Shown here in pieces: positions 1 through 64,000 of a stretch of DNA of 64,000 nucleotides. The notes beneath the pieces were generated by a model. The model saw only the letters and a list, made by a program, of their open reading frames with translations. It made no database searches and was not told where the DNA came from. A program made the translations under genes and the position numbers. Positions within the stretch are counted from its first letter, which is position 1. The number at the start of each line of letters is the position of its first letter. The DNA comes from Vulcanimicrobiota bacterium. GTDB taxonomy: Bacteria; Vulcanimicrobiota; Vulcanimicrobiia; Vulcanimicrobiales; Vulcanimicrobiaceae. Location of the stretch: positions 224,001-288,000 of the forward strand of contig CAWHWQ010000002.1 of NCBI GenBank assembly GCA_963833095.1, given 5' to 3'.

Positions 1-1130
1 TACTGCAACGTGTCGTGCATCCAGCCCATGTTCCACTTAAACCCGAAGCCCAAGCCGCCGAGATAGGTCGGCGCCGATACTTTGGGCCATGCGGTCGACT
101 CTTCGGCGACCGTGATGATGCCGGGCACGTCGCGATAGACGGTTTCATTGGTGCGCTTGAGAAACGCGATGGCTTCCAAATTTTCGCGGCCGCCGTATTG
201 ATTGGGCACCCACTCGCCGGGTTCGCGGCTGTAATCGAGGTAGAGCATCGAAGCGACCGCATCGACGCGCAGCCCGTCGACGCCGTATTCTTGCAGCCAA
301 AACAGCGCGTTGTTCACGAGATAGTCGGCGACTTCGGTGCGTCCGAAATTGAAGATGTAGGTATCCCAATCGGGATGCCAGCCTTGGCGTGGGTCGGCAT
401 GCTCGTACAGATGCGTGCCGTCGAAGAGCGCGAGCCCATGTTCATCGCTCGGAAAATGGCCGGCGACCCAATCGACGATCACGCCGATGCCCATCGCATG
501 TGCGCGGTCGACGAAATTGCGAAACTCGCGCGGCGTTCCGAAACGCGACGTCGGCGCGTAGAGGCCTATCGGTTGATAGCCCCATGATCCGTCAAACGGA
601 TGCTCGGAGACCGGCATCAGCTCGAGATGCGTAAAACCCATTTCTTTGACGTAGGGCAAGAGGCGATCGGCAAGCTCGTTGTAGGTGAGAAATCGGTTAT
701 CTTCTTCGGGTACGCGCTGCCATGAGCCCAAGTGCACTTCGTAAATCGCCATCGGCGCGCCACGATGCTGCATTCCGCCACGTGCGAGCGTCCAGGCGTC
801 GCTCGTAGATGACGGGAGACGCGTCACGATCGAGGCCGTACTCGGCCGCAACTCACAGGCGAAGGCGTACGGATCGGCCTTGAGCGGCAACAATGTACCG
901 TCGTCCGCATAAATCGCAAACTTGTAGCGCGCGCCTTCGTGCACGCCCGGAACGAACACGCGCCACACACCCGTGCCGTGCTCGACGTGCATTGCATGCG
1001 CGCCGAGCTGCCAGCCGTTAAAGTCGCCGACGACGTTGGCCGCGCTCGCGCTCGGCGCCCACACGGCGAACTCAACGCCGTCTTGACCGTCGCGGGAGCG
1101 ATGGTGTGCGCCCATCCCTTGATAATGCAT
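1..1130 (-). CDS. glgB: 1,4-alpha-glucan branching enzyme (runs off window start)
   Basis: Own translation of the minus strand from ATG 1130: [36 protein letters not shown]; same frame ends [19 protein letters not shown] at the window edge. Absent from the ORF track because it has no stop in the window. Confidence 0.95.
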
Positions 1131-1137
1131 GAAATGG

Positions 1138-1731
1138 TTAGTGGGTTATTCCGGTGAGAGCATCGTACACGGCGCGCGTTCGGTCACGCAAGTGTTCCAC
1201 GTCGCCGTCGTTATCGATGACGTAATCGGCGCGCGCACGTGCCTCTTCCGGATCGATTTGCGTCTTCATGCGCGCGAGGACGTGCTCTGCGTCGGTATGA
1301 TCGCGCTCGACCACGCGTGCGATGCGTTGCTCGGCGGGCGCAATGACGACGATCGATTTCTGCACCATATCGATGTAACCGCTCTCGAAGAGCAGCGGCA
1401 CGACGTGGACCACGAGTTGATCGGGCTTGGCATGCGCGGCATGTTCGGCCGCCAAGCGGCGCACGAACGGATGCACGATCTCATTAAGCCGATTGAGCGC
1501 TTGCGGATCGGAGAAGACCACCTCGGCCAGCGCCGCGCGATCGAGTCCGCCACCGCGCACGAACTGCGGCCAGACGTGCGCAATCGCAAGCAGGCCGTCG
1601 GAGTTGGGGGCAACCGCCTCGCGTGCGAGTTGATCGGTATCGATGATGTACGCGCCGAGCTCTGCGAAGATGCGAGCAACCTCGCTCTTCCCCGCTCCGA
1701 TTCCACCGGTCAGCCCAACCTGCAATCCCAT
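1138..1731 (-). CDS. coaE: dephospho-CoA kinase
   Basis: [13 protein letters not shown]-loop, [31 protein letters not shown]. Confidence 0.95.
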
Positions 1732-1767
1732 GGGAGGCGGACTCTTCGCCGCAACGGCGCTGGACCC

Positions 1768-2241
1768 TCACATAGGCACGCACAACGACCGAAGCGACGT
1801 TTCGAGCACGGAATCGAGGCGCTCCAAGTGACGTGCAGACAGCAGGGCGGCAAACAAGACGTCGCCGCGCACCGCGAATGTTGTGGCCTGGAGAACGCCC
1901 GCCCCCGCTCCCTGCTTGCTAACGCCGACTGTTTCCCAACCGCTCTGCTTACCGCCGCAGATTCGCACAGCGCGATCGTACACAATGACACCCCCGCTGA
2001 GCTCTTCAGCTTTCAAAAGAGCACGGTGCGCTTCTACTAACGTTCCCTTCCCCGGCCGTTCGGCGAGCGCAATGTTGGCGTCCCCGCTTGGACTTATCCA
2101 CACGCCGATAACCGTTCCGTCCTGAATGTTCGGCCTCACCGTATGCGCACTCCATCCAAACGGCGGCAATAAGCTCGCTTGAGGAGCCGGCGATGCCGCC
2201 ACCATCACCACAGAAAGCAAAAGAAGAAGGCGCAGAGTCAT
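1768..2241 (-). CDS. secreted hypothetical protein
   Basis: Probable start ATG 2241 (MTLRLLLLLSVVMVAASPA signal-like); no family recognised. Confidence 0.6.
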   Translation of the reverse strand: MTLRLLLLLSVVMVAASPAPQASLLPPFGWSAHTVRPNIQDGTVIGVWISPSGDANIALAERPGKGTLVEAHRALLKAEELSGGVIVYDRAVRICGGKQSGWETVGVSKQGAGAGVLQATTFAVRGDVLFAALLSARHLERLDSVLETSLRSLCVPM

Positions 2242-2700
2242 GCCCGCACGGGTTCCTCCTAACTCGTTCCCACCCTTCGACAAACTCTCGGTCATAGAAA
2301 CAAAACGGCAATAGGTCGAACACATTTTGGAAACACGCGGCTCTGACGGTTACGCCATCAATTCCCGAACCGAAAATATTGCAAGCCGATTGGTTCCAAT
2401 GTACCAAGGGGCGAACTAACCCGTCCAAAAAGTGTCAGCGCAGCTCAGCGAACAATCCGCGCCCGGTGAGTGCATCCGACATAACGAACATTGAATCGAA
2501 TAATGGCGAGGGGGGCTTCCACGTACACAACTGTTTCACTGGGCCGCTTCCGGCCTCCGATCTGGGGTAGTGATGCTCATCGCCTTAGCGCTTGCCGCTA
2601 GCGTCGCGCTCGAAACGCCGACGCCTCTTCCGCCGCTCGTGGGGCACGGCTGTTACGGTTCGCATCGCATACGCTTTCCCTCGAATTCGGAGTGTGTATC

Positions 2701-3390
2701 TTGAAGAAGCTATTTACGAGCCTCCTATCTGTTGCGGTCATCTCGACCGCTGCATGCTCCGGTGGTCAGAACGGATTGCCGGGCACAGCTACGACGAACA
2801 GTGCACAAAATATAAGCGCCGGCCCCTCACAAAAAACGCCGGCTTACTCGAACGCACCCGGAGGTGGGGGAGATGGCAGCGGCAATCCGACGGGCGTGGG
2901 CGGTGGCGGCGGCGGGGGCACGCCCGTCTGCTATTCCGTAACGCGCGGCAAAGTTCACGTCGACTGCGGCGGCGACGGCGGCACGCCCGTCGCCGTTCAT
3001 CCGGGTCCAATGGATGGTCAGACGTGCAACGGCTCGACGTTAGCGATCGGTGATAACGTCGGAGCGGTCAACGGCCATCCCGAAACGATTACGGATATCA
3101 ACGTGATTGCTTCGGCCGCGGGCCTCCCGTTTTCCACTGCAAATGGCCAGCTGGGCGTCGATACCTACACGGCCGGCTGGATTTACCTAGACGCAAATGG
3201 TAACTATTGGGTCCAATCGAACCCCGCTGCAAATTGGAGCGTATCCGTCGGCCTTTCGGCGTGGTTCGTTTCCTTCGGCATCAGCGCCCCCTCGGTCACG
3301 ACGCCGATGTACGCGGGGACGACGGCGCCAACAATGCCTTCGGGTACGACGACTCAGCGTTGCTTTACGGGGGGCGCAAACTTTGGCTAA
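2701..3390 (+). CDS. lipoprotein with Gly-rich linker and Cys-bracketed C-terminal domain (paralog A)
   Basis: TTG start gives MKKLFTSLLSVAVISTAA-C lipobox; C-terminal domain CNGSTLAIGDNVG..GWIYLDANG..RCF. Confidence 0.75.
   Translation: MKKLFTSLLSVAVISTAACSGGQNGLPGTATTNSAQNISAGPSQKTPAYSNAPGGGGDGSGNPTGVGGGGGGGTPVCYSVTRGKVHVDCGGDGGTPVAVHPGPMDGQTCNGSTLAIGDNVGAVNGHPETITDINVIASAAGLPFSTANGQLGVDTYTAGWIYLDANGNYWVQSNPAANWSVSVGLSAWFVSFGISAPSVTTPMYAGTTAPTMPSGTTTQRCFTGGANFG
2731..2789 (+). repeat. 59-bp direct repeat, copy 1 (lipoprotein signal-coding)
   Basis: 57/59 identical to 3787-3845. Confidence 0.95.
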
Positions 3391-3772
3391 GGCTGTAGCG
3401 CTCGCATTGATTCTTTGCTCGGCCTCGATTGGAAGAGTCGAAGCGCTCCCGTGCGCCAGCCCCCTTGGCATCTATGATAACGTTGGCTCTAGCATCGCAA
3501 GGAACCCAGCCGGGGAACCGCTTGCGTACTACTCCATTGTCGCCATTGCCTTACTCGTGGACGTTGGTTCAACGCATCAGGAGGGATGGTACTACCTGGA
3601 CGATCACGGAATGCTAAGCGCCCAGCTAGGAAAGGATGCTTCGAAGCGCACTATCGATTGGTTCGCTCAACGAGGTTCCTCGAGCGGAGTGGGTGTCGCG
3701 CAGCTCTATCACGTAGCGAAGGGGCTACCTGACTGGCTAAAGCTAGCCCCCTGTCAGGCGCGGATCAAATAA
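3383..3772 (+). CDS. secreted hypothetical protein (paralog B)
   Basis: TTG start overlapping the upstream stop; MAKAVALALILCSASIGRVEA signal; CASPLGIYDNVG..GWYYLDDHG..PCQ resembles paralog A. Confidence 0.7.
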   Translation: MAKAVALALILCSASIGRVEALPCASPLGIYDNVGSSIARNPAGEPLAYYSIVAIALLVDVGSTHQEGWYYLDDHGMLSAQLGKDASKRTIDWFAQRGSSSGVGVAQLYHVAKGLPDWLKLAPCQARIK

Positions 3773-4191
3773 GAGGCCTACTGTCGGTTGCGGTTATCTC
3801 GACCGCTGCATGCTCCGGTGGTCAGAACGGATTGCCGGACACAGCAGCCTTGCTACTACCAACGCCAGCTGGCGATACCGAGCGATCGTTTTGCGGCAGC
3901 GCTTTGCAGATGCGGCAGCTGAATCTTCCGGCGAACGATACAAGCCAGGCTACGCAAGTCGCTCACGGTAGTGTTATCTACATCGGTGACCGGTTTGTCG
4001 GCTTTCTCTACGCCACGCAATCAGAGGGGATCTACGTTCATTTTGGCCCCGTTGAAAGACCGAACAATGTAGCCGCCGCCGATGAGCGCCTCGCTGCCCA
4101 CATCCTAGGAGCGCAGGCAATTTCTGGATTCCAGCGGCTAACACTGGAGAATGCCTCGTTGGCCGGAATCAACGTTATGGCGTGTTATTGA
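3769..4191 (+). CDS. putative lipoprotein (paralog C), non-canonical or lost start
   Basis: ORF-track 3832-4191 extends upstream in frame through IRGLLSVAVISTAACSGGQNGLP; no ATG/GTG/TTG ahead of the signal (ATA at 3769); body CGSAL..VGFLYATQSEG..ACY. Confidence 0.55.
   Translation: MRGLLSVAVISTAACSGGQNGLPDTAALLLPTPAGDTERSFCGSALQMRQLNLPANDTSQATQVAHGSVIYIGDRFVGFLYATQSEGIYVHFGPVERPNNVAAADERLAAHILGAQAISGFQRLTLENASLAGINVMACY
3787..3845 (+). repeat. 59-bp direct repeat, copy 2
   Basis: 57/59 identical to 2731-2789. Confidence 0.95.
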
Positions 4192-4208
4192 TCAACAACC
4201 TGCGAAAT

Positions 4209-4242
4209 AAAAATGGAGTGCGATTACTCGCACTCCATTTTT
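4209..4242. terminator. bidirectional intrinsic terminator
   Basis: AAAAATGGAGTGCGA-TTAC-TCGCACTCCATTTTT perfect hairpin with A/T tails between convergent genes (downstream of rpsA). Confidence 0.9.
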
Positions 4243-4250
4243 CGTTTCGT

Positions 4251-4295
4251 CGGTCCCTCGACTACGGCGCTTCGCGCCTACGCTCGGGATGACAA
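4251..4295. repeat. REP-like palindromic element, copy 1
   Basis: CGGTCCCTCGACTAC-GGCGC-TTC-GCGCC-TACGCTCGGGATGACAA; same ends at 42722, 59118 and 59259. Confidence 0.85.
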
Positions 4296-4319
4296 GCGAT
4301 CGTCGCTCGCAATGAGACG

Positions 4320-5489
4320 TTACGCTTGGACGACTGAGTCGCCGATCGTACCAAGGCCCACTTCTTCATCGAGTGCCAGCGCTTCGATCTCTTCGGGCGG
4401 AACATCCGCAACGTGTTGGATCGAGGCGGTGATACGGCGCGTCGCGCTGTTGATCGAGACGAGCGTGACTTCGACGTCTTGGCCCGCGTTGAACTGCGCA
4501 GCCGGATCGAATTCGCCCTTGGGAACCATCGCGAGGATGCCCGGGAAGATTTCGACCAGCAAGTAGTTCGGCGTGACCTTGACGATCTGTGCCCCAAGCT
4601 TGTTCTCTTCGACCAGCTTGTCGGCGTGTTCGTCCCACGGATCGGGAAGCGCGTGCTTGAGCGAGAGACTGACTTTCTTCGCTTCCGCGTCGAACTTCAT
4701 GATCTCGACGTTGACGATGTCGCCGATCTTCACCACTTCCGAGGGATGCTTGATGCGCGCATAGCTCAGTTCACTGTTGTGAATGAGGCCGTCGATGCCG
4801 CCGAGATCGACGAACGCACCGAAGTCCGCAAGACGGACGACGACGCCTTCCCGAATTTGGCCGACTTCGAGCGTGTCGAGCAGCTCTTGCTTCTTGGCCT
4901 GCAGCTCTTCTTCGAGCACGAGGCGCTGCGAGAGCACGACGCGATGACGCTTGTGATCGAGATCGATCACCTTGAGGCGCAGCTTCTGACCGATGAGTTC
5001 ATCGAGGTTGCCGACAGGCTGGCGGCGGATCTGCGAAGCGGGCACGAAGCCGCGCATACCAAGGTCCACGAGCACGCCGCCCTTGACGACTTGCGTCACG
5101 GTGGCTTCGATGACTTCGTCGTTCTGATGCGCTTCAATGACCTTCTCCCAGGTCTTGAGCGCACGTGCGCGGCGCTCGGACAGGAACAGCGTTCCGTCCA
5201 TATCGTCGATGCGATGAATCATTACTTCTAACGAATCACCGACCTTGAGCGCCTTGGGATCGACCGCGAGCGAAAGTTCGCGGAATGGGAGCACGCCTTC
5301 GGATTTGCCGCCGACGTCGACGAGTAATTCGTCTTTGTCCTTCTGAACGATAAGACCGTTGAGGACTTGTCCTTCGTCGAGGACTTTCAGCGACTCTTCG
5401 TAGAGGCGCTGTTCGAGCGCGAGTTGATCTTCCTCGTAAGTAGCGGGAGCAATTTCAATCGTAGAGATGTTGTGGTTCCTACCTAACAA
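4320..5489 (-). CDS. rpsA: 30S ribosomal protein S1 (4-domain type)
   Basis: Repeated S1 domains (LVDVGGKSEG, RGFVPASQI, DFGAFVDLGGIDGLIHNSELS). Confidence 0.95.
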   Translation of the reverse strand: MLGRNHNISTIEIAPATYEEDQLALEQRLYEESLKVLDEGQVLNGLIVQKDKDELLVDVGGKSEGVLPFRELSLAVDPKALKVGDSLEVMIHRIDDMDGTLFLSERRARALKTWEKVIEAHQNDEVIEATVTQVVKGGVLVDLGMRGFVPASQIRRQPVGNLDELIGQKLRLKVIDLDHKRHRVVLSQRLVLEEELQAKKQELLDTLEVGQIREGVVVRLADFGAFVDLGGIDGLIHNSELSYARIKHPSEVVKIGDIVNVEIMKFDAEAKKVSLSLKHALPDPWDEHADKLVEENKLGAQIVKVTPNYLLVEIFPGILAMVPKGEFDPAAQFNAGQDVEVTLVSINSATRRITASIQHVADVPPEEIEALALDEEVGLGTIGDSVVQA

Positions 5490-5505
5490 TTTGTATTTTT
5501 GCGAA

Positions 5506-6318
5506 TCAACGCTGACAGTTTCGACACCACCAGGTTCCGCGTTGCGCGATCACCGTTCGAACGATCGGTTTTCCGCACCGCAGACAAGGCTCTCCGAGCT
5601 TGCCGTACACCGAGAGGACGTTTTGAAATCCCCCTCGGAGGCCTTCGGCATCCACGTAATCATCGACGCTCGAGCCGCGCATTTCGGTTGCACGGGCCAA
5701 GACATCGCGGATCGCGTGGTAGAGCCGGAGAGTCGCCGGCTTCGTCAACGCCTTAGCGGGTCGACCGGGTCTGATCCCGGCTACCCATAACGCCTCGCAC
5801 GCATAGATGTTCCCGATGCCTGCGATGCGCCGTTGATCGAGGAGCAATGATTTAATCGGCGTCGTCCGCCCAGAGAGCATACCGATAAAGCCCTGCTGTG
5901 TAAAGCCTGGTGAAAGCGGCTCAACGCCCAAATCGGCGTCCCATGGGTCACCCGGCTCAACCAAGCGCATGCGCCCGAAGGTCCGCACGTCGGCAAAGCT
6001 CAGGCGCGTTCCATCCGTATAATGAAGCACCACGTGGGCGCCTGGATAGTCCGTCTCGCCTGGGCGCTGGAGCACGAGCCGGCCCGTCATCCGCAGGCTG
6101 GTGACCAATTTTCGACCTGAGCGCAGCTCCATCACCACGTACTTGGCGCGACGACCCACGCCCTCGATTCGCTCCCCCGGCAGGGCAGCGGCAAACTTGA
6201 CGCCGGGCGGCGCCTGGGCCATTTTGGGGAGATGAATCTTTACGGATTCGATCGTTTTGCCCGCGACCGTGTTGGCTAGGCCGCGGGCGATCGTCTCGAC
6301 CTCAGGTAACTCGGGCAC
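5506..6318 (-). CDS. mutM: formamidopyrimidine-DNA glycosylase
   Basis: MPELPEVET N-terminus, LLDQRRIAGIGNIYACE H2TH motif, C-terminal CxxC..CxxCQ zinc finger. Confidence 0.97.
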   Translation of the reverse strand: MPELPEVETIARGLANTVAGKTIESVKIHLPKMAQAPPGVKFAAALPGERIEGVGRRAKYVVMELRSGRKLVTSLRMTGRLVLQRPGETDYPGAHVVLHYTDGTRLSFADVRTFGRMRLVEPGDPWDADLGVEPLSPGFTQQGFIGMLSGRTTPIKSLLLDQRRIAGIGNIYACEALWVAGIRPGRPAKALTKPATLRLYHAIRDVLARATEMRGSSVDDYVDAEGLRGGFQNVLSVYGKLGEPCLRCGKPIVRTVIAQRGTWWCRNCQR

Positions 6319-6327
6319 TCGCCCAGA

Positions 6328-6705
6328 TTACCAGCCGTTGCCGCGCGTAACCTCGACAAAGCGGGTTTGGCCGACAACCGGCGTGATCAACGCGTTGTAT
6401 TGGCCCGGCGAATCGTCGCCGAAGGCACTGATCGTGTGGAGATCGGGCGTGAGACGGGCAAAGCAGAAGTTCCCGCTGGGCTGCACGGAAGTGCTTACGA
6501 CTTCGGTCGCAGAACGCGCGACGATGATGTTCGAGGGAATGCTTTCGTGTTGCAGTGCGACGACGAGCAACGGATCGACATCGAGGTGCCCACAGACCTG
6601 ACCCGTGCCAAACGGGATCGGGGCGTTGGTCTCAGCAGATGCACAGAGTGGTGTCGCGATGAGCGCTGCTCCGAGCGCCATAGCAGACAGAAGTGAACGT
6701 TTCAT
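6328..6705 (-). CDS. secreted hypothetical protein (carboxypeptidase-regulatory-like beta-sandwich?)
   Basis: MKRSLLSAMALGAALIATPLCASA signal; beta-rich body. Confidence 0.65.
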   Translation of the reverse strand: MKRSLLSAMALGAALIATPLCASAETNAPIPFGTGQVCGHLDVDPLLVVALQHESIPSNIIVARSATEVVSTSVQPSGNFCFARLTPDLHTISAFGDDSPGQYNALITPVVGQTRFVEVTRGNGW

Positions 6706-6742
6706 GCCCTCTATAACGCGCACTCCGTCGAATTAGTGACAG

Positions 6743-7186
6743 CTACGTGTGTTGCGCCACTAATTCTGAGAGATGCACGCCGGGCGCGATACCATCTTTG
6801 GCCGCCTCGCCCGCGGGTAATTCAATGACGTATTTTGCCGTACCGCCGCGGCGCGGAATCGCGTCGTCGGGCGCGTCTTCGGGCACAACGGGTACGTTGG
6901 CTGCAACGCCGCGCACCGTTCCGTCGGCGGCGACGAACACCATATCCAGCGGCACGAGCGTATCTTTCATCCAAAATTCGACCGGCTGATCCATCTCGAA
7001 CACGAACACCATGCCGGTATGCACGGGCAAGTCGGTGACGCTCATCAAGCCGGTTTCGCGTTGGTCTTCGGTCTTGGCGACTTGCAGCGTTAGCGTCACG
7101 CGCGGCGCATGCACCCTGATCGTCGGCAAGTGTTGCGGCGCCGGCGTCGCCGCAGCGACAAGCACGGCAAACAGCAGCGCGATCAT
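6743..7186 (-). CDS. DUF192 family protein
   Basis: VA.T..QR..GLM, GMVFVF, FWMKDTLVPLDMVF, YVIELPAG. Confidence 0.92.
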   Translation of the reverse strand: MIALLFAVLVAAATPAPQHLPTIRVHAPRVTLTLQVAKTEDQRETGLMSVTDLPVHTGMVFVFEMDQPVEFWMKDTLVPLDMVFVAADGTVRGVAANVPVVPEDAPDDAIPRRGGTAKYVIELPAGEAAKDGIAPGVHLSELVAQHT

Positions 7187-9809
7187 TCCTCGTCCACCAT
7201 CATCTCGACGTCATACCAATTTGCTCCGGACTTTACGGTAACTTCCAGCGGCACCGAGAGCGTGAGCGCTTCCTCCATCTCGCGACGCACGAGGTTGGCA
7301 AGCGCCTGCAAGTCGCTGCGGTGCACTTCGAAAATCAACTCGTCGTGAATTTGCAGTAGCATCGTTGCATCCAATCCGGCAGTCCGCACCGCGCGGTCCG
7401 TTTTGACCATCGCGAGCTTCATCAAGTCTGCCGCACTGCCTTGTAACGGTGCATTGGTCGCTTCCCGTTCCGCCGAGGAGCGCAACATATAGTTGCTCGA
7501 GGTGAGCGCCGGCATGTAGCGGCGCCGTCCTAGAATCGTCGTCACGTACCCAAGTTCACGCGCCTCTTCGAGCGTGCGGTCGATGTAGGCACGCACCGAT
7601 GGGAAGCGCGCGAAGTACGCCTCGGTGATGGCGCGCGCTTCCGCGCGTGGAATCTCGAGCCGCTGCGCAAGACCGAAGTCCGACATTCCGTAGAGCAGGC
7701 CGAAGTTCACGCTCTTGGCCATGCGCCGTTGATTGCCGTCGGCGCTGACGTCGCTGCCTAAGTTAAAGATCTGGCGTGCAGTGAAGTCGTGGATGTCTTG
7801 GCCGTCCTCGAACGCGGTGCGCATCGCTTCGTCGCCGGAAAGGTGCGCCATCAAGCGCAGTTCGATCTGACTGTAATCGGCGGCAAGCAGCACGTAGTCG
7901 GGGCTCTTAGCCACGAACGCTTTGCGAATGCGCCGTCCCAGATCGCCGCGCACGGGAATGTTTTGGAGATTCGGATTGGTCGAGGAGAGGCGCCCAGTCG
8001 CCGTTGCCGTCTGATTGAAGACCGTGTGCAGGCGCGACTGTCCATCGAGTAACTGCGGAATGACGTCGATATAGGTGTTCTTGAGTTTGGTCACTTCGCG
8101 CCATTCGAGCACGAGTGCGCAGATCGGATAGTCTTTGGCCAGACCTTGCAAGATCTCGACGCCGGTCGCCCATCCGGTCTTGGTTTTCTTGCCGCCGGGA
8201 ATCTGCAGGCGCCCGAAGAGAATGTTGCCGAGCTGTAGCGGTGACCCGATGTTGAATTCTTCGCCCGCGAAGTCATAGATGTGCTGCTGTAGGCGCGCAG
8301 CCGCCGTATCGACTTCGTTCGCAAGGACGGTAAGCTCGGACGGATCGACCGCAATGCCCGCTGCTTCCATGCGCGCGAGCAGCGGTGCAAGCGGCACTTC
8401 TACCTCTTCGTAGACACGCATTTGCGCGCGCTGCTCGAGCAGCGGGCGCATCACGTCGAGCAGTTGCAGCGTGGCGTCGGCATGCGCCGCGGCGTTATCG
8501 GCCGGCGCCGCCTCCAGATGCTCGGCAGCCGCATCGATAACCGCGGAGAACGTGCGCGCGGGATTGAGCAGATGTGCTGCCAGCATCGCATCGTCTGTCA
8601 CCTGCGTAAGCGTCACGCCCTGGGATGCAAGCACGCGCGCGACGCGCTTGGCATCGTAGGCCACGATGCGCGGCGCGTTCTCGAGCACGTGTGCGAGTGC
8701 CGATCGAACCGGCTCGTAGGCAAGCGCGCCGGCGGCGAACGCCGTGCCGCTGCCATGCGCACCGCTGATGCCGATGGCATCCTCACGCACGGCCAGCGCC
8801 ACGCACGGCGAATCGGCGAGCCCGCGCAGCTCTTCGCCCAAACGTTCAAACTCGGGCGGGTCGACCGAGGCCACATAGGTACGGTAGGTGCCCTCGAGCT
8901 TTGCGTCACTCGCGAAGAGCGGGAGGCCATCGACCGGGGCCTTGAGCTGCGCCAGCAACGTCTTGAACTCGAGCTCGCGCGTAGAGCGGATAGAGCGCGG
9001 CATCGCCGGGTGCTTCGTAACGGCGTTCCCAATCGATGGTCAGCGGCAGATCGCGACGCACGAGCGACACGTCGCGACACACGCGCGCCTGTTCGCCGTA
9101 CACGTTCGATGAGGTTCTCGAGCTTGGGCGTGCCGGCCAGCGACGGATCGGCGATAAGCGCATCGAGCGATCCGGCTACTTTGATCAACTTGATCGCGGT
9201 CTTCTCACCGACACCGGGAATGCCGGGAAGATTGTCGGACGGATCGCCTTTGAGTCCCCGGTAATCCGCGAGCTGATCGGGCTGCAATTCGAAACGCTCG
9301 AATACCGCCGCCGGATCGTACCGCCCGAAATCGGTGATGCCGCGCCGCGTCGTCAACACGGTCGTGTGCTCGTCGACGATTTGCAGCAGGTCGAGATCGC
9401 CGGTCACAACCAGCGTCTCTTCGCCGGCTTCTTCGGCTTCGCGCGCGAGCGTCGCGATGATGTCGTCAGCCTCTTGCCCTTCGATTTCGACGATCGGAAT
9501 GTGATGCACCGCGAGCACGTCGCGCACCAGCGCGAACTGACTGCGCAGATCGTCGGGCATCGCCGTTCGCTGGGCCTTGTATTCCTTATAGAGCGCCACA
9601 CGGTCGACCGGCAGGCCCTTGTCGAACGCGGCGATCACGTGCGTCGGCTTCTCATCATGGATGATCTTGTTGAGCATCATCGTGAAGCCGTAAACCGCGT
9701 TGATCGGCACGCCGCGCATCGTCGTCAGCGGCGGCAACGCGAAGAACGCACGGTACACTAGACCGTACGTGTCAAGGAGCATCAGGCGGCTCGGGCGTTT
9801 ACGCGGCAC
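7183..9809 (-). CDS. polA: DNA polymerase I (frameshifts near 8980-9110, probably sequencing errors)
   Basis: 5'-3' exonuclease N-terminus (LVYRAFFALP, EADDIIATL, GDPSDNLPG) in ORF 8613-9809, bridging frame 8906-9163, polymerase domain (TGRLSSTNPNLQNIP, ADYSQIELR, QIHDEL) in ORF 7183-9003. Confidence 0.95.
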
Positions 9810-12143
9810 TCATTGCACCGTTATCGGCGACGATGCTGAGATCACCCGCCCGTCGTCGCTGATCGTGAGAATCGAGAGGGTATAACGCCCGCGCGCGTTC
9901 GGCATCTGCACCGCAATCGACGAGCCGTCGAAGTGCGCCACATTCCACCACACGTCTTGCGTGTCGGCTTGCTCGAGCGAGAGATTTTGCGGCGGGCTCG
10001 AACGCCGCTCGAATCCGATCACCTGGGCATGCTCGCCGGTCGAATCGACCCACGGATGCCAGGTGCGGCCTTCGGGTGCGCTTATCTGCGTCGCTGCGAT
10101 TCCCACGGCAAGCAACGCCGGCGCCGACTCGAAGAGCGCGCCGCCCGACGGCGCACCGCGGCTAATGCGCACGATAGTCGTTCCCGCTCCCGGCGCAACG
10201 TCGCGCAGCGTTACGTTTACCGGCGCGCCGGGTGCAAACGTATCGGACGGCATCGCAATGCTCGCGCTCAGCGGACGGCCGGGCGCGTCGAGCACGAGCG
10301 GTACGCTGCTCCACGCAATCGCACCATTGCGCACAAAGGCAGCGCCCGCGCGCAGATCGCCCGGCGCATCACTAATCCGCAACGAGGCTGAGGCACGGCC
10401 GCCGCGCACCGGGACAACGACGTTTTGCGTTCCGCTAGCGCTCTCGATGGTGATCAACGCATCGCCCTGCGCGCCCTCGAGCGTCGCATCGATGTGGACG
10501 TCGGCACCAGAACGATACACGTTGCGGTCGAGGGTGATGCGCACGTCGGCGCTGCCATTGAGACTCGTATCCTGCGTCGCCTGCGAGACAATATCCACTT
10601 GACCAGCGTCGGTGGTTTCGCGGCCATCGCTTTGAATCGTGGCAAAGACCAGATTGGTGCCAAGCGACGGCGCCGTAAACGCACCGTGCGCGTGACCGTC
10701 GGCGTCGAGCGTCAGTTGTTGCTCTTGCGTTGAAGGGCCGTGTTCGAGTCGAACGCTCACGTGCGCGCCGGCGAGCGGCCGGCCATCGCCGATCTCCGCG
10801 CCGAAGACGTCGAAGTTGACCGGCGTGCCAAGGGTTTGCGCGCTGCGATCGAGCTGTAGGCGAACGGCCACCGGCGCCGTCGGCACGACAATCCGTGTCA
10901 CGGCGCTCGCGCCCCCTGACTCGACGCGCACGCCGTAGGTCGAGGGCAAACGGTCGGTCGGATGCGCGATCAACACCGTCGCGCGCCCATCGCCACCGGT
11001 TTGCACGGTTTGGTCGAGCCAAGGCGACGTGCCCCATGGAACATCCTGCGGAGAATATCCGATATACACGTGCGGCGAGCGCACGATTTTGACGTGCACC
11101 GGCACATTGCCACGCGATGAGGTAATCACGACCGGCACGTCGGCAGACGCATTGCACGGTCCGTCGCATCCGCTAGCTACCTCCAGTGAAAGGCCGCTCG
11201 CATCGGCGTCGACGTGCACATTGGCACCGCCCACACCGCCATCAACCTGCGCGAGCACCGTGTAGTCGCCCGCGGCGGCGCTGGCTGGAATCGGAATATC
11301 CGCGGTAAAGGCGCCGGCTGCGTCGACGGGCGCTTGCACTTGCGTAAGCAGTGTACCGCCGAGGCGCACCGAAATCGCCGCGCTTCCCGCGGCAGGTTTG
11401 AGCGCGCCGTTCACGCGCGAACGAGCGAAGCCGACGATGCGAACCGTCCCGCCCGCGTGGACCACCGCTGTGTCGGTGCGCACGCCCACGATGGCCGCCG
11501 GCAAGGGCGCTTGCGGCGGAAAACTCGCGAAAGCGTAACTGTTGGCCCATTGCGCGAGAGCAAAGACGGGTCGCGTCATGCGGGTCCAGCGCACGATTCC
11601 GTGCGCATCGGTATACCGCGCCTCGAATCCGTTTTGCACGACGAACTGCACGCGCATATGCGCGAGCGCATGACCGGTGCCAAGGTCCGTTGCATAGAGG
11701 AGCAGTTCCCCCGGTGTATCCTTCGTCAGCAGTCCGACACGCGTCCGATTGATCCACACCTGCTCGCCGACATCGCCGCGGCGCGCTTCAACGACAAAAA
11801 ATCCTTCGCGCGATCCGAGCTGCACGTCGACGCCGCTGGATTGAAATTGATAGCCGCCGGGCGGCGTGAAAGTGAACGTACTGACGGGCCGTCGGCCGCG
11901 TGTGTCTATCGCGCGCGCTCGCGCGTTCGAACCCGCGGTCAGCACATCCGCCGGATCGACCTGATACACGGCAAATTGCACCGGCGCGCTGGAATACGTG
12001 TCGAGGCGTACCGTTGTCGCTTGCCACGGCACGTTTGAGTCGCTCGCGAAGAGGGCAAAGTAAGCGTCGAGTTTATGAAGATCGACAATTGGGCGCGCAG
12101 CGGAGGCGGGGGCTGCAAGCAACGCAAGCGCCAGCAGCACCAT
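9810..12143 (-). CDS. secreted alpha-2-macroglobulin-like MG-domain protein without thioester domain
   Basis: Signal MVLLALALLAAPASA; repeated MG-like motifs (TDAHGIVRW, VRTDTAVVHAGGTVRI, LDRNVYRSGADV); no CxEQ. Confidence 0.7.
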   Translation of the reverse strand: MVLLALALLAAPASAARPIVDLHKLDAYFALFASDSNVPWQATTVRLDTYSSAPVQFAVYQVDPADVLTAGSNARARAIDTRGRRPVSTFTFTPPGGYQFQSSGVDVQLGSREGFFVVEARRGDVGEQVWINRTRVGLLTKDTPGELLLYATDLGTGHALAHMRVQFVVQNGFEARYTDAHGIVRWTRMTRPVFALAQWANSYAFASFPPQAPLPAAIVGVRTDTAVVHAGGTVRIVGFARSRVNGALKPAAGSAAISVRLGGTLLTQVQAPVDAAGAFTADIPIPASAAAGDYTVLAQVDGGVGGANVHVDADASGLSLEVASGCDGPCNASADVPVVITSSRGNVPVHVKIVRSPHVYIGYSPQDVPWGTSPWLDQTVQTGGDGRATVLIAHPTDRLPSTYGVRVESGGASAVTRIVVPTAPVAVRLQLDRSAQTLGTPVNFDVFGAEIGDGRPLAGAHVSVRLEHGPSTQEQQLTLDADGHAHGAFTAPSLGTNLVFATIQSDGRETTDAGQVDIVSQATQDTSLNGSADVRITLDRNVYRSGADVHIDATLEGAQGDALITIESASGTQNVVVPVRGGRASASLRISDAPGDLRAGAAFVRNGAIAWSSVPLVLDAPGRPLSASIAMPSDTFAPGAPVNVTLRDVAPGAGTTIVRISRGAPSGGALFESAPALLAVGIAATQISAPEGRTWHPWVDSTGEHAQVIGFERRSSPPQNLSLEQADTQDVWWNVAHFDGSSIAVQMPNARGRYTLSILTISDDGRVISASSPITVQ

Positions 12144-12247
12144 CAAGGACACACGAATTCGAAGCACGTCGAAGGTAGGGTTTCGCGGCATCCCGGGAAC
12201 GGTCCCACGGGAAGGTCGGCTCCCCCGTGCCGCGTAAACCGGCAATC

Positions 12248-12415
12248 GTGAACCAGTCCGATTCCGCCGGGAACTCCCTCTCGACGCGTTGCCGTTACTG
12301 CGGGTGTGAAGACACCACCGAGAAAGCGCCGGATCCTTCCGAGCGCCGCCACCTGCAAGTCATCGTCGCATGCGGCTCTTGCGGGCGACCGTTCACCGTC
12401 CTTTCGGCGAATTAA
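12248..12415 (+). CDS. small zinc-ribbon protein
   Basis: GTG start; CRYCG....CGSCGRPF; stop 1 nt before next ATG. Confidence 0.6.
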   Translation: MNQSDSAGNSLSTRCRYCGCEDTTEKAPDPSERRHLQVIVACGSCGRPFTVLSAN

Positions 12416-12416
12416 T

Positions 12417-12947
12417 ATGCGTACCGTTGCTCTCACGCTCGCACTTATCAGCGTCGCGCTTCCGGTTGCCGCTGCAACGCCAAAGCCGAAGGCGACGGCC
12501 GCGCCGGTGCGCGTCGTTCCTCATGCGCCCACCTTTCCCGAGCACGCCGAATTCCTGGTTGAAGTCAACGCCAAAGGGCAAGTCGTGCGCGTGAAATCAG
12601 CAAAGGGTATGGGCGATAAAGATCCGCTCTTCAACGCACATACCTATGGCAACGTGCTGCAGATGTGGATTCGCCACCCCGACGGGAGCGCCGAAGTGGG
12701 GCTCTATCGCGTGACCTTCGACTACGACCCGCACACTAAGCAAATCAGCCGCCACCAATTCCTGGTACAGCCGGGCGGCGATTGGGGCAACGAGAAGGGT
12801 GCAGCCGATGTCATGATGGAGACGGCGGAACGCGAGGCTCGCGAGCAAAAGGCAGCGCAGCAAGAAAAGCAGCAGTCACAGAACAAGAACTTGCCGCCGC
12901 TGAACACCATCGTTGGCCCGACGTCGGCGCCGTCCAACCGCCCTTAA
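12417..12947 (+). CDS. secreted hypothetical protein (TonB C-terminal-like segment)
   Basis: MRTVALTLALISVALPVAAA signal; FLVEVNAKGQVVRVK. Confidence 0.7.
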   Translation: MRTVALTLALISVALPVAAATPKPKATAAPVRVVPHAPTFPEHAEFLVEVNAKGQVVRVKSAKGMGDKDPLFNAHTYGNVLQMWIRHPDGSAEVGLYRVTFDYDPHTKQISRHQFLVQPGGDWGNEKGAADVMMETAEREAREQKAAQQEKQQSQNKNLPPLNTIVGPTSAPSNRP

Positions 12948-13131
12948 GCCGGCGCTCCCGCGCGAGTTCACGCTCGATCCGGTAGCGGATCGTGAGCGTA
13001 GTTGCACCTCCAAAGATGCGTACCCGACCGAAGAGCACGCGCGCGCCTTCATGCTAATGAACGGCGTCTCACTCACGGTTTATCCCTGTCGCTACTGCGA
13101 GCTATGGCATCTTTCAAGCCGGCGCGACTAG
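12913..13131 (+). CDS. small Cys/His protein (CxxKxxY...YxCxxCxxWHL)
   Basis: CTSKDAYPTEEHA..VYPCRYCELWHLSS, a probable zinc-binding motif; start uncertain. Confidence 0.6.
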   Translation: MARRRRRPTALKPALPREFTLDPVADRERSCTSKDAYPTEEHARAFMLMNGVSLTVYPCRYCELWHLSSRRD

Positions 13132-13799
13132 CACTTACCGGCACCGCGATCAACGTCGCCTTCTTTGCACTCGTGCTTTTTGTCCCCGCCTGGACGCTGG
13201 ATTGGTGGCGCGCATGGGTGATCATCGCAATCGTCGCCGCCGGAACGGCCGGTAGCACGATCGACCTTGCCCGCGCCGACACCGGCCTCATCGAAGAACG
13301 CTTTCAATCGCCGGTGCAAGAATCGCAACCGCTCGGCGACAAGATCGTTTTGATCGCTCTGCTGCTGTCGTTTTTCGGATATCTCATCTTCACGTCGCTC
13401 GATGCGATGCGGTTGCATTTGCTACCACCGCCGCCGGGGTGGCTGTCGTTCGCCGGGCTGCTGGCGACCATCGGCGGCTGGTCGATCGCCTGGCGCGCGC
13501 TGCGCGAGAACGCCTTTGCCGCGCCGGTCGTCAAGCTTCAAGAAAACCGTCGGCAACATGTGATCGACACGGGTCTGTATCGGTACGTTCGACACCCGCT
13601 TTACGCAGGCGGCGCCCTGCTCATCGTCGGCATTCCGCTGTGGCTGCAGTCGACCGCGGGAATGCTCTTGGCGTTCGTACCTGTTGCAGTACTGATCGTT
13701 CGCATTCTCCTCGAAGAGCGCTTTTTACAGCGAGAATTGGATGGATACGATGCGTACACCGGACGGGTCCGCTACCGACTCATTCCACTGATTTGGTGA
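13104..13799 (+). CDS. isoprenylcysteine carboxylmethyltransferase-family membrane protein
   Basis: Several TM segments; ENAFA..V, VIDTGLYRYVRHPLY, RILLEERFL, Y..RVRYRLIP. Confidence 0.9.
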   Translation: MASFKPARLALTGTAINVAFFALVLFVPAWTLDWWRAWVIIAIVAAGTAGSTIDLARADTGLIEERFQSPVQESQPLGDKIVLIALLLSFFGYLIFTSLDAMRLHLLPPPPGWLSFAGLLATIGGWSIAWRALRENAFAAPVVKLQENRRQHVIDTGLYRYVRHPLYAGGALLIVGIPLWLQSTAGMLLAFVPVAVLIVRILLEERFLQRELDGYDAYTGRVRYRLIPLIW

Positions 13800-13823
13800 A
13801 CCGGGCATGCTACACTAGCCCGT

Positions 13824-14672
13824 ATGAAATTCGTCAGCTACATCACCAGTGACGGAAACGCGGCACCCGGTCTGGTCGAAGGCGGATCGATTCGGCGGAT
13901 CGACGCGCCATCGATGCAGGCATACATCGCGCTTCCCGCAGCGCAGCGCGCTGCCCGCCACAGCAAAGAGACCGTAGCCCTTGCCGACGTCCGCCTCGAC
14001 GCCCCCGTGCGTCCACTGCGCAACGTGTTCTGCGTCGGCCGCAACTATCTCGAGCACGCTAAAGAGGGTGCCGCGATCTTCGGCAAAGAGCTCAAGCTTC
14101 CCGACGTGCCGACCTTCTTCACCAAAGCGCGCCGACCGCGATCGCCGCTCGCGGAGCAGACGCTTCATTTTCAAGCCGACGTTTCGATGAATATGATTTT
14201 GAAGCCGAGCTTGCCGTCGTTATCGGCACCACGTGCAAAAACGTGCGTGAAGCCGACGCCATGAGTGTATTTTGGCTATACGGCGCTTAACGATGTCACC
14301 GCGCGCGATCTCCAGCGCGCGCATCTGCAGTGGTTCAAAGGAAAGAGTCTGGACGAATGCGCTGCCCGATACGGTCCCTGGATCGTTTCGCGCCGATGAA
14401 ATCGGCGACCCCAGCAAGCTTGAGATCATGTTTCGCTTAACGGCGTCGAAAAACAACACAGCAACACGGCCAAGATGATCTTCAACATCCCGCGCTTGAT
14501 CGCCGAACTCTCCAAAGGCATGACGCTCTTGCCGGGCGACGTCATTGCAACCGGAACGCCTGAAGGCGTCGGATTTGCGCGCACGCCGCCAGAGTTCCTC
14601 AAGAACGGCGACGTGATGGAGGTCGAGATCGAAAAGATCGGCACACTGCGCAATACCGTGTCGATCGCCTGA
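13824..14672 (+). CDS. fumarylacetoacetate hydrolase family protein (frameshifted)
   Basis: [46 protein letters not shown] spread over several frames. Confidence 0.9.
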
Positions 14673-14718
14673 GCGCGAGCGCAGGGTTGCGCAATCCGGC
14701 ACGTGAACGCTAGCGCCC

Positions 14719-15838
14719 ATGATCGTCGCCATACCCCGTGAGGCCGCTTCGAAGGAGCGTCGCGTTGCGCTCGTTCCTGAAACGGTAAAAAAACTGATAC
14801 AGGCGCGGGGGTCCGTGCGCGTGCAGCGCGGCGCCGGGACCGCCGCCGCCTTTCCCGATGAACTCTACACGCAGGCCGGAGCGTCGATCGCCGACGATCC
14901 GGCTGCGCTCATTTCCGACGCCGATGTCGTCGTAACGGTGGGCAAGCCTGCGCAGAGCGTGCTCGCCGCAATGCGCAAAAACGCGACGCTGGTCGGTTTC
15001 TTCAATCCGCTCGGCGATCCCGCGTACGTTGCGAGAGCTTGCGCAGGCCGGCGTGACGGCGCTTGCGATGGAGATGATTCCGCGCATCACCCGCGCGCAA
15101 TCGATGGATGCGCTCTCGTCGCAAAGCAACATCGCCGGCTATAAAGCGGTGCTTATCGCGGCAGCGCACGCTGCCGAAGTTTTTTCCGATGCTCACGACT
15201 GCCGCCGGAACGATTCCGCCGGCGGAGGTGCTGGTGCTCGGCGCCGGCGTCGCGGGACTGCAAGCCATCGCGACCGCGCGCCGTTTGGGCGCGGTGGTCA
15301 GCGGCTACGACGTGCGCGCGGCGGTAAAAGAGCAAGTGCAGTCGCTCGGTGCGACGTTCCTGGAATTCGATCTCGGCGAAACGCCGAAGGCGCCGGCGGT
15401 TATGCAAAAGAGCTGACGCCCGAGCAACAAGAGCGCCAACGCGCCTGGATGGTCGAGCAGATCGGCAAGAACGACGTCGTGATCACGACCGCGCTCGTTC
15501 CGGGCCGCAAAGCGCCGCTGCTCGTAAGTGAAGCCGCTGTCGCGGCGATGAAGCCGGGCCGCGTGATCGTCGATCTTGCCGCCGAAGCCGGCGGAAACTG
15601 TGCGCTCACAAAGCGCGGTGAAACGTCGTCTCACCCAACGGCGTGAGCATCATCGGTGCGACCAACCTGCCGTCAACGATGCCGCACGATGCAAGCCAGC
15701 TGTACTCGCGCAACGTCTACGCGTTGCTCTCGCCGTTGATTAACGACGGAGCGCTCACGCTCGATATGAACGACGAGATCGATCAAAGGCGCATGCATCG
15801 CGCGCGACGGCGCACGTACTGATCGGAGGAGCGCCTGA
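14719..15838 (+). CDS. pntAa: NAD(P) transhydrogenase alpha subunit part 1 (domain I), frameshifted
   Basis: [60 protein letters not shown]. Confidence 0.92.
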
Positions 15839-16153
15839 GTGACCGACATCAACCACTTGCTCGAGCTGCTGACGGTTTTGGTGCTCGCGGTCTTCGTCGG
15901 CTTCGAAGTGATCTCGAAAGTGCCGACGACGCTGCACACGCCGCTGATGTCGGCGACCAACGCGATCCACGGCATCGTCGTTGCCGGCGCGATCGTGCGA
16001 TCGTGTCGCTCTTCAGCAGTGGCGGCGCCGGCACCGGTACTGACGATCGTGGCGACCGTGGCGGTGACGCTCGGCGCGATCAACGTCTTCGGCGGATTCG
16101 CCGTCACCGAACGAATGCTGCAAATGTTCAGCGGTAAGGGAGGCAGCAAGTGA
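15839..16153 (+). CDS. pntAb: NAD(P) transhydrogenase alpha subunit part 2
   Basis: VPTTLHTPLMSATNAIHG, INVFGGFAVTERMLQMF. Confidence 0.93.
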   Translation: MTDINHLLELLTVLVLAVFVGFEVISKVPTTLHTPLMSATNAIHGIVVAGAIVRSCRSSAVAAPAPVLTIVATVAVTLGAINVFGGFAVTERMLQMFSGKGGSK

Positions 16154-17556
16154 CCATCGCATCGCCATCTGCTCGATCTCGTCGCGATCGCGCTCTTCAT
16201 CCTCGGCCTGCACTTTCTCAACTCGCCGCCGACGGCGCGCCGCGGCAACCGCCTCGCGATGGTCGGCATGGTCATCGCGCTCGTTGTGGTCCTGGTGCAG
16301 ACCCTCGGCGTCGGCTGGTGGGCGATCGTGATCGGCATCGTGGTCGGCGGCGCGATCGGCGTCTTCGCGGCGCTCCATGTGAAGATGACCGCGATGCCGC
16401 AGATGGTCGCGCTCTACAACGGCGCGGGCGGCGGCGCGGCGGCGCTGATCGGCGTCGTGGAATACGTCGTGTTCAAGCGCAATGGCGGCGCCGCACTGGA
16501 TCCGGTCATCTCGGTTTCGCTGGTGCTCTCGGCGATCATCGGTGCGATCAGCTTCGCCGGTTCGATCATCGCGTTTCTCAAACTGCAAGAGCTGATGACC
16601 GGACGCCCGATCACCTATCCGGGGCAGCAAATCGTCAATGCACTCGTAGCGCTCGGCATCGTCGTGCTTGGCGGTATGGTTCATCGTCAAGCGCGGGCAC
16701 GCTGCCGATGTGGGGCTTCTTCCTCTTGCTCGCGGCCGCACTTGCATTCGGCGTGCTTTTCGTGCTGCCGATCGGCGGCGCGGATATGCCGGTCGTCATT
16801 TCGCTGCTCAACTCGTTCACCGGTCTCGCCGTCGCGATCGCGGGCTTCGAGACTCAATTCGCACGCTGCTGATCATCTGCGGCGCGCTCGTCGGCGCGAG
16901 CGGTACGCTGCTCACCGTCGTCATGGGCAAAGCGATGAACCGTCCGCTCACCAACGTGCTCTTCGGCGCGTTCGGCTCGGCCGGCGGCAGCGAACCAGCC
17001 GCGGCGGCGGGCGGCGCGCCGCAGAACGTCCGCAGCGCCAGCGCCGACGACGTCGCCGTGATGCTTGCGTATGCGCAGAAAGTGATCTTCGTTCCGGGCT
17101 ACGGCATGGCGGTCGCGCAGGCGCAGCACAGCGTCAAAGCGCTGGCGGATCAATTGGAAAAGCGCGGCGTCAAGGTCGTCTACGCGATTCATCCCGTTGC
17201 CGGACGCATGCCCGGCCACATGAACGTGCTGCTCGCCGAAGCCAACGTGCCGTACGACGCAGCTGCTCGACATGGAAGAGGTCAACCCCGAGTTTCCGAC
17301 AACCGACGTCGCGCTGGTCATCGGCGCGAACGACGTCACCAATCCCGCCGCGCGTAACGTGAAAAGTTCGCCGATCTACGGCATGCCGATTCTCGACGTC
17401 GACAAGGCCCACAACGTCATCGTCCTCAAACGCTCGATGCGCTCGGGCTTTGCCGGCATCGACAACCCACTCTACGAGATGCCCAATACCTCGATGCTCT
17501 TCGGCGACGCCAAAGCATCGGTCGATGCGCTCACCGCTGCGGTCAAAGCCTTGTGA
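16150..17556 (+). CDS. pntB: NAD(P) transhydrogenase beta subunit, frameshifted
   Basis: [63 protein letters not shown]. Confidence 0.93.
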
Positions 17557-17924
17557 TGGCGACGAAGCGCCGCCACATCGGGACCGGGAGCGTGTGGGAG
17601 GCGCGGGTCGGTTACGCGCGAGCGGTACGAATCGGCGACTTCGTGTTCGTTTCGGGAACGACCAGCGACGGCCCCGATGCCTACATGCAAGCCAAGGGCG
17701 CAATTGCGCGGATCGAGCGCGCGCTCGAAGAGGCCGGTGCCTCGCTCGACGACGTCGTGCGCACGCGCATGTTCGTGGTCGACATCGAGGATTGGGAATC
17801 GATCGCCAAGGCGCATCATGAAGCTTTCGCCGACGTGCGGCCGGCCGCAACGATGGTCGAAGTACGGCGGCTCATATCGCCCGAACTGTTGGTTGAAATC
17901 GAGGTCGACGCGTACATCGGTTAA
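17556..17924 (+). CDS. RidA/YjgF family protein
   Basis: WEARVGYARAV, DVVRTRMFV, RPAATMVEV, LVEIEVDA. Confidence 0.92.
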   Translation: MATKRRHIGTGSVWEARVGYARAVRIGDFVFVSGTTSDGPDAYMQAKGAIARIERALEEAGASLDDVVRTRMFVVDIEDWESIAKAHHEAFADVRPAATMVEVRRLISPELLVEIEVDAYIG

Positions 17925-17933
17925 CCCAACCCT

Positions 17934-18752
17934 ATGTCTCTCAAACTGCATCGCTACCTCCGACGCATCAACTACGGCGGGCCGCTCTCACCGACACGCC
18001 AGACGCTGCACAATCTCCATCGTGCGCACCTGCTGGCGATACCGTTCGAGAACATCGACATACAACTCGGCCTGGTACCGTCCCTCGAGCCGGGCGACAT
18101 TTTTGAAAAGCTCGTCGTCCGCGAGCGCGGCGGCTGGTGCTTTGAACATAATTTGCTTTTCGCATGGGTGGTCAAACAAATCGGGCTGCGCGTGGATCTG
18201 ATCGGCGCGACCGTCAACCGCAGCCGCCATGTCGAAGGCGCACCGATCAATCATCTCGCGCTACTCGTGCACTTGGACGAACCATATCTCGCCGACGTCG
18301 GCTTCGGCAACGGATTCCTCGTGCCGACACCGCTTCGCGAGGGTACGTTCAACGATGGGCGATTCGACTTCAAGCTGACGTGCCACGGAAATTACTGGCG
18401 CTTCTACAATCACCGCGAAAACGGCGCGACCTACGACTTCACGGGCGAGACGGTGGATCTCGCGACAATCGATGCTGCAAACCGCAGCCTCGCCACCACC
18501 AGCGAATCCCCGTTCGTTCAGACACTCGTCTGCGCGCAGCTCACCGAAAATGGGATGACGACACTCACCAACGCGGCTTTACGCCTGTATTCGCCCGCCC
18601 ACATGAATGAGGAATCGGCATCATCCCATCCAGCCTTCGAGCGTATCCTGCGCGAGCACTTTTCACTTACCATCGACCGCAGCGAGGCGCTGTGGACGCG
18701 CGTCGCCGATCAGCACAAACGATGGCTGCGCAAGCGTATCCGCGGCTTCTAG
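17934..18752 (+). CDS. arylamine N-acetyltransferase
   Basis: HLLAIPFENIDI, RGGWCFEHN (catalytic Cys), HLALLV..YLADVGFG. Confidence 0.93.
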   Translation: MSLKLHRYLRRINYGGPLSPTRQTLHNLHRAHLLAIPFENIDIQLGLVPSLEPGDIFEKLVVRERGGWCFEHNLLFAWVVKQIGLRVDLIGATVNRSRHVEGAPINHLALLVHLDEPYLADVGFGNGFLVPTPLREGTFNDGRFDFKLTCHGNYWRFYNHRENGATYDFTGETVDLATIDAANRSLATTSESPFVQTLVCAQLTENGMTTLTNAALRLYSPAHMNEESASSHPAFERILREHFSLTIDRSEALWTRVADQHKRWLRKRIRGF

Positions 18753-20252
18753 TTATTTCGCCGGTGCGATGATGTCGAGCAGCCCCAGATGGGAGCCGTC
18801 CTTTGAGGAAAACCACACCCAGGTATCGTCGAGATAATCCGAATGGATGAGCGGATGAAGGAGCGAGGCGCGCCGGTTTCCTTTTTCGTTGCGGCAGATA
18901 TCCTTGTAGGAGCGAATCTCGTTGCAGATCGGATCTTGAAAGTACCAGTAGTTCACCCAGAAGATCGGCGAACCGGCCTTCTTGGTGAGCACCGACTTGT
19001 CATCGCTGAAGATTTTGTCGAACGCCTTTCCCCGCCACTCTTCATAAGACACCGACGGCATCGTGCCGGCCACATTGAAGAAATAGCGCGTCTTTTCTAG
19101 CGACGAGCCGAGCATCGCAAAGGCGCGAACCAGCGCGAATTGCTCGGCCTCGAGCGCACCTTGCTCGCAGGCCTGCTTGAGCCGCGTAATTGCATCGGTA
19201 GCGATCGTTCCGCCTAGACTGTGCGAGAGCACGATGACCCGATCGTAGTCGTACCCACCGTTGCGCGCCGGCGTGACTGCGCGCATGATCGCGGTGACAG
19301 CGGTATCCATAATGGCATCGCGCATACCGTAGAACTTGGAGTCGTTCTCATCCCGCTCGGTGTAGATTTGGACGTCACCGAAGAATCCGACGATGAAATC
19401 GATGAGGAGCGCGTACCCGATTTGAAAGGCGAGGAAGATTCCAACCAGCAGCGCGACGCCAAACCAGCCCATCGAGCCCTTCGGAAATTTCGCAACCGCC
19501 ATCGCAAAGATCAACAGGCCACCGACGACCACGAGGATGCCGACAGCCAGCGCCCGATGCCAGATCGCCGCCGGATTGTCCAGCAGCGACTTACGCTGGA
19601 CCCATGTTTTGACGATCGCGGCGACCGCTTGGCCGACCAGAAACGCGCCGACGATACCGACCAGCAGCCAGACAACGATCTTGATGCGCGCGCCGCCCGG
19701 CGCCGATGCGTTTGCATTGAGCACCGTGATCGCTTCGCCTACGCTCGAATGCGTCATCAAGCCGGTGATGGTCAAAACCTGAATCGACGTGAGCCACACG
19801 GCGGTAATCGAAATGGCAAACAGGGCGAACGCGATGACCAAGGCACCGCCGATAAAGCCATAGTCGAAGAATTGCTTCCGAAAGGGCGCCTCGATGCGAG
19901 CCGTGGTATTGAACGGCGCAAACACGGAATTGAGAATCCACATCAATACCAAGAACCAATTGGTCGCGCCTTTGTCGATTGGACTCCAGTACGCCTCGAT
20001 CACGTCATAGAAGGTCTGCTTCGGCTTCAGGTAGTCGTCGCCGGCACGAAGGACGCGCGTCGTTGTTGGAAGCGGATCATCTTGCCCCGGTTCGAGCACG
20101 CCGCGTGGATTGATAACGCTCAGCTCCCAAGTAGGGCCGCCGTCGCGCTGGTTGAGGCGGGCGCACAAGTCGCCCGCGACTTGATCTTGGAACTCGTAGC
20201 GCGGGTGCGAGGCCACGCCATGCACCGCTACGATAGCTACCCGTTCACTCAT
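18753..20252 (-). CDS. membrane-embedded alpha/beta-hydrolase-like protein
   Basis: VAVHGV, several TM helices, VLSHSLGG nucleophile elbow, WVNYWYFQDPI, IHSDY; ATGA overlap with upstream gene. Confidence 0.7.
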   Translation of the reverse strand: MSERVAIVAVHGVASHPRYEFQDQVAGDLCARLNQRDGGPTWELSVINPRGVLEPGQDDPLPTTTRVLRAGDDYLKPKQTFYDVIEAYWSPIDKGATNWFLVLMWILNSVFAPFNTTARIEAPFRKQFFDYGFIGGALVIAFALFAISITAVWLTSIQVLTITGLMTHSSVGEAITVLNANASAPGGARIKIVVWLLVGIVGAFLVGQAVAAIVKTWVQRKSLLDNPAAIWHRALAVGILVVVGGLLIFAMAVAKFPKGSMGWFGVALLVGIFLAFQIGYALLIDFIVGFFGDVQIYTERDENDSKFYGMRDAIMDTAVTAIMRAVTPARNGGYDYDRVIVLSHSLGGTIATDAITRLKQACEQGALEAEQFALVRAFAMLGSSLEKTRYFFNVAGTMPSVSYEEWRGKAFDKIFSDDKSVLTKKAGSPIFWVNYWYFQDPICNEIRSYKDICRNEKGNRRASLLHPLIHSDYLDDTWVWFSSKDGSHLGLLDIIAPAK

Positions 20253-21820
20253 GTTTTCCACTCCCATGCGTTCCATGTCGGCAAAAAGGCATTCGGCGCA
20301 AAGCCCCGCAGCCGGTCCCGGTACGCGTACACGTAGCGAGCATTAAAAAGATAGAGCAACGGCACTTGATCGGCCACGCGCCGCGCGATTGCTCCGTACA
20401 GCGCGCGCCGCCGCGCTTGCGAGACGCTCGAGAGAGCCGCCCGTTCGAGGGCGTCGACGCGCGGATCGCACCAGTGCATGTAATTCGACGGCGCCCCGCA
20501 CGCCAGGATGTCGGAATCGTCCGGATCGGCGCCCATCGTAAACGGCACATAGGCGAGGTCGAAACGCCCGGCGGCCAAAATGCCGGTGACCGGTAAGAAG
20601 AGCTGCGCGTTGCTGATGCTCTCGACCGAGACGTCGATGCCGCGCTGGCGCAGCATCGCCTGCACTGCCTCCGCCACGTGCACGCCCGTCACCGACTCGG
20701 GGAACTGCGCGTACGTGAGATGCAACGCGCGCATGCCGTTTGCGCCGCGCTTCCAGCCCGCTGCATCGAGCAGCGCATCGGCGTCTCGCGGATTGTAGCC
20801 GGGCTCGCGAATCGACGGATCGTAGGCCCAGGAAAACGGGGGTTGCAACATGTTTGTAACGGGATACGCCCCCAGCGTAATCTTCGCACTGATGGTCGCG
20901 CGATCGATCGACATCGCGATCGCACGACGCACGCGCGCGTCCTTGAGCGGTGCATGCTCGGTATTAAAAACGAGCGCGGCCACGACCGCGGTCGGCGTGG
21001 TATAGAGTCGCACGTGTGAATCGCGAACAGCGATCGTACGCTGCGCCGGAGCAATCAAATTCCAATCGAGTGCGCCGGATTGCAGCATGAGCAGATTCGT
21101 CGACGGATCCGAGGCAATGCGCACGTCGAGCCGATCGACGGCCGGCTTGCCACGCCAGTAGCGTGGATTGGCGCGGTAGGTGAGCGATTCGCCGCGTGCC
21201 CATGCCACAAGCGTATACGGTCCGTCGCTTACGTAGGGCAGCCGCGAAAGCGGCACATGCGCCGGAAGCACGACTTGCGGAATGATCCCGTAGGAAAAAT
21301 ACGTCGACGTCGCGGGCGCCCACGCGCGCCGCAAATGCAAGATCACGGTATGCGCATCCGGCGCGGTGGCGCGATCGATCAGGTCGTAGCCTTCGCGGGA
21401 GCGCACGGGATTGCGCGGATCGAGGATCTGGCGCAGCGTGTACAGCACGTCCGTGCTGGTCAACGCGGCGCCGTCGCTCCAGCGGACATTGGGTCGCAAA
21501 CGGTAGATGATGGTTCGTCCGTCAGCGGAAAGATCGCCGTTCGCAAGGCTCGGAATCCGCGCGAGAAGCACCGGCACCGGGGCCCCATGCGGGTCCAGAT
21601 CGAGGAACGGCTCGTAGGCGAGGCGCGCAAGCTGCGCCTCGGCCGAGGACGCGTCCGGCTGAATGAAGAGCGGGTTGAGCGTCGAGGGATCTTTTGCAAG
21701 ATCGAACCGCACGAGTCCCGCCGGTGGCGCCGCGGGGCTGCCGCCTTTGGCGCAGGCAGCCCACGATGAAAATGCGAGGACCGAAATGGCAGCGGCCAGA
21801 TATCCTCTGGCGCTAAACAT
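20249..21820 (-). CDS. peptide ABC transporter substrate-binding lipoprotein (family 5)
   Basis: Lipobox WAA-C; LNP, LRPNVRWSDGAALTSTDV, GPYTL, NPRYWRG, VRRAIAMSIDR. Confidence 0.92.
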   Translation of the reverse strand: MFSARGYLAAAISVLAFSSWAACAKGGSPAAPPAGLVRFDLAKDPSTLNPLFIQPDASSAEAQLARLAYEPFLDLDPHGAPVPVLLARIPSLANGDLSADGRTIIYRLRPNVRWSDGAALTSTDVLYTLRQILDPRNPVRSREGYDLIDRATAPDAHTVILHLRRAWAPATSTYFSYGIIPQVVLPAHVPLSRLPYVSDGPYTLVAWARGESLTYRANPRYWRGKPAVDRLDVRIASDPSTNLLMLQSGALDWNLIAPAQRTIAVRDSHVRLYTTPTAVVAALVFNTEHAPLKDARVRRAIAMSIDRATISAKITLGAYPVTNMLQPPFSWAYDPSIREPGYNPRDADALLDAAGWKRGANGMRALHLTYAQFPESVTGVHVAEAVQAMLRQRGIDVSVESISNAQLFLPVTGILAAGRFDLAYVPFTMGADPDDSDILACGAPSNYMHWCDPRVDALERAALSSVSQARRRALYGAIARRVADQVPLLYLFNARYVYAYRDRLRGFAPNAFLPTWNAWEWKT

Positions 21821-22223
21821 TAACCTTGCGTATGTGCTTTTGTTTCAATGATCCGTTTTCGAGAACATCATAGAAGACTCCCAATTGCATCTTGGCCGCC
21901 TGTTCTGCAATCGCGGGCCACGCTCGGAAGAAACACGCAAGCTGCCTCCTGATAGGCCGTGAGGAGAACCCGTTAGGCAAGAAAAATGCGCGCCCGCGGT
22001 ATTTTTGGTAGAGCGCGCACTCAACATGAGTCTTTCCTCTCGTTTTTATTTGTGCCTGATCGGCCGTAATAACCACCAGTCCATCTCGGCAAACGCGAGG
22101 TATCCATTCACTATCTTTTGTGTCGGCGCGGTAGAGATCCGTCAAGTGAATAACATCTTCGCCGAACAACTTAAGAGCGGCGGAAAAGTTCGGCGAAATA
22201 CAGGCGTCGAGAAAGAACGTCAA
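21813..22223 (-). CDS. VapC45-like PIN-domain toxin (DUF5615/PIN_10 type)
   Basis: FFLDACIS, KDSEWIP, VVITAD motifs; translationally coupled to a DUF433 gene. Confidence 0.8.
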   Translation of the reverse strand: MTFFLDACISPNFSAALKLFGEDVIHLTDLYRADTKDSEWIPRVCRDGLVVITADQAQIKTRGKTHVECALYQKYRGRAFFLPNGFSSRPIRRQLACFFRAWPAIAEQAAKMQLGVFYDVLENGSLKQKHIRKVNV

Positions 22224-22963
22224 GCGGCCAATTCTAGCCTTGTCTCGTACTCGATCGCATCTTCGACACCGTTCTCAGACACTCGATACCAGGCCGCAAT
22301 CCGCTTGATCGGTTCCCCCGCCTTATGCATCCCATAAAGAGCGTACGTTGGAACACCCGTCTCGCGGTTAATAGGCGCGCCAAACGAACGCTCCGGGTCT
22401 AAGACGACGGACTTGCCCTTACCGAGTGGCGTGATTTCTCTTGCAACATCGCCATCGTAAACGACGATATCGTGCAGAAGTGGCTTCACTATCGTCTCGA
22501 ACGCTCTATTACCCGATGCCAGCTCTACGAGACCCCCATCTCCGCTAGACTTCTTCGCAAAAATCCCGCCACCGTAGAGACTATATTTTCTAGTGGCAAA
22601 CGGATATGCCCCGAACTCCGCCCTCGCCGCCGAGTACGCATCTCGAATATCCCGCGTCCGGACATTTTCAGCGCGCATTGCAGCAACCGTCATAAGCTCG
22701 ATTAGCTCAAGAAATCTAATAGTGTCTCGTTCCGCAATCTTCAGATTTGCCGAATGAACGACGGCGGCGTAGCTCTTGATAAACTCTTTTCTGCCGCGTC
22801 GCCAGCGTCTCAGACTGGCCTGCGCAATCTTTGTTCGCAGGGCTTCTGTCAGGATTCGAGCGGTATCAGCAACGGAGTATAGGCCAACACCAAGCAGGTC
22901 GTCGGCATCGAACGCCAAGCTCACGCGAAAATCACCATCTTGCGCCAGACTTGGGCGAGCCAT
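22220..22963 (-). CDS. VapB45-like antitoxin (HTH plus DUF433)
   Basis: GLYSVADTARIL, FLELIEL, YPFAT, LDPERSFGAP..TGVPT, IAAWY..VEDAIEYE. Confidence 0.85.
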   Translation of the reverse strand: MARPSLAQDGDFRVSLAFDADDLLGVGLYSVADTARILTEALRTKIAQASLRRWRRGRKEFIKSYAAVVHSANLKIAERDTIRFLELIELMTVAAMRAENVRTRDIRDAYSAARAEFGAYPFATRKYSLYGGGIFAKKSSGDGGLVELASGNRAFETIVKPLLHDIVVYDGDVAREITPLGKGKSVVLDPERSFGAPINRETGVPTYALYGMHKAGEPIKRIAAWYRVSENGVEDAIEYETRLELAA

Positions 22964-23003
22964 TCAACTAAACCCCTCACCCGCTAAGGGCACCAAAGTT
23001 ATA

Positions 23004-23017
23004 CGAACGTATGTTCG
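23004..23017. promoter_or_regulatory. LexA (SOS/Cheo) box
   Basis: CGAAC-GTAT-GTTCG directly abutting a TATAAC -10-like hexamer (minus strand, 22998-23003) upstream of the antitoxin. Confidence 0.75.
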
Positions 23018-23083
23018 AGTTTGCTCGATGAATGCCTTTTCTTCGAACGGCTGCTCTGGGCAAGTCGGGCGCTGCCCGATGCC

Positions 23084-23112
23084 TTGAACGAACGAATGTG
23101 GGGTGGTATAGT
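23084..23112 (+). promoter_or_regulatory. sigma70-type promoter of the lrp-kdd-kamA operon
   Basis: TTGAAC-17 bp-TATAGT with TGn extended -10. Confidence 0.7.
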
Positions 23113-23157
23113 CAGATCGCCGAATAGCTTGCGGCAAGAAATGCGAATCTGGCGAAT

Positions 23158-23626
23158 ATGATTATCTCCGAGGACCTCGATCAGCTCGACCTTGCGCTGT
23201 TGGACGCACTTCAGCGCAATGGACGCTCGACCTTCGCCGAGCTCGGCGCATTGGTTGGGCTCAAGCCGCCCGCCGTCCACGATCGCGTGAAGCGGCTCGA
23301 ACAGCGCGGCCACATCCGCGGCTACAGTGCGCAACTCGACGGTCGCAGTCTGGGCCTCGAACTGATCGCCTTCGTGAGTTGTTATACGACTCCGGACGCC
23401 GCTTACGATCGGTTTACCAAAAGCTTGAGTGAGATGCCCGAAGTGTGCGAGGTCCATTCCGTGGCGGGCGAAGAGTCGTTCGTCTGCAAAGTGATGACGC
23501 GCTCGACGCACCACCTCGACGAGTTGCTCTCTCGTCTCAAGGCGACTGCCGGGCATGGCGCGCACCAAAACCACGATCGTCCTTTCGACACCGTTCGAAC
23601 GCGACGGTATCTCGGTGCGCTCGTGA
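23158..23626 (+). CDS. Lrp/AsnC transcriptional regulator (one frameshift near 23547)
   Basis: LDQLDLALLDALQRNGR..VHDRVKRLE..I.GY; the C-terminus LPGMARTKTTIVLST is in the next frame. Confidence 0.9.
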
Positions 23627-24700
23627 GCATCGCGCCTGGGCGACGATTGCATCCGCTGGGCACGCATCGCGTGATAGATCCGGCCGGCGCCATGCCGCAG
23701 AACGCTTGGAAGGTCGACAACACGCCGGTCGCGCTTGATAACGAAATTCTGTGCGAAGTCGAAGTGCTCAATATCGACTCGGCTTCGTTCAAGCAGATCG
23801 CCGACGCATGCGACGGAAACGCCGCGCGGATTGCGGAGCACGTTGAGGGCACCGTCCGCGAACGCGGCAAGCAGCATAACCCGGTCACCGGCAGCGGCGG
23901 CATGTTCATCGGTTACGTTCGGCAGATCGGCAAGCGATCTGCGCGACTCGCTCGACCTTCACGCGGGCGAACGCATCGCCTCGCTCGTCTCGCTCACGCT
24001 CACGCCGCTGCACATCGAATCCGTCGAACGCGTCTGACTTGACAACCGGGCGCATTTGGATTCGCGGGAAGGCGTGCTGTTCGATCCGGCCTGTGGGCCA
24101 CGCTGCCGGACGACATCGATGAAAACGTCGCGCTTGCCGTGCTCGATGTCGCGGGCGCGCCGGCACAAGTTCGCCGTCTCTGCGAGCCGGGACAAACCGT
24201 CGTCAATTATCGGCGCCGACGGCAAGAGTGGAATGCTCGCGTGCGCGCAAGCCAAAGCGCGCGTTGGTTCGAGCGGCCACGTCATCGGCATCGCTCCGTC
24301 GGATCAGACCGAAGCAGCAAGACTGCTCGTCGAGCATGGCTTGGTCGACCGTTTCATCGTCGCCGACGCTCGCGACGCGCTCGACCTTAGCGAAAAGGTT
24401 GCGCTGCACGCACTGCAGCTCGCCGACGTGACGATCAATTGCGTCAACGTCCCCGGAACCGAGCTGGCCTCGATCCTGTGCACCAAGGACCGAGGTACCG
24501 TGTACTTCTTCTCGATGTCGACGTCATTCACTGCGGCCGCCCTCGGCGCCGAGGGCGTCGGCAAAGACGTCACGATGATCGTCGGCAACGGCTACGTGCG
24601 CGGTCACGCGGAGACCGCCTTGCAGACGCTGCGCGATCACCCCGCGATTCACGCCTACTTCACACGCCACGCTACGCCGACCGCATCAAGGAACCAGTAA
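23623..24700 (+). CDS. kdd: L-erythro-3,5-diaminohexanoate dehydrogenase (frameshifted)
   Basis: GTHRVIDP..PQ.AW, LNIDSASF.QI, RGKQHNPVTGSGGM, SLVSLTLTPL, LDVAGAPAQ, FFSMSTSFTAAALGAEG..GNGY. Confidence 0.88.
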
Positions 24701-24703
24701 ACC

Positions 24704-26082
24704 ATGAGCGAGATCACGCATCTCAAGCCGCCCGTCCCGCCGTCGCAGTTCGAATACAAGCACCTCAAGCAGGGCGAGTTTTGGCGTCACATTCCCGCCT
24801 ATCGCGAGATCGACGAGGCGACGTTTCTCGATCATCTCTGGCAGCAGAAAAATGCGGTCAAAACGCCGCAAGAACTGCTCGCGACGATCAAAGATCTCGT
24901 GCTCGCCCGGAGTTCTTTGCCGACGTGGAAGAAGGCTTCGCGCGCGCGCCGATGGCCGTGCGCGTCTCGCCGTACGCGCTCGCGCTGATCGACTGGAAGG
25001 ATCCCGTCAACGATCCGATTCGCCGCCAGTTCGTTCCGCTTGCCTCCGCGCTGCTGCCCGATCATCCGCGGCTGACGCTCGACTCGCTGCACGAACAGGA
25101 CGACTCGCCGGTTCCAGGCCTCGTGCACCGCTACGTCGACAAGGCGCTCTTTCTTCCGCTCAACACGTGTCCGGTCTACTGCCGCTTCTGCACGCGCAGC
25201 TACGCGATCGGCCCGGATACCGAGAACGTCGACAAAGTCGCGCTCGCCAAAACGCCCAAGCAATGGGAAGACGCGTTCCAATACATCAGCGAGCGGCCCG
25301 AGCTCGAAGACATCGTCATCTCCGGCGGCGACACGTATCAGCTTCCGCCGAAGAACATCGAGCTCATCGGCAACGCGTTGCTCGACATTCCGCACGTGCG
25401 CCGCATGCGCTTTGCGACTAAAGGCCCGGCGATCATGCCGATGAAGATCATGACCGACACCGCGTGGCTCGATGCGCTCACGGCGATCGTCGACCGCGGC
25501 CGCGCGATGGGCAAGGACGTCGTGCTGCACACGCACTTCAACGCCCCGAAGAGATCACGTGGATCACGGAAAAGGCGATGCGCTCTGCTCTTCGAGCGCG
25601 GCATCTTCGTGCGCAACCAGTCGGTGCTGATCCGCGGCGTCAACGACACGCCCGAACGCATGGCGCTGCTGGTCAAGCGGCTCGAGTACGTCAACGTTCA
25701 TCCGTACTACGTCTACATGCACGACATGGTCAAGGGCGTCGAGGAGCTGCGCACGACGATCGCAGACCGTCGATCGAGATCGAGAAGTTCGTGCGCGGCG
25801 AACCGCCGGCTTCAACACGCCGACTGTTCATCTGCGATGCGCCGGGCGGCGGCGGGAAGCGCGACGTCCACTCGTTCGACTACTACGATCGCGAGAACGG
25901 CATCTGCGTCTACACCGCGCCGAGCCGTCAAACCGGACAAGGCGTTCGTCTACTTCGATCCGATCGATAAGCTCTCGCCCGACGCGCAAGCGCGCTGGGC
26001 CGTCAAGGAGCTTGCCGACCAGATGATCCGCGAAGCCCTTCGTAGGGCGGGCGACGCGGCCGACGAGTTGGTCCTGGCATAA
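24704..26082 (+). CDS. kamA: KamA-family radical SAM aminomutase (lysine 2,3-aminomutase-like), frameshifted
   Basis: DPIRRQF, GLVHRY, CPVYCRFCTR, ISGGD, HTHFN, NQSVL.RGVND, PYY, DAPGGGGK (PLP lysine). Confidence 0.88.
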
Positions 26083-26116
26083 TCTGGCACCCGCAGGAGG
26101 CGGGTCGAGGTTCGGA

Positions 26117-26797
26117 GTGCAGGAAGCACGACCGCCGAAGGCGGACCGAACCGTGGTGAATGAGAAGGCCTTTCGCCTCGACTTCTTCATTGCGATTGCC
26201 GCGCTGCTGGTCAGCACGCTGACGGCTGCGACGTTGCTCTACCAGACGCACGTCATCAGCGACCAGTACGCGGCGACCATCTGGCCCTATCTGAGCAGCG
26301 GGTCGACCGCAGATCCCAACGGCGTAGCGCTTACGGTTGCGAACGACGGGTTAGGACCCGCGCTGATCGAATCGGCGCAGCTTTCCATCGACGGTGTCCC
26401 CGTCCCGTCGTGGGGCGCATACTTCGCGCGACTCACGCGCGACCCGATCCTACGCGTCTACTTTTTAAAGGTGCGCCGGCTTAGTGCGGCCGGAAAATTA
26501 CCGTCCGACGCGGGCATCACAACGGGATCGATCAGCCCCGGCACCACCATTCGGCCGGGGGACAAGCTCACGATCCTGCACGTGCACCTGCCGGGCCTAC
26601 CGCTGCCGGCCGTGCTGCGCCACGCGTTGGTCCTAGATTTCTGTTACTGCTCGCTCAACGGGAGCTGCTGGACGCTGCACAACGACACCGAATCCGAAAA
26701 AAGCGAGCAGCCCAAACCGGTCTCGCACTGCACGACCTCGGCAGCGATCAGTGCATCGTTTGCTACGTCCCCTTCTGTGCGCCCGCGTAGAAAATGA
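26117..26797 (+). CDS. membrane-anchored hypothetical protein
   Basis: One N-terminal TM helix; WPYL..NDGLGPALI..CYCSL..CW. Confidence 0.7.
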   Translation: MQEARPPKADRTVVNEKAFRLDFFIAIAALLVSTLTAATLLYQTHVISDQYAATIWPYLSSGSTADPNGVALTVANDGLGPALIESAQLSIDGVPVPSWGAYFARLTRDPILRVYFLKVRRLSAAGKLPSDAGITTGSISPGTTIRPGDKLTILHVHLPGLPLPAVLRHALVLDFCYCSLNGSCWTLHNDTESEKSEQPKPVSHCTTSAAISASFATSPSVRPRRK

Positions 26798-28805
26798 CTT
26801 TGAAGATCGCTTGCGGGACCGTGATAAGCGTGTTTGGATTGCCGTAGGCGAGATAGAACTCTTCGCTGCGGAGCCGCAAGTGATAGGCGACGGAGATGTT
26901 CGTGCAGGTTCCCTCGCAGTTGCCCCCGCCATTCGGTTGCGGCGGCATGCCGACGACCTTGCGCACGCCGATCGCAAACGACGAGCTTCGATCGATTTGA
27001 TAGCTGTAACTCACGCTGTCGAACCATTGGATGTTATCGGGGCCGTACTCGCGCAGCCATTGCGCGGTATTGTCGACGGCAAACGTTAGGTACCCGCGCT
27101 CGCCGATGCGCATCGTCGTGCTGCGATACCACGTATCGAGGCGGCCGAGCCCATAGCGTCCGGTATAATATTGAATCTGCGTCGGGGTCGCGGATGATCC
27201 GTGCGACGGAAAGTTGCCGACGTTGTTCTGCGTACCGCTGTGATACGTGAGGCTGAACCCTCCGTTCTGCGAGATCGGCGTCATCACGTCTCCGAAGCGC
27301 CAATAACTGGAGCCGGAGAAGAGCTGCAAATCGATTGTGCTCTTCGTCAGCAGGTCGAGGAGGATCTGGTTGTCCGTTTGCGCTTGCCCGTATTGCACGC
27401 CTTGATACCGATCCATGAAGAGGCTCACGCCGGCGGAAAGCAGCTTGTCGTTTGGCGAGAGGGTCCAGATGCGCGCGGTGTAGAGCCCGTAACCGGCGAT
27501 TCCGGGGTGTGAATCGAATCCGTCAACCGGATTGAACTGGCTGCCGACTTTGCGGACCGATCCGTAGAGCGCGAACTTCTGATTGCCCCAGCCGCCGCCC
27601 GCGTCGAGCCACCGTCCTTGCGAGGGATCGGTCACGAGGGTGCCCGATTCAATCGCATCGTTGGCGTAAAAGCTGAGGTACTTGCCGTTCCACCAGTTCA
27701 CGCCGGCCTCGTTCGTGTCGTCCTGAAGCCCCGGAATATCCGTGATTACGTGCTGAAACGCGCCGCCCCAATGCGTGTCCGGCGAGGTATAGTTCAGCGC
27801 CGCCGCGGCGTCGGTTCGATCGTCGCCGATGGCGTCGAAGGCGGCAAGCCCGAATTCGCCCTGCTTGCCCTCGAGCGCGTAGCCTTGAGTGGGCGTGGGT
27901 ATTCCCGGTGTGTACAGCGTCGTGCGATAACCGTTACACACGTTGCAGTTGAAGTCGTTGAAGAAGCTCGCCGCCTGCGTGAAGAACGGGCGCACCTCGC
28001 TATAGGTGCGCTGGAAAACCGTCGGCGAGATCGATTGCTGATCGAGTTCGACGTTCGAGTAGTCGGGATGAAGTGTCCCGAAGAACGAGGCCGTCTGCGC
28101 GATCGGGATCGAGAAATCCATGCCCACGCGCGAGGTGCTACCGCCGATCGTACGGCTTGCTGCCTCTCCCAACGCATAGGGCGCGACGCGCGGACGCGGT
28201 AGCGGCTGCTTCGCAATCTGCGTGAACGTCACGCTGCCGGCGCGCGCGGCATCATCGGGATTCTGCTGCGCCGGATCGTACGACCACACGTCGAGATCGC
28301 CGGTCGATCGAACGTACCGCACGAACTGCACGCGCCACGTCCCAGCGTGCGCCCCGTGAACGACGGCGAGCGGAATGGCCATCGTTACCGTGTAGCCGTC
28401 CTTGGTTCGCTCTCCATGCGATTCCCAATGCGGCGAGAAGCCCACATTCTCGCTCGAGGCCTCGTTATGAGCCCCGATCGGGTTCGACTCGAACTGATAC
28501 TGAAATCCCGCCGGACCGGTCGGCCACAAGTCGACCCACACGGCGTCGTCGCTCCAGGCGATGCCGCCGCCGATGTTACTTCCGCCGGTGACGGTATCGT
28601 CAGCGTGTTGCGTTGCGGTAATCGACTCGGTCTGCACAGCATCGAAACGCACATAGAGCATTTTTCCGTCGCTCCACACGTAGGCGTCGGTTTTATCCTG
28701 GGCGGGGCGCGCGTGATCGACATCCCACGCCAACGTCACGTGCGCCGCCGGCGTCGCCGTGGGGACAGCGAACGCTCCGATGAGCGCGAGCAAGGATGCT
28801 ATCAC
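26763..28805 (-). CDS. DUF5916 / CBM9-like probable outer-membrane protein
   Basis: Signal peptide; CBM9-like N-terminus (LYVRF, DAVWVDL, YTVTMAIPL); TLHPDYSNVELD..EVRPFF motif; aromatic beta-strand C-terminus. Confidence 0.75.
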   Translation of the reverse strand: MIASLLALIGAFAVPTATPAAHVTLAWDVDHARPAQDKTDAYVWSDGKMLYVRFDAVQTESITATQHADDTVTGGSNIGGGIAWSDDAVWVDLWPTGPAGFQYQFESNPIGAHNEASSENVGFSPHWESHGERTKDGYTVTMAIPLAVVHGAHAGTWRVQFVRYVRSTGDLDVWSYDPAQQNPDDAARAGSVTFTQIAKQPLPRPRVAPYALGEAASRTIGGSTSRVGMDFSIPIAQTASFFGTLHPDYSNVELDQQSISPTVFQRTYSEVRPFFTQAASFFNDFNCNVCNGYRTTLYTPGIPTPTQGYALEGKQGEFGLAAFDAIGDDRTDAAAALNYTSPDTHWGGAFQHVITDIPGLQDDTNEAGVNWWNGKYLSFYANDAIESGTLVTDPSQGRWLDAGGGWGNQKFALYGSVRKVGSQFNPVDGFDSHPGIAGYGLYTARIWTLSPNDKLLSAGVSLFMDRYQGVQYGQAQTDNQILLDLLTKSTIDLQLFSGSSYWRFGDVMTPISQNGGFSLTYHSGTQNNVGNFPSHGSSATPTQIQYYTGRYGLGRLDTWYRSTTMRIGERGYLTFAVDNTAQWLREYGPDNIQWFDSVSYSYQIDRSSSFAIGVRKVVGMPPQPNGGGNCEGTCTNISVAYHLRLRSEEFYLAYGNPNTLITVPQAIFKVIFYAGAQKGT

Positions 28806-29578
28806 GGAAGCACTGCACCATCGAGTGAGTTATGTGATTTATCCTCGAGCAGCGACGCACCGACTCTTGCGCACGTACGCTCGCCGTCACGATCGCGATC
28901 GCAGAGCTGCGCTCCGGTAAAGACGGCGCCGCGAACCGAGGCGCCGCGCAGATCCAGGCAGACGACCTCACGCTGAATCGTGACGCCATCCACTTCATCC
29001 GCGTTGTGCGTGCAGACCCATGCATTGCGAAATGAGGTACCGTCGACGCGCGCATCCTGCATGTCGGCGCCGACGACGTCATCGCCGTCAAAGATCGCGC
29101 CCGAAAGATTGCCGCGACGGAAGCTCGCGCCGACGAAACCGGCGCCGGTCAAATTCTGGCCGTGAAGGTCGACGTCGCCGAAGTTCGCACCGGTGAACTC
29201 CGCCCCGTTCAATTTTGCGCCCTCGAGGCGCGCGCCGCGCAGGTTGGCGCCTACGAGTTTTGCGCCACGCAGGTCCGCGTTGCGCAGGTCGGCGCCTTCG
29301 AGATTCGACCCGGTGAGGCGCGCATCGCGCAAGTTCGCCGAACCAAGATCGCTTTCGCGAAGGTTCGTCCCAACATAGTCGACGCCGTGAAGATCCGCAC
29401 CGTGCAAATTCATGTGTGAGAGATTGCAGCCGACGCAGCGGTTTGGAATGCCGGCAGCGCGCGCTGCCGGCGCTCCGGCTGCTATGGCAATTACCGCGCC
29501 GGCGAGGCCCAGGTTTCGAATGAGTGCGATCACTTTGAGTGCCGTCATTGTTGCCGGTTCTACCTTTCTCGAATCCAT
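28802..29578 (-). CDS. secreted pentapeptide-repeat protein
   Basis: Signal ..AAGAPAARA; CVGCNL cap then A(D/N)LxX repeats. Confidence 0.9.
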   Translation of the reverse strand: MDSRKVEPATMTALKVIALIRNLGLAGAVIAIAAGAPAARAAGIPNRCVGCNLSHMNLHGADLHGVDYVGTNLRESDLGSANLRDARLTGSNLEGADLRNADLRGAKLVGANLRGARLEGAKLNGAEFTGANFGDVDLHGQNLTGAGFVGASFRRGNLSGAIFDGDDVVGADMQDARVDGTSFRNAWVCTHNADEVDGVTIQREVVCLDLRGASVRGAVFTGAQLCDRDRDGERTCARVGASLLEDKSHNSLDGAVLP

Positions 29579-29643
29579 GAAGAGTCAAAACGATACCCGG
29601 GGCGCAGTTCGCCCATATCGTTACGAGGAGTTATGAAGGGTGT

Positions 29644-31593
29644 CTAAGGGCCGGTGAGGGACGCTCCCGAAAAATCACATCCAATGAACTTGGTGTCGTC
29701 CGTGTTCGCGCCCCGTAGGTCCGCGCCGGAGAAATCGACCCCACTGAAAATCGCGCCGGCAAGATTTGCTCCGCGGAGATTTGCATGGCTGAGGTCCACG
29801 CCCGTGAGCTTGATACCGCGCAAGTCCATGCCGCTGAGATTCGCGCCGTGCAAATCGCAACCGCTGCAACGCGGTAGATACGCCCGGATCTGCGCTTGCG
29901 AGAGCGTGCGCACATCGATATCAGAGCCGCTCAGATTGGCGCGATCGAGATTTGCACCGTCGAGCTTTGCACCGGCGAGATTGGCGCCGGACAGATTCGC
30001 CCCGTTGAAGGAAGCGTTGCGCAGATCCGCACCTTCGAAGTCGACACCGCTGAGATTAGCCCCGTTGAAGTTTGCACTTTGAAGATTCGAGTGGCTGAAA
30101 TCAGAGCCCGTCAAATTCGAGCCCGCGAAGTTCTTGCCCGAGAGATTCTGGTTCTCAAAATCACACCCCGAACAGTTCATTCCGCCGTGGACGTCGCCGA
30201 CCGACGCAACGACGCGCAACGGCTTGAGCGCCTTCGATAGCGACGAGTCGACCTCGGATGAGATCCTCGACGCCAATCCCGCCGTCGAGGCGGCGATTGA
30301 CGTCGCCTGCGCGGCCGATTTCTCGGCGATCGCCTTGACCTTCGCCGGCGCCATGGTCACGCTAACGTTCGGAATCGTGAGCGAGACCTGCGGTAAAGTC
30401 ATCGCAATTTTGGGCGCAGTTACCTTGAACGGCGCAATGACAGGTGCGGCGGGCGCTGCGGCGACGGCCGGGGGACACGGCATCGCAAACGCCACGACCG
30501 GCGTCAGCGAAAACGCTAACAAATACCCGGCGACGAGTCCCACGGCGACGAGTGTAGCCGTTGCGGGCGAGATCGACGAGCCGATTGCGCGACCCGTGCG
30601 CAAGAGCCGCTCGATGCGGATCGAGATGTTCTTGCGCGTCGTGAACACGCCCGGCGCCGCGAGCGGCTGGTGCGGCCACGAGGTTCTCTCGGCCATTTTC
30701 GTGAGGCAAAAGGCGTAGGTCCGCACTGCGCCGGTCAGCTCGAGAACGTAGTCGTCGCACGCGACCTCGCGTTCGATGTCCATCTGGCGCGCGATGAACC
30801 ACACTGCCGGGTTGAAGAACAGCAGGGCGCTAATGACCCGCTGCAAGCCGTTGCTCCAATCGTCATGGCGCAGCAAGTGCGCAAGCTCATGCAAACTGAT
30901 CTGATCGATTTCTTGAGCATCGAACTCCGCCAACAAATGCTGCGGCAAGAGGACCATCGCATCGAACAGACCCACCGCGACGGGGACTTCGATTCCGTCG
31001 GTGACGCAGATGCGGACGTCGCGATCGCGCGCATCGAGGCGCTGCCATTGCACGAGCTGATCGCGGTACTCCATCCCGAGGGGCATCGCGTCTTGCTTGA
31101 GGCGTTCGAGACGAATCAGGGCAATGGTAAGGCGCGCAACGAGAGCAAGGGCCGCAATGCCCCACGCCGTGAAGAAAATCGTAAGGATGAGGAACGGCAG
31201 GTTCACGTGCAAGTCTGGGATGCGAGGCAGGCTCATACTGCCGCCTTGGGAGTACCTCGCTCCGCTCGCAGAACTTCGGGGTTGCCTCGCTTCGCTCGCT
31301 TTTGTCTTTGTGCGCTCGCTGCGCGAGGCAACGCCCTCAGCGTTGGATGATTGCGTGGTAGTCGTCGCGGGTAGGGTGTAGGACGAGACACGCGATAGGC
31401 TGGTTGCGATCGGTACGACGAGCACCGCGACGAGTGCGACCGTCCACGCCGCATAACGCGTTGACGCGTTCACTTGCGGAAATACGCGCAATGCGAGCCA
31501 CGTTAATCCGGCGATTGCCGCCCCCTGCCAAAGGCCGTTCACCAGTACGACAAGCGCGACGCGGGCAATGATTTCAAACAGTGACGGATGCAT
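29644..31593 (-). CDS. BlaR1/MecR1-type M56 peptidase fused to two pentapeptide-repeat solenoids
   Basis: N-terminal TMs, TRYAAW, P..VG, LHELAH zinc motif, FFNPAVW, EREVACD, RIERLL; then a TM, an Ala/Pro linker and two CSGCD-capped pentapeptide arrays. Confidence 0.9.
   Translation of the reverse strand: MHPSLFEIIARVALVVLVNGLWQGAAIAGLTWLALRVFPQVNASTRYAAWTVALVAVLVVPIATSLSRVSSYTLPATTTTQSSNAEGVASRSERTKTKASEARQPRSSASGARYSQGGSMSLPRIPDLHVNLPFLILTIFFTAWGIAALALVARLTIALIRLERLKQDAMPLGMEYRDQLVQWQRLDARDRDVRICVTDGIEVPVAVGLFDAMVLLPQHLLAEFDAQEIDQISLHELAHLLRHDDWSNGLQRVISALLFFNPAVWFIARQMDIEREVACDDYVLELTGAVRTYAFCLTKMAERTSWPHQPLAAPGVFTTRKNISIRIERLLRTGRAIGSSISPATATLVAVGLVAGYLLAFSLTPVVAFAMPCPPAVAAAPAAPVIAPFKVTAPKIAMTLPQVSLTIPNVSVTMAPAKVKAIAEKSAAQATSIAASTAGLASRISSEVDSSLSKALKPLRVVASVGDVHGGMNCSGCDFENQNLSGKNFAGSNLTGSDFSHSNLQSANFNGANLSGVDFEGADLRNASFNGANLSGANLAGAKLDGANLDRANLSGSDIDVRTLSQAQIRAYLPRCSGCDLHGANLSGMDLRGIKLTGVDLSHANLRGANLAGAIFSGVDFSGADLRGANTDDTKFIGCDFSGASLTGP
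31248..31340. repeat. palindromic GCGAGCGAAGCGAG-type repeat cluster inside the M56 gene linker
   Basis: Inverted repeat GTTGCCTCGC (31281-90) / GCGAGGCAAC (31323-32) plus tandem CCTCGCT[CT]CGCTCGC units; same core at 59144-59158. Confidence 0.6.
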
Positions 31594-31597
31594 GGTT

Positions 31598-31978
31598 TTA
31601 TGCGTCCTCGTAACGTTCGATGAGTGAACGCAACCGCGCAAGCTCCTCGTTCGAGGGCCGCTCATTCTCGATCAAACGAAGCGCCAGCGCGCCGGTGCTG
31701 TTGCCGAAGAATTTCTCGACCACATTCTTGACGGCGCTTCCGGCTGCGGCGTCGCGGGCAACGAGCGGACGATAGACGAACGCGCGGCCGGCTTCCTCGT
31801 GCGAGACGTGGCCCTTTTGCTCCAAAATACGCAGGGTGGTGAGCACGCTGTTGTACGCCAGCGGCGGCGGAGGGAGCGCTTCGGTGACTTCAGCAACGGT
31901 AGCGCGTTCGAGGCGCCAAAGCACCTCCATGATGCGCAATTCAGCTTCGGTGAGCGTTGGTGAGGGGCGACGGGGCAT
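31598..31978 (-). CDS. BlaI/MecI/CopY family repressor
   Basis: LTEAELRIMEVLW, LAYNSVLTTLRILEQKGHV, GRAFVYRP, FFGNS. Confidence 0.93.
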   Translation of the reverse strand: MPRRPSPTLTEAELRIMEVLWRLERATVAEVTEALPPPPLAYNSVLTTLRILEQKGHVSHEEAGRAFVYRPLVARDAAAGSAVKNVVEKFFGNSTGALALRLIENERPSNEELARLRSLIERYEDA

Positions 31979-31994
31979 GCCGGGTTCTCCTATC

Positions 31995-32055
31995 TCCTAA
32001 TTCCTTAAGAGCAGAATACCCCGGCCGCGTCCGCTTGTCAACTAATAGCTTAGTT
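31995..32055 (-). promoter_or_regulatory. sigma70 promoter with two BlaI-type operator palindromes
   Basis: TTGACA (32041-36)-17 bp-TATTCT (32018-13); operators AACTAA-GCTA-TTAGTT (32040-55) and TCTTAA-GGAA-TTAGGA (31995-32010). Confidence 0.8.
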
Positions 32056-33022
32056 CGCCGTAGGCGACCACCGGGCAGTTGACCACGAACCCGGCAGCCT
32101 TGGCTAGCGGGGCAACCTGCGCGTAACTGGTCAAACGCGTGGTTTGGGGAGCGCCGACCACCATCACGTTCCAAAGCGGGCTGTACCCATTGGCTGCATA
32201 GGGGTGCGCGAGGTCCGGAGCAAGCGAGAGCACGTTGAAGGGCGAGCCGATCTCGGCTGCGTTTGAGAGTGTCGCGTCCTGGTCGAGGGGTGTACCAAGG
32301 CTGAGATAGGCCAGCCCCTGCGGCGCACTCCCGGTCTGCGGACCGTTGACCACGACGCCGATCGGAATCTCTGCGCTCGCCGACGCTTTCGCCAGATTCG
32401 GCGCGAAGGTCGCGCGTTCGACGCTCGATGCGACCGGATCTGACGCTTCGGGGCTAAAGTAGTAAATCGGCTGACCATTAAAAAAGCCGCGTGCGAGGGT
32501 GAGCGTAACCGTCATCTTCGCCGGGTCGATTGCAAGCACGCGATCTTCGGTATTGCTATGCGTCGCAACGTCGAACGGTCCGTCGCCGGTGGCAACAATC
32601 GGCGCGTTGAGGACGCCTGCGATGCCTTGCGCATGCACGAACGGTGAATATTCGGAATCGGCTTTACCGCCCGGTGTCGCCGACGCCGGCGGGAAACCCG
32701 TCGCGCTCGCGACGTAGGTTCGGGTTGCGCCGAAACTCGGCGCACCCGCGAACGTGTATGTGCCGTCGGAATTCTTCGTCGCGCGCTGTGTCGCAGCCGT
32801 ACCAATCGAAGCCAGACTGGGCGCAAAATTCACACCGAATTTTCGCGCGACGGCGGGATCCGACGCATCGGTGAGGATGTACCACACGGTCTTACCTTCC
32901 TCGATGCCGCGATGGAGCGGTAACGTCGCTGTGTGGTTGGTCGTATCAACCGCGAGCGCGCTCGTAATCGTAAACTGTGAATGCGGCAACAACACCGCAA
33001 GTAATGCGAATAATACACTCAT
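32042..33022 (-). CDS. secreted hypothetical protein with an internally duplicated domain (DUF7482-like)
   Basis: Two halves T.TL.L.RG...(VW|IY)Y...(D|E)ASD...YSP, ending VVNCPVV. Confidence 0.7.
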   Translation of the reverse strand: MSVLFALLAVLLPHSQFTITSALAVDTTNHTATLPLHRGIEEGKTVWYILTDASDPAVARKFGVNFAPSLASIGTAATQRATKNSDGTYTFAGAPSFGATRTYVASATGFPPASATPGGKADSEYSPFVHAQGIAGVLNAPIVATGDGPFDVATHSNTEDRVLAIDPAKMTVTLTLARGFFNGQPIYYFSPEASDPVASSVERATFAPNLAKASASAEIPIGVVVNGPQTGSAPQGLAYLSLGTPLDQDATLSNAAEIGSPFNVLSLAPDLAHPYAANGYSPLWNVMVVGAPQTTRLTSYAQVAPLAKAAGFVVNCPVVAYGELSY

Positions 33023-33057
33023 GCTGGTTGGTACGCTCGCAGAAGGCGAGCGGTTTA

Positions 33058-33309
33058 CTAGCCACCGGCAATTTTCGCGCGGCGCCCCTGCGCGACAAAC
33101 CACGCAACGATGCGCTCGCGGTGATCGCCCTGGATCTCGACCACGCCGTCTTTGCTCGTTCCACCGGTTCCGCAATGGCGTTTGAGCGCCTTAGCGATCT
33201 CGTCGGTCTCTTGCGGCGCAAGACCATGGACGAGGCTGACCACGCTGGCCCGGCGCCGTTCGCGCGCGACGCGAATGACGCCGTCAGAGGGCATTGAGGG
33301 TTTGGGCAT
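33058..33309 (-). CDS. yciH: SUI1/YciH translation initiation factor-like protein
   Basis: DGVIRV, LKRHCGTGGT.KDGVVEIQGDHRE, KIAGG. Confidence 0.9.
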   Translation of the reverse strand: MPKPSMPSDGVIRVARERRRASVVSLVHGLAPQETDEIAKALKRHCGTGGTSKDGVVEIQGDHRERIVAWFVAQGRRAKIAGG

Positions 33310-33325
33310 GCAAAGACCCCTTCGC

Positions 33326-33862
33326 ATGGCTCGACTCTGTATCTTCTGTGGCGCGCACGCCGGATCGAACGGGCAATATCGCGACCTTGCCGGCCAGGTC
33401 GCGCGCGCCGTGCACGGCGCCGGATTCGGCGTGGTGTACGGCGGCGGGCGCGTGGGCTTAATGGGCGCGCTTGCCGACGCGGTGCTCGCGCTAGGCGGTG
33501 AAGTAATCGGCGTGATTCCTAAAGGCCTCGCGACCAACGAGATCGCGCATGACGGGGTCGAGCAATTGCACGTGGTCGAGAGCATGCACGAGCGCAAGGC
33601 ACTGATGGCGGATTTGAGCGATGGCTTCATCGCGCTGCCGGGCGGTTACGGAACGATGGACGAGTTTCACGAGATCCTTACGTGGCGCCAGCTCGGCATT
33701 CACAACAAGCCGATCGGTCTGCTCAACGCCGGCGGCTACTACGATCATCTGCTTGCGCTCTACGATCGAATGGGCTCAGAAGGATTCGTCACGCTCAAAG
33801 CGCGCGAACTCTTCGTTAGTGCGCCCGAGATCAGCGCGTTGTTGCGCGCAATGGGACGTTAA
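33326..33862 (+). CDS. LOG family phosphoribohydrolase (TIGR00730-type)
   Basis: CIFCG, VYGGGRVGLMG, MHERK, PGGYGTMDE. Confidence 0.93.
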   Translation: MARLCIFCGAHAGSNGQYRDLAGQVARAVHGAGFGVVYGGGRVGLMGALADAVLALGGEVIGVIPKGLATNEIAHDGVEQLHVVESMHERKALMADLSDGFIALPGGYGTMDEFHEILTWRQLGIHNKPIGLLNAGGYYDHLLALYDRMGSEGFVTLKARELFVSAPEISALLRAMGR

Positions 33863-34260
33863 CCGTGCTCTTCGCGGTACTTCTTGTAACGAGGAATCGC
33901 TCGCGCCATCGCCGGCAGTAAACGCATGGCGGTAGCGAGATCGCCCTGCGCTTTCGCGCGCCCGGTCATTAGGGCGCTCGGCGCCATTTCGCCGCGATAG
34001 AGCGCGTCGAACGTGTCGGCCCGCATGAAGAGCTCGACCGTCGGCTTGGGCGCGTTCGGGTCGTCGACGTACACGTCGTACCGATGGCCGGGTTCCGGTT
34101 TGCGCGTTGTGTCGAGCACGATCCGGAGGACCGGGTCTTTCAACGAGTATGCAAGCACGACGCCGTTCCCCCCGAAGAAGGCGTCGTCGACCTCCGCTTC
34201 ATACTTGAAAAACGCTTCGAGCACGTCGCGCGCGTGCGCACTATCTCGGAATGCAGCCAT
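33859..34260 (-). CDS. SCP2 sterol-carrier-like domain protein
   Basis: MRADTFDALYRGE..ALMTGRAKAQGD pattern; GGAGG RBS. Confidence 0.75.
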   Translation of the reverse strand: MAAFRDSAHARDVLEAFFKYEAEVDDAFFGGNGVVLAYSLKDPVLRIVLDTTRKPEPGHRYDVYVDDPNAPKPTVELFMRADTFDALYRGEMAPSALMTGRAKAQGDLATAMRLLPAMARAIPRYKKYREEHG

Positions 34261-34331
34261 AGCGCCTCCTCCAAAGGGAAGGACGTCTCCGCGAACGTAC
34301 GCACCCGACGAGGACGCGGAAGGAGATCACT

Positions 34332-36503
34332 GTGACGTTTACCCTTCGATCCCTAGGTATTGTATCGGTTCTTGGGGCGCTCGTGCTTACCCAGCGTGCC
34401 GTACTTCCGGCGCAGGCGCAGTCGGCCAACGCAGCGCAAACGACGGTCGCCAAAGCGCCGCCGACAATGCCCGACGGATCCGATCCATATCTCTGGCTCG
34501 AGGACAAGGACGGCGCGCGAGCGATGGCGTGGGTCAAGGAGCAAAACGCGAAAACCCTTCCCGTGCTCGAAGGCGATTCACATTTCCAACACCTCTACGC
34601 AGCTGCGCTCCAAGTCGCGCAATCCAAGAGCCGCATACCCTATCCGCGAACGATTGACGGCCAGATCTACAACTTTTGGCAAGACGACCAGCACGTCCGC
34701 GGAATTTGGCGCCGCACGAGCGTCGCAAGCTATGCCACCGCGACGCCGCAGTGGACGACCGTGCTCGATCTTGACGCAGTCAGCGCATCCGAAAAAGCCA
34801 ACTGGGTGTGGCACGGCGCGCAATGTGATTGGCCGGCGGAAACGCGCTGCTTGCTATCGCTCTCGAACGGCGGCGAAGATGCCGACACCGTGCGCGAGTT
34901 CGATCTGACGAAGAGCGCCTTCGTGAACGGCGGCTTCGACTTGCCGCGCAGCAAGCAGAACGTGGCGTGGGAGAACGGCAACACGATTCTCGTCGCGCGC
35001 GAATGGACGAGCGGTGACCTTACGGCCTCGGGCTATCCCTACATCGTGAAGCGTCTTCGCCGCGGACAGCCACTCTCGAATGCCGTCGAAATCTTTCGCG
35101 GCGAAAAGAGCGACGTTTCGGTCACCCCCTTTAGCCTGCACGACGGCACGGGTCACAGCGTGACGATTATCGATCGTGGCGTTACGTTCTTCACCTCGAA
35201 AGACTATATTGTGACTCCTGCCGGCCCGAAAGAGCTTGCAACGCCGGAAAAAGTCAATATCCAGGACATGGTCGACGGCCGCATCATCATCTCACTCAAT
35301 CAAGATTGGGATGTTGCGGGCAAGCATTTCGCGCAGGGCTCGCTGGTTGCGGTCGACGCGGCTGCGGCTGCGGCTGACCCGGCCCATCTCTCGCCGGTGC
35401 TGATTTATGCGCCCGGCCCGCGCGAATCGATCCAATCCGTCTCCGCGTCGCACTCGCGGTTGCTCGTGACGATCTACCAGAACGTGCGCGGTCGCGCGTT
35501 TGTGTTCACGCCCGGAGCGCAAGGATCGTGGACATCGCGCCAATTACCGCTGGCCGACAACTCCTCGATCAACCTGATCGATAGCAGCGATCGCGCGAAT
35601 GCCGCCTATGTCAGCGTGACCTCATTCCTCATTCCGACCACGCTCTGGTCGGTCGACACGGCATCTGCGTCCGTTGCTCGCGTCAAGGCGCTTCCACCGC
35701 TTTTTGACGCCTCGAACGACGTGGTCGAACAGCACGAGGCGACATCGGCGGACGGTACCAAGATCCCGTACTTCATCGTGCATCCGAAAAACATGCAACT
35801 CGACGGAACCAATCCCACCGTGCTTTACGCGTACGGCGGTTTTCAGATCTCCGAGACGCCCTACTACTCGGGTATTCTCGGAAAGCTCTGGCTCGAACGC
35901 GGCGGAACATTCGTGCTCGCCAACATTCGCGGCGGCGGCGAATTCGGGCCGGCGTGGCATGAGGCCGGCTTAAAAACGAATCGGCAACGCGTCTACGACG
36001 ATTTTTATGCCGTCGCGCAAGATCTCGTTGCAAGCAAAGTCACCTCCCCTCGTCATCTCGGCATTCAAGGTGGGTCGAATGGCGGGTTGCTCATGGGCGT
36101 GGAGTTCACCGAGCATCCCGACGAGTGGAACGCGGTCGATATTCAAGTGCCGCTGCTCGACATGCTACGCTTCGAGAAAATTCAAGCCGGTGCATCGTGG
36201 GTCGGCGAATATGGAAGCGTCTCGGTTCCAGCCGAGAAAGCGTTCTGGGAAGCGCATTCACCTTACAACAACCTCAAAGGCGGCGTTGCATACCCCGAGC
36301 CCTTGATTTGGACGACCACCAAAGACGATCGCGTCGGACCACAGCACGCCCGCAAGTTCGCAGCGAAACTCTCGGCCATGGGTGTCCCCTATTTGTTCTA
36401 CGAGGTCACCGAAGGCGGCCACGGCGCCGGCGCAAACCTCAAAGAGAGCGCGCACACCTCCGCGCTCGAGTGGACCTATTTCACGATGAAGCTCATGCAG
36501 TAG
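34332..36503 (+). CDS. secreted prolyl oligopeptidase (S9A)
   Basis: DPYLWLED, SADGTKIPY, YAYGGF, NIRGGGEFG, GGSNGG, DDRV, GGHG triad motifs. Confidence 0.95.
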   Translation: MTFTLRSLGIVSVLGALVLTQRAVLPAQAQSANAAQTTVAKAPPTMPDGSDPYLWLEDKDGARAMAWVKEQNAKTLPVLEGDSHFQHLYAAALQVAQSKSRIPYPRTIDGQIYNFWQDDQHVRGIWRRTSVASYATATPQWTTVLDLDAVSASEKANWVWHGAQCDWPAETRCLLSLSNGGEDADTVREFDLTKSAFVNGGFDLPRSKQNVAWENGNTILVAREWTSGDLTASGYPYIVKRLRRGQPLSNAVEIFRGEKSDVSVTPFSLHDGTGHSVTIIDRGVTFFTSKDYIVTPAGPKELATPEKVNIQDMVDGRIIISLNQDWDVAGKHFAQGSLVAVDAAAAAADPAHLSPVLIYAPGPRESIQSVSASHSRLLVTIYQNVRGRAFVFTPGAQGSWTSRQLPLADNSSINLIDSSDRANAAYVSVTSFLIPTTLWSVDTASASVARVKALPPLFDASNDVVEQHEATSADGTKIPYFIVHPKNMQLDGTNPTVLYAYGGFQISETPYYSGILGKLWLERGGTFVLANIRGGGEFGPAWHEAGLKTNRQRVYDDFYAVAQDLVASKVTSPRHLGIQGGSNGGLLMGVEFTEHPDEWNAVDIQVPLLDMLRFEKIQAGASWVGEYGSVSVPAEKAFWEAHSPYNNLKGGVAYPEPLIWTTTKDDRVGPQHARKFAAKLSAMGVPYLFYEVTEGGHGAGANLKESAHTSALEWTYFTMKLMQ

Positions 36504-36531
36504 CCGATAACCTGAAGTAGGAGGGCCTGCG

Positions 36532-38721
36532 ATGCGCCTGCGAGTCAGCGGTCTCTTTTTTGTCCTCGGTGTTCTGCTGGTCGCGTGCGGCGGCGGTGGA
36601 AAATCCGGCGTTCTGCCAAATTCAGCACAGTCGAACGGCGGCGGTTCGCAACCCGCGCAAGCAACCAAGCAACTTGCCGTGGTGCTGAAGATCCCTCCGG
36701 CGGACCAACAATCGCGCGCGCGTAGGCCCTTCTTCGTGTCGTCGAATACGCAATCGATCGTCTTCGCGGTTGTGCCCAATGGTTCGGGCACGCCGACACC
36801 GGCGCAGGAGCAAATCTTTCCGGTTACAACACCGAGCCCGTGCGCAACGACCGGTGCGGGCGGTGAAACCTGCACTTTTACGGTCGCAGCACCATACGGG
36901 ACGGATGTTTTCTACGTCGCGACGTTCGCTGTGCCGAGTCCCAACGCGAGTTCATCGCCGCTTGCAAGTTTCGTCTCCGGAGCGATCGCGGTTGCAAGCC
37001 CCGCGCCCGGTGTCACGCCGTCACCGCTTGCGTTTTCGATGAACGGCATCGTTGCAAACGTGGCAATAACGGTCCCGAGCCCCGATCCGAACAACACGCC
37101 GAACACGCGAGTCTTTCTCGCCGGCGTTGTTGCTGCGCCTATTCCGCTTGGAATCACGCCGTACGACGCAAGCGGCGCGGCGATTCTCAGCGACACCTTT
37201 CTTGTGCCCGTTATTCTCGGCGTCAACCCCGCTGGGGAAGGCGTCGGCATGACGCTGAACGCGACATGCCCCGGTGCGCCAAGCTTTGCGACGCCCAGTC
37301 CGATTGTCGACGTGAGCTGTGCCTCGGATCTCGCAAATGTGAAGCTCTCGTACAGCGGTGGCATTACGGCCGATAGCAACGACCACATCGTTGATACTTT
37401 CGCGGTTGCCGCCGTGCAAACGGCGTCGCCCGCGCCGTCGCCGGCGAACGTCGTCCTCGCGAGCAACGTGGTAACGTTCGTACCCAGCACCGGAGGCAAC
37501 GCGTACAACGCCGGCTACCTCCAAGCGTTACCCAATAACCTGATTGCTTACATGTTGATGTCGTCATCGCTCACGACCGCGCAATACGGCACGATCAACG
37601 TTTCCACCGGTGTGGGGTCAACGCCGATTACGCTCAACGGCGCGACGCCAAGCGGTTTCTACGCAATGAGCGACGGCAGCATCTGGGTAACCGACAGAGT
37701 GAACGACGATATGCTCTGCTTCGCCGCGGGCAGTAGCGCTGTGACGAACACCATCAGCCTCTCCGGCTTCATGACGTATGCGAGCGATGTGACGTTCGAC
37801 GGGACCAAAATCTGGGCGAGCGGGTCTTCGTCATCGTCGCCGTTAGATGTGGTCGTTTATGCGCCGCTTACCGGAACATGCACCGTCGGCGCGCTCGCGA
37901 GCAGCGCGCTGACGGGTGACACCTATTCCGACAACGATCTCCTTATGGCGCCGCAGAGCGCCGGCGGAGTACTGGTTGACGGCGTCTCGGACGGCGGCGC
38001 GTGGACGGTGACGTCGAATGGTGTAGCCACATATCTCAACCCCGGGTTCCCACCGGGCAGTGCGTTCGGCGGCGGCGTCGGCATCGATGGAACCGGCGTC
38101 GGCTATTTCTCATTCAACACCGGCCCTGCGGGCGAGATTCTGACTCTCGCGAACGGCGGCAGCGCATTCTCACAGACGCTCGCTGCGCCACCGGTGCACT
38201 TCGCCGGCCTCGCAGCCTTTGGCCCCAACGGTGGCGCGGCCGATAGAATCGGATACGCAGATACAACGAATCAAACGCTGGGCGTGCTCGAAGGGCCAAA
38301 CAGTGCGACGCCGCTCAATATCCTCACGACGCTGGGCTATGCGGCGTTCGAGGTCACCGGTCAAAATGTTGCGATTTCCACGAAGGGAGCCGGGTTCGTT
38401 GTCTACTTCGATCTCACGGCGAACGCCGTCACGCTCGCGCGCACCGAGTTTACGTCGACGTGGTGGATTCCGGTGACGACCCTGCCGCTCGCCAACGTGC
38501 TAAGCATCGACGAGCGCGGCGACAGCGGGCCATTCACGTTAACACCGGTCGGCACGCCACCGTCGTGTCTCGGAACGATCACCGCGGTGCCGAATACCGA
38601 TCACGATTTTTACGTGCCGGATACCTCAGGTTCGTCAACCTGCGTAGTCACGCTCAACGTGACCGACAAGAACGGAAGATCGCAGACAGTAACGATTACG
38701 GCCCAACCCAACGCCGGTTAG
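36532..38721 (+). CDS. large Ser/Thr/Gly-rich lipoprotein with a probable beta-propeller
   Basis: LLVA-C lipobox; DGSIWVTD and DGTKIW blade motifs. Confidence 0.75.
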   Translation: MRLRVSGLFFVLGVLLVACGGGGKSGVLPNSAQSNGGGSQPAQATKQLAVVLKIPPADQQSRARRPFFVSSNTQSIVFAVVPNGSGTPTPAQEQIFPVTTPSPCATTGAGGETCTFTVAAPYGTDVFYVATFAVPSPNASSSPLASFVSGAIAVASPAPGVTPSPLAFSMNGIVANVAITVPSPDPNNTPNTRVFLAGVVAAPIPLGITPYDASGAAILSDTFLVPVILGVNPAGEGVGMTLNATCPGAPSFATPSPIVDVSCASDLANVKLSYSGGITADSNDHIVDTFAVAAVQTASPAPSPANVVLASNVVTFVPSTGGNAYNAGYLQALPNNLIAYMLMSSSLTTAQYGTINVSTGVGSTPITLNGATPSGFYAMSDGSIWVTDRVNDDMLCFAAGSSAVTNTISLSGFMTYASDVTFDGTKIWASGSSSSSPLDVVVYAPLTGTCTVGALASSALTGDTYSDNDLLMAPQSAGGVLVDGVSDGGAWTVTSNGVATYLNPGFPPGSAFGGGVGIDGTGVGYFSFNTGPAGEILTLANGGSAFSQTLAAPPVHFAGLAAFGPNGGAADRIGYADTTNQTLGVLEGPNSATPLNILTTLGYAAFEVTGQNVAISTKGAGFVVYFDLTANAVTLARTEFTSTWWIPVTTLPLANVLSIDERGDSGPFTLTPVGTPPSCLGTITAVPNTDHDFYVPDTSGSSTCVVTLNVTDKNGRSQTVTITAQPNAG

Positions 38722-39110
38722 CGTTCGAGCGTGGCCTTCATCGCCGCGCCGCCGCCGTTCATGATGCCCTCGATCGCTCCAGCGATCTCGTTGGGTAAGA
38801 CGTCAACGATCCACACGACGCGGCTGCCGCCGCCGGCGTTTGCGAAGACTTGCAGCGATGCATTGTAGTGCGTTGCGCGGCCACCGACGGCCGTCCAGGC
38901 AAAGCGCATCTCCTGATCGTCGACGCTCACGATCGGCTCGCGCACGACCATGCCGTTTGCAAAAGTTACGATACGAACATCGCCTTCGAGCCGGCAGTCG
39001 CTCAACGCCCCGGGGAAAAGCCGCGTATTCGCCGCACCGACATCACGAACTGCGTCCCACACTTTCGCGGGCGCGACGTCGACGTCGATCTCCTTGCGAA
39101 TGCTAGCCAC
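38718..39110 (-). CDS. SRPBCC/polyketide cyclase family protein
   Basis: MASIRKEI, VWDAVRDVG, RIVTFANG, HYNASLQV. Confidence 0.88.
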   Translation of the reverse strand: MASIRKEIDVDVAPAKVWDAVRDVGAANTRLFPGALSDCRLEGDVRIVTFANGMVVREPIVSVDDQEMRFAWTAVGGRATHYNASLQVFANAGGGSRVVWIVDVLPNEIAGAIEGIMNGGGAAMKATLER

Positions 39111-39116
39111 GCGCTC

Positions 39117-42100
39117 TTATTCGGTCAAGGCCATCTTGACGACGCGCTCCTGTTCGGCCGCGTGCGCGCCGGGATAACCTTCCGACGGTGAGGCGCGATA
39201 GCCGCGACCCGCATAGCCGATATCGAGCGGCTTGCGCAACTTCTCGAGCAAACGGCGGCGCGCGTATGCGCGCGCGCCCATGTTCTTGGGCTCTTCTTGC
39301 ACCCATACCAGCGATTTGATGTTCGGGTAGGTGTCGAGCAGCGCGTTGATTTCTTCCGAGGGCATCGGCGAGAGCAACTCTAGGCGCACGATCGCGGTCT
39401 TCTTCAATTTCGGATAGAGTTCGGACGCGATCAGATCGTAGTAGATCTTGCCCGAGCACAACAAGATGCGTTCGATCTTCGTTTTGTCGGTAATATTCGG
39501 GTCGTCGATGACGGCCTTGAACGAGCCGGTAGCCATATCATCGATCGTTCCCGATGCAGCCTCGGCGCGCAGGAGCGACTTGGGCGTCATCACCACCAGC
39601 GGCACCGGATTCGGGGAGCTTGCCTGCTGGCGCAACAGGTGATAGTAGTTGCCCGCCGTCGAGGGATACGCGACGCGCAAGTTGCCCTCGGCCGCGAGCT
39701 GCAAGAAGCGCTCGAGTCGCGCGCTCGAATGCTCAGGCCCTTGACCTTCGTAGCCGTGCGGCAGCAACAACGTGAGGCGCGAGGTCTGACCCCACTTCGC
39801 CTGACCCGCGGCAATGAATTGATCGATGATAATCTGCGCGCCGTTGACGAAGTCGCCAAACTGCGCTTCCCACAGAACCAGCGACTTCGGCACCGCCGCC
39901 GCATAACCGTATTCGAAACCGACGCAGGCGTACTCCGAAAGCGGCGAGTTATGAATCTCGAAGCTCGCTTTAGCGGCCGCGAGATGCTGGAGCGGTATGT
40001 ATTCGCTGTTGCTCGTTGGATCGTGCAGCACCGCGTGACGATGACTGAACGTGCCGCGCTCGGTATCCTGACCGGTAATGCGAATCGGGACGCCCGACGA
40101 AAGCAGCGAGCTAAACGCCAAGGCCTCGGCCATGCCCCAATCGACCAGTCCCTTTTCCGCGATGGTCGTTTTGCGCCGCTCGAATTGCGTGGTGAGTTTT
40201 TTGTTGACCGCGAACCCGTCGGGGACGGTGACGAGATCCTCCGACCAGGTCAGTAACTGCGCCTTGTCGACCGGCACGAGCGTCGCGGTCGGCAACGGCG
40301 CCGATTGCGAGATCTTCTCGATCATGCTGCCGCTATGCGATTCCTTGACGCTCTTGTAGGCCTCTTGCAGACGCGCCGTTGCTTCGGTCACCATCTCGCT
40401 TGCCTGTTCGGTCGTGATCACGCCTTGCGCGATCAATTTGTTGGCAAAGAGGTCGCGCGCGGTCGGATGCGACTTGATCTTCTCGTACATCGACGGCTGC
40501 GTGTAGGCCGGCTCGTCTTGCTCGTTGTGACCGAAGCGACGGTAGCCGATCAGATCGATCACCACATCGCGCGCAAAACGCTTGCGGAATTCTTCGGCCA
40601 AATGCACTGCGGAGATGCACGCATCGACGTCGTCGGCGTTGACGTGAATGATCGGAGCGTCGAAGCCTTTGGCGATATCCGAGGCATACCGGGTCGAGCG
40701 CGAGTCGCGCGTATCTGTCGTAAAGCCGATTTGGTTGTTGGCGATGAGATGCAGCGTGCCGCCGGTTGCATAACCGGGCAGCGACTGGAGATTGAAAACT
40801 TCGGAGATGATGCCTTGGCCTGTGAACGCTGCATCGCCGTGGATCAGAATCGGCGCGGCCTTGCGCACGTCTTGGATCGGCATCGGATTGGTGTGATCGG
40901 TCTGCAGCGCGCGCGCGCGTCCTTCGACGACCGGGTCGACTGCTTCGAGGTGACTGGGGTTGTGTTGCAGCGTCACCATGATCTGCTTGCCGCTGCTCGT
41001 GTTGTACACGCCGGTCGCTCCGTGGTGATACTTCACGTCGCCGGTCACGTCATCATCGCTGCTCACGTCGCCGCGCTGGTGTGCCGCCTCAAATTCGCCC
41101 AGCAGTTCCTCGTAGGGCATGTTGACCACGTGCGCGATCACGCTCAGGCGCCCGCGGTGCGCCATACCGAGTACCGCGTTGGGCGTATCTTCGTCGGCCA
41201 GCATCTCGAGCGTCTCCTCGAGCATCGGCACCATTACATCGAGTCCTTCGCCCGAAAAACTCTTCTGGCCGAGAAACGTTTTGCGAACGAACCGCTCGAA
41301 GGTCTCGACCTTGGTCAAGCGCTGCAAGAAGCGAACCTGCCGGTCGGGCGAAAGCGAGATCTTGTGCGCGCCGCTCTCGATCGTTTCGCGTAGCCAGCGG
41401 CGCTGTTCGGTATTGGAGATGTGTTCGAACTCGTACGCGATCGTGGAGCTGTAGATCTCGCGCAGCTTGGGCAGTACGTCAGCGAGGGTTGCACCCGGCA
41501 CGAACACGCGCAGCACCGACGCCGGAATCGCGGCTTGCAGCGAAGGCGTCAGCCCGTAGCCTGCGGGATCGAGTTTGGGATCGCCCACCGGCTCAGAACC
41601 GAGCGGATCCAGGTGTGCGGCAAGATGCCCATGCGTGCGATATCCGGAGACGATCGCCATCGCCGCCGCAACAGCGCGCAGCATTTCGTCCGTCGGCGCG
41701 GCTTTATTGTCCAACGCGAAAGCCTTGTCCACTAAAGCCCCGTCGCCGCCTCGCGGCGACTCCAGCTTCCCGACTGACAACCCTAACTGCTTAAACAGCG
41801 TTTCGTAGAAATTGTCGGCGCCTTGCAGCAGCGCATCGACGCGACGCAAATATTCGCCCGATTGCGCGCCTTGGATCACACGATGATCGTAGGTGCTCGT
41901 CATCTGCATCACTTTGCTGATGCCGAGCTGACGCAGCGCGGCTTCGGACGCACTCTGGAATCCCGCCGGATAGCCGATTGCGCCGGTTGCAAGAATCGCG
42001 CCCTGACCGACGAGCAGACGCGGCACCGACGCGACGGTGCCGATGCCGCCCGGATTGGTCAACGTAAACGAGGCGCCTTGCAGATCGTCTGCGACGAGCT

Positions 42101-43397
42101 TATTGTCGCGCGCTTTGGTGACCAGCTCCTGATATTTTGCGTAAAAGCCCGCAAAGTCGAGCGCGCCTGCATTCTTGATCACCGGAACGATTAAGAAACG
42201 CGTGCCGTCCTTGCGTTCGGAATCGACGGCGAGCCCGAGATGAATGCCCGGCTCGAGCCGCTGCGGCGCGCCGCTTTCATCGCGTCGGAAACTGTAAGTA
42301 ATAAACGGCATCTCGCTCGCTGCGCGCACCAACGCGTAGGCGACGAGATGCGTGAACGAAATCTTTTCGCTTCGCCCCGCGGATTTGATCGCCGTATTGA
42401 GTTCTTTGCGGCGCGCGTCGAGCACGTCGACCGGCAGCGTGCGAAAACTCGTCGCGGTAGGAATCGTGAGCGACTGTTCCATGTAGCCCGTCAGCGCGGC
42501 AGCCGGACCTTTGAGCGGGGTGAGTTTCGCGCCGGCAGGCGGTGGCGGTAACGGCGCTGCGGCGGACGGGGATACGGTGCTGAGCTTTCGCGCGCCGTTG
42601 GCTTGCGTGGAAACGTCGCCGCGCAGAATCAACCCGTTCGGACCCGACCCCTGAATCGACGCAAGATCGAGTTCGAGTTTGTTTGCAATGCGGCGCGCCT
42701 GATGCGACGCGGTGATTTCGCCGGTCCCCCGACTACGCGGCTCCGCCGCTACGCTCGGGATGACAACATCGGGCTTCGCTGCGCTTGGTGCAGGCGCAGA
42801 TGCGCTTGCGGTGGCGGTGGCATTTGCGTCAATCTCGGCGAGCTTTGCGCCGACTGCAACAGTGTCACCGGCTTTGCCGAAGAGCTGCGTCACGACGCCA
42901 CTCGCAGTGGCCGGCACTTCGACATCGACTTTGTCGGTCGTCACATCGACGATCGTATCGCCTTCGCTGACGCTTTGACCCGGCTTCACGCGGAACTCGA
43001 CGATCGAGCCTTCGGTCACCGATTCGCCCATCTCGGGCAGCGTCACTGCAACGATTTTCTTTTCGGAAGCCTGTGCTGCCTTACCGTTAGTGAGACGCGC
43101 CGCGTCAGCGGCGGTAGCTTTAGACGGCAAAGGTTCACCTTTGACGGATAAAGCTGTGTCGATTTCGGCGAGGGTCGCGCCGACGGCGACAGTATCGCCT
43201 TCTTTGCCGAAGAGCTGCGTGATCACGCCCGCGGCGGTGGCCGGTACTTCGACGTCGACCTTGTCGGTGGTCACGTCGACAAGCGTGTCGCCTTCGCTGA
43301 CGGCATCACCGACGCGCTTGCGCCACTCGACGATGGAGCCTTCGGTGACCGACTCCCCCATTTCGGGGAGGGTTACCTTGACTACCGGATCGGCCAC
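39117..43397 (-). CDS. sucA: multifunctional 2-oxoglutarate dehydrogenase: two lipoyl domains + PSBD + E2 catalytic + E1
   Basis: Two LPEMGESVTEG..TDKVDVEVP lipoyl domains, ASHQARRIA..GSGPNGLI PSBD, TYDHRVIQGA E2 site, GMAHRGRL, HGDAAF.GQG, LLLPHGYEGQGPEHSS. Confidence 0.95.
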   Translation of the reverse strand: MADPVVKVTLPEMGESVTEGSIVEWRKRVGDAVSEGDTLVDVTTDKVDVEVPATAAGVITQLFGKEGDTVAVGATLAEIDTALSVKGEPLPSKATAADAARLTNGKAAQASEKKIVAVTLPEMGESVTEGSIVEFRVKPGQSVSEGDTIVDVTTDKVDVEVPATASGVVTQLFGKAGDTVAVGAKLAEIDANATATASASAPAPSAAKPDVVIPSVAAEPRSRGTGEITASHQARRIANKLELDLASIQGSGPNGLILRGDVSTQANGARKLSTVSPSAAAPLPPPPAGAKLTPLKGPAAALTGYMEQSLTIPTATSFRTLPVDVLDARRKELNTAIKSAGRSEKISFTHLVAYALVRAASEMPFITYSFRRDESGAPQRLEPGIHLGLAVDSERKDGTRFLIVPVIKNAGALDFAGFYAKYQELVTKARDNKLVADDLQGASFTLTNPGGIGTVASVPRLLVGQGAILATGAIGYPAGFQSASEAALRQLGISKVMQMTSTYDHRVIQGAQSGEYLRRVDALLQGADNFYETLFKQLGLSVGKLESPRGGDGALVDKAFALDNKAAPTDEMLRAVAAAMAIVSGYRTHGHLAAHLDPLGSEPVGDPKLDPAGYGLTPSLQAAIPASVLRVFVPGATLADVLPKLREIYSSTIAYEFEHISNTEQRRWLRETIESGAHKISLSPDRQVRFLQRLTKVETFERFVRKTFLGQKSFSGEGLDVMVPMLEETLEMLADEDTPNAVLGMAHRGRLSVIAHVVNMPYEELLGEFEAAHQRGDVSSDDDVTGDVKYHHGATGVYNTSSGKQIMVTLQHNPSHLEAVDPVVEGRARALQTDHTNPMPIQDVRKAAPILIHGDAAFTGQGIISEVFNLQSLPGYATGGTLHLIANNQIGFTTDTRDSRSTRYASDIAKGFDAPIIHVNADDVDACISAVHLAEEFRKRFARDVVIDLIGYRRFGHNEQDEPAYTQPSMYEKIKSHPTARDLFANKLIAQGVITTEQASEMVTEATARLQEAYKSVKESHSGSMIEKISQSAPLPTATLVPVDKAQLLTWSEDLVTVPDGFAVNKKLTTQFERRKTTIAEKGLVDWGMAEALAFSSLLSSGVPIRITGQDTERGTFSHRHAVLHDPTSNSEYIPLQHLAAAKASFEIHNSPLSEYACVGFEYGYAAAVPKSLVLWEAQFGDFVNGAQIIIDQFIAAGQAKWGQTSRLTLLLPHGYEGQGPEHSSARLERFLQLAAEGNLRVAYPSTAGNYYHLLRQQASSPNPVPLVVMTPKSLLRAEAASGTIDDMATGSFKAVIDDPNITDKTKIERILLCSGKIYYDLIASELYPKLKKTAIVRLELLSPMPSEEINALLDTYPNIKSLVWVQEEPKNMGARAYARRRLLEKLRKPLDIGYAGRGYRASPSEGYPGAHAAEQERVVKMALTE
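42722..42766. repeat. REP-like element, copy 2, in frame inside sucA
   Basis: CGGTCCCCCGACTAC-GCGGC-TCC-GCCGC-TACGCTCGGGATGACAA; encodes VIPSVAAEPRSRGT. Confidence 0.85.
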
Positions 43398-43531
43398 GTT
43401 GTTACTGCTCCATGCTGCTGAGGGAAAGTATAAGCTTCCCTGCTATTTTAACCCCACCCTCGGGCGGCCGGATACGACCAGGGAAGCGGCGAGTCCGCCT
43501 AGGCCCCTGAGCCGCCCCACCTGGGGCTCGG

Positions 43532-44242
43532 CTAGATCGTCAGGGCAGCGTAGGTGTAGCCGTATACCTTCTGGATCACCGCGACCGTTGCGACGATCGA
43601 GGGGTTCACCAGCGCCCGAGGGATCAAGTGTGTGAGTATGTCTGCGGCTACGTCCTTGGCGGACATGCCGGCCGGCGCGAGCCCGCGCTTGACGATCTCA
43701 CGCGACTGCTCTTCGACGCCCGTATGGCACGTCAAAAAGATCACGCCGCGTCGCTGCAGCATCTCGCTTGAAGCGTCTTGATACATCCCGTGCTGGTCGT
43801 CCGGATCCACGGCCGGGTCGTACGCACTCTTCGCTTTGAACCAAATGTTGCTTTCGATCGGCCTACCTTGCGCGTCTTCGATCTTGAAGAGTTCGCCGAA
43901 CCGGTATTTCTGCCAGACGTAGTCGCTATAGGTGTATCCAGCCGACGGGCCGTGGCCGGCGATTGCGATCGTAATTTGATCGGCCGAATGACCGAAGCCG
44001 AACTGCAAACCGTTAAAGCAGTTCTTGACGTTGCCAAGCATCGTGGGCCGAAAGGCCACGGCCTCGATGACTTGCCGAATCTCCGCGGGGCGGCCGACGA
44101 CGGCATCGAACGCGCCGGCGTCGAACTGCGCGCGGCGCTCGACAAAGTTCGTGCCGCCTGGGACGGCTGCGGCGGCGGCGGGGGCAACTGCGCCCGCGAC
44201 CATCGTCGCGGAAGCAGCAAGGAAACGGCTGCGTTTGATCAT
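43532..44242 (-). CDS. Tat-like exported DsrE-like protein
   Basis: MIKRSRFLAASA signal; IAGHG, LQRRGVIFLTCH, GYTY. Confidence 0.65.
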   Translation of the reverse strand: MIKRSRFLAASATMVAGAVAPAAAAAVPGGTNFVERRAQFDAGAFDAVVGRPAEIRQVIEAVAFRPTMLGNVKNCFNGLQFGFGHSADQITIAIAGHGPSAGYTYSDYVWQKYRFGELFKIEDAQGRPIESNIWFKAKSAYDPAVDPDDQHGMYQDASSEMLQRRGVIFLTCHTGVEEQSREIVKRGLAPAGMSAKDVAADILTHLIPRALVNPSIVATVAVIQKVYGYTYAALTI

Positions 44243-44275
44243 CGATCGTACTTACCGCGTCGAAGCACTTCGAAC

Positions 44276-45247
44276 CTAGACGATCTGGAGCGCGCGAGCG
44301 ATCAGTAGGCTCGACACTGCGATCGCCGCCCACAAAATCGCACCGAGTACGAGCGGGCGTACGCCGGCGGCGCGTATCCTTTGAACGTCGGTGCCCAGGC
44401 CAACGCCCGCCAGCGCGACGGTGATCGAAAAGAGCGCCAGCTCTTGCAACGGCGATTGCAGCACCGCTGGAATCAAGCCAAACGAATTGATGGCCGCCGC
44501 GACGAGAAACCACAGAATGAACCACGGAACGATCGCGCGCCAGTCGATCGCGCTCGCGCCATCTCGCGCTTGTTGGACCTTGCGCCAGGCATAGTACAAC
44601 ACGATCGGAATGATCAGCGTCGTCCGCGTGAGCTTGACGATCACCGCGTCGTTTCCCGCGTCATGACCGTACGCGAAAGCAGCTGCAACCACCGACGACG
44701 TGTCGTTGATCGCGGTGCCCGCCCACAACCCGAACGCATGTTGCGAAAGCTGCATCAGATGGCCGAGCGCCGGAAAAATCAGCACTGCCACAACGTTGAA
44801 AAGAAAGACGACGCCGAGCGAATACGCGATGTCGGCCTGGTCGGCTTCGATCACGCTTGCTACTGCGGCGATCGCTGAACCGCCGCAAATCGCCGTGCCG
44901 ATACCGACTAGACGCCGAATGTCGCGATCGAGTCCCAACGCGCGACCGACGACATAGGCGAGCACAAGCACGATCAGCAGCGTGCCGAGCATGACCGGGA
45001 GCGAGCGGGCGCCGCTTTGGATAATTTCCGTAAGACTCAAGTGCGCCCCGAGTAACACGATCGACCATTGCAAAAGTTGCTTGCTCGCAAAAGCAATTCC
45101 CGGACGCAGCGCCAATGGCGGCGTGCGCACGCTTGCAATCAACGCGCCGAGCACAATTGCAAAGACCGGTGCACCGACGATTGGTGCGGCACGCCCGAGC
45201 AGCGCCGCGACGATTGCAACGGCAAGGGCTAGAAAAAACCCGAGCAT
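44276..45247 (-). CDS. YeiH/UPF0324 putative sulfate exporter family
   Basis: GAPVFAIVLG, SIVLLG, GTAICGGSAIAA, GLWAGTAINDTSSVVAA, KLTR. Confidence 0.92.
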   Translation of the reverse strand: MLGFFLALAVAIVAALLGRAAPIVGAPVFAIVLGALIASVRTPPLALRPGIAFASKQLLQWSIVLLGAHLSLTEIIQSGARSLPVMLGTLLIVLVLAYVVGRALGLDRDIRRLVGIGTAICGGSAIAAVASVIEADQADIAYSLGVVFLFNVVAVLIFPALGHLMQLSQHAFGLWAGTAINDTSSVVAAAFAYGHDAGNDAVIVKLTRTTLIIPIVLYYAWRKVQQARDGASAIDWRAIVPWFILWFLVAAAINSFGLIPAVLQSPLQELALFSITVALAGVGLGTDVQRIRAAGVRPLVLGAILWAAIAVSSLLIARALQIV

Positions 45248-45351
45248 CAACGGGGAAGAATGATCAAGGTTATCGCTCCAGTAGGAATTTAGTCCCGACT
45301 TCATTTCTTCGGTCAGGAACGCATCGCCCTGGGTCCGAAGGCACGTGGACG

Positions 45352-46176
45352 ATGATGAACCGCCGTGAGTTTGCCGGCCTGGCCGCCGGCGCAGCAGCGA
45401 CGGCATCGGTCCCAGCTCATGCGGCGGCGCAAAGCGGGTTTGGCGCTCCCCATCCGCCGATCGTGCCCGAAGACGACCCGTCGATCGTGGTCGATCGTCC
45501 ACAACTGCGTCGCCCCGACGGCGTGGTGAACGCTTACGCCGCCGTTCCGAAGCAAGTACGCGCGAACACGCCCGGTATCGTGCTGGCGATGGCGATCTGG
45601 GGCGTGGACGACCAGCTACGCGATACCGTGCGGCGCTTCGCGAAAGCCGGTTTCATGTGCATCGCGCCCGACCTGTATTCGCGGATGGGTGCGCCGAGCG
45701 GCGACGGGAGCACCGACGTCGCTACCTTCAAGCCGTTCGCCGCGCAGCTGCAGCGCAAGCAGTACGACGGCGATTTGCGTGCCGGCGGCTTGAATTTACT
45801 CTCCCGAGCCCCAAACTGCAAGCTCGGCGTCGTCGGCTTTTGCATGGGCGGCCACCTCGCGCTCATTCAAGCCCTCGATAATGCGGACGTCTTTGACGCG
45901 GTGGCACCGTTCTACGGCGCGGTCAAGGATATCGATCCGACGGAAATACACATTCCCGTCTGCGGCAGTTACGGCGAGAAAGACACGAGCATCCCCGCTG
46001 AGGATGTGCGGACGTGGCGTAGCGCGCTGCGCGTCCCAAACGACATCCGCATCTACGGGTCGGCCGGGCATGCATTTTTCGACGATACGCGAAGTTCATA
46101 TGTGGCTTCTGCTGCCGATGACGCGTGGAAGCGCGTTTTGGCCTTCTATAAGGATCAGCTCGGACTGCAAACGTGA
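45352..46176 (+). CDS. Tat-exported dienelactone hydrolase family protein
   Basis: MMNRREF twin-Arg; GFCMGG, GEKD, AGHAF triad. Confidence 0.92.
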   Translation: MMNRREFAGLAAGAAATASVPAHAAAQSGFGAPHPPIVPEDDPSIVVDRPQLRRPDGVVNAYAAVPKQVRANTPGIVLAMAIWGVDDQLRDTVRRFAKAGFMCIAPDLYSRMGAPSGDGSTDVATFKPFAAQLQRKQYDGDLRAGGLNLLSRAPNCKLGVVGFCMGGHLALIQALDNADVFDAVAPFYGAVKDIDPTEIHIPVCGSYGEKDTSIPAEDVRTWRSALRVPNDIRIYGSAGHAFFDDTRSSYVASAADDAWKRVLAFYKDQLGLQT

Positions 46177-47360
46177 CCCCTCTCGTCGATCTCCTGTTTC
46201 TGCTCATTGGCATCGCCCTCGGCGCCTTCGTGATGTATTCGCGCCAGCGCGGCGAACGCGCGGCGATCGACGCGCTGCTCGAACGAGCCAAGAACGACCT
46301 GCGTGAATCCACGACTCATCAAGCGGGTGAACGCGTCGGGCAGATCGTTGCACCGATCGCCGAGCGTCTCACCGAGTTCGACCGCGTGGTACGCGAGATG
46401 GAGAACAAGCGCAGCGAGGACAGCGGCGCGCTGCGAGCGCAACTCGAACAACTCCTTGGCCGCGCCGACAAAATCGAAACGGCAGCCAACGCGCTCTCGA
46501 ATCAAACGTCGACGCTGGTGACCGCGCTACGCAGTCCGACGACACGCGGCAAGTGGGGCGAATTTCAGCTCCGTAACGTGGTCGAAAAGGCGGGCATGCT
46601 CGCTTACTGCGATTTCGACGAGCAGCAGACAATCGCGTTCGAGTCTGGTCGCGGGCGTCCCGACATGACGATCAAGCTGCCCGGCAACCGTTGCGTCTTC
46701 GTCGACGCCAAAGCTCCCACCGATGCGCTACAGGCAGCGCTGGAATCCGCCGACGACAACACACGCCGCGAGCTGATCAAGCGCCATGCGCGCGCCCTGC
46801 AAGATCACGTCGATGCGCTCTCCAAGCGCAATTACCAATCCAGCGAGGGGTCGGCCGACTTCGTGGTGATGTTCGTGCCGGGCGAAGCATTCCTGAGCGC
46901 CGCCTGCACCGAGAACCCGATGCTGATCGAATACGCGCTCGACCGCAACGTGCTTATCGCCGGGCCGCTCTCATTGATACCGCTCTTGCGCTCGTTCGCG
47001 ATGGGGTGGCAGGCGGTAAAACAAGAAGAGAATGCCAAGCGCATTGCGATGCTAGGCCGCGAACTGTACGAGCGCACCGCGCGCTTCGCCGATCGCCTCG
47101 TCAATCTTGGGCGTCATTTGGAACGTTCGGTCGGTGCGTACAATGAGGCGGTCGGCACGTACGAATCGCGTTTACTTCCGCAGGGTCGCAAACTCAAAGA
47201 TGAATCAGCGATCGGCGGAGAAGAGCTTCCCGAACCTAGCGTGATTGATCTTGCGCCGCGCACCGTCACCGCGCTCGACGCTGAACCGCGCGACCGCCGC
47301 GCACAGCGCGCGCCCGCCGAGCCGAATCTCTTCCAAAACCAAAACGATCAAGCCGGCTAA
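46173..47360 (+). CDS. rmuC: DNA recombination protein RmuC
   Basis: RGKWGE.QL, RPD..IKLP, VDAKAP, DFVVMFVPGE. Confidence 0.93.
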   Translation: MTPLVDLLFLLIGIALGAFVMYSRQRGERAAIDALLERAKNDLRESTTHQAGERVGQIVAPIAERLTEFDRVVREMENKRSEDSGALRAQLEQLLGRADKIETAANALSNQTSTLVTALRSPTTRGKWGEFQLRNVVEKAGMLAYCDFDEQQTIAFESGRGRPDMTIKLPGNRCVFVDAKAPTDALQAALESADDNTRRELIKRHARALQDHVDALSKRNYQSSEGSADFVVMFVPGEAFLSAACTENPMLIEYALDRNVLIAGPLSLIPLLRSFAMGWQAVKQEENAKRIAMLGRELYERTARFADRLVNLGRHLERSVGAYNEAVGTYESRLLPQGRKLKDESAIGGEELPEPSVIDLAPRTVTALDAEPRDRRAQRAPAEPNLFQNQNDQAG

Positions 47361-47977
47361 CGCAGCGCCGCGCGCTCGAGGATCGTATCGCCGTCGCGTA
47401 GTTCGAGGGCGTCCGCCGCGGGCGCGTGCTCGACAAAGAGTGAGCTGGTCGACCCCTGTGATTGCAAATCGCCCAGGCGCCTCGCCGCACTTCCATTGAC
47501 GGCGTAGACCGCGTAGTGCTCCGAACCGTTGGCTACAATAAAGAGCCAACTCCGATCGCGCGCGTAGATCACTTTCGCCGGCGGCGCGACGGTCGAGCCA
47601 ATCGGTGCGAACTGCGCGTGATTGAAATGGTTCGCAATCATGGCGACAAGCGCATGCTGCGTCTCTTGCGTGCGCAGATAACCCGGCACCATCGTGAGCA
47701 GACCCAGCACCAAACCGGCCGCAGCGGCCAAGGCAAAACCGGCATAACGCCGCACCCGCGGCGGCGCGCCGAAGCGCATGCGCCGGTCGAGTAACTCAGG
47801 TGTCGGTTCTGCGAGATCGCCGCGCTCGAGCGCGAGCAGCGTCTCTTCTGCCTCGCCGACGTGGCGTAAACATTGCATGCAGCTCGCGATATGGGCTTCC
47901 ACGGCCGCGCGCTCGCGCTCATCGAGTTCACCGAGCACGTAGAGTTCGGCCAGATCGCCGATATGCAGTTCAAACAT
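47357..47977 (-). CDS. anti-sigma factor (zf-HC2, RskA-like)
   Basis: YVLGEL..EAHIASCMQC, one TM, extracytoplasmic domain. Confidence 0.85.
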   Translation of the reverse strand: MFELHIGDLAELYVLGELDERERAAVEAHIASCMQCLRHVGEAEETLLALERGDLAEPTPELLDRRMRFGAPPRVRRYAGFALAAAAGLVLGLLTMVPGYLRTQETQHALVAMIANHFNHAQFAPIGSTVAPPAKVIYARDRSWLFIVANGSEHYAVYAVNGSAARRLGDLQSQGSTSSLFVEHAPAADALELRDGDTILERAALR

Positions 47978-48498
47978 CAGCCGTCACCAGGGAGCCTCGC
48001 AGCGTACGTAATGCAGCCGAGAGGCGGCTCTTGATTGTTCCAACCGGTTCGCCCAGCGCACTCGCGATCTCGGTGATGGGTCAGGCCCTGGTAGTACGCA
48101 AACTGAATCGTCTGCGCTTGCGCCGGCGGCAACGCATCAATCGCGCGCGCGATCCGCTCGCGTTCAATCGGGTCGGGCATCAACTCTTCGCCTTCCTCCG
48201 ACGGGGCCGCGCGACGCATCGCGTCGGATTGCCGCCCCACACTGCGCAGGCGTTCGAGGGCGCGGTTTCGCGAGCAGGTCACAAGAAACGCCTCGAGCGC
48301 GCCGCGCTCGGTTTGATACGCGTCACCGCGCCTCCAGAGATGGAGCATCACTTCGTGCACACAATCTTGCGCTGCAAGGCGATCCGCGAGCACCCGCAAC
48401 GCGGTCGTGTACATACGCGCGCCGAAGCGGCGATACGCTGCTTCGTACGCCCATGACTGCCGTTCTGCAAACGCGCGTTCGAGCGCAGATTCTCGCAT
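47970..48498 (-). CDS. ECF sigma factor (SigK-like; one frameshift near 48075)
   Basis: AQDCVHEV..LWR, RNRALE, LPPAQ..AYYQGLTH then EIASALGEPVGTIKSRL in the shifted frame. Confidence 0.88.
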
Positions 48499-48504
48499 TG
48501 CCTC

Positions 48505-49389
48505 CTAGCCCAGTGGATGTTGCTCAATGCCTGCCGTGCCGTTATCGAGGCGCACCGTCCGATAGCCGATCGCGTGCAGTAATTGATCGTGGGGAAGGGT
48601 CAGCGGACCGGGATTCGGCGCCGTGCCCGGTTGTGGCTGCGGATACGCCGTCGCGGTCGCGGATGCAAAGTGGATGTTGCCCTCGACGTGAGTGACGATC
48701 TGGTGGATATGCCCGTTGAGCACCGTCACGTGGTCGAAGCCGGTGAGCATCGCGAGGGCGCTTGCACCGTCCTCGGTCGTCCAGCCCCACTGCGGAAAAA
48801 GCGCGTAGAGCGGCACGTGGGTGAAGACCACGATCGGCGTCGACTGGTACTGCGACTGAAGATCCTTCTTCAGCCACGAGAGCTGGTCATTGCCCATCAA
48901 GCCCATCTTCTCGAAATTGAAGACATTGAGGAGCACGATGTAGTGCACGCCGCCGTCGTCCCACGAAGCCCAACCGCCCGGTTCGGCCTCTTTGATCCCA
49001 AAGTTGGTGCGATAGGTCGCAAAGTCGTTGCCCAGCACATCGTGCTCGCCGGGAAGCGCAATTAGCGGTGCTCGGAGTTGACTCAAAATTGCGCGCGCAT
49101 CGTCGAATTGCTGTTGCGTAGAGAGATGCGTAATGTCACCGGTGTGCACGACGAACTTCGGCTGGACCGGCATCGAATTGATCGCATCGACCGATGCCTT
49201 CAACGTGGCCGAAACGTCGGGGTTGGCGGATTGATGAAAGCCGATGTGGCTGTCGCTGATCTGCACGAATTGCGTGGCCGGTGCGGCGTCGGCGAGCGCG
49301 CGGCCAGTGAAGATGCCGGCACCGGAGAGCGTGTAGGCGATACCGCTGCCCGTCCAAGCAACGTGGCTCAAAAAATCGCCGCGTCTCAC
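48505..49389 (-). CDS. Tat-exported metallophosphoesterase
   Basis: MRRGDFL; QISDSH, HTGD, PGEHD, HVP, GHIH. Confidence 0.92.
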   Translation of the reverse strand: MRRGDFLSHVAWTGSGIAYTLSGAGIFTGRALADAAPATQFVQISDSHIGFHQSANPDVSATLKASVDAINSMPVQPKFVVHTGDITHLSTQQQFDDARAILSQLRAPLIALPGEHDVLGNDFATYRTNFGIKEAEPGGWASWDDGGVHYIVLLNVFNFEKMGLMGNDQLSWLKKDLQSQYQSTPIVVFTHVPLYALFPQWGWTTEDGASALAMLTGFDHVTVLNGHIHQIVTHVEGNIHFASATATAYPQPQPGTAPNPGPLTLPHDQLLHAIGYRTVRLDNGTAGIEQHPLG

Positions 49390-49718
49390 GATTGCCCATC
49401 CTTTACGGTCACGGTGCCTTTCATGAAAGGATGCAACTCACAGAAGTAGTGATATGTCCCGGCGTGCGTGAACGTATGGCTCCAGGATCCGTCCGTGTCC
49501 ATGCCTTTCGAGTCGAACGACCCGTCGGTCGCGGTGACGGTGTGAGCATCGTCGTCGTTGTTGACGAACCGTACCGTATCACCGGTGTGGATCGTGATGT
49601 TTGGCGGCATATACGCATCGCCGTGGAGATGCACGGTGACGACGGGACTCGCCGCGGCTCCGTGCGCAAGGACGGGCGCGAGCGCGAGAAGCGCGAGGCC
49701 GATCAGAAAGTGTTTCAT
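49386..49718 (-). CDS. cupredoxin (amicyanin/plastocyanin-like)
   Basis: Signal peptide; N.DDDAHTVT, YFCELHPFM type-1 Cu ligands. Confidence 0.93.
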   Translation of the reverse strand: MKHFLIGLALLALAPVLAHGAAASPVVTVHLHGDAYMPPNITIHTGDTVRFVNNDDDAHTVTATDGSFDSKGMDTDGSWSHTFTHAGTYHYFCELHPFMKGTVTVKDGQS

Positions 49719-49753
49719 ATCCGGTATATGCCGCCCGAGCGCTAACGGTTCGC
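49719..49753 (-). promoter_or_regulatory. ECF-type promoter motif, copy 1
   Basis: GCGAACCG-N10-GGCGGCATATAC-N5-ATG. Confidence 0.75.
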
Positions 49754-50128
49754 CGAGGCCGGATTCGCCTGATCGTTGGGCGCCATCCAGGCCGAACCGT
49801 CGGCAAACAGGACCGATGCGACGTTGCAGCTGGCCTCGTCCCCGTACATTTCCCCTCGGAATGTGTGTGCGATAGCGACGCCCGGCGAGAAAGTGCCGCG
49901 ATCGACGATCGTCGTCTTCTTGCCGTCCTCGGAAACGTCGAATGCGACGGAAGAGATCGGCGTCGGCCCATTGTTGACGAACCGGATGTTTAGAAGGGTG
50001 CCGAAGACTTGATACGTTGGGGCATCGCCCGACGAGGACTCAGCGACCTCAGTATTGACTGAGCAGGTTGAGATCTGCACGGGGTTTGTAAGCGCAAGCG
50101 CAAGTGTGACTGCTGGTAGTGTAATCAT
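49742..50128 (-). CDS. secreted hypothetical protein
   Basis: Short signal; I.F.N, DRGTFSPG, C.V..V.FADGSAW. Confidence 0.75.
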   Translation of the reverse strand: MITLPAVTLALALTNPVQISTCSVNTEVAESSSGDAPTYQVFGTLLNIRFVNNGPTPISSVAFDVSEDGKKTTIVDRGTFSPGVAIAHTFRGEMYGDEASCNVASVLFADGSAWMAPNDQANPASANR

Positions 50129-50163
50129 GACCAGTATATGCCGCCGCGCGCCGTTCGGTTCGC
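50129..50163 (-). promoter_or_regulatory. ECF-type promoter motif, copy 2
   Basis: Same GCGAACCG-N10-GGCGGCATATAC-N5-ATG architecture. Confidence 0.75.
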
Positions 50164-50167
50164 ATTT

Positions 50168-51079
50168 CTATGCCACGACCGGAAAAATTGCGATGAACGA
50201 CGCGCCTTTTTCGCGTTCGTCGAGTGCAAGCGTCCCCTCATGCGCGCGCGCAACCCAATGCGCGATTGCGAGTCCGAGCCCACTTCCACCCGCGCTGCCG
50301 CTGACGAAGCGCTCGAACAAACGCTCGCGCAACTCGGGAACGACGCCTTCACCGTCATCGCTCACCCGCAAGGTGGCGCGGCCGGCGTCGACGCCGGTCG
50401 CCACTGTGACGCACGATGCCGCATGACGTATCCCGTTTTCGAGCAGATTGCGGAGCAATTCTTGCAGACGCCGCGCGTCGCCGTCGACGATCGCGGGCTC
50501 CAGCTTTACGACGAGCTCGATGTCACGCTCGCGCGCGCGTGCCTCGAGTTCACGGACACACCGCTGCGCGATTGCTGCCAAATCGACCGGCTCACGTTGG
50601 AGTAGCGCGGGTTTGGGTGAGCGTGCCAGCGTGAGCAGATCGCCCACCATGGCGCTTGCTTCGAGCGCTGTCTTGGCAATCGTATCGAACATATCGTGCA
50701 ACTGCTTTGGATCTTGGTCCCCGCGCGCCGCCTGCGCGACGGAGGCGATGGTCGCCAGCGGCGAACGCAATTCGTGGGCAGCATCAGCAATAAACGCGCG
50801 CTCGCGCTCTTGGGCCGCAAACAGGGGGCGCAGCGACAGTTGCGCGAGACCCCACGCGGCAAAGCCAACCAGGACGAGCAGCGGCACGTCGGCCGCGACG
50901 ATCTCAAGCGCGACCCGGCGCATGTCCTGCGCGTAGACGCTTGCGCCCTCCGGCGTCGAAAGCGCCGGAAGAAGTAAGCTGTGATATTGAGTCGCCAGCA
51001 CGAAGTAGAGCGCGAAGGATGCGGCCGCAAGGACTACCGTGAAGATCGCGAGATACGCTCCGACCAGCCGCGCGATCAC
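50168..51079 (-). CDS. sensor histidine kinase with a very short extracytoplasmic loop
   Basis: Two TMs, DAAHELRSPL H-box, NLLENG, DDGEG, GSGLGLAI. Confidence 0.93.
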   Translation of the reverse strand: MIARLVGAYLAIFTVVLAAASFALYFVLATQYHSLLLPALSTPEGASVYAQDMRRVALEIVAADVPLLVLVGFAAWGLAQLSLRPLFAAQERERAFIADAAHELRSPLATIASVAQAARGDQDPKQLHDMFDTIAKTALEASAMVGDLLTLARSPKPALLQREPVDLAAIAQRCVRELEARARERDIELVVKLEPAIVDGDARRLQELLRNLLENGIRHAASCVTVATGVDAGRATLRVSDDGEGVVPELRERLFERFVSGSAGGSGLGLAIAHWVARAHEGTLALDEREKGASFIAIFPVVA

Positions 51080-51744
51080 TTCTCGAACTTATACCCGACG
51101 CCCCACACCGTGGTGATCACGTCGCCGGCACCGGCTTTTTTCAGTTTGCGTCGTAGCTGGCTGACGTAGACATCCACGATATTGCTCGACCCTTCGAACT
51201 CATAATCCCAGATGCGCTCGAGCAAGTCCGCGCGGGTAAACGCAATTCCCGCGTTGCGAGCAAGAAACTCCAACAGGCGAAACTCGGTAGCACCCAGATC
51301 AATCGCTCGTCCGTCGAAAGCGACGCTTCGCGCCGACACGTCGACCACCAGAGGCCCCGCAGTGACGCGATCGATAATCGGCCGCGGCGCGCGCCGCGCG
51401 ATTGCGCGCAAGCGTGCAACGAGCTCCTCCTCGGCAAACGGTTTTACGAGATAGTCGTCGGCCCCGCAGTCCAAACCGGTGACGCGATCTTCGATACCAT
51501 CGCGTGCGGTCAACATCAAGATCGGCGTGGTGATACTGAGCGCGCGAGCCCGGCGCGCAATCTCGAAGCCATCGCGATGAGGGAGGCCAACGTCGAGGAT
51601 CGCCGCGTCGTAGGCGTCGCGCAAGAGAAAATCGAGGCCCGCATCGCCGTCGGTGGCAATGTCTACCGCGTACTTGCGCCGTTCGAGCATCGCACGCACC
51701 GCGTTTGCAACCGGCAGACTGTCCTCGACGACAAGGATGCGCAT
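51076..51744 (-). CDS. OmpR-family response regulator
   Basis: RILVVED, LMLTAR, GADDYLVKPF, SNIVDVYV..LRRKL, TVWGVGY. Confidence 0.95.
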   Translation of the reverse strand: MRILVVEDSLPVANAVRAMLERRKYAVDIATDGDAGLDFLLRDAYDAAILDVGLPHRDGFEIARRARALSITTPILMLTARDGIEDRVTGLDCGADDYLVKPFAEEELVARLRAIARRAPRPIIDRVTAGPLVVDVSARSVAFDGRAIDLGATEFRLLEFLARNAGIAFTRADLLERIWDYEFEGSSNIVDVYVSQLRRKLKKAGAGDVITTVWGVGYKFEK

Positions 51745-51748
51745 AGAT

Positions 51749-52870
51749 TCAGAGATTCGGCGGCCAGGGAAAAGCTACTGTTAGCGCTCCCCCAAAGCTG
51801 CCCGTGCCCCCGATCGTCTGCACTTGCTGGAACAGTATGCGCGCATGCTTGAACAGCATGAACGCGCCATAGTATGTGACGTCCCGCGTAATGATGGGAT
51901 TCTGGTAGGCATCGTACCGCACGGCGAGATACGCGTGATCGCCGTCACCGACATAGTATTTCGCGCGCAAATAGCCGCCCGAGCTCCCGACAAGCGTACC
52001 GAAGCCGTCGGCATCGAAGTCACGCCCAAACCACTGCTCGCCCTGGAGTTGAAGCTGGCCGGCCGCAAACGATGTCCAAAAGCCGCCACGGGTGTATCCA
52101 TCGTCGAAGGGCGCCTTGCCGTTGAGTACGATCCGGCGCGTGCCTTCAAGACCCTCCACGCCGAAGACGAACGGCCCGCTGAGGACATGCGCGAAGAGCC
52201 CAACTTCGGGTGTTTGCGCGGACGTCGTTTCCCCGGTTGGAACCGGAGCGCCGCCGTACGCTGCGCCTTTGAACTCTCCCGTGTCCAAAACCGCATCGAC
52301 GACGGCGTTTCCGATTGTGCGCTCCACCTGCGCTCCGTAGCGTGGTGAAGACAGTGGCAAATCGTTGAGGCCTACGTGCGCGCCGTAGTAGCCGTATTGC
52401 TGCAAATCGTCTAAGCGTTGCCCCGGCGACTGTGACAGCGGGAGTTCGAAAAGGCCGGCGCGATAGAGCGTCTGCGTATGTCCGTTGTACGTCGCAAGAT
52501 AGCCCAAATACAGGCCTGCGGGACCGCCCTGCGCGCCCAAATTGTAGTGCACGAACGCACTGATCTTGCCGAAATCGAAGTTGCTGAGCACGATGCCGCC
52601 CGGGGTGTAGCGCGGGCCGTTCACCGGATCGACTTGATATTGCAGCTGGTAGCGAATCGCTATTCCGGTCGTTCCGTGGCGCGGCAGCGGCAGTTGATAG
52701 CCGTGCTCGCGAAAGGAGCGACCGAACGCATTGAGTTCGGGGATGACCGTGTGGCATTGTTCGCATTGGAACTGATAGCGCTGCGCATAGAGCGGGATCG
52801 CGGACGCAGGTTCGGCGCACGCGAAACCCGCGCACATCGCTACGATCGCGATGAGCAGTTTACTTGGCAA
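51749..52870 (-). CDS. Cyc2/ExtI-like monoheme cytochrome c fused to a beta-barrel
   Basis: Signal ..PASA then IPLYAQRYQFQCEQCHTVIPELNAFGRSFREHGY (CxxCH, PxL, GxxFxxxGY), followed by alternating aromatic beta-strands. Confidence 0.75.
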   Translation of the reverse strand: MPSKLLIAIVAMCAGFACAEPASAIPLYAQRYQFQCEQCHTVIPELNAFGRSFREHGYQLPLPRHGTTGIAIRYQLQYQVDPVNGPRYTPGGIVLSNFDFGKISAFVHYNLGAQGGPAGLYLGYLATYNGHTQTLYRAGLFELPLSQSPGQRLDDLQQYGYYGAHVGLNDLPLSSPRYGAQVERTIGNAVVDAVLDTGEFKGAAYGGAPVPTGETTSAQTPEVGLFAHVLSGPFVFGVEGLEGTRRIVLNGKAPFDDGYTRGGFWTSFAAGQLQLQGEQWFGRDFDADGFGTLVGSSGGYLRAKYYVGDGDHAYLAVRYDAYQNPIITRDVTYYGAFMLFKHARILFQQVQTIGGTGSFGGALTVAFPWPPNL

Positions 52871-53315
52871 CGATCACCCCTCGCATGCCGCCGCTGTAGT
52901 GAAAGAAGCAGCCGAAGAAATACGTGCCGGGCGCATCGGCGATGAAGACGCCCGAGGATTGTCCGGCTTGGAGCGTTCCCGCTCCCCAGCTGCCCGAGAT
53001 ATCCGCGGTGCTACTGGGCTGTAAGGCCGTCGACGAGAACGGCGATTGCGCCGGGAAGGTGGTCGCGCCCGGAATCGCCGTGACGGTGTGCGAGGTGTTG
53101 TCGACGTTGACGAAGCGCACGCCCGATCCAACCGGGATCGTGGCGACTTCGGGCGAGAAACCAAGGCCAGTCCCGCCCGGCGTTGTCTGCGCGCCGAATG
53201 CCGCGATGCTAACGTCGACCGTCGTAATGCTTGTCGCACCCGAACCGCCGCTTGCACCGGTAAGCTCGCCACCCGCAGTACATCCGCTTAGTAGCAGCAG
53301 CGCTAGCCACCTCAT
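52860..53315 (-). CDS. cupredoxin lipoprotein (type-1 copper)
   Basis: LLSG-C lipobox; NTSHTVT ... GCFFHYSGGM ligands. Confidence 0.88.
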   Translation of the reverse strand: MRWLALLLLSGCTAGGELTGASGGSGATSITTVDVSIAAFGAQTTPGGTGLGFSPEVATIPVGSGVRFVNVDNTSHTVTAIPGATTFPAQSPFSSTALQPSSTADISGSWGAGTLQAGQSSGVFIADAPGTYFFGCFFHYSGGMRGVIVAK

Positions 53316-53818
53316 GAATGTTGTCTCGGCAACATGGTGCCGGCCACTCGGCCGTCGCTGCCGAGCACCGTGATGAAGGTGGTGTGCGCTTCCGCGTACC
53401 CATCTTTATCGCGCGCTACTCCGACCCCGAACTCGTGCATCAACTGATGCACCGATACGACATCACCGCCGGCGATGAGCCAATACGAAGGGTCGGCATC
53501 GAACGTGTGGGCAATGCGCACGAGATCGGCGTGCGTATCGCGTTCGGGGTCCAGCGTAATCGTCAAAAAGCGCAGATTGCCGTGCTCGCTTTTCTGGCGC
53601 TTCGCTGCAGCGGCAACCTGAGATTCGATAAGTGGACATACACCGTCGCAGTGCGCTGAAATGAACGTGACGATGAGCGGGCGCCCGCGTAGGTCATCGA
53701 GGGTGAAGTGTCGCCCGAGTTGATCGATCAGCTCCGGTGAGCGCTGAGCATGCTGTCCGCCGCGCGCCGCGGCGACCGCAACGATCAGTGCCGCGGCGGC
53801 GGCGAACATGCTGCGCAT
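53312..53818 (-). CDS. SCO1/SenC copper chaperone
   Basis: LIDQLG, CDGVCP (CxxxC), ITLDPERDT, conserved His (AHTT). Confidence 0.9.
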   Translation of the reverse strand: MRSMFAAAAALIVAVAAARGGQHAQRSPELIDQLGRHFTLDDLRGRPLIVTFISAHCDGVCPLIESQVAAAAKRQKSEHGNLRFLTITLDPERDTHADLVRIAHTFDADPSYWLIAGGDVVSVHQLMHEFGVGVARDKDGYAEAHTTFITVLGSDGRVAGTMLPRQHS

Positions 53819-53819
53819 G

Positions 53820-54392
53820 TTAGCGCGGATTCCGGCTATGGATGTACGTGATGGGCGGCGCCGTCGGGCCGGATGTGGCGGCCGCAGGGAGCGCTGTGCT
53901 CCATGTCCCGCCGAAGCTCGTGATGCCGTTTCCGTTGTCCTGTCCCGAAGCAGAGTCGCCGCTGTACTCATAGAGTGGTGCGCCGCTATTGGCCCATTGC
54001 AGCGTTCCGTCGCCGCGCGTGATGATGGTAAACGACGTTCCCGCTGGGACAGTGGTTCCGGCAGGTGCCGCGTACGGCGGCCACACGCCGGTGCACCCAT
54101 TTGACGCTGTGCAATTCGAGACGCCGCTTGTATCGGCGCCGAACACGTAGAGTGTGTGTCCGTTCTGGCCTACGAGAACCATCGTGCTACCGACCGTCGC
54201 CGTTTGGGGCATGCTCGGCGGGTTGGTCGCTGCGGTCGTCGGGGCCGTGGTTGGCGACGTAGTCGGTGCCGTGGTCGGCGCAGTCGTCGCGGGTGTTCCC
54301 GTAAACGGCGTACCGCTGCTGCTTCCGCCACCACCGCAGGCTGCAAGCGTCGCGACAAGCGCGAATCCTGCGAATAAAGCTGCGCGTTGCAT
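53820..54392 (-). CDS. COG4315-type (Lipoprotein_15) lipoprotein
   Basis: LAA-C lipobox, TTAP repeats, GHTLYVF..C...C..VWPP, Q...G.PLY..GD..G..NG. Confidence 0.85.
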   Translation of the reverse strand: MQRAALFAGFALVATLAACGGGGSSSGTPFTGTPATTAPTTAPTTSPTTAPTTAATNPPSMPQTATVGSTMVLVGQNGHTLYVFGADTSGVSNCTASNGCTGVWPPYAAPAGTTVPAGTSFTIITRGDGTLQWANSGAPLYEYSGDSASGQDNGNGITSFGGTWSTALPAAATSGPTAPPITYIHSRNPR

Positions 54393-54445
54393 ATTAAAAA
54401 GAGCCTCCAATGAAGTGTTGAGGCTCGCAGCGTACCGGTCAGTTC

Positions 54446-54461
54446 TGAAGAAAGTGTAAAG
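54446..54461 (-). promoter_or_regulatory. candidate OmpR-family binding box, copy 1
   Basis: CTTTACACTTTCTTCA, 11 nt before a TACGCT -10-like hexamer; 15/16 match at 57330. Confidence 0.6.
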
Positions 54462-54473
54462 TCGTTTTACGGA

Positions 54474-55286
54474 TTACGGCGCGGCGATCGCGTTGCGCAT
54501 TTCAATCGCTAGACCATGAAGCGCGGGATCGTCGCTTGCATCGGCGGCAGCGCGGTCGAAGCACGAGCGAGCAGCCGGGCGATCCCCCTGATGGAGTAAC
54601 ACCGTACCAAGTGCAAACCGCGCTCGCGCGTAGTTTGGGGCGAGCGCCAGTGCCGCTTGAAATTCGCGCAGCGCGTCGGCGTAGGCGCCGGCGCGTACCT
54701 CGGTGAGGCCGAGATCGTAGTGCGCGACTGCATACTGAGGATCGTTTTGCAAGAGCTTGGAAAAATCGTCACGCGCCGCGCCGAGGTCACCGCTTTGCAG
54801 CGCGACCAGGCCGCGCGCATAGAGCGCGCGTGCCGAGTCGGGCGCAAGCGCAACGAAACGATTGGCCACCGTACGAGCAGCGGCCAGATCGCCGCGGCTC
54901 ACGTCGACGGCGATCAAGTTCGCCATAGCAGCAAGAAAGCCGGGATCGAGCGCAATCGCTCGCTCGAACGAACGAGCCGCATCGCCGTACGCAGCACTCT
55001 GTGCCTGCGCTATTCCTAAATCGTATGCCGCGGTCGAACCTTGCGGTTCGCGCGGACCCAGCGCCAGGATGCGCGTAAACTCCGCGCTTGCATCGTTCCA
55101 CCGATGCGCGTCGAGCGCAGCAAGGCCCAGATGAAAGCGTTCGATGATTTCACGCTGCACCGCTTGCGCGTGCATCGTTGCGGGCGAGGTACTGCGGGGC
55201 AGCGGCGATGCACCGTACGTTTGCGCAACGGCCGGGCTCGCAACGAACGCAAACGCGGCCGCGATTATAAACCAACGCGGACGCAT
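54474..55286 (-). CDS. secreted tetratricopeptide-repeat protein
   Basis: Signal peptide; repeated A.Y.LG....A...F..A..L.P units. Confidence 0.88.
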   Translation of the reverse strand: MRPRWFIIAAAFAFVASPAVAQTYGASPLPRSTSPATMHAQAVQREIIERFHLGLAALDAHRWNDASAEFTRILALGPREPQGSTAAYDLGIAQAQSAAYGDAARSFERAIALDPGFLAAMANLIAVDVSRGDLAAARTVANRFVALAPDSARALYARGLVALQSGDLGAARDDFSKLLQNDPQYAVAHYDLGLTEVRAGAYADALREFQAALALAPNYARARFALGTVLLHQGDRPAARSCFDRAAADASDDPALHGLAIEMRNAIAAP

Positions 55287-55292
55287 TGGAAT

Positions 55293-55544
55293 CTAGCGCC
55301 GTAACCCGAGTGGAAGTTCCGCGCTCATCGCGTTCTTCGATGCGGCGGCTTGTTCGGGACGGCACAACCATCCGACGCGGCCGTCTTCGTTGATCGCACC
55401 GAGCAGAGGAGCCTGTGATGAAGGCACGAGCATGTCCGAACTTGCCGTTAGAACACCCGCCTCGACATAGGCGTAGCGCAGGCTTACTGCCGCGAGGAGC
55501 AGTAGACCCGCCAGGGCCAATCGAGCAACGAGGCGGCTGAACAT
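55293..55544 (-). CDS. small membrane/secreted hypothetical protein
   Basis: Hydrophobic N-terminus; TATACT 7 nt upstream of ATG. Confidence 0.55.
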   Translation of the reverse strand: MFSRLVARLALAGLLLLAAVSLRYAYVEAGVLTASSDMLVPSSQAPLLGAINEDGRVGWLCRPEQAAASKNAMSAELPLGLRR

Positions 55545-55577
55545 CAGGATCAGTATAGACCAAAACCTGAGGAATCG

Positions 55578-57335
55578 ATGAAGCGCTCGTGTCTCGCATG
55601 GGCTACTAAGAGTGTGCTCTGCGCATTTTTGCTACCGCTCCTGGGCGCCGCACCGGCGCCGCTGGTCGTCGGGAGCGTGCGCGACCAAGAAGGCGCCCCC
55701 ATTGCTGGAGCACGGGTGCGGTTGGTCGGTTCGCCGGCATCGGGCGTCCAAACCGCTGCCGACGGCACCTTCGCGATCGAAGGAGGCGGGAACGCGGTGC
55801 AGATCCGCTGCGATTACTGCCGCCCGACCCAGGCTCCGGTTGCAGCTGACGGCACAGTTACCGCCGTGGTGCAGCGCTACGACGCAGTTCGCTTGGAGGG
55901 GCCTAGTCCAAGCGATGTGCGCAGTCTGCCCTACACCCATGCAGAATCGGACGTCGCGTTAACGCCGTTCGTCGTGCTCGAGGAGAGTACGAACCCGCTC
56001 CTCGGCGCCTCGCTGCGCGACCGCAGCGTCACCACTATCGGCGGATTGCTCGTGCTCGACGGTGTGCCGGATTACAACAGCGCGGTCGGGCTCTCGACGT
56101 TTTCGACGATTTCGTATGACAGCGCCGCGAACGTCGAGGTCGAACGCGCACCTCAGGGATACGAGTACGGCGACATCGCGAATTCGGGAACGTTTTCGAT
56201 CGACACGATCGGAGGCACCACGTCGTTCGCCGGGGGATCGAACACGATTGCTACGCTGGATGCAAACGGCCTAGGAGCCGGCTATTCTTCGGCTCCGCTT
56301 GACACGCGCAGTCGCATCGCCGCGCAAATTTCGGTTCCGGTGACGAATGCGTCGGCGCAAATTGCCCTCGCCAGCGGATCGGGCAACGTCAGCGGCGGTA
56401 ACGACAATCCACTGCAAAGCGCGTTCTCATCGCTTCACCTCTCCTACGAGCGCACGGCCGGGACCGACCTGTACGCCAGCTTTATCGCCGACCGCGGCAC
56501 CGATGCGTACACCTCTCCACACTACGGGTTGGATGACGCGTGGTCCGACGTTGACGCGCGGGTCGGCGTGCGCTCGCACGCTGTTGTTGCGCCCTTTGCA
56601 GAGATCGACGCACGCGAAAGCAGCGGCTGGTATTGGTCGCCGGCGCAAACACCCTATGTTGCAGGCGTCATCGATCAGCTGCGCGCCTACGCCGGCGTCA
56701 GCGCGAACCTGCCGTGGTATTCCGCGACGGTCGCGTACGGCGCCGACGCAATCCACTTCACCAATCGCTACCCCGGTGGAGCCAGTAGCGCGCTAGCCGG
56801 GCACGACGCGTCGGCATCGATCGACGTGCATCCAAGCCCCGTCTGGGATCTGGCCGCAAGCACGAGTTCGGGATACGTGCTCCAAACCGTCGTCGGCTAC
56901 TACGAGGCCAGCGACAACGACTATCCGCCCTCAAACCTGGTCAGTACCGACGAACTCGATCTCACGTTCCACGACTTGGCGCGTCTGCGCATCGGCTTGA
57001 CGACCTTCGGCACGCGCAGCACCTCAGGCGTCAACGATGCCAGCACCGGTGCACAGCTCGCCTGGCAAATCGCGCCGACCGTGAGTCTGCGCACGTGGTG
57101 GCTCGACGTGAATACGCATACCGCAGGTTCTGCGAGCGTCGGTTCGGCGTGGTTGACGGCCGTCAGCGGTGTCGTGCGCATCGATGTGATCTGGCGGCGC
57201 GATTTGCTCGATCTTGCCGGTGATGCACATCTCGATGGATCGATTAGCGGTCCAATCGGCGTCCGCACGCATTGGTTTGCACAAACCGAACAATTTGCAC
57301 ACACGCGCGTAACAGACGTAGGTATTCGCCTTTAG
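55578..57335 (+). CDS. carboxypeptidase-regulatory-like domain plus degenerate TonB-receptor-like beta-barrel
   Basis: GSVRDQEGAPIAGARV..T.ADGTF; LVLDGVP plug-like motif; terminal beta-strand VGIRL. Confidence 0.65.
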   Translation: MKRSCLAWATKSVLCAFLLPLLGAAPAPLVVGSVRDQEGAPIAGARVRLVGSPASGVQTAADGTFAIEGGGNAVQIRCDYCRPTQAPVAADGTVTAVVQRYDAVRLEGPSPSDVRSLPYTHAESDVALTPFVVLEESTNPLLGASLRDRSVTTIGGLLVLDGVPDYNSAVGLSTFSTISYDSAANVEVERAPQGYEYGDIANSGTFSIDTIGGTTSFAGGSNTIATLDANGLGAGYSSAPLDTRSRIAAQISVPVTNASAQIALASGSGNVSGGNDNPLQSAFSSLHLSYERTAGTDLYASFIADRGTDAYTSPHYGLDDAWSDVDARVGVRSHAVVAPFAEIDARESSGWYWSPAQTPYVAGVIDQLRAYAGVSANLPWYSATVAYGADAIHFTNRYPGGASSALAGHDASASIDVHPSPVWDLAASTSSGYVLQTVVGYYEASDNDYPPSNLVSTDELDLTFHDLARLRIGLTTFGTRSTSGVNDASTGAQLAWQIAPTVSLRTWWLDVNTHTAGSASVGSAWLTAVSGVVRIDVIWRRDLLDLAGDAHLDGSISGPIGVRTHWFAQTEQFAHTRVTDVGIRL

Positions 57336-57345
57336 ACTTTCTTCA
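57330..57345 (+). promoter_or_regulatory. candidate OmpR-family binding box, copy 2
   Basis: CTTTAGACTTTCTTCA, 23 nt upstream of the ATG at 57369. Confidence 0.55.
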
Positions 57346-57368
57346 TTCTTTCCGCAGATCGTGGAAGC

Positions 57369-57764
57369 ATGAAGCAACTTGCACTTACTCTCACGCTCCT
57401 TGCCGCGTTCGCAGTCCCCGCGGTGAGTCAAGAGCCTTCCACAATAAATATACCCATGCATGCGCTCAACGGGAGCGGCGAAGACGGTATGGCAACCGTC
57501 ACTCAGGGAACCGGCGGAATCAACGTCGTCGTCAATCTATCGGATGCATCTGATGTGTCGCAACCAACGCATATTCACATCGGGACGTGCGGCGCGATCA
57601 ACAAATCGCCGGAATACGCGCTACGCGACACGGTCGGCGGCAAAGGCGATTCGTTCGTGGCAGGCGTCAACCTCAGCGACCTGCTCAAAGGGCACTACGC
57701 GATCAACGTGCACAAGAGCGGCACGGATCTTGGCACCTACGTCTCGTGCGGAAATATCCGCTAA
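57369..57764 (+). CDS. secreted CHRD/Cu,Zn-SOD-like His-motif protein
   Basis: Signal peptide; QPTHIHIGTC, AINVHKS, VSCGNI. Confidence 0.75.
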   Translation: MKQLALTLTLLAAFAVPAVSQEPSTINIPMHALNGSGEDGMATVTQGTGGINVVVNLSDASDVSQPTHIHIGTCGAINKSPEYALRDTVGGKGDSFVAGVNLSDLLKGHYAINVHKSGTDLGTYVSCGNIR

Positions 57765-57768
57765 GAGA

Positions 57769-58311
57769 TCACTGCTTGTTTTCGAGCGTCTTGAGTGCCG
57801 CGATCGTGTTGGCTACGTGCTCGCTTGGATCCAGCGACGTGTAGCTATACACGATTGTGCCGTTCTGCGCGATCACGTACGACGTCCGATTGGCGTACTG
57901 CGGCTTCACCGCGAGAATCGAATCGTACGCCTTTTCAACTGCCTGATCGGTGTCCGCAGCGACGGCAAACGCGCTCCGGCATTCGCTGACCGAGAACTTC
58001 TGCAACGTGTCGAGCGCATCGTGCGAGACGCCGATCACCGTCGCATTCAAAGCTTTATATTGATCGATCGCGTCGGCAAAGTCGTGCGCTTCGATCGTGC
58101 AGCCCTTGGTGAAGGCCGCGGGATAGAAGTACAACACGACCGGCCCTTTTTTGAGCGCGTCGGCGAGATTAAACGTAAAGACATTGCCCCCGAGCGTCGC
58201 TTGTAGCGTGAAATCGGGCGCCTTGGTGCCGTTGGAAAGCGCGGCAAGCGCGGGAGCGCTCATGCAGACGGCAGCAAGCAAACCCGCGAGGAGGGATCGA
58301 TAAAACATCAT
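57769..58311 (-). CDS. exported peroxiredoxin (BCP/PrxQ)
   Basis: Signal peptide; APDFTL, VVLYFYPAAFTKGCTIEA. Confidence 0.92.
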   Translation of the reverse strand: MMFYRSLLAGLLAAVCMSAPALAALSNGTKAPDFTLQATLGGNVFTFNLADALKKGPVVLYFYPAAFTKGCTIEAHDFADAIDQYKALNATVIGVSHDALDTLQKFSVSECRSAFAVAADTDQAVEKAYDSILAVKPQYANRTSYVIAQNGTIVYSYTSLDPSEHVANTIAALKTLENKQ

Positions 58312-58363
58312 ACACCCATTGCGCCCGACATGGGTTTTTGCAAGTGCGGAGAACCGTCGGGCC

Positions 58364-59113
58364 ATGTCTGAATGGATTCCCTACGAGACCGGCGATGCCC
58401 CTTCGCTCGAGGTTTCGATCGACGTCGACTTCGACGGTGATGATGACTTTAAGAAATCGCACCCGTTCCTGATACGAGTCAGCATCACGCACTTCGCCGT
58501 CGACGACGGTGGACAACCGACCGAGGCTGCCGCCGAAGAGCTCTTCGACCTCGAACAGCGCCTGGAATCCGCCTGCGAAGAAAATGATGCCGAGTCCGTC
58601 TGCACGATCAGCGGCTCGGGCAAATACGAGATCTTTATCTATGCCGCCGGCATGGAAGCGGCCGCTTCCCTGAAGGAGGACGCGGCGACCGCATCATTCT
58701 CTATCGACGTCACCGTCGATCGCGACGACGCATGGAAAGCCTACGACCGCTATATTCTGCGCGGCGAGGAGCTCGAGGACGCGCGCGACGCCGATCAAAT
58801 CGCACAAATGGACGAGGCAGGCGAGGATCTCACGCAAGAATTCGACGTCACGTTCGATTGCGAAGTTTCCGAAAAATCGGAAAGTGCGGCGAAACGCGCC
58901 TTGAATGACGCCGGCTTTGAGACACCGGCTGACGTCTACGACGGCGTCATTCCGGCGACACGCACGATGCTCGTGACCGTTGAGAATCTCAAAACGGCGC
59001 GCACGCAAGTCCTGCGCGCGATTGCGCCGTTTGACGGGACCTACGACGGTTGGGGCATCGACCCCGATGAACCTGAAGACGACGAAGACGACGACGAAGT
59101 CGAAGAAGAGTAA
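58364..59113 (+). CDS. acidic DUF695/RraB-like protein
   Basis: G.PT....L..LE..L, D..W..Y, G.YDGWG; very Asp/Glu-rich. Confidence 0.7.
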   Translation: MSEWIPYETGDAPSLEVSIDVDFDGDDDFKKSHPFLIRVSITHFAVDDGGQPTEAAAEELFDLEQRLESACEENDAESVCTISGSGKYEIFIYAAGMEAAASLKEDAATASFSIDVTVDRDDAWKAYDRYILRGEELEDARDADQIAQMDEAGEDLTQEFDVTFDCEVSEKSESAAKRALNDAGFETPADVYDGVIPATRTMLVTVENLKTARTQVLRAIAPFDGTYDGWGIDPDEPEDDEDDDEVEEE

Positions 59114-59117
59114 CCGT

Positions 59118-59318
59118 TTGTCATCCCGAGCGTAGTGATCCTGAGCGAGCGAAGCGAGTCGAAGGGGAACGTAGTCGAGGGACACACGCGACCCCCCAGC
59201 TCCAAGCATGAACAGCATACAAACGTCCTATCGCGTGCGTGCCCAAGAAGTTTCTCGTCGGTCCCTCGACTTCGCGGCTGAACGCAGAGCGTTCACCCCG
59301 CTACGCTCGGGATGACAA
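59118..59318. repeat. REPIN/MITE-like inverted pair of REP elements (copies 3 and 4)
   Basis: 59118-59183 TTGTCATCCCGAGCGTAG..GTAGTCGAGGGAC and 59259-59318 CGGTCCCTCGAC..CTACGCTCGGGATGACAA in opposite orientation between convergent genes. Confidence 0.85.
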
Positions 59319-59323
59319 GGCGC

Positions 59324-60472
59324 CTACAAACCCATCATGCGGGCAAGCACCATGCGCTGCACTTCGTTGGTGCCTTCGCCGATTTCGTTGATCTTCTGAT
59401 CGCGGTACATGCGCGAGACCGGATACTCGTCCATAAATCCGTAACCGCCGTGGATCTGGAGCGCCTCGTTGACGACACGGTGCGACACCTCGCCGGAATA
59501 GAGCTTCGCTAGACTCGCAGTTTGTTCGAACTCGCGGCCTTCATCTTTTTCCCATGCGGCTTTGAGGACCATGAGCTTGGCGTGCTCGATTTCAGTCAGC
59601 ATGTCGACCAGCTTGAAAGCAATCGCCTGGAACTTGCTGATCGGTTTACCGAAGGCGACGCGATCTTGCGCGTATTGGAGCGCCTCGTCGTATGCACCCA
59701 TGGCTAGACCAACCGAGAGCGCCGCGACCGAGATCCGGCCGCCGTCGAGAATCTTGAGAAACTGGGCGAAGCCTTCGCCTCGCTCGCCCAGCAGGTTGCC
59801 CTCGGGCACCTTGGCGTCCACAAAGCTCAGCTCGCGCGTGTCCGACGCGCGCCAGCCCATCTTCTTATACTTCTTGCTGCGGGTGAAGCCGGGGGTGTCT
59901 TGGGGCATGATGAGGTTCGAGATCTCGGGTTTCCCATCGGGCCGCGTGCCGGTGACCGCGGTGATTGTCGTACCGCCGGTGATCGTAGTTCCCGAATTGG
60001 TGATGAAGGCTTTGGTGCCGTTCACGATCCAGCCGCCATCCCGTAGCGTCGCCTTGGTCTGGACGTTGCCGGCGTCGCTGCCCGCGTTGGGCTCGGTCAG
60101 GCCGAAGCCCCAGAGCATTTTTCCCTGTGCGAGCGGCACGAGGTAGCGCTGCTTCTGCTCTTCGGTCCCAAAAAGGTAGAACGGCGAGGCGCCCAGCGAG
60201 ATGTGCGCGGCCATCGTGATCGCGGTCGATGCGTCGATGCGCGCGATCTCCATCACCGCGAGCGCGTAGCTCACCGTGTCTGCGCCTGCGCCACCGTACG
60301 CTTCGGGAAACGGCAAGCCCATGAACCCGAGTTCGGCCATCTGCGCGACCAGCTCGTACGGGAAGGCTTCGTCCCGATCCATCTCCTCGGCACGCGGTCG
60401 CACCTCGTTTCGCGCAAAATCGCGCGCGAGGCGTTGGATTGCCTTCTGATCGTCGGTCAGGTCGAAATTCAT
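59324..60472 (-). CDS. acyl-CoA dehydrogenase
   Basis: GLTEPNAGSD, NGTKAFITN, GGRISVAA, FGKPISKFQ, QIHGGYG, IGEGTNEVQR. Confidence 0.95.
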   Translation of the reverse strand: MNFDLTDDQKAIQRLARDFARNEVRPRAEEMDRDEAFPYELVAQMAELGFMGLPFPEAYGGAGADTVSYALAVMEIARIDASTAITMAAHISLGASPFYLFGTEEQKQRYLVPLAQGKMLWGFGLTEPNAGSDAGNVQTKATLRDGGWIVNGTKAFITNSGTTITGGTTITAVTGTRPDGKPEISNLIMPQDTPGFTRSKKYKKMGWRASDTRELSFVDAKVPEGNLLGERGEGFAQFLKILDGGRISVAALSVGLAMGAYDEALQYAQDRVAFGKPISKFQAIAFKLVDMLTEIEHAKLMVLKAAWEKDEGREFEQTASLAKLYSGEVSHRVVNEALQIHGGYGFMDEYPVSRMYRDQKINEIGEGTNEVQRMVLARMMGL

Positions 60473-60519
60473 AGCCCGGAGGTATAGCTCGTGCCTTTAA
60501 GAAAAACCCTTTTGCAGCG

Positions 60520-61230
60520 ATGATTTCTCTGCGTAATGTCTCGCTGGTCTATCAGAACGGCGTACGAGCCCTTGATAACGTCACGTTGGAGATCGGCAAG
60601 GGCGACTTCGTGTTCCTCGTTGGACACTCTGGAACGGGCAAGTCCAGCCTTCTGCGTCTCCTCTATCACGAGCAACTTCCCAGCAACGGTGAAATCACCG
60701 TCGACGGCATTCGCGTCGAGCGGCTGCGCCGCAGCCGCGTCCCCGCACTGCGCCGACATCTGGGCGTCGTCTTCCAAGATTTCAAACTGCTCAGCGACAA
60801 AACGGTCTGGGAGAACGTCGCATTTGCAATGCAAGTGACCGGCGCGCACACCAAGGACGTCATGCGCCAAGTTCCTCGCGCACTCGATCTCGTGGGACTC
60901 GCGCACAAGAGCCGTATGTATCCGGGCGAACTCTCCGGCGGCGAACAGCAACGCACGGCCATTGCGCGCGCTCTGGTGAACAATCCGAAGATCTTACTCT
61001 GCGATGAGCCGACCGGCAATCTCGATCCCTCGAACACGACCGAGATCATGGAGCTGTTGCTGCGCATCAATCTCAAGGGCACCACGGTGCTCGTCGCTAC
61101 TCACAACCAAGCCGTCGTCGATCGCATGCGCCGCCGCGTCGTGCGCCTCGAAGACGGCAGGATCGTTACCGACGAAGAACGGGGCTATTACTATCTTGGA
61201 CTCGGGCAAGGTCAAATTCTTTCTGGGTGA
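60520..61230 (+). CDS. ftsE: cell division ATP-binding protein FtsE
   Basis: GHSGTGKS, LGVVFQDFKLL, LSGGEQQR, CDEPTGNLD. Confidence 0.95.
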   Translation: MISLRNVSLVYQNGVRALDNVTLEIGKGDFVFLVGHSGTGKSSLLRLLYHEQLPSNGEITVDGIRVERLRRSRVPALRRHLGVVFQDFKLLSDKTVWENVAFAMQVTGAHTKDVMRQVPRALDLVGLAHKSRMYPGELSGGEQQRTAIARALVNNPKILLCDEPTGNLDPSNTTEIMELLLRINLKGTTVLVATHNQAVVDRMRRRVVRLEDGRIVTDEERGYYYLGLGQGQILSG

Positions 61231-62080
61231 GGTGTTGCGCAATTTCACGCGCAACGCCGGCATGCAAGCGACCGCGATAGGCACGGTCGCCATGACCATC
61301 GTCCTCCTTGGCGCCTTTCTCTTCGTTCATCAGGCACTCGCCGGACTCGGCAACAATCTACTCAATCAGATTGAGATCTCCGTATACTTCAAGAGCGACG
61401 TCTCGAACGCGCAAGAAGACGCGTTGCGAACCGCGCTCACGCACGATCCGCGCATTGCCTCGACGCAATTCGTGCCGAAGAAACAGGGCCTGAGCGAACT
61501 TAGCGCCGAGACACACGGCTCGATCGACGCCTCCTCGTTGTTAACGGAAAACCCGTTGCCCGACAAGCTGCGCGTGTGGGTGCACGATCCGCAAGGCGTC
61601 GCGGCAATGGCGGCCGAGCTGCAAACGCGGCCCGGCGTCGACAAGGTTTTCTATCCGCAAGATGTCGTCGCTCGATTGCTCACGCTTGGAGCCGTGCTTC
61701 GCCGCCTTGGCATCGGCGTGATTGCATTGTTCTTGGTCGTCGCCGGCGTCATTATCTCAAACACCATTCGTTTGACCGTCTTCGCGCGGCGCCGCGAGAT
61801 CTCGATCATGCAGTTGGTAGGCGCAACGAACATGTACATCCGCGCGCCGTTCATCTGCGAGGGTCTGCTCGACGGCGTGCTGGGATCGCTCATCGCCGTG
61901 CTGATCCTCGTCGCCGCGCGTTATGCGCTCTGGCCAAAGCTGCTGCTCGCCCTTCCCTGGATTCAATTGAACGCTACGCCGATCGACGGCCCGGTGCTCG
62001 TTGCGCAGCTCGTCGCCGCCGGAGGAGCGATCGGCATCGTGGCGTCCTGGATTTCCGTCGGCCGCCATCTGCGGACATAA
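61196..62080 (+). CDS. ftsX: cell division permease FtsX
   Basis: TTG start MDSGKVKFF; ENPLP, ISNTIRLTVFARRREI, LVGAT..IRAPF..EG. Confidence 0.93.
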   Translation: MDSGKVKFFLGEVLRNFTRNAGMQATAIGTVAMTIVLLGAFLFVHQALAGLGNNLLNQIEISVYFKSDVSNAQEDALRTALTHDPRIASTQFVPKKQGLSELSAETHGSIDASSLLTENPLPDKLRVWVHDPQGVAAMAAELQTRPGVDKVFYPQDVVARLLTLGAVLRRLGIGVIALFLVVAGVIISNTIRLTVFARRREISIMQLVGATNMYIRAPFICEGLLDGVLGSLIAVLILVAARYALWPKLLLALPWIQLNATPIDGPVLVAQLVAAGGAIGIVASWISVGRHLRT

Positions 62081-62085
62081 CGGCC

Positions 62086-63096
62086 ATGCATCTTCGCGTC
62101 GACGTTGATTTCGATGCGCTCGCTGACTGCATTTCCGACGGCATCGCCTACGTCGGCGCCGAAGGTCTCGTCGCCGCCTGGAGCACCGGTGCCGCCGCTA
62201 TTACCTCCATTCCGCGCACGCACGCGGTCGGGAAATCGCTCGATGAACTCTTTGAGCGCATCGAGCCGCCGCTCGGCCTCGCAGTCGTCCCCGAGCCGAT
62301 CGTGCTCTTTAGCCAGGACGATCGGCGCCGCGGCCTGCACGCAACCGTTCTGAGTGTCGACGAGGGCTGGCTCATTTCGTTCGGCCGCGAAGTGCGTTTT
62401 GCCGCAATCGAGCAGTTGAAGGAAGAGATCGTTGCCGCCGTATCCCACGAGCTCAAGACACCGATCGCGACTATCAAAGCCTTCGCCACCACGATGCGCG
62501 CCAATCCTGAAGCGCTCGCCGGCGATCGCAACGAATTTCTCGCGACGATCGAAGAGCAAGCCGACCGACTGACACGCGCTGTCGACGACCTGCTGTTGGT
62601 GGGCCGCGTGAACGCGCAACACTTGCTCTCAACGCGCGCAAGTTTCTCGCTCGATCGCTTGCTTGACCATGCTGCGCAGCGCCTCGGGCCGACTGCAGCC
62701 GAACGCATCGAGCGACGCACGACAAGCATTACGCTCAGCGGCGATCCGGATTTACTCGGCAATGCATTACTGCATCTGCTCGACAATGCGCTGAAATTTT
62801 CGCCCGATACTGCGCCCGTCGTCATTGAATGCCAGGATGACGGATCCACGGTCGCGGTGCGCGTAAGCGATCGCGGCGTCGGCATCGGCGAAGAGCACCT
62901 TCCCTATATCTTCGAACGTTTCTATCGCGTCGAGCGCAATCTCACCGCCGCAACCGGCGGGAGCGGCCTCGGGCTGACCATCGCGCGCGAGATCGTGCAA
63001 GCCCACGGCGGAACGCTCGCAGTTGAAAGCGTCCCGCACGGCGGAAGCACGTTTATCATCTCGTTGCCCGCGCCAAGCCCGCGAGACCACGCGTGA
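62086..63096 (+). CDS. cytoplasmic PAS-like sensor histidine kinase
   Basis: VSHELKTP, LDNALKFS, DRGVG, FERFYRV, GSGLGL. Confidence 0.92.
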   Translation: MHLRVDVDFDALADCISDGIAYVGAEGLVAAWSTGAAAITSIPRTHAVGKSLDELFERIEPPLGLAVVPEPIVLFSQDDRRRGLHATVLSVDEGWLISFGREVRFAAIEQLKEEIVAAVSHELKTPIATIKAFATTMRANPEALAGDRNEFLATIEEQADRLTRAVDDLLLVGRVNAQHLLSTRASFSLDRLLDHAAQRLGPTAAERIERRTTSITLSGDPDLLGNALLHLLDNALKFSPDTAPVVIECQDDGSTVAVRVSDRGVGIGEEHLPYIFERFYRVERNLTAATGGSGLGLTIAREIVQAHGGTLAVESVPHGGSTFIISLPAPSPRDHA

Positions 63097-64000
63097 AAGA
63101 CCTTGCACAAGGCGCGGGACATCGCGTTTTGGTCGTTGATGACGATCGCAATTTGCGCAAAATTATATCGACCAACCTCGAGCTGGCAGGTTTTGCTGTC
63201 GAAGTGGCCGCTGACGGCCCCGAAGCGCTCTCGCTTATCGAACACGTGCAGCCTGACATTGTCTTGCTCGACTTGATGATGCCCCATATGGACGGATACG
63301 AAGTCGCCCAGCGCATCCGCAACCATCAGAATCCGACGATCGCCAACGTGCCGATTATTATTCTCACTGCCAAAGGCGAAACCGAGGACAAATTGCGTGG
63401 TTTCGAAGCGGGCGCAGACGACTACATCACCAAGCCCTTCGGACCTCAGGAGCTCCTAGCGCGCGTGCGCGCCAAAATCCGCCGCGTAGAAGTCGACTCG
63501 TCGCTCTCTCCGCTTACGCGTCTGCCAGGCAATCTCGCGATCGAGGCCGAGCTTCGCCGGCGCATCGAATCGGGCGAGCCGTTCGCGGTGATCTACCTCG
63601 ATCTCGACAACTTCAAAGCATTCAACGACGTATACGGCTTCACGCACGGCGACGAAGCGATCGTGCTCCTCGCGCGCGTCACGGTCGACGTTGTGCGGCG
63701 TCGCGGAACCCCGACCGATTTTGTCGGCCATATCGGCGGCGACGACTTTATCGCGGTAACGATCACCGAGCGCTCCGAGGAGATTGCCAGAGAGATCATC
63801 GCCGAGTTCGACAGCGACATTCGCAATCTTTATTCGGCCAAGGATCTACGCGCCGGATATATCGAAACGCGTGACCGGCGCGGCGCACTCAACCGTTTTC
63901 CGATAATGACGATTTCCATGGCGATCGTGAGCAACGATCGCAGTCAACTCAACAACTACGCGCAGGTCGGCGAGGCCGCCGCCGAACTCAAGCGCTATGC
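63093..64000 (+). CDS. response regulator with GGDEF domain (runs off window end)
   Basis: Own translation from GTG 63093: RVLVVDDD, LLDLMMP, GADDYITKPF, SPLTRLPGN, DLDNFKAFNDVYG, GHIGGDDF. Confidence 0.92.
   Translation, partial: MKDLAQGAGHRVLVVDDDRNLRKIISTNLELAGFAVEVAADGPEALSLIEHVQPDIVLLDLMMPHMDGYEVAQRIRNHQNPTIANVPIIILTAKGETEDKLRGFEAGADDYITKPFGPQELLARVRAKIRRVEVDSSLSPLTRLPGNLAIEAELRRRIESGEPFAVIYLDLDNFKAFNDVYGFTHGDEAIVLLARVTVDVVRRRGTPTDFVGHIGGDDFIAVTITERSEEIAREIIAEFDSDIRNLYSAKDLRAGYIETRDRRGALNRFPIMTISMAIVSNDRSQLNNYAQVGEAAAELKRY

Follow-up and report, generated by a model that had tools for sequence, protein, structure and literature searches.

A BlaI/M56 locus with a pentapeptide-repeat sensor, a likely variant of the protease-triggered envelope-stress switch in mostly uncultured soil bacteria

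The locus described here is likely a variant of the protease-triggered envelope-stress switch, since a BlaR-type protease is joined to a repeat domain and to a DNA motif common to secreted copies of that domain, barrels and repair enzymes. The unit of four genes is conserved in a family of soil bacteria, most of which are uncultured. Non-canonical BlaR sensors are already common in print; what is new is the operator layout and its remote gene set.

The reading that we favour, and hold to be somewhat more probable than its negation, is a non-canonical BlaI/M56 envelope-stress switch in which the tethered periplasmic solenoid would report damage or bind a stressor. Under stress from metals, acid or oxidants or at the surface, this solenoid would be lost, unfolded or shed, and this would be the trigger, as the loss of YjbI is in Caulobacter. 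The M56 protease would then cut itself, before F317, and cleave the BlaI bound at palindromic operators, while the induced free secreted solenoids could damp the response as negative feedback.

The four genes all lie on the minus strand of the window (the whole 64,000-nucleotide stretch of DNA analysed):

31598..31978, minus strand: blaI, BlaI/MecI/CopY-family repressor, 126 aa (PF03965, E 6.6e-31; MecI 1sd6, E 3.8e-7 over residues 9-121)
29644..31593, minus strand: M56 membrane zinc protease with two pentapeptide solenoids, 649 aa (PF05569, E 1.8e-32, residues 28-329; PF00805, E 1.3e-46)
28802..29578, minus strand: secreted pentapeptide-repeat protein, 258 aa, cap CVGCNL (profile match, homologue alignment)
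26763..28805, minus strand: DUF5916 protein, 680 aa, N-terminal CBM9-fold sandwich and predicted barrel (Pfam, fold comparison)

This run, including the intact HELAH motif of the protease, had been reported by the first-pass annotation and was confirmed for all four genes, as was the cysteine cap shared by the sensor (CSGCDF and CSGCDL) and the secreted protein. blaI and the fusion gene are spaced by 4 nt, and the 4-bp overlap claimed for the DUF5916 gene is GTGA, where its start meets the stop of the secreted pentapeptide gene. An alternative start of the latter at 29548 would fit its 248-aa orthologue. A terminator scan of the locus gave nothing above chance.

The neighbourhood was compared in 81 loci, namely the window and 80 others chosen across genera from the best M56 matches. 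blaI lies beside the protease gene in 81/81, and the M56–pentapeptide fusion is intact in 67. Among these 67 loci the barrel gene adjoins the fusion in 60, the secreted solenoid gene is next to it in 56 (an adjacent secreted copy is absent from the other 11), and all four genes stand together in 50, in agreement with the association first noticed in the window. The fusion is not a product of chance, as both PF05569 and the pentapeptide domains are present in 118 of the 120 best-listed homologues, query included. The sensor split in two at five loci, tallied separately, and the broken 5' part at loci L040 and L106 look like assembly frameshifts.

The sensor protein carries the following features:

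30877..30891, minus strand: HELAH zinc motif, residues 235-239 (alignment of 98 homologues)
30754-30768, minus strand: third zinc ligand E276 with D280, E276xxxD280 (alignment; BlaR1 comparison)
30643..30645, minus strand: invariant F317 in APGVF, putative autocleavage P1' residue (spacing compared with BlaR1)
30487..30567, minus strand: fourth transmembrane (TM) helix, residues 343-363, then the motif T-P-x-[IV]-A-[FY] (alignment, TM prediction)
29914..30174, minus strand: solenoid 1, residues 474-560, CxGC cap, starting CSGCDF (median net charge -5 across homologues)
29647..29868, minus strand: solenoid 2, residues 576-649, CxGC cap, starting CSGCDL (C639 conserved in 97/98)

Four TM helices are predicted, with the N-out/C-out topology of BlaR1 and HExxH...ExxxD between TM3 and TM4. 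H235, E236, H239 and E276 are invariant in 98/98 homologues, and D280 is kept in 97; their equivalents in BlaR1 are H201EXXH and E242XXXD (PMC9834060). Structure comparison with BlaR1 (PDB 8EXR) gave a TM-score of 0.63 on the target with an rmsd of 3.1, and the NF000326 profile, which has a cut-off of 400 bits, reached 86.5 bits, over residues 39-331 only. The invariant APGxF317 and R326, nine residues further on, stand at a spacing that, by sequence comparison only, is BlaR1-like, with F284 and R293/R294 as counterparts (PMC9834060); from this we infer a putative autocleavage before F317, in a loop that would precede the last cytoplasmic helix. P365 and A368 are invariant within the conserved motif after TM4, a possible signal-peptidase shedding site by analogy with BlaR1, which is cleaved by SpsB (PMC9834060). 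According to the available text of the same source, the BlaR1/BlaI and MecR1/MecI systems of S. aureus further share the upstream repressor gene, the four TM helices, the cytosolic HExxH...ExxxD, the outside C-terminal domain and, in BlaR1, a Phe at the presumed autocleavage position with a possible shedding site after TM4. However, BlaR1 and MecR1 carry a penicillin-binding (transpeptidase) domain where the window sensor has pentapeptide repeats.

The helices, their BlaR1-like arrangement and the invariant cysteine pairs place the solenoids, by prediction, outside the cytoplasm, as the first-pass annotation had supposed. Their outward-facing residues are mostly variable across homologues, so that no binding patch stands out. 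The secreted protein has, as read from its sequence, a secretion signal and cysteine pairs flanking a beta-helix, in the manner of YjbI/PerA: a hydrophobic leader is found in 74/76 homologues and six cysteines are invariant in 76/76. That the solenoids are cytoplasmic DNA mimics protecting gyrase under BlaI control, like Qnr and MfpA, is suggested by their fold and by weak profile matches to both proteins, but this can hardly be right, given scores of 63.5 and 53.4 bits against a curated cut-off of 240, a solenoid that comes after the fourth TM helix, and the leaders and cysteine pairs of the free copies.

A promoter with twin palindromes, missed by the first-pass annotation, was found at 31995-32055:

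32040..32055, no strand assigned: distal operator, palindrome AACTAA-N4-TTAGTT (20.6 bits; matrix trained on other genomes)
32013..32041, minus strand: sigma-70-type promoter, TTGACA-17-TATTCT (sequence scan; conservation)
31995..32010, no strand assigned: proximal operator, immediately downstream of the -10 box (20.9 bits; matrix trained on other genomes)

The palindromes (YTAA-N4-YTAR) flank the promoter, so these putative operators cover the repressor's own promoter; the distal one shares sequence with the -35 box and also with the stop codon of the DUF7482 gene that lies upstream. This is the sole promoter-like site in 26.5-32.3 kb, where 1.6 are expected by chance, and the case for it therefore rests on conservation. 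At least one putative operator occurs within 110 nt of blaI in 60/70 loci, and two in 51/70; the operator-TTGACA-operator pattern was found in 128/192 family genomes, with 0 in the reversed control. The BlaI and MecI operators of S. aureus have a TACA/TGTA box, from which the window-type motif differs; by analogy, BlaI would be the protein that binds this motif.

Sensor and secreted protein exchange their repeat type as a matched pair. Related M56 sensors carry an alpha-helical repeat or a toastrack (GIN) domain in the place of the solenoid. Next to the alpha-helical-repeat sensor, on its downstream side, a secreted protein of the matching repeat type is encoded in 8/9 cases (no NCBIfam family scored above cut-off for two alpha-repeat proteins searched), and at locus L127 a GIN-domain sensor, a secreted toastrack protein and a DUF5916 barrel share one operator-led operon. 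Both types fall among the pentapeptide sensors in the midpoint-rooted M56 tree (row L099 left out), in which the direction of the swaps is only inferred.

It has been proposed that the tethered solenoid pairs end to end with the secreted one, the switch then counting the free or mis-sorted copy. The matched repeat type in three sensor types would suit such binding of like by like, as would the finding that sensors P0263, P0277, L126 and L141 contain the C-terminal cysteine segment of the secreted protein itself, and a last-coil cysteine (conserved in 97/98) that could meet another cap. However, no cognate sequence match between sensor and secreted solenoid was found (median rank 25 of 56, none first; identity 37.3% for cognate against 37.0% for non-cognate pairs), 11 of the 67 intact loci lack an adjacent secreted copy, and a common ligand accounts for the type matching equally well. 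The specific pairing claimed in the first-pass annotation thus finds no support, and we regard this explanation as unlikely.

The disulfide gating raised there fares no better. In such a thiol switch, a redox change or metal binding at the CxGC caps and at the cysteines of the last coil would gate the protease directly; C474, C477, C576 and C579 are indeed invariant in 98/98 sensors, seven periplasmic cysteines are present in 68/98, and MsrA lies behind the operator in three genera. However, paired cysteines of exported proteins are mostly structural, and CxxC is found in 0/9 sister sensors with a near-identical operator. Furthermore, while a BlaI/BlaR-type pair is described as sensing copper in Synechocystis (bioRxiv 2020.07.31.226407), the zinc-induced turnover of the analogous YjbI does not need its cysteines (PMC12864828), and a direct thiol switch appears improbable.

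Returning to the favoured switch, its putative output can be read from the motif. Of the sites that the matrix gives in the window's genome, the top five and one of 14.7 bits form three pairs, at the blaI promoter, the only other pentapeptide gene (product 42% identical to the sensor double solenoid over 178 residues) and a 56-aa signal-peptide gene. The plain count of sites (10, 6 and 5 above 12, 15 and 18 bits) barely exceeds that of 20 permuted matrices (4-36, 1-10 and 0-4), and only pairing and layout are telling. Across genomes, 62 remote sites were classed by hand, with families checked for examples and 65 further pattern matches lying outside the tally: 19 precede a small secreted peptide, 15 a DUF5916 barrel, 8 a winged-helix/TPR regulator, 6 a secreted solenoid, 6 an FxGWGP peptide with an S9 peptidase, 3 an FxGWGP peptide with MsrA (3 genomes only, one in each of the three genera), 2 an FxGWGP peptide without either enzyme, and 1 each an Asp/PDZ protease, a toastrack and an unreadable gene. 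This tally is weighted by kinship, most small-peptide sites coming from one genus and all S9 and TPR sites from another. In genomes with both sensors, a remote site may belong to either, because the operator of the alpha-repeat paralogue is nearly identical. When barrels were chosen first, a site lay within 300 nt of 9/20, compared with 2 in the ~38 kb further upstream; of the 11 lacking one nearby, 2 stand behind a pentapeptide gene and 1 in an operator-led operon. The motif layout before remote genes makes co-regulation of the locus with solenoids, barrels, small peptides, proteases and MsrA well supported at the sequence level. The secreted solenoid and the barrel, earlier taken to be a co-regulated output, are co-conserved and carry or share the motif. 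BlaR1 and MecR1 control a beta-lactamase or PBP2a, whereas no beta-lactamase or PBP was found in the operon or behind the 62 sites.

The 680-aa protein is predicted to be an outer-membrane barrel of ~24 strands (counted from the DSSP line of a model with pLDDT 73.5). Its DUF5916 match (PF19313) scores 23.7 bits against a gathering cut-off of 22.6 over profile positions 8-84 of 572 only, and DUF5916 occurs in 19-33% of the members of its nearest Atlas clusters. The CBM9 likeness claimed for it stands by fold (Z 18.7 and 17.3; the best match of the N-domain has an rmsd of 2.6 over 176 residues) but not by Pfam in the window copy. Alignment of the barrel with solved structures by sequence gave no match; by fold it is about equally similar to MtrB, SusC-type, FyuA and usher proteins (Z 14-16, rmsd 4.5-6). 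TonB-dependent transporters have a 22-strand barrel, an N-terminal plug domain and a TonB box; the N-domain here has the CBM9 fold. The hydrophobic leader is only 13 residues long, and a signal peptide is missing from many operator-led barrels, a puzzling trait if they are outer-membrane proteins.

These genes could instead form a nutrient-uptake regulon, in which the barrel imports a sugar or peptide cut by secreted peptidases and sensed by the periplasmic solenoid. The CBM9 fold of the N-domain, the strong conservation of the barrel (68-87% identity among its 101 best-aligned homologues), the S9 and Asp/PDZ proteases behind the operator and a tricorn protease following a related sensor in a Blastocatellia-labelled locus all point that way. 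However, a shared CBM9 fold is no proof of function, the 62 remote sites hold no glycoside hydrolase or sugar transporter, and MsrA, toastrack and free solenoids suit repair better. Moreover, a barrel paralogue in the genome follows a PadR-like and a membrane-protein gene, in a layout resembling the PadR/HAAS stress pairs (bioRxiv 2020.09.24.301986), HAAS being called by eye. We consider nutrient uptake quite improbable. Still, a regulon with proteases and possible import functions fits nutrient scavenging too, which counts against the favoured switch.

The proposed envelope-stress switch has close parallels among described systems. CenIR of C. difficile (PMC13492132), PvmSR of P. aeruginosa (bioRxiv 2026.08.03.742534) and PetRP of Synechocystis (bioRxiv 2020.07.31.226407) likewise have an M56 protease with a non-transpeptidase tail. 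As reported in the parts consulted of PMC13492132, the exported protein encoded next to CenIR is the target that it induces most, the CenIR regulon relates to the envelope, and a screen for its signal found none. Here, unlike in these three, a folded repeat domain forms the tail and has a free secreted counterpart with a gene of its own, and both change type together. YjbI/PerA of Caulobacter crescentus shares the secreted quadrilateral beta-helix, flanking cysteine pairs, envelope stress, outer-membrane barrels and proteases; zinc, copper, acid or sucrose stress leads to the loss of YjbI, which is then re-induced in a reset loop (PMC12864828). YjbI-type proteins are located in the LPS layer and depend for their function on a charged C-terminal tail. 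However, YjbI is a free protein acting via two two-component systems, whereas in the window the signalling protease carries a fused copy and repressor cleavage is the proposed output. Toastrack and HAAS-PadR stress modules also couple beta-helical repeat domains to membrane signalling: the available text of bioRxiv 2020.09.24.301986, in which the word 'peptidase' does not occur, describes pentapeptide repeats fused to HAAS and unifies GIN (DUF2807) and DUF4097 as Toastrack. It reads toastrack as intracellular, whereas the toastrack and pentapeptide domains here have leaders or follow M56 TM4.

A broader proposal, which we put forward tentatively and think probably overreaches, makes the tethered, sheddable copy of the secreted repeat protein it controls, whether pentapeptide, alpha-helical repeat or toastrack, a design principle of M56 receptors. 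Sacrificed when the periplasm or outer membrane is damaged, this copy would report the damage and drive a class-wide regulon around the uncharacterised CBM9-barrel, some copies of which would reach the envelope without a signal peptide, and two new small-peptide families.

No fusion of M56 or BlaR to pentapeptide repeats was found in the literature searched (main texts, few subscription papers), nor Eremiobacterota together with pentapeptide; the term DUF5916 was likewise not found, in sources mostly outside subscription papers. The architecture thus appears uncharacterised, as had been claimed, but calling it a new envelope signalling system overstated the case: ~94% of M56 proteins lack the penicillin-binding domain, and as many as 254 architectures have been recorded (PMC13492132), although pentapeptide is absent from the main text of that source and from the abbreviations of nine common architectures in its Fig. 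7 legend. Most M56 receptors have no known signal, and in the window system the sensor fold is defined, the operator precise and the regulon readable, which makes a reporter screen straightforward. It links a specific regulator to exported pentapeptide proteins and to DUF5916 barrels, both open topics, and gives the outline of what is likely the envelope-stress response of a soil lineage that is widespread but mostly uncultured. The matched domain exchange suggests that, for other orphan BlaR-like receptors, the secreted protein under their control may allow a guess at the signal.

Finally, five FxGWGP and two small secreted peptides matched no NCBIfam family searched. A small secreted peptide resembles residues 458-465 of the sensor linker in the window copy, but its role as a linker mimic was rejected, as only 42/98 linkers beat their own shuffles (mean 13.5 against 13.8). 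By eye only, the FxGWGP peptide may resemble the autocleavage loop or the dimer helix of BlaI.

The four genes lie in one orientation where the first-pass annotation placed them, beginning with blaI and followed by an M56-pentapeptide fusion (the sensor), a secreted pentapeptide protein (the secreted solenoid) and a DUF5916 protein (the barrel).

32040-32055 and 31995-32010: twin copies of the putative operator, the palindrome YTAA-N4-YTAR
31598-31978 (-): blaI, product matched by profile PF03965
29644-31593 (-): sensor, 649 aa, M56 protease with two pentapeptide solenoids
28802-29578 (-): secreted solenoid
26763-28805 (-): barrel, 680 aa, overlapping the preceding gene by GTGA

In all features testable here, the system belongs to the BlaIR family, and it is not a beta-lactam sensor. 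According to PMC13492132, about 6% of roughly 15,000 M56 proteins carry a transpeptidase domain, across 254 architectures, so that non-canonical tails are the rule. Public gene calls already give the M56-pentapeptide fusion an automatic label. Direct literature searches, with thin coverage of subscription journals, found no paper on this fusion or on DUF5916. The locus carries more structure than the first-pass annotation saw.

Going by the labels of homologues and records, the system belongs to Vulcanimicrobiota/Eremiobacterota. Of 301 phylum genomes, 187 have an M56 relative and 216 the barrel, with both confined to two families; these tallies include up to seven genomes flagged as unpublished (G128, G213, G233, G238, G246, G248, G264), which contribute to the counts but not to any sequence analysis. 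Locus L116, labelled Armatimonadota, also holds blaI, fusion and barrel. A non-random sample of 80 loci, picked across genera from the best M56 matches, plus the window, comprised 67 intact fusions, 5 split sensors and 9 with another tail. Among the intact fusions, the secreted solenoid directly follows the sensor in 56, the barrel lies downstream in 57 (on either side in 60), and all four genes occur together in 50. Two neighbours were also noted:

32042-33175 (-): secreted DUF7482 protein, its stop codon inside the distal operator; several genus members have a same-strand gene of similar size upstream of blaI
26156-26797 (+): convergent gene overlapping the barrel 3' end by 35 nt, retained across the genus, with no match in Pfam or NCBIfam

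Upstream of blaI, one palindrome overlaps the TTGACA box of the promoter (TTGACA-17-TATTCT) and the other lies directly past the -10 box. Within 110 nt of blaI, at least one putative operator is found in 60 of 70 loci and two in 51; in the ten loci with none that near, a short ORF intervenes and the operators stand further upstream. The exact operator-promoter layout recurs in 30/61 relatives and 128/192 family genomes (reversed control, 0). Where the barrel is flipped away from blaI (L050-52, L091), it retains its own operator. The putative operator and its regulon are new here.

A scan of the window's own genome (G000), using a matrix trained on other genomes, ranked three site pairs at the top: those at the blaI promoter, at a 56-aa signal-peptide gene, and at the only pentapeptide gene outside this locus, whose product is 42% identical to the double solenoid of the sensor and amounts to a free version of it. 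The two remote promoters lie at G000 C5:243282 and C1:335924. Matches over 18 bits numbered 5 against 0-4 for permuted matrices; this raw excess is small, and the regulon argument rests on pairing and layout. A set of 62 non-blaI sites, classed by hand in a tally skewed by kinship (65 further matches lie outside it), precede small secreted peptides (19), barrels (15), FxGWGP peptides (11; 6 then an S9 peptidase, 3 then MsrA, 2 neither), winged-helix/TPR regulators (8), secreted solenoids (6), an Asp/PDZ protease, a toastrack and an unreadable end (1 each). A check that started from barrels found an operator within 300 nt for 9 of 20 of them, versus 2 sites in ~38 kb beyond, both of which head a hydrolase-barrel operon.

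Two peptide families accompany these sites. The first, of 34-42 aa, ends in FxGWGP and has no signal sequence; 33 distinct sequences occur among the fetched loci (L numbers), and five tested gave no NCBIfam family. Several genera have it as the first gene after the operator, and in L120-L123 it closes the operon; in the own genome it lies opposite a gene for an ECF-type sigma factor and in front of a GntR/ABC operon. It may be a common envelope-stress effector or a leader peptide. The second, of 51-60 aa, has a signal peptide and immediately follows twin operators; its profile matches 26/192 family genomes (11/11 in the genus), and it is a candidate secreted signal or metal-binding peptide.

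L075:2475-2591; L273:363-479; L261:356-457; L123:11571-11678: FxGWGP peptides
G000 contigs C5:627174-627299 (-); C8:55428-55532 (-): FxGWGP peptides, own genome
L211:1321-1488 = G000 C1:335746-335913 (-); L292:390-569: peptides with core K-[IT]-I-A-[TV]-V-V-A-H

In an alignment of 98 sensor homologues, residues H235, E236, H239, E276, F317, R326, P365 and A368 never vary, and neither do the two CxxC caps. The sensor model (mean pLDDT 79.5, pTM 0.57, disordered linker) surrounds the protease core with helices 5-37, 43-68, 134-168 and 343-363, with short strands at 69-73 and 367-371, and fits 8EXR, the structure of the BlaR1 TM/protease part, at rmsd 3.1. PMC9834060 describes BlaR1 as N-out/C-out with a cytosolic active site, self-cleaving before F284 and shed by signal peptidase after the last helix. 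Because of this topology and the 8EXR match, the sensor solenoids are predicted to be periplasmic; by the same analogy, autocleavage would take place at F317, and shedding may occur at the TPxxA motif. Both solenoids have a mildly acidic character, with outward faces variable for the most part. Action as a cytoplasmic DNA mimic is scarcely credible.

In nine close relatives, an unnamed alpha-helical repeat replaces the solenoids, and the next gene encodes a secreted protein with the same repeat in eight and a barrel in the ninth. The nearest Atlas clusters of this repeat are unnamed and mostly from Acidobacteriota.

L097-L105, L154, L194: alpha-repeat BlaI/M56 sister system, repeat in sensor and secreted partner

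Two further sensors carry a GIN domain; L127 is ordered operator, secreted toastrack, blaI, sensor, barrel. GIN and DUF4097 are united in one superfamily in bioRxiv 2020.09.24.301986. Two pentapeptide loci (L122, L123) likewise have a toastrack ahead of blaI, so the GIN-toastrack match may be inherited. In an M56 tree of uncertain root, a 100/100 clade unites the alpha-repeat rows and 28 pentapeptide sensors; the GIN rows fall together with three others (90/99). This matched domain exchange between sensor and secreted protein is a new observation. The specific pairing of sensor and secreted solenoid proposed at first gained no support: a cognate sequence match was looked for and none was found, which, on sequence grounds, speaks less for lock-and-key pairing than for a ligand or a fragility common to both. 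Sensing by like binding like, for which the exchange might speak, is rated unlikely.

The sister systems' motif is nearly identical to the operator, so cross-talk is possible; no sister system was found in the own genome (80.7% complete). The same promoter layout with twin operators accompanies related M56 sensors whose tails are coiled or HEAT-like in L169 and L174 (Blastocatellia labels) and L162 (Ca. Binatus label), with a tricorn protease after L169; the M56 subfamily extends outside Vulcanimicrobiota. The own genome holds two more BlaI/M56 pairs with different promoter sequences:

G000 C1:669.6-671.2 kb (L113): TonB_C tail
G000 C5:84.0-85.6 kb (L114): weak Kelch-like tail

The model of the 680-aa protein (pLDDT 73.5) combines a CBM9-fold domain (Z 18.7) with a barrel of ~24 strands, which resembles several outer-membrane families to an equal degree. 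Many homologues have normal signal peptides; the window copy has a 13-residue hydrophobic lead. Several operator-led barrels (L304, L305, L306, L314, L288, L289, L196, L244) have neither a signal peptide nor space for one, starting directly after operator and ribosome-binding site, ~5 residues before the first CBM9-fold strand, which weakens the claim of an outer-membrane location. Nutrient uptake as the system's role is quite improbable. Two paralogues were seen in the own genome:

G000 C1:917262-920631 (L296): PadR-like gene, membrane protein (HAAS-like by eye), DUF5916 paralogue over two frames
G000 C5:608585-610867: third DUF5916 paralogue

An envelope-stress switch is given slightly better than an even chance as a whole sequence. 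BlaI would repress its own operon and the remote genes; an envelope insult would alter, unfold or shed the tethered solenoid; the sensor protease would cut both itself and BlaI; the cell would then make barrels, proteases, MsrA and free solenoids, and these free copies would take up the insult or return the system to rest. The regulatory skeleton, apart from its trigger, is held with high confidence. A solenoid change under envelope insult is the most likely trigger by analogy with YjbI, which, according to PMC12864828, is lost under Zn, Cu, acid and sucrose stress and then re-induced, its turnover being independent of its cysteines. A thiol switch, despite the invariant caps, is very unlikely.

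Two other features of the window were noted:

23158-26082 (+): Lrp/AsnC regulator, zinc-dehydrogenase-like gene and radical-SAM gene (lysine 2,3-aminomutase-like by eye), which look frameshift-broken, probably through assembly errors
21813-22963 (-): gene pair that by eye resembles a toxin-antitoxin pair of VapB45/VapC45 type (DUF433 plus PIN)

Follow-up and report, generated by a model that had tools for sequence, protein, structure and literature searches.

The rus operon of Acidithiobacillus ferrooxidans combines Cyc2, rusticyanin, Cyc1 and an aa3 oxidase. Those Cyc2 proteins that have been tested biochemically come from lithotrophs and oxidise Fe(II) (PMC8406198, PMC13741234). Cyc2 homologues are taken to mark iron oxidation, yet what divergent members do is called uncertain by the authors who defined the family (PMC8406198). 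Geobacter ExtI, annotated as an OprP-like porin with a proposed role in oxyanion entry, is encoded within a multihaem cytochrome cluster and has no haem-binding motif (PMC5877670). In Eremiobacterota, Cyc2-like genes or predicted iron oxidation have been reported (PMC8357290, PMC13594681), and in mine tailings the predicted iron oxidisers can make up as much as 89% (PMC13594681). Because of these reports, the view in an earlier note on this DNA that the lineage was known for neither an outer-membrane electron conduit nor redox-coupled copper acquisition could not be maintained. The phylum is unmentioned in the main text of PMC12442345 and PMC10654088, and titles and abstract openings in the literature on Cyc2 homologs, iron acquisition, DtxR and multicopper oxidases revealed none on the system described here.

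Gene content and the cytochrome-porin–cupredoxin pair

We analysed a 64,000-nt window from a Vulcanimicrobiota bacterium (GCA_963833095.1, contig CAWHWQ010000002.1, 224,001–288,000, forward strand), in whose numbering all coordinates are given. Six genes lie on the minus strand at 50168–54461: a COG4315/PF03640 lipoprotein (53820–54410, likely start 54392), a SCO/SenC copper chaperone (53312–53830, likely start 53818; PF02630), a type-1 cupredoxin lipoprotein (52860–53315; PF00127), a Cyc2-like monohaem cytochrome-porin of 373 aa (haem-porin; 51749–52870), an OmpR-family response regulator (51076–51744; Pfam) and a histidine kinase predicted to have two membrane helices (50168–51079; Pfam). 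With the SCO start at 53818, the successive gaps are 1, -4, -11, 4 and -4 nt, which bears out the tightly coupled six-gene run described in the earlier note. A search with the locus proteins (tblastn) on 80 related loci, the neighbourhood check which that note had proposed, revealed the cupredoxin in 78, the regulator in 78, SCO in 77 and the kinase in 76, so the arrangement is not due to chance; the upstream genes for a TPR protein, a TonB-receptor-like protein and a small ORF were kept in 75, 72 and 70 loci, respectively. Beyond the genes of the earlier note, we assign to the system a small membrane protein, the TPR protein, the divergently encoded protein with a TonB-receptor fold and, as a likely member, a CHRD protein.

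The conserved core consists of the cupredoxin lipoprotein and the haem-porin, and is retained class-wide. An intact type-1 Cys-His-Met loop was present beside the haem-porin in 97 of 99 unselected loci scored (100 examined), which upheld the proposed tie between the two proteins, and the pairing holds in 9/9 loci with another gene order, in which the genes for SCO, regulator and receptor do not adjoin it; the cupredoxin is the constant upstream partner of the haem-porin. It carries a lipobox cysteine (C12) and the copper ligands H76, C136, H139 and M144, in the type-1 arrangement His...Cys-x2-His-x4-Met, and these five residues were invariant in 95 aligned rows that had been preselected for the Cys-His-Met loop. 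As in the rus operon, a haem-porin and a type-1 copper protein are encoded together; here, however, the cupredoxin, whose loop reads C-x2-H-x4-M, is a lipoprotein, the locus also contains SCO, TPR, receptor and two-component genes, and the host is not known as a lithoautotroph. No rus-type c-type shuttle or oxidase gene was found at 40–64 kb of the window or among the shared neighbours of the related loci. The PcoAB porin–multicopper oxidase candidates likewise join an outer-membrane barrel to a copper redox protein and raise the same question of detoxification versus energy (PMC5566968); unlike them, the barrel here has its own haem site, and its copper partner is a single-domain cupredoxin without an O2-reducing centre.

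SCO, whose CxxxC motif (C61/C65) and H149 were kept in 77/77 sequences, is accessory, since none of the 9 other-order loci has it next to the pair. The COG4315 gene, claimed as a member of the run, is present here but was matched in only 17/80 related loci, with C100/C106 conserved in 17/17. It occupies the slot upstream of SCO in 16/80 loci, none of which has an extra cupredoxin match, and extra cupredoxins lie upstream of SCO in 53/80; the lipoprotein therefore occupies a slot held by extra cupredoxin lipoproteins in most relatives, and the number of cupredoxin genes per locus ranges from 1 to 4. A second cupredoxin (49386–49718), starting 449 nt beyond the kinase with a 128-aa ORF between, had been counted as part of the system; it was found in only 9/80 loci (perhaps 8, as one further match, in L006, is the first cupredoxin mislabelled), in a metallophosphoesterase–ECF sigma neighbourhood, and was rejected as a separate module.

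The haem-porin has a signal peptide, judged from its sequence, and a single N-terminal CxxCH haem motif (C36-x-x-C39-H40) that was invariant in 80/80 relatives and in 95 aligned rows. In the Cyc2 definition of Keffer et al. 2021, a PXL motif follows four residues past CxxCH; it is present here as P44-E45-L46, with P and L invariant in the 95 rows. The definition also asks for AXPXFAR[Q/K][T/Y], whereas this protein has AIPLYAQRY (AxPxYAQRY) and the family consensus is IPIFAQRY (AxPxFAQRY), and we therefore file it as Cyc2-like, not as Cyc2 in the strict sense. The alanine is separated from the first cysteine by six residues, not by four as first described. The length of 373 aa passes the FeGenie filter of at least 365 aa, compared with 439–556 aa for tested Cyc2 proteins. 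The barrel expected from structure prediction was obtained: the model has 16 long strands (pLDDT 70, pTM 0.70), and a fold search gave OprP as the best match (Z 22.5, rmsd 3.3, 296 aligned), on a par with further 16-strand porins. Alignment by hhalign with proteins that carry the canonical Cyc2 motif reached 100% over 319 columns at full length, and together with the model this supports the Cyc2-like fold. Pfam, NCBIfam and PDB sequence searches did not name the protein, NCBIfam returned no Cyc2 family for 48 distant relatives, and no Cyc2 entry was among the fold-search matches listed.

The signal peptide, the single N-terminal CxxCH, the PxL motif and the predicted OprO/OprP-like 16-strand barrel are thus shared with A. 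ferrooxidans Cyc2, Mariprofundus Cyc2PV-1 and Leptospirillum Cyt572. Unlike tested Cyc2 proteins, the haem-porin falls in its own lineage-specific branch, in a tree without tested Cyc2, and has a tethered cupredoxin partner and a dedicated regulator box. The proposed kinship with ExtI was not supported, and an ExtI reading was ruled out, because ExtI has no haem-binding motif (PMC5877670); the two share the OprP-like porin annotation, and differ in the haem motif and in the multihaem cluster, which is absent here. No sixth haem ligand is kept class-wide, H108 being Arg in 6/6 rows of the other gene order. An acidic pair, D154/D155, lies in the long third loop, D155 being Thr in the same 6/6 rows. 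In two sequences (P0188, P0196), Cyc2-like domains share an open frame with chemoreceptor domains.

Signalling genes, promoter boxes and divergent receptor

The closest NCBIfam families of regulator and kinase are RppA and RppB, both matches falling under the cut-off (RppA, 203.8 bits versus 250). The two predicted membrane helices of the kinase enclose a loop of about 25 residues, in which no sensor domain and, among aligned relatives, no class-wide His, Cys or Met was found. The TPR protein (54474–55286, minus strand; Pfam TPR), which has a signal peptide, follows regulator and kinase in 5/5 other-order genomes and is likely part of the signalling module. The 83-aa small membrane protein (55293–55544, minus strand) contains the motif LLGPI..GR.GW.C, with C61 in 71/71 sequences, and gave no usable Atlas match. 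Its gene stands between kinase and TPR genes in L096 and L097, a remote look-alike recognised by eye occupies the same position in 5/5 other-order genomes, and the protein is likely a kinase accessory.

Comparison of relatives revealed a putative promoter box, TTYA-N7-TTCA, that is new here and occurs in three copies in the locus; a sigma-70 scan found no promoter. At P1 (55552–55582, minus strand), a TTCA-N7-CTCA box (55582–55568) is followed by TATACT 10 nt on and by ATG 7 nt further, a leaderless transcript being predicted, and the divergent receptor gene has a start codon and ribosome site that overlap with the promoter. At P2 (54429–54460, minus strand), the box TTTACACTTTCTTCA (54460–54446), with the best matrix score in the genome, precedes a TAnnnT hexamer by 11 nt and would drive the lipoprotein–SCO–cupredoxin–haem-porin–regulator–kinase run; a box is located after the TPR stop in 68/85 loci. 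The third box, TTTAGACTTTCTTCA (57331–57345, plus strand), has the second-best matrix score in the genome, lacks a TAnnnT hexamer at 10–11 nt and precedes the gene for an exported CHRD-like protein (57369–57764, plus strand; weak PF07452 match, E 0.011). This protein, for which there was no PDB sequence match, has HxH, a further H and two Cys, a pattern that presumably resembles Cu superoxide dismutase motifs; a CHRD look-alike follows a box in L119, and the protein is likely a regulon member.

Other-order loci contained box and hexamer before the pair in 8/9 cases versus 5/2752 background windows, and their genomes an inverted box 72–78 nt before the regulator start in 5/5 versus 3/1774, these boxes having a different spacer, such that a strict matrix-like pattern gave nothing in five such genomes. 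The OmpR-family regulator is predicted to bind the box. Among 41 boxes in 40 stretches, 33 stand ahead of a gene whose product has a hydrophobic N-terminus, and 16 ahead of a lipobox gene (crude control ORFs, 603/2183). Box-linked genes mostly specify exported products, with cupredoxin, COG4315, CHRD, peroxiredoxin and beta-propeller proteins among them; genes for an oxidase, a c-type shuttle or an efflux pump, and pst genes, were not seen. A Pho-regulon or phosphate-porin reading was rejected, as the pstS promoter has different, TTAAGGC-type repeats and is absent among the matrix matches listed.

Synechocystis CopRS/NrsRS (RppAB) likewise has an OmpR-family regulator, TTCA-type direct repeats (CopR site TTCAT-N4-5-TTCAT) and a regulator gene inside its likely target operon (PMC4182526). 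The present system differs from a CopRS-type copper resistance regulon in its 11-bp repeat period, versus 9–10, in NCBIfam scores below cut-off, in the lack of efflux targets among those seen, and in a kinase with a short loop and without a periplasmic sensor domain.

The TonB-dependent-receptor-fold protein (585 aa; 55578–57335, plus strand) is encoded divergently from the operon. Its AlphaFold model (pLDDT 91.5) has an N-terminal carboxypeptidase-regulatory-like domain with CxxC (C78/C81, conserved in ≥90% of 71 rows), a plug and a 22-strand barrel, and the top Foldseek matches were PqqU, BtuB and YncD, with OprC one among many. A Slam-like exporter formed by TPR protein and barrel was considered and dropped, because the 22-strand barrel has the plugged fold of a receptor.

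Host distribution and regulation of paralogues

Ortholog-level matches of the haem-porin (E<1e-40) were found in 119/168, 2/3 and 12/16 genomes of three families in the class, a near-core pattern, and in a quick tree containing no tested Cyc2 sequence the copies linked to a cupredoxin cluster in a single branch (support 100) that tracks host taxonomy. The genome encodes two haem-copper oxidase (COX1) loci, one of which includes a CuA-type subunit II, and energy gain is therefore possible. A c-type maturation gene was present in 40/40 relatives and was not found in this incomplete genome; RuBisCO was not found in the same 80.7% complete sequence.

A TTAGG-N4-CCTAA palindrome, which may be a DtxR site, precedes NRAMP in 9/30, multicopper oxidase in 6/30 and Cyc2-like paralogues in 5/30 loci. 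This genome has one DtxR-family gene and only two perfect sites, before NRAMP and before the C6 paralogue; genome-wide counts of the palindrome were no higher than control, and only its positions are informative. The palindrome-linked paralogues fall in a sister branch (support 80, weak, in the quick tree). The argument for uptake comes from the paralogues, as the DtxR-like box does not precede the copy studied here.

Possible roles in metal handling, energy conservation and other functions

We tentatively favour, at slightly less than an even chance, metal handling by an inducible one-electron relay at the cell surface. Haem-porin and cupredoxin would oxidise a dissolved metal ion at the pore, most likely Fe(II) and possibly Cu(I) or Mn(II), in the service of uptake or protection and not of growth. 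From a haem domain predicted at the 16-strand barrel's periplasmic side, electrons would pass to the cupredoxin and end at a CuA oxidase encoded elsewhere, while SCO may load or buffer copper for this and the extra cupredoxins. The kinase, with the small membrane protein and the TPR protein, would detect a cue from the envelope or from a metal, and the regulator would then activate the TTYA-N7-TTCA promoters, which may govern further exported proteins too. What is seen of the regulon tilts the balance to metal handling and away from an energy conduit. Such a minimal Cyc2–rusticyanin-like conduit, carrying electrons from Fe(II) or a small reductant through tethered cupredoxins to a ba3- or aa3-type oxidase as a supplement to heterotrophy, is possible though rather unlikely: the absence of an oxidase or c-type cytochrome from the operon and the box-linked genes, the unmatched strict Cyc2 motif, the near-core presence of the gene in soil bacteria, the paralogues in a likely metal-starvation regulon and the lack of a RuBisCO match weigh against it, whereas the fold predicted here is that of tested Fe(II) oxidases, type-1 sites are intact with as many as four cupredoxin genes in a locus, and the two COX1 loci, the CuA-type subunit, the maturation gene in all 40 relatives and the abundance of Eremiobacterota in acidic tailings are consistent with it. 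D154/D155 also resembles the D137/D138 site of Acidithiobacillus Cyc2, in an unaligned comparison and with the Thr substitution noted above.

Many regulon members are beta-propeller lipoproteins for which no connection with metals is known; this would suit a general envelope regulon and counts against metal handling, as do the lack of a metal-binding motif in the kinase and of a sixth haem ligand kept class-wide. A pair acting as a surface redox buffer or sensor without metal substrate, within an envelope or redox-stress regulon, would also agree with the sensor-domain-less kinase and its two accessory proteins, with the exported peroxiredoxin and CHRD proteins and with the joint Cyc2-like–chemoreceptor frames; given the strict retention of copper ligands, haem motif and SCO, and the box that paralogues share with metal transporters, we regard it as quite improbable. 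Copper acquisition or storage, with import by receptor or porin, distribution by SCO, storage or buffering by cupredoxins and COG4315, and a haem that sets only the copper redox state, appears unlikely, if less so. The gathering of SCO, one to four cupredoxins, a CHRD protein and a CxxC receptor in one locus, a regulator closest to RppA and heavy-metal families and a half-site like that of CopR (PMC4182526) argue for it, but SCO and receptor are apart from the pair in the other gene order, the receptor-fold matches do not favour OprC in particular, most box-linked genes elsewhere do not encode copper proteins, and the sub-cut-off NCBIfam matches, the repeat period and the kinase depart from CopRS as described.

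If metal handling is the correct reading, the iron-oxidiser labels of Eremiobacterota, which two papers infer from Cyc2-like matches, become doubtful. By a bolder extension, which we hold as rather unlikely, the Eremiobacterota Cyc2 fold would have given rise to a family of haem-gated metal-handling porins, none serving lithotrophy, that comprises the paralogues of a DtxR-type starvation regulon with NRAMP and multicopper oxidases, and this copy with its tethered cupredoxin and four-part signalling; Cyc2 matches in this abundant soil phylum would then mark metal acquisition, not energy-yielding iron oxidation. Experiments can draw on promoters that are defined, on a minimal unit of two proteins and on a phylum member in culture, and the split of the paralogues by regulation offers a direct test of Cyc2-like function in non-lithotrophs: some have the likely metal-starvation box, some the dedicated two-component box, and one copy is divergent from a neighbouring trihaem cytochrome.

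Organization and conservation of the operon

The six-gene run described in the earlier note (COG4315 lipoprotein, SCO, cupredoxin lipoprotein, haem-porin, OmpR regulator and kinase) was present where the note had placed it, on the minus strand at window 50168–54461, with intergenic gaps of 1, -4, -11, 4 and -4 nt. The closest relatives of the haem-porin, where named, were all Eremiobacterota (Vulcanimicrobiota) records; an outer membrane has been described for the sole cultured member of the phylum (PMC9758169, in excerpt). Comparison of neighbourhoods, as the note had proposed, revealed that the operon is real and conserved: among 80 loci, a set that takes in short contigs, we counted the cupredoxin in 78, the regulator in 78, SCO in 77, the kinase in 76, the upstream TPR gene in 75, the divergent TonB-receptor-fold gene in 72, the small ORF in 70 and COG4315 in 17. 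The slot ahead of SCO was occupied by COG4315 in 16/80 loci and by extra cupredoxin lipoproteins in 53/80.

The cupredoxin preceded the haem-porin in all 20 further loci picked to span the class, and its Cys-His-Met loop was intact in 97 of 99 scored loci (100 taken); of the two misses, one is apparently frameshifted and the other an overlapping frame. In nine loci with another gene order, no operon gene besides the cupredoxin adjoins the haem-porin. Regulator, kinase, small ORF and TPR gene formed their own block in 5/5 such genomes checked, about 20–25 kb away from the cupredoxin–porin pair in four of the five. Ortholog-level haem-porin matches occurred in 119/168, 2/3 and 12/16 genomes of three families (five unpublished genomes excluded), and the rest of the phylum gave only weak matches, in 6/58 genomes. 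This arrangement and class-wide distribution show that the old system has two parts, the cupredoxin–porin pair as output and a block of four signalling genes; among the loci examined, it is only in this genome's family that SCO, the receptor and the extra lipoproteins join it.

The second cupredoxin (49386–49718), which the note had placed about 0.5 kb past the kinase, was found in just 9/80 loci and belongs to a separate minus-strand block (window 47357–49718) of amicyanin-like cupredoxin, metallophosphoesterase, ECF sigma and anti-sigma genes, adjacent in about 9/80 loci, all close relatives. The ECF sigma ORF (47977–48498, -) diverges from its relatives past about residue 140 by a frameshift in region 4, either an assembly error or real; it is whole in loci L001, L004, L008 and L022. 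At 49742–50128 (-) lies the gene for an exported 128-aa protein that has two Cys and, in this genome, four paralogues; TATACT directly ahead of the start suggests that this gene has a leaderless promoter of its own.

A Cyc2-like haem-porin

The haem-porin sequence reads, in order, signal peptide, AIPLYAQRY-QFQ-CEQCH-TVI-PEL. Its predicted structure contains 16 long strands, with low confidence over the haem region (pLDDT under 50 at residues 18–47), and fold searches returned 16-strand porins, with OprP at the top by VIA-align (Z 22.5, rmsd 3.3, 296 aligned). OprP is also the template named for Cyc2 (PMC8406198, in excerpt). With an E-value cut-off of 0.001, the profile search yielded 2439 proteins; 39 long proteins among the best 150 matches carry the consensus AxAIPxFARKY...CxTCH...PxL, and their profile aligns with the haem-porin across 319 columns, barrel included, a match not fully independent because the 39 were chosen via the query's own profile. 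Barrel and profile agree with the proposed Cyc2 type, but the strict Cyc2 upstream motif does not occur in the haem-porin, and we therefore call it Cyc2-like. The proposed relation to ExtI did not hold, since ExtI is described without a haem motif (PMC5877670, in excerpt). Alignment of the haem-porin across the class revealed no invariant histidine as a possible sixth haem ligand; models of tested Cyc2 proteins likewise show one haem ligand (PMC13741234, in excerpt). A D-x-[DN]-x-D-G loop at residues 284–288 (window 52007–52021, -), with D284 in 95/95 and D288 in 94/95 rows, is predicted to lie on the outer side and may bind a cation.

Promoter motifs and predicted regulons

A direct repeat, TTYA-N7-TTCA, followed 10–11 nt on by TAnnnT, lies ahead of the small ORF, and the same type of box occurs past the TPR stop in 68/85 loci. 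In a genome scan with a matrix trained on these two positions, the top three sites all fell in this locus, two close to the training set and one new, ahead of the CHRD gene; the genome-wide count of boxes with the hexamer (3 vs 2, 1 and 0 in shuffles) is not telling alone. The other-order loci provided an independent test: box and hexamer preceded the pair in 8/9, against 5/2752 background windows, and an inverted box preceded the regulator in 5/5, against 3/1774. We infer that the regulator binds this box.

The exact 15-base pattern was present in 43/121 genomes, two of them unpublished, compared with 2 control matches in total. In 40 hand-chosen stretches away from the operon, covering 41 of 84 box sites listed, a gene with a hydrophobic N-terminus lay downstream of 33/41 boxes; the linked genes encode beta-propeller lipoproteins, cupredoxin, COG4315, CHRD, peroxiredoxin and another Cyc2-like paralogue, and no oxidase, efflux or phosphate genes were seen in these stretches. 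The Synechocystis CopR site has a similar half-site, but its spacing differs (PMC4182526, in excerpt). The pstS promoter repeat also differs from the box; TTAAGGC-type 11-bp repeats upstream of pstS (L194:2600–2660, contig C4 of this genome) are a candidate pho box of this lineage. The exported peroxiredoxin gene of the window (57769–58365, -) had no box seen upstream, and a box precedes it in stretches L134–L136.

The genome contains two further Cyc2-like paralogues. One (G000:C5:279023–281313; L084:7024–9314) is divergent from a gene for a periplasmic trihaem cytochrome c; of the arrangements in this genome, this one most resembles a conduit. The other (G000:C6:12781–13865; L085:7782–8866) lies ahead of yceI, downstream of TTAGG-N4-CCTAA; the only other perfect copy of this palindrome precedes an NRAMP-SCO-SCO operon (G000:C1:356591). 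Across the family, taking the first site from each of 30 genomes, we found the palindrome ahead of NRAMP in 9, of multicopper oxidase in 6, of Cyc2-like paralogues in 5 and of a TonB-dependent receptor in 1, the remaining sites facing unrelated genes or none. We read the palindrome as a putative DtxR/IdeR/MntR site; one regulator of this type is encoded in the genome, and these genes likely form an Fe or Mn starvation regulon. A quick tree built from 80 rows placed the cupredoxin-linked copies on a single branch (support 100), whose weakly supported sister (80) includes the palindrome-linked paralogues.

Possible roles of the proposed electron transfer

One-electron transfer is established chemistry of haem and type-1 copper families. 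A single haem beside an intact single-domain type-1 copper site would accordingly carry out one-electron transfer, with a putative haem–copper contact. We lean, tentatively, toward a role of this transfer in metal handling, because the system is near-core in soil bacteria, no respiratory genes were seen in the operon or regulon, and the paralogues are probably co-regulated with metal importers. The same features argue against energy gain, which we consider rather unlikely; in its favour are what is known of the tested Cyc2 proteins and an abundance in mine tailings. Copper storage appears improbable, and a metal-free stress role more so. The same functional doubt has been discussed for PcoAB (PMC5566968, in excerpt).

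COX1 occurs at two loci in the genome, and one of these also encodes a CuA-type subunit II. Neither RuBisCO nor PF01578 was found in this 80.7% complete genome, whereas PF01578 was present in 40/40 relatives. The earlier note knew of neither a conduit nor a copper acquisition system of this kind in the lineage; Cyc2-like genes or predicted iron oxidation have already been reported in the phylum (PMC8357290, PMC13594681, both in excerpt). A search of openly accessible literature found no publication on the pair, the box or paralogue regulation.

Cyc2-like sequences also occurred in other architectures. Two proteins of about 1040 aa each (P0188, P0196) combine Cyc2-like and methyl-accepting chemotaxis domains in one open frame, and a run of CHRD, CHASE3/HAMP and Cyc2-like genes lies under the box at L119:1090–3985; both may reflect a sensing role or read-through. 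P0224 and P0258, the latter from a cluster named Vulcanimicrobiaceae, carry one or two additional C-terminal cytochrome c motifs. On a Methylocystis plasmid (L182:6872–10642), a canonical-motif Cyc2-like gene, annotated hypothetical, is followed by three c-type cytochromes.
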